Positions 1-10,549 of a stretch of DNA of 10,549 nucleotides are shown here, in pieces. The notes under the pieces were generated by a model. That model did not search any database, was not told the origin of the DNA, and saw only the letters and a program-made list of their open reading frames with translations. This DNA is from Amoebophrya sp. A120 (lineage: Eukaryota > Protista > Dinoflagellata), in assembly GCA_905178155.1 (NCBI GenBank), contig CAJINV010000006.1:2392136-2402684 (forward strand), read 5' to 3'. Position 1 is the stretch's first letter; every line of letters starts with the position of its first letter. The position numbers and the translations under genes are program-made.

Positions 1-204
1 GGCCAGCATGACTCTCAAGTCTGTCATGCACAGTATCCCAAAGGAGCCCCAACTTTCTGTCATGCAAAGACCAAGTTTGTCATGCTGAATAGAGAACACG
101 CAGCAAGTCAGGAACTTGTCATGCTGAGCCGTCACTTGTGGCCTCCTCATGATTCGCCCCTCAGCATCTCAAGTTTCCAGACCCAGACATATTTGCAATG
201 CATA
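1..204. mobile_element. TAT..ATA introner-like element / putative non-canonical intron (left end outside window)
   Basis: Ends TTCCAGACCCAGACATATTTGCAATGCATA followed by TCATG (205-209). Only 2 differences from 6067-6270, which is the complete copy at the equivalent site. Confidence 0.9.
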
Positions 205-795
205 TCATGCCCATGTCTTTCAAACCGGTCATCATGTCAGTGCTTTCCCCCTCGTCGTCGCCGTCTGCCTTCGCCGCAACGTGAGCCTTCTTGGCATGCG
301 TCAGCATCTTCTGCACGAAAGAGGTGCCCAACATAGCGGACTGCAGCTCGGCAAAGTCATCCGGGGTGACCTGCATGAGGCTCGCTTCTTCTTCTTCACC
401 CGCGGCAGCCTGGGTGGAAAAAAATATAAAGAAGTAGCAGTAGCCTGGTAAGTTGTCACTGGTGGATGTCAACATCAAATTTTAAACCCAAAGCACTGTA
501 CTCGCACACCTCTCGCTGCTCGAAGACAGAAGAAGTAGAGTCTACCTACTAGTATCGTCGGTTCACCAATTAGTTATAGTTGCTTCAATGAAATTAGCGC
601 GTCTGTAGTTAACTACAAGGAGCTCCTGTTATTTTCGAAATACGAATGGGCTAAGTAAGTAAGTACCTCGGTCGCTTTCACGTCGGAGCGGGTGGTCTTC
701 TTGCGGAGCAGGCTTTCGGCCGAGACAACGGTCGCGGAGGCGACATTGGCGGCGACAGCGCCGAGCAGCACCAGGGTCTTCTTGGAGGCGAACAT
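205..795 (-). CDS. Secreted protein with EF-hand-like loop, tandem copy 1 (5' part; exon 795-667, GT-AG intron, exon 409-205; continues beyond window start)
   Basis: Exon 1 MFASKKTLVLLGAVAANVASATVVSAESLLRKKTTRSDVKATE (hydrophobic N-terminus) joins in phase 0 to AAAGEEEEASLMQVTPDDFAELQSAMLGTSFVQKMLTHAKKAHVAAKADGDDEGESTDMMTGLKDMGM. Indels versus copy 2 are multiples of 3. Confidence 0.8.
410..666 (-). other. Canonical GT-AG spliceosomal intron
   Basis: Minus strand GAG|GTACTTACTTAC...TTTTTTCCACCCAG|GCT. Phase 0, pyrimidine tract, both ends conserved in the paralogous intron 6747-7014. Confidence 0.75.
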
Positions 796-1355
796 TTTGG
801 GTTTTTTGTTTTTCGCTTCTTCTCGAAGAAAGCAAAAAAAATTTTTTTACCAAGCGAGAAAAGGTTTATTCTACTCGTGGAGGTAGTTGCTGTACAACTT
901 TTTTGGTTTTCTAGGTGTTGGCTTGGTGCCGGTTTGTTTGAAACTTGGTTTCTTGTTTCAGTCGAGTTGCTGTTATTTTCCTGTGATGAGAATGTTGGTT
1001 GTGTGGAAATAACAAATACAACTTGGATGCGAATATCAAGGTAGATGAAGTAGTGATTGATTTTATTTTGTTTCGAAAGTTCTTAACCACAGTACGACGT
1101 ACTTCCGCAGGTGTACGAGGATTGCAGATGATTTTTTCGCATTTATCATCGGCGTAGTACGATGCAACGAAGTGGAAGAAGTTCCTGTTGGAGTTGGACA
1201 CTTGTAGTACCCCTGCCACGAAATGTTGACAATGTACGCACTGATACGATCATTATCCCTGGACGATGAGGACGAAGACGATATCTAACTATTTCATAAT
1301 TTGAACCACGAGGAGGACTACACGAGGAAGGTCATGTACACAACGAGTCGAATGG

Positions 1356-1408
1356 CACTACACCAGCGCGGCATACGTATACTATACGTATGCCGCGCTG
1401 GTGTAGTG
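1356..1408. repeat. Perfect 53-bp palindrome with CACTAC...GTAGTG ends
   Basis: CACTACACCAGCGCGGCATACGTATA-C-TATACGTATGCCGCGCTGGTGTAGTG: 26-bp perfect arms, 1-nt centre. No matching flanking TSD. Confidence 0.9.
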
Positions 1409-2165
1409 AAATACTATAATAGTATACAGGATTTTCAAATTCTCATACGATGTTGACGAGGACTCTCATCTGGCCGGGATTCTACTTTTCAGTAAAATAC
1501 GTGGTGTAGGTGTACAACTACTACGTGTGTAATTGACGAAGCTGCCTCGACGGCTTTATAAAAATGGTGAACACGATCATCCACATTGTGCTCGTGCAGT
1601 AGAACACCTTCAAAACGAGTCTCGACTGACTCGACAGACAGAGAAGTCTGTGTATTGCACACGATATTTATCAAGCTTCGACGCAGTAAATCAATTGATC
1701 AAACTGAAAAGCAGAAGATCTTCATGTGTGCTCGTGTAAAAATATGCTGCATCGTACCCGTAGCCCCTTGAAGAAGATTCAGATTGTTTTGTTCCATTTT
1801 TTGCAAGCCTTGCTCCTTCGACATCGTGACATCAAAAACTCCCTTTGATGTCACCGAATCCTTTCCATCTGTCCCTGGACCCGGCTCATAAACAACACCT
1901 ATTAAGGGGAAAAGTAAGGGCAGCAGCTCTCATTAGTGCCTGTGTTGATGATGACGCTAAGCCTAGTACAACTCATGCAGATTTGCTATGGTCCTCATTT
2001 TCGCACCGCAAACGCATTCGCAGAACAAGTAGTTACAGCACTTGGAATTGCCGAACTCGTCTGGTGCATAATCAAACTTCTTACACGGTGTGGGCTGATT
2101 TTCGTACTTGGTAGTACTTACATTTCAGCAGCACTTGGTAAAGACAAAGAGGCCACTCACTTCCC

Positions 2166-2427
2166 TATCAACTGTAAAAATGTCTGGGTCTGGAAGATTG
2201 CCAGGTTTGTCATGCACATTTTGCATGACTCCTGATGTCTGTGATGCATGCCCTAGCATCACAGATTTTATGAGGGCTTCCTGATGCCTATACCGCATGA
2301 CAAACGCTCTTTCCGTGTAGCAAAACTTGGAATCTCTTTGCTGCTCATGCAATACAGATTTTTTTAGCATCCAAAATCAGCATGACAAGTTGCATTCTTC
2401 CAGACCCAGACATTTTTACTTTTGATA
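2166..2427. mobile_element. TAT..ATA introner-like element, ~262-bp family
   Basis: TIR TATCAACTGTAAAAATGTCTGGGTCTGGAAG / CTTCCAGACCCAGACATTTTTACTTTTGATA. Perfect 5-bp DR TTCCC (2161-2165, 2428-2432). Full-length similarity to 4646-4907 and 6364-6632. Confidence 0.92.
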
Positions 2428-2469
2428 TTCCCTTTCATAAGACCACGTCGGTACCTAGCCCATACACGG

Positions 2470-2730
2470 TATGGATTGCAAAAATGTCTGGGTCTGGAGA
2501 GGTTAAACCTGTATTGCGTATTTCGCATTCCTGAAAAATCTGTACTGCATAAGCAGCAAATAAAGCGCCACACTTTCGTCATCCAAATAAAACGCAGTTT
2601 GTATATGTGTTCTGCGCATGAGAAAGAGTTTGAAACATTTGTCATGCTGCACTGCACTTACATGCACAGTCAATCATGACCATTCAGCATGACAAGTTTC
2701 CAGAGGACTCACACATATTTGCAACGCATA
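2470..2730. mobile_element. TAT..ATA introner-like element (261 bp) in kinase CDS
   Basis: TATGGATTGCAAAAATGTCTGGGTCTGG...CACATATTTGCAACGCATA. Perfect DR CACGG (2465-2469, 2731-2735). Removal joins LHTV to YGLGTD. Confidence 0.9.
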
Positions 2731-2836
2731 CACGGTGTGCAGCTGCAACGAGCCGCCGAGGTAGCGTGCGTACAGATTTGCCAGGGGCAGCCCGCAACCA
2801 CCCCCAGCGAAGGTCACTGTTTTGTAGTGTTGGCGG

Positions 2837-3029
2837 TATGAATTGCAAAATAGACATCTTCGTAAGTACACAAATCTTCGCATGCCAAATTTCCATTTCC
2901 TGCGCACGGGTAGAAATGGAATCTGTAAAAATGCGGAGTTACATCAGGGAAGGGAAGAGATTTCATTTGTAATTATGCATGAATGCTGTCATTAGTACGA
3001 CTGCGATTATACAACTTTTGCAATGCATA
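2837..3029. mobile_element. TAT..ATA introner-like element (193 bp) in kinase CDS
   Basis: TATGAATTGCAAAA...TTTTGCAATGCATA. DR GGCGG/GCCGG (1 mismatch, synonymous Arg position). Frame restored on removal. Confidence 0.82.
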
Positions 3030-3041
3030 GCCGGGAGAGAA

Positions 3042-3263
3042 TATCCCACGAAAAAACTGTTTCACTGTAATGATTTTGCAAGTTTTGCATTACAAATTTG
3101 TTTACACATGACAAAGAAAACTTGCCATGCGAGGTTGCTAAGCACGGAAAACAGCACAGCTACAAATCATTTCTTGCCTTGCTTGTGCTGTAGCAACACA
3201 AACACTTCTGCAATGCATTTTCTGCATTACAAGTTTACAGTGAAACAGTTTTCTCTTGCGATA
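3042..3263. mobile_element. TAT..ATA introner-like element (222 bp), different TIR family
   Basis: TATCCCACGAAAAAACTGTTTCACTGTAA / TTACAGTGAAACAGTTTTCTCTTGCGATA. DR GAGAA/AAGAA. Frame restored on removal. Confidence 0.87.
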
Positions 3264-3312
3264 AAGAAAGTTGGTTTCCTCGAAGTTCGCCTGTTCCGCG
3301 AAAGAAGAGCTG

Positions 3313-3627
3313 CATCCTAAGCAAAAATGTCCCCACACCAGAGAAGTCAAGATGGGACCTCTGCTAGACAAATCAGCCAGCTTTGGCTGCTTCGCATGAC
3401 AAGTTTCGATCCTGGTAGTGTACTCCTCGATTTATTAGGTAGCTCAGCAGCATCACAGATCTAGCATATCAACATGCTGATTACAGCATCACAAATTCCA
3501 ACACACGATATAGAAAATGTTTCTCATGGGTTTTTCCGCATAAGAAACTTTTTATTTTTGGATTTGGCATGCAGATTTGCATGACAACTCTGGGGTCGTG
3601 GGAAAGTCTACGGTTTTCCTCAGAATA
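3313..3627. mobile_element. Degenerate introner-like element (315 bp)
   Basis: Left end CAT-CCTAAGC-AAAAA (T>C), right end TTTT-CCTCAGA-ATA. Residual inner IR CCCAC..CCAGAG. DR AGCTG/AACTG. Internal GCATGACAA motifs. Removal joins TTASS to SSFAEQ in frame. Confidence 0.7.
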
Positions 3628-3688
3628 AACTGCTGGCCGTGGTTGGGTTGGTCGTGTTGGGTGCCAGTTGTTGCGCTAACAACTGCTG

Positions 3689-3810
3689 TATGCAATGCAA
3701 AAGCATCGCAGTGGTCGCACTAGTATCTTCTATAAATTGCATTACAAATCTACTTCTTGACAGAATGATCTTCGACTCTGGTCTTTTCTCACGCCAAGCA
3801 CCTTCTAGAG
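3689..3810. mobile_element. Truncated introner-like element (left end only)
   Basis: Begins TATGCAATGCAAAAG directly after the kinase exon. No matching right TIR before homology to unit 2 resumes at 3811. Confidence 0.55.
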
Positions 3811-4645
3811 CACACGACACAATTTTTTTCTTCAATCTTCTACTACAAGATCTGGCTCATTTCGTCGGGGTGATCGTCGTTACAATTTTGACAGATTTTT
3901 CTTGTGGGGCTAGTGTTCTGTCCAAGCTTGTTGCACTTACAACTGTAGTCCTGCTATAATTGGGAGCTGTTGCTATCATCTCTGGATCGGTGCACATGCA
4001 CTACTTCCTTGTTAGATCGCAGATCGCCATTATTTGCATCCATTCCATCACAGGACCACGCACGACCAAGCAGTACAGGAAGAAAAGAACATCTTACCGT
4101 GAAAGCGAGCGGTCGTGCGAGAGAACTAAAAAACGTGGGCGGCTGCGGCCAAGGGCAAGGCCATTGTGCAAGCATATTAGCCCCGTTCCTGCCCTGTTCC
4201 GTCGATTTTCATCTTCTAGTAGGCTATACTAGCGATAAAACGTTTTTGCATCTTTCGGGCTGTGGCTCGACGTGGTAGTTCTCATTCGCGCAACATCTGT
4301 ACTACATACAACACCAGCAGAAAAACACCATGCCTGGAAAATTTGCTTCTGATCGCCGTTATCCGTACCAACATCATCGTCATCGATCAGAGGATCGGGT
4401 GTATATTGGAGCAGAATGATGTTGTTGTTGATAGGCGTTTAGTACAACGCAGCAGGCGCTTCAGAAGTTGTACTCTATTTGGGAAAAGTAATATTCTATC
4501 GTTGTACGGTGCGCGGTTATATTCTTTGTCCAGATGAAAATTCTTAACCCGTTGTAAAGTAAAGTAAAAACGCTCTCTTCCTCTTCCGTGGGTACTAGGG
4601 CTACTAATATGTCCTCGTGAAGAGCAGTGGCTGATGAAGAAGCCG

Positions 4646-4907
4646 TATCAACTGTAAAAATATCTGGGTCAGGAAAATTCTGACACTTGTCATGCACGTT
4701 TTGCATGAGCCATGATGTCTGTGATGCATGCCCTAGCATCACAGATTTTTTGAGGGCTTCGCGATGCCTATTCCGCATTAGAAGTACCTTCTCAGCGTAG
4801 CAAAAATTGCATTCCCTTTGCTATTCATGCAATACAGATTTTTTTGGAGTCCAAACGCAGCATCACAAGTTGCATTCTTCCAGACCCAGACACTTTTACA
4901 TTTGATA
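4646..4907. mobile_element. TAT..ATA introner-like element, ~262-bp family, with empty site in paralogue
   Basis: TATCAACTGTAAAAATATCTGGGTCAGGAA...TTCCAGACCCAGACACTTTTACATTTGATA. Perfect DR AGCCG (4641-4645, 4908-4912). Unit 2 has a single AGCTG at 8448-8452. Confidence 0.92.
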
Positions 4908-5091
4908 AGCCGAAAGAAAGCTGCTGGCAACATGATTTATGCTTGCAGTGTTCTTGTACGTAGTACTATTATAGGCAGCAGGGCAAATTAGTACTGAATG
5001 AGGATTTTTACCACGTTTAAAATTTTTCTCGGGGTGGAAAACGACGTTAAAGGGCATGAAATTGGTTCCATCGGGTTCGTCAGTGGGGAGA

Positions 5092-5092
5092 N
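5092..5092. other. Ambiguous base, probable scaffold gap or join
   Basis: Single N exactly where homology with unit 2 (8612) stops and composition switches to GC-rich. Confidence 0.75.
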
Positions 5093-5110
5093 GGGTACGG
5101 GTTTTGTTTT

Positions 5111-5203
5111 TCTGCCCACCAAGGCCCGCGCGCGTTGCCTCGCGAATTAGCCGTTGTTTGTCTGCACACCAAGGCCCGCGCGCATGGCCTCGCGAATTAG
5201 CCG
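5111..5203 (+). repeat. Two-copy GC-rich direct repeat, 50-bp period
   Basis: TCTGC(C/A)CACCAAGGCCCGCGCGC(GTT/ATG)GCCTCGCGAATTAGCCG at 5111 and 5161, followed by a C-rich run at about 5207-5225. Confidence 0.85.
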
Positions 5204-5445
5204 ATGGCCCCCCGCCCCCCCCCCCTCCACACGCCCGCGCCTGCGTCGCCCCCTGCCTTCCGCGGGAGCTTCTGCTCGCGGCGTCGCGCGACGAGCACTA
5301 CCTCGAACGCACGGCAACAGCATGGAACTTGTTTCACGTGTCTCACCGTCTCACCCCAAAAAAAAACCAATCTTGGCACCGCCGCGCCCCGAGCGCTTTT
5401 TTCCATTTCTACTGTTGTGTTCCGCCCGTCTGCTGCTTTGTTCCC

Positions 5446-5590
5446 GACTACAATTTGGCGCACCGAGGCCGTCCGCCTCGGTGCACCGAGGCGGCCATTC
5501 CGAAAAACTGGCATTTTTGGCTTCGGTGCGCCATTTTGTATGCGCGTCCTGAAGAAACTTCTTCTAGCCTCGGTGCGCCAACTTGTAGTG
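5446..5590. mobile_element. CACTA-like miniature inverted-repeat element
   Basis: Left GACTACAATTTGGCGCACCGAGGC versus reverse complement of right end CACTACAAGTTGGCGCACCGAGGC (22/24). Repeated CACCGAGGC motif in both orientations. No clear TSD. Confidence 0.55.
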
Positions 5591-5610
5591 GCGCACCGAG
5601 GCCACGACAC

Positions 5611-5667
5611 TACCGAGGCGACGTCATGCATGACTGCAATACGAGTACGATACTTTTGCACAGGATA
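5611..5667. mobile_element. Right arm of a long or interrupted TAT..ATA element
   Basis: 5639-5667 reverse complement TATCCTGTGCAAAAGTATCGTACTCGTAT. Flank CCTTG (5668-5672). Pairs with the left arm at 9495. Confidence 0.8.
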
Positions 5668-7131
5668 CCTTGTTCATCATGTCGACGATGACTTTCATGA
5701 ACTCAAAGCCCGGAACCAGGTGCGAGTTCATTTCCAGCTTGCCGTCATCATCGGAATCCATCCGCTTCAGCTGGGTGTGCAGGAACTCCTGCAGCTGGGG
5801 CTGGTATCACAAGAAAAAGTGTTAACGTTAACGGAATTTGTGATGCAGTAACGCATCAGAAAAGGTGCCCAAATTTGTATTTCGTAGCATGCATGGAAGG
5901 CAATGGCAAAATTTGTAATGCATAGCTGCCATCTGTGAAAACCGTTAACGTTAACAATTTTTGCTTTGATAGCTGGAACGTCTCGAACATGATCTTCGCC
6001 ATGGCCATGTATCCATTGCAAATATGTCTGAGTCTGGAACAAGAGCGCAAGTTTGTCAACATGCTCGGCCAGCATGACTCTCAAGTCTGTCATGCACAGT
6101 ATCCCAAAGGAGCCCCAACTTTCTGTCATGCAAAGACCAAGTTTGTCATGCTGAATAGAGAACACGTAGCAAGTCAGGAACTTGTCATGCTGAGCCGTCA
6201 CTTGTGGCCTCCTCATGATTCGCCCCTCAGCATCACAAGTTTCCAGACCCAGACATATTTGCAATGCATATCATGCCCATGTCTTTCAAACCGGTCATCA
6301 TGTCCGTGCTTTCCCCCGCCTCGTCATCGCCGTCTGCCTTCGCCGCAACGTGGGCCTTCTTGGTATCAAATGCAAAAATGTCTGGGTCTGGAAGATTGCC
6401 AGGTTTGTCATGCATATTCTGCATGACCCATGATGCCTGTAGTGCATGACTTAGCATCACAGATTTTTGGAAGGCTTGGGCTTCCTGATGCCTATTCTGC
6501 ATGACAAATGCCCTCTCCACGTAGCACAATCTGAGCTCCTCTTGCTGGTCATGCAACACAGATTTCTTTGGAATCCAAAGACAGCATGACAAGTTTGGAT
6601 CCTTCCAGACCCAGACATATTTGCAATGCATACTTGGCATGCGTCAGCATCTTCTGCACGAAAGAGGTTCCCAGCATGGCGGACTGCAGCTCGGCAAAGT
6701 CATCCGGGGTGACCTGCATGAGGCTTGCTTCTTCATCCGCGGCAGCCTGGGTGGAAAAAAATATAAACGAGAAGTAGTAGCCTGGTAAGTTGTCACTGGC
6801 GAATTATGTCAACATCAAATTTTTAAGGAACCCAAAGCACTCACACTCTACTCGCACGTGTGGTCTCACTGCTAGGAGACAGAAGCAGAGTCTAGCTACT
6901 GGTATCGTCGGTTCACCAATTTTCAGTACTACTTCGCTGAAGTTAGCGCATGATCTTCTGTACAAGAAGCTCCTTTTTTCCAAATACTTACAAATGGTTT
7001 AAGTAAGTAAGTACCACGTCGGAGCGGGTGGTCTTCTTGCGGAGCAGGCTTTCGGCCGAGACAACGGTCGCGGAGGCGACGTTGGCGGCGGCAGCGCCGA
7101 GCAGGACCAGGGTCTTCTTGGAGGCGAACAT
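5668..7131 (-). CDS. Secreted protein with EF-hand-like loop, tandem copy 2 (exons approx 7131-7015, 6746-6633, 6358-6271, 6004-5972, 5799-5668; last exon missing at the gap)
   Basis: After removing 1 GT-AG intron and 3 elements, the uninterrupted frame is MFASKKTLVLLGAAAANVASATVVSAESLLRKKTTRSDV-AAADEEASLMQVTPDDFAELQSAMLGTSFVQKMLTHAK-KAHVAAKADGDDEAGESTDMMTGLKDMGM-AMAKIMFETFQ-PQLQEFLHTQLKRMDSDDDGKLEMNSHLVPGFEFMKVIVDMMNK, with strong GC3 codon bias. Exon edges are ambiguous within the 5-bp DRs. Confidence 0.85.
5805..5971. mobile_element. TAT..ATA introner-like element (167 bp), third TIR family
   Basis: TATCACAAGAAAAAGTGTTAACGTTAACGG / CCGTTAACGTTAACAATTTTTGCTTTGATA. Perfect DR GCTGG (5800-5804, 5972-5976). 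Confidence 0.92.
6010..6270. mobile_element. TAT..ATA introner-like element (261 bp)
   Basis: TATCCATTGCAAATATGTCTGAGTCTGGAA / TTCCAGACCCAGACATATTTGCAATGCATA. DR CCATG/TCATG. Shared with copy 1. Confidence 0.92.
6364..6632. mobile_element. TAT..ATA introner-like element (269 bp), with empty site in paralogue
   Basis: Perfect DR CTTGG (6359-6363, 6633-6637). Copy 1 has a single CTTGG at 290-294 in uninterrupted coding sequence. Confidence 0.95.
6747..7014 (-). other. Canonical GT-AG intron (paralogue of 410-666)
   Basis: GTG|GTACTTACTTAC...TTTTTCCACCCAG|GCT, phase 0. Confidence 0.75.
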
Positions 7132-9457
7132 TTTTGGTTTGTGTAGTTTTTCGCTCCTTTATCGAAGAAAACAAAAAAAAGTTTTTTTTAGGGACAAAAG
7201 GTTTCTCGTAGAAGAGGTTCTTGTACTAGTGGTTGGCTTGCTGCCGGTTTTTTTGAGACTTGGTTTATTTCAGTCGAGGAGTGATGTTTGTTTCCTGTGA
7301 TCTTCAAAATGGTTTATGGTTGTCTTGTGTGGAAGTAAGGAAGAATCACCTTTTAGATAGCGACTATTAGTGTATTTTCGAATACTTATCACTAACAGGA
7401 CGTAGTGCCGCAGAAGTTGTTAACGAGAGTTGAAGACGAACTGTAAGAATCATCTGCGGGGGCAGCCTTGGTGTACGACTACGACCACGACATCCACATC
7501 AGTGAAGACATATTGATATTTACATACCAAATTCATGACGAAATTCATGCTTCCCCCGCCGCGAAACAACATCTTACGTGCGATATACTGAACGACGTAC
7601 TTCATGCTTCATTGCAACCGTGGACGAGGACGACGAAGACGATATCTATTTCAACATTTGCACACGACACAAATTTTTTCTTCTACTACAAGATCTGCCG
7701 AGATCTGGTCCATTTCGTCGGGGTGATCGTCGTCACAATTTTGCTGGATTTTTCGTGTGGGGCTAGTGTTCTATCCAAGCTTGTACTTACAACTGTAGTC
7801 CTCCTATTGGGAGCTGCTGCTATCATCTCTGGATCTTCGGTGCACATGCACCACTACTTCCTTACTACAAGAACGCAGACCGACATTATTTGCATCCATT
7901 CCGTCACAGGACCATGCACCACGATCCAGTAGTATAGGAAGAAAAGAACATCATCGCACCTCCGTGAAAGCGAGCGGTCGTGCGAAAGAACTTAAAAACG
8001 TGGGCGGCTGCCATCATGCAAGCATATGAGCGCCCTAGTTCCTCCCCTGTTCCGTCGATTTTCATCTCCCAGTAGGCTATACTAGCGATAAAAGGTTTTG
8101 TCGGATTGTATCTTGACGTGGTAGGTTTCATTCGCACAACTTCTGTAGTACTTACACTAGAAAATAAGTTTGCTCGCCGACGCCGTTATAAGTGGCTACC
8201 AACATCGCGAGAGGATCGGGTGTGGATTGAAGCAGAATGATGTTGATTATCAAAGTAGCGGGCTACGCAGCAGGCGCTTCAGAAGTACTCTACTACTCGG
8301 GAAAAGAAATATTCTATCGTTGTACAACGGCCGCGCACGGTTTATTTCTTTGCCCAGATCATAAATCTTATCCCGTAGAGTAATGCTTTCTTACCCTTCC
8401 GTGGCTAGGGCTACTACGTCCTCGAGAAGAGTGGCTGAATAAGCTCAAGCTGAAAGAAAGGTGGCAACATGATTTGCAGTGTAGATGTAGTACTATAGGC
8501 AGCAGGGTACTTAGTACTGAATGAGTGTTTTTACCACGTTTAATACTCTCTGAGTGGGAAACAGTTAATAAAGGGGATGAAATTCGTTCCATCAGGTTCG
8601 TCAGTGGGGAGAAGTCTTGTAAGTGCTAACTTTTCAAATTCACATTGGGGAGAAACAATCAAAGTCTTGGACGAGTTGAGTCGTCAAAAATTGATCTTGT
8701 TTTTGCAGCTGTGTAAAATAAATTTAAATGCTTGTCGTGTGAAATTATTACGCAATGAAAAAGAAAATTGTATGTGAATACGAAAAGGAGTAGTAATAGT
8801 AAAGCCTTAGCCTTACAACAAGAACCTTCTAATAAAAGATAAATTTACGAGCGATTCTTAGTGGACGAGGGGCAACATCAAGGTCGAAGTCAGGCGTGTC
8901 GGGTTGCGGCCATAGAGATAGACGCGGTGGCGCTCAGTGTCGTGGAAACACTTTCACTTCTACTGTTGACGACTACTACCTGATATCATCCGCCCCGTCT
9001 TGTGATGTAGCTGAGGTTAAGAACCTCAACTCTTGCAGATGAATCTTTGCTCGCGACAAAACGACCATGAAACTCGTTGACTAGCGTCTTGGAGTTTGTT
9101 GTGCGTTTTGTTATTTCGAGAGAAAATTTATTGTTAAGTATCAAATGTTAGAACAAACAATCATGAAAACAAGAACGGCACAAAATTTACTGGTGTACAC
9201 AAATAAACGCATATTTTCAATCGAAATTTGCAGTTGTAAGAAGTAGAATGGAAAAACAAAAAGTAATACAGTCTGGACGATATTACGTTATAAAAGTGTT
9301 GAAAAGATAATTTTTTTATATGTTCTCCTGGATTTTAAAGATTTTTTGACAGTTCTGAACCCCTTTCGTTCCACCGTTCGGTTGTGTTAAACGGCGTCAC
9401 GACTCAGACGACTTGTTGTAGTACAACTAGTCGCTGATAAACCGACGTGGTTTCGGT

Positions 9458-9494
9458 TTAGGAGGACTCGGCCTCCCACGACTGCAGCTCCTTG
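9458..9494 (-). CDS. Terminal exon of the secreted protein (next tandem copy)
   Basis: Reads (N)KELQSWEAESS-TAA in the frame expected after ...DMMNK, and carries the same CCTTG direct repeat as 5668-5672. Confidence 0.7.
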
Positions 9495-9631
9495 TATGAA
9501 CTGCAAAAGTATCGTACTCGTATAAATGCATATCCATTTCCATATACAAATATCCTCGGCATGAGAAATTTAATTTGCAATGCTGATTTACCTTAGGGAA
9601 AAGATTTGTAATGCATGACGTGGCCTAGGTA
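9495..9631. mobile_element. Left arm of a long or interrupted TAT..ATA element
   Basis: TATGAACTGCAAAAGTATCGTACTCGTAT matches the 5639-5667 arm (22 contiguous inner bases identical). Preceded by CCTTG. A second IR at 9611-9631 matches 5611-5631 (19/21). Confidence 0.8.
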
Positions 9632-10146
9632 CGCACATACGACTCGGTACGCCAAATCATATGTTGGAAGGGAAGTGGGTCTATTGCTACCTGTAGGGGA
9701 AAAAGGTGAAATAATGTGGCGCGATTTTCCCGCCCAACATTTATGACGATGAGACACCTGCGCGGCAAGAACTGTGGCGCCTCAAAGTCGGCGCCGGCAA
9801 GGATCGGGCCAGACGCTCAGAATAAGTAGAAGGGCCGCCCACAGGAGTGTCAAAAAATCAGCGGCAGGAGGAGACTGCACGTCCCCGCATGTGAAAGAGT
9901 GCGCCTCAGAGAGAGCGCCCATTTCCGTATATGGATGGCCGTGGAAAAATCGACGACAGAAAAAAGGCGCACGACTTAAATCTGAGAAGGCGGGAGCTGG
10001 CAAGAAGGCAAAGCTGTTCACTCACTGAACATGCCCTCCAGAAAGCGCGCTCATTTTTTCACATGTGGGGAAATTATAGTCGCCAGAAAGAGAGCGCGCC
10101 CATTCGCATCCGACAAAATAGTGCCAGTAGCGACAGGCCTCACGTC

Positions 10147-10549
10147 TCGTTTTTCGTGTGAAGGAATGACCTCCGGGAACAAGCCCCACTTTTTCGCATG
10201 TGAAAAAATGGACGCCAGGAACAAGTTGCATTTTTTCACATGTGAAAGAATGGCCGCCAGAAACAAAATCCATTTTTTCACACGTGAAAGAATGGCCGCA
10301 AGAAACAAAGTCCATTTTTTCACATGTGAAAGAATGGCGGCCAGAAACAAAATCCATTCTTTCACATGTGAAAGAATGGCCGCCAGGAACAAATTTCATT
10401 CTTTCACATGTGAAACAATGGCGGCCAGAAACAAAATCCATTCTTTCACGTGTGAAAGAATGGCCGCCAGAAACAAATTTTATTCTTTCACATGTGAAAG
10501 AATGGCGGCCAGAAACAAAATCCATTCTTTCACATGTGAAAGAATGGCC
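10147..10549. repeat. 42-bp minisatellite with 26-bp palindromic core, running off window end
   Basis: Consensus CCATTCTTTCACATGTGAAAGAATGG-CGGCCAGAAACAAAAT. About 9 clear units (centres near 10198, 10240 ... 10534) plus a degenerate unit to the left. Confidence 0.95.

What the first reader, a model, noticed from the sequence alone, without database searches (positions are those of the whole stretch)
5668..6746. Transposon-derived non-canonical introns (TAT-N7-AAA introners) riddle an otherwise intact gene
Seen: three complete TIR elements plus one arm interrupt about 370 nt of coding sequence, and excising each with one 5-bp DR yields a stop-free frame. No placement of the junction inside the DR gives GT-AG for the elements at 5805 (CCAGC), 6010 (CATGA/G) or 6364 (CCAAG); only the CAAGG site can be GT-AG. 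The same gene also has a normal GT-AG intron. Known: Amoebophrya genomes carry IR/DR-bounded non-canonical introner introns, and to my knowledge their removal mechanism is unresolved. Inference: these elements are excised precisely by a structure- or TIR-guided system coexisting with the standard spliceosome.
Basis: partly seen in the sequence, partly recalled or inferred. Interest (0 to 1): 0.88.

Follow-up and report, generated by a model that had tools for sequence, protein, structure and literature searches.

The report
Amoebophrya transposon introns lacking splice signals
Three small transposons interrupt a gene of the marine parasite Amoebophrya and are missing from its RNA, although their ends lack the usual GT-AG signals; this intron class is already published, but how it is cut out is still unproven, likely by a modified spliceosome.

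Summary
Real, but already described. E1 (5805-5971), E2 (6010-6270) and E3 (6364-6632) are TAT-N7-AAA terminal-inverted-repeat elements with 5-bp target duplications. None can be placed as GT-AG. A tandem paralog in the window matches an Amoebophrya sp. A120 gene model at 100% over 68 aa, and Farhat 2021 (PMC7789003) names this motif for A120 introner elements. RNA-like contigs carrying this copy's allele skip E1 plus one repeat exactly; a DNA-like run keeps E1. E2 and E3 removal is supported indirectly. 'Otherwise intact' needs a caveat: this copy's last exon is not in the window, and homology stops at an N at 5092. In 165 loci of another assembly, 250 of 273 arm pairs have a 5-bp repeat, 56 of 59 coding sites keep frame, 6 of 89 could be GT-AG, and both orientations occur. 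A test for selection on the RNA stem was null, so 'structure-guided' is unproven. An unexplained codon-phase bias was found (49 of 89). The scan noted similar introns in other genomes, none in this one.

The parts
7015..7131 (-). Exon 1 of gene copy 2 (ATG at 7131; hydrophobic, signal-peptide-like N-terminus by eye, not predicted with a tool)
   Evidence: covered in RNA-like runs
6747..7014 (-). Canonical GT-AG intron, 268 nt
   Evidence: sequence; depth 0-5 in RNA-like runs; listed joints are of paralog type
6638..6746 (-). Exon 2
6364..6632 (.). E3, TAT-N7-AAA TIR element, 269 nt; perfect 5-bp DR at 6359-6363 and 6633-6637; absent from paralog copy 1, present at 93% in L088
   Evidence: joint 6358->6633 and X3 record 21; fold z -6.3
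6276..6363 (-). Exon 3
6010..6270 (.). E2, TIR element, 261 nt; 4/5 DR at 6005-6009 and 6271-6275; shared with copy 1 at 202 of 204 letters
   Evidence: contig ends; fold z -6.6
5977..6009 (-). Exon 4, 33 nt after removing one DR
5805..5971 (.). E1, TIR element, 167 nt; perfect 5-bp DR at 5800-5804 and 5972-5976
   Evidence: joint 5799->5972 in X1 and X3 with this copy's allele; kept in X5; fold z -5.3
5668..5804 (-). Exon 5, with a weak EF-hand-like loop (DSDDDGKLE)
   Evidence: PDB best E 0.07, calbindin; Pfam EH E 0.04 on P0002, below cut-off
5621..5667 (.). E0, arm at the intron's 5' side next to CAAGG; can be GT-AG; partner arm not in this copy's visible sequence
5093..5620 (.). Likely right end of a different repeated element nested in E0 (inferred: ACGT duplication, 8/10 terminal match to 9622 onward, the two ends taken from different copies)
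   Evidence: depth about 570-610 against 40-50 single-copy in X5
5092..5092 (.). Single N where homology with the next tandem unit stops; likely assembly gap
9458..9494 (-). Last exon of the gene family (ELQSWEAESS-stop), belonging to the next tandem copy
   Evidence: P0002 ends with it; contiguous with exon 5 in L088; X1 record 8
9495..9621 (.). E0 partner arm and body in the next copy, DR CCTTG at 9490-9494
1..795 (-). Paralog copy 1, 5' part: carries E2 (1-204), empty E3 site with one DR; matches A120 model GSA120T00020650001

Best explanation
Three short inverted-repeat elements with 5-base target duplications interrupt a transcribed Amoebophrya gene and are missing, each with one copy of the duplication, from its RNA (shown for E1, inferred for E2 and E3), likely because a relaxed major spliceosome uses the elements' own conserved ends instead of GT-AG. 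Steps: (1) shown: non-autonomous TIR elements, 5-bp duplication, an empty site in the paralog. (2) Shown on related loci: insertion into coding sequence in both orientations, with no fixed dinucleotide in the target. (3) Shown for E1, indirect for E2 and E3: RNA lacks element plus one DR, while DNA keeps it. (4) Indirect for E2: the 5' cut is at least one base upstream of TAT. (5) Inferred: the 5' cut is one base before TAT (N-TAT, a GTA-like donor with the G relaxed); the symmetric TIR supplies this in either orientation; the paired ends or the 3' arm motif set the 3' cut four bases past ATA. Confidence is about 0.9 for steps 1-3 and about 0.55 for step 5.
For: Elements and DRs. Empty E3 site in copy 1 and empty E0 site in L088. 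RNA: in X1 and X3 (2 of 4 RNA-like runs, one sample) 157-nt contigs with 0 differences over 5684-5799, where paralog contigs have 9-11, join 5799->5972. DNA-like X5 has a 146-nt contig, 0 differences, depth 51, running from 5684 into E1 to 5829. E3: X3 record 21 has 0 differences over 6275-6363 and its last 2 letters do not continue into E3. E2: the E1-spanning contigs have 3 letters past 6009 that are not TAT, and all 7 listed paralog contigs of exon 3 start at 6272, not 6271, so the mRNA keeps the downstream G; model P0002 also reads MGMAMAK. Related loci: 56 of 59 sites keep frame; 6 of 89 can be GT-AG; E3-family orientation 15 versus 10. All nine 'predominant' A120 motifs in Table S4 of PMC7789003 have T as second base, and at that register E1 is CT-AG, E3 GT-AA and E0 GT-AG. 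That paper found all but 6 of 89 spliceosomal proteins and no U1 snRNA. Copy 1 versus copy 2: 9 synonymous and 2 non-synonymous changes in 103 codons.
Against: No lariat, branch point or spliceosome dependence was tested. No GT or AG enrichment at any register; the only skew is C depleted before the 5' TAT (11 versus 22 expected, 1 of 56 tests). No G.U excess in the stem (62:51, 78:87, 100:102), so a role for RNA pairing is unsupported. The NT pattern in Table S4 may come from the aligner (HISAT2). RNA evidence is contigs from one study, 'RNA' is a guess by the tool, and rare forms are dropped. This copy's allele is the minor form (7.5 of 21.6 in X1, 14.2 of 70.1 in X3) and is not listed in X2 or X4. 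No joint across E2 is listed (4 joints were not shown), and the E3 joint is also produced by the empty-site paralog.
Confidence: 0.62

Rival explanations
1. A spliceosome-independent, end-guided RNA pathway (nuclease plus ligase recognising the paired TIRs, as proposed for euglenid nonconventional introns) removes the elements next to the normal spliceosome.
For: No sequence signal outside TAT/ATA, both orientations tolerated; terminal stems fold with z -5.3 to -6.6; U1 snRNA not found; euglenid precedent. One X1 contig (depth 6) joins an E3-family right end back to a left end (table 5c).
Against: The stems follow from transposon origin alone; no G.U excess. The head-to-tail contig lacks the 5-nt spacer that a full-length circle should have, and may be DNA or a tandem. 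GT-AG-compatible elements such as E0 share the same ends.
Confidence: 0.27
2. The elements are cut out of the DNA in the transcribing intracellular stage, like ciliate internal eliminated sequences, so the RNA never needs splicing.
For: TA-like ends with one DR copy retained resemble IES excision (recalled, not tested). The life stage of X5 is not given.
Against: The DNA-like run shows the allele unbranched into E1. Element arms with long foreign flanks are abundant in the RNA-like runs. No germline-soma split is known to me in Amoebophrya (recalled).
Confidence: 0.05
3. Copy 2 is a decaying pseudogene of a tandem family; the RNA joints come from paralogs that lack the elements.
For: The last exon is missing from the window and E0 seems to hold a large nested element. 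No model of copy 2 was found: P0002's cluster has 1 member. Paralog alleles dominate the RNA.
Against: Contigs with 0 differences to copy 2 skip E1 in two runs, while the same allele carries E1 in DNA. A 189-nt X1 contig has 9349-9489 plus 46 more letters, the length of 5668-5713, which ends where copy 2 and a paralog diverge. Mostly synonymous divergence.
Confidence: 0.06

Closest known systems
Introner elements (IEs) among the non-canonical introns of Amoebophrya sp. A120 (Farhat et al. 2021, PMC7789003)
   Same: IR motif TAT + 7 nt + at least 3 A, short DR over the boundaries (5-bp example in the Fig. S19 legend), similar length (mean 240 nt), non-GT-AG junctions, genes mixing canonical and non-canonical introns, same organism by protein identity.
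   Different: Nothing in kind. Here the DR is strictly 5 bp (paper: 3-5 nt) and the IRs run to about 30 bp (paper: 8-20 nt). I found no statement on orientation independence or phase bias in the parts read; figures were not seen.
A120 introner families in Gozashti et al. 2025 (PMC12130899)
   Same: Diverse TIR DNA-transposon introners in A120, up to tens per gene; one TIR family carries an integrase-like ORF.
   Different: The elements here are short and non-coding; I did not match them to a numbered family.
Fritillaria borealis non-canonical introns (via review PMC11282704)
   Same: MITE-derived, TIR plus TSD, removed by an adapted U2 spliceosome.
   Different: There the ends are mostly AG-AC or AG-AT; here no dinucleotide is fixed outside the TIR.
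Euglenid nonconventional introns (via review PMC11282704)
   Same: TIR stem, TSD-like repeats, no GT-AG, mechanism unresolved.
   Different: They have a pyrimidine|purine junction rule and are released as circles; neither is shown here.

Membership tests
Amoebophrya A120 introner elements | Terminal IR beginning TAT-N7-AAA | tested here: met
   against the text
Amoebophrya A120 introner elements | Short direct repeat over the exon-intron boundary | tested here: met
   5 bp at E1, E2 (4/5), E3; 250 of 273 in related loci
Amoebophrya A120 introner elements | Repeated in the genome | tested here: met
   E3 family at 2166 and 4646; summed arm depth in X5 above 10^5 against about 50
Amoebophrya A120 introner elements | Absent from mRNA at a non-GT-AG junction | tested here: met
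   E1 joint with this copy's allele; E2 and E3 indirect
Amoebophrya A120 introner elements | Host is A120 or a close relative | tested here: met
   paralog exon 100% identical over 68 aa to P0002, named Amoebophrya sp. A120 by its sources
MITE (non-autonomous TIR DNA transposon) | TIR, fixed-length TSD, short, empty sites exist | tested here: met
MITE (non-autonomous TIR DNA transposon) | Cognate autonomous transposase element | tested here: inconclusive
   no perfect-DR arm pair longer than 834 nt in 431 kb of loci; three longer 4/5 pairs not examined for ORFs; genome not held
U2-type spliceosomal intron | GT/GC-AG ends | tested here: not met
   0 of 3 elements; 7 of 89 in related loci
U2-type spliceosomal intron | Lariat and branch point, spliceosome dependence | not testable with these tools
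   needs lariat sequencing or inhibition
U12-type intron | AT-AC ends with U12 consensus and a minor spliceosome | tested here: not met
   AT-AC possible only for E2 and 7 of 89; minor snRNAs reported absent
Euglenid-type nonconventional intron | Selected RNA stem; release as a full-length circle | tested here: inconclusive
   no G.U excess; one ambiguous head-to-tail contig
Ciliate-type IES (DNA elimination) | Empty-site DNA in a somatic stage | tested here: inconclusive
   X5 keeps E1, but its stage is unknown and contigs drop rare forms

The most novel reading that the evidence does not exclude
Amoebophrya removes tens of thousands of transposon introns by a second, spliceosome-independent pathway that reads only the symmetric TAT-N7-AAA ends, works in either orientation, cuts at a fixed offset inside the target duplication, and leaves a codon-phase footprint.
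Probability: 0.22. Interest if true: 0.8.

Novelty: already known. Interest (0 to 1): 0.3.

Why it matters
The element class and its motif are published, so the locus itself is an ordinary example. The open question behind it is real: no mechanistic follow-up turned up in five literature searches (open-access library only). This locus is a convenient test bed: three non-canonical elements, one GT-AG-compatible element and one ordinary intron in a 1.5-kb gene, with filled and empty paralogs. Imperfect target duplications (39 of 250) offer a way to map the true cut register genome-wide from existing RNA reads.

Tried and rejected
No whole genome is held, and the contig behind L088 could not be searched further. 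The look-up of sequencing runs listed no holder on record as RNA; this blank is not used as evidence. TIR motif in viral contigs: 0 matches. Pfam on exon peptides and on P0002: nothing above cut-off. A homology search with P0002 found only itself. A first frame test using the best of six frames separated precise from shifted removal only weakly (62 versus 30-31 of 174 with at least 80 codons each side), so a codon model was used instead. The G.U versus A.C stem test was null. A symmetric target-site matrix predicts only 35-38% of sites in the favoured phase against 55% seen, so it does not explain the bias. Stop-codon logic on 19 imperfect DRs did not tell which copy is exonic. No autonomous element was found. 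Orientation of E2 against E3 in the window is only weakly scored (53 opposite versus 28 same) and is not relied on. 'Stop-free frame proves splicing' was rejected as circular.

Full report
Observation. The window holds 13 plus-strand and 14 minus-strand TAT-N7-AAA motifs. Three pairs lie in a minus-strand gene: E1 5805-5971, E2 6010-6270 and E3 6364-6632. Each has about 30 bp of inverted repeat and a direct repeat that matches only at length 5. Removing each with one repeat, plus the GT-AG intron 6747-7014, gives 161 stop-free codons; keeping any one truncates the frame. None of the six placements per element is GT-AG, while the arm at 5667 (E0) can be.

Context. The gene is one of at least three tandem copies. 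Copy 1 (1-795) carries E2 but has a single CTTGG where copy 2 has E3, a direct empty site. Copy 2's last exon and the partner arm of E0 are not in its visible sequence. They appear in the next unit at 9458-9621, and homology between units stops at the only N of the window, 5092. I read this as an assembly gap, with a larger element nested in E0; both points are inferred. An exon of copy 1 matches one protein at 100% over 68 aa: P0002, 176 aa, named Amoebophrya sp. A120, model GSA120T00020650001. That model already reads through the E2, E1 and E0 positions. Copy 2 matches it at 154 of 160 aligned residues, with 9 synonymous and 2 non-synonymous changes in 103 shared codons. The protein has no other homologue at similar length and only a weak EF-hand-like match.

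RNA versus DNA. Eleven runs were listed and seven laid. X1-X4 (one study, two samples) are labelled RNA by guess only. They behave as RNA: depth is 0-5 over the canonical intron, joints cross it, and X1 has no cover over 7256-8025 where X5 has 78-128. For E1, 157-nt contigs in X1 (depth 7.5) and X3 (14.2) have no difference from copy 2 over 5684-5799, where paralog contigs have 9-11, and they join 5799 to 5972: element plus one repeat. In X5 a 146-nt contig of the same allele runs unbroken into E1. For E3 the joint 6358->6633 stands in 4 of 4 runs but is also made by the empty-site paralog. The copy-2 evidence is one X3 contig whose last two letters do not enter E3. For E2 no joint is listed. 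The E1-spanning contigs carry three letters past 6009 that are not TAT and end 30 letters after a paralog difference at 5982, and all seven listed paralog contigs of exon 3 begin at 6272 rather than 6271. I infer from this that the mRNA keeps the downstream G of the imperfect repeat, so the 5' cut is not flush with TAT. For E0, an X1 contig has 9349-9489 plus 46 letters, X3 shows last-exon letters before 5668, and L088 has the site empty. Against: the copy-2 allele is the minor form, is not listed in X2 or X4, contigs hide rare forms, and these runs may not be independent of the published annotation.

Related loci. Of 273 arm pairs, 211 have a perfect and 39 a 4/5 repeat at 5 bp (shuffle mean 5.9); lengths are flat modulo 3; 271 of 273 have distinct flanks. 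With a codon model trained on 38 long frames, 56 of 59 sites with two coding flanks stay in frame after precise removal. Of 250 elements, 89 could be oriented (the rest lacked flank or score); 6 could be GT-AG, 10 G[TCA]-AG, 7 AT-AC, and the E3 family lies 15 to 10 in the two orientations. No register shows a fixed dinucleotide except the TIR's own TA. The elements fold with their ends paired (z -5.3 to -6.6), but G.U pairs are not favoured over A.C in the sense strand, so selection on the stem is not shown; the test is weak for young copies. A codon-phase bias, 49 of 89 against a flat control, remains unexplained.

Mechanism. Shown: transposon-type insertion with a 5-bp duplication, into coding DNA, in either orientation, and precise absence from RNA for E1. 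Inferred: how the cut is made. I favour a relaxed major spliceosome cutting one base before TAT. E2 excludes a flush 5' cut; all nine predominant A120 motifs in Table S4 have T in second place, and E1 (CT-AG) and E3 (GT-AA) fall on listed motifs at that register; GT-AG-compatible members such as E0 share the same ends; nearly all spliceosomal proteins are reported present and U1 snRNA absent. The table's pattern may be an aligner effect. An end-guided non-spliceosomal route remains a serious rival; DNA-level elimination and a dead pseudogene are unlikely.

What is known. PMC7789003 (seen: abstract, passages including most of section 11, sections 10, 12, 16, 32, supplement passages and part 3 of 5; figures not held) states that A120 IR motifs start with TAT, then seven nucleotides, then at least three A, counts 29,850 repeated introns and leaves the mechanism open. 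PMC12130899 (passages) assigns A120 introners to diverse TIR transposons. PMC12005148 (passages) confines such elements to part of the genus. PMC11282704 (passages and section 6) reviews the Fritillaria and euglenid parallels; those primary papers were not read. PMC9860276 and PMC11453091 were seen as passages. Searches found no mechanistic follow-up, within an open-access library. The unseen Figs. S19-S25, the other supplement parts and the datasets of PMC12130899 may already contain the register, orientation or phase results. IES resemblance and the usual phase-0 excess of spliceosomal introns are recalled, not from a call. Earlier scan notes describe similar hairpin introns in other genomes and none in this one; they were not checked and did not change my reading.

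Verdict. A confirmed, transcribed example of a published element class: already known, interest 0.30. The most novel reading not excluded is a spliceosome-independent, end-guided pathway (probability about 0.22, interest 0.8 if true).

Noticed in passing
L001-L165, 89 oriented elements: Codon-phase bias: the 5-bp repeat is centred on codon position 2 in 49 of 89 sites (17/49/23, chi-square p 6e-5; control positions flat at 1099/1128/1131). Not explained by a target-site matrix. With a cut one base before TAT it equals a phase-0 excess.
   Followed up: partly
window 2428-3690, minus strand: Fragment of a pyruvate dehydrogenase kinase / BCKD kinase-like gene (PDB E 8e-4 for 2731-2835), cut by further TAT-N7-AAA elements at 2470, 2837, 3042 and 3312. 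A TGA follows the conserved motif and no 5' part is visible.
   Followed up: partly
window 1-204 versus 6067-6270: E2 differs by 1% between paralogs while the canonical intron differs by 15% and the upstream flank by 17%. This suggests recent gene conversion spreading or homogenising the element.
   Followed up: partly
window 9622-10549 and 5093-5620: Probable large element nested in E0, with an ACGT duplication, a 42-bp tandem array (10108-10549) and GC-rich palindromes (5440-5596).
   Followed up: partly
L088:1-470: Homolog of the gene with E3 present and the E0 site empty; the 3' exons lie inverted right after E3's end (rearrangement or assembly chimera).
   Followed up: partly
L001-L165, neighbouring elements: Spacing between called neighbours is never under 37 nt (126 gaps; 40 of them 37-99 nt), unpaired arms come as close as 26 nt, and lengths cluster near 150, 210 and 265 nt. 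The window has a 12-nt gap at 3030-3041.
   Followed up: partly
run X1 on window 6611->6371: One contig (depth 6) joins an E3-family right end to a left end without a 5-nt spacer; circle or tandem, unresolved.
   Followed up: no
window 8026-9103: Covered in RNA-like run X1 while 7256-8025 is not: a long 3' UTR of the next copy or another transcript.
   Followed up: no
window 1356-1408: Perfect 26-bp palindrome with a 1-nt spacer.
   Followed up: no
run X9 on window 6364-6397: About 90 raw RNA reads carry the E3-family arm with foreign flanks, a retained element at another locus or in another strain.
   Followed up: no
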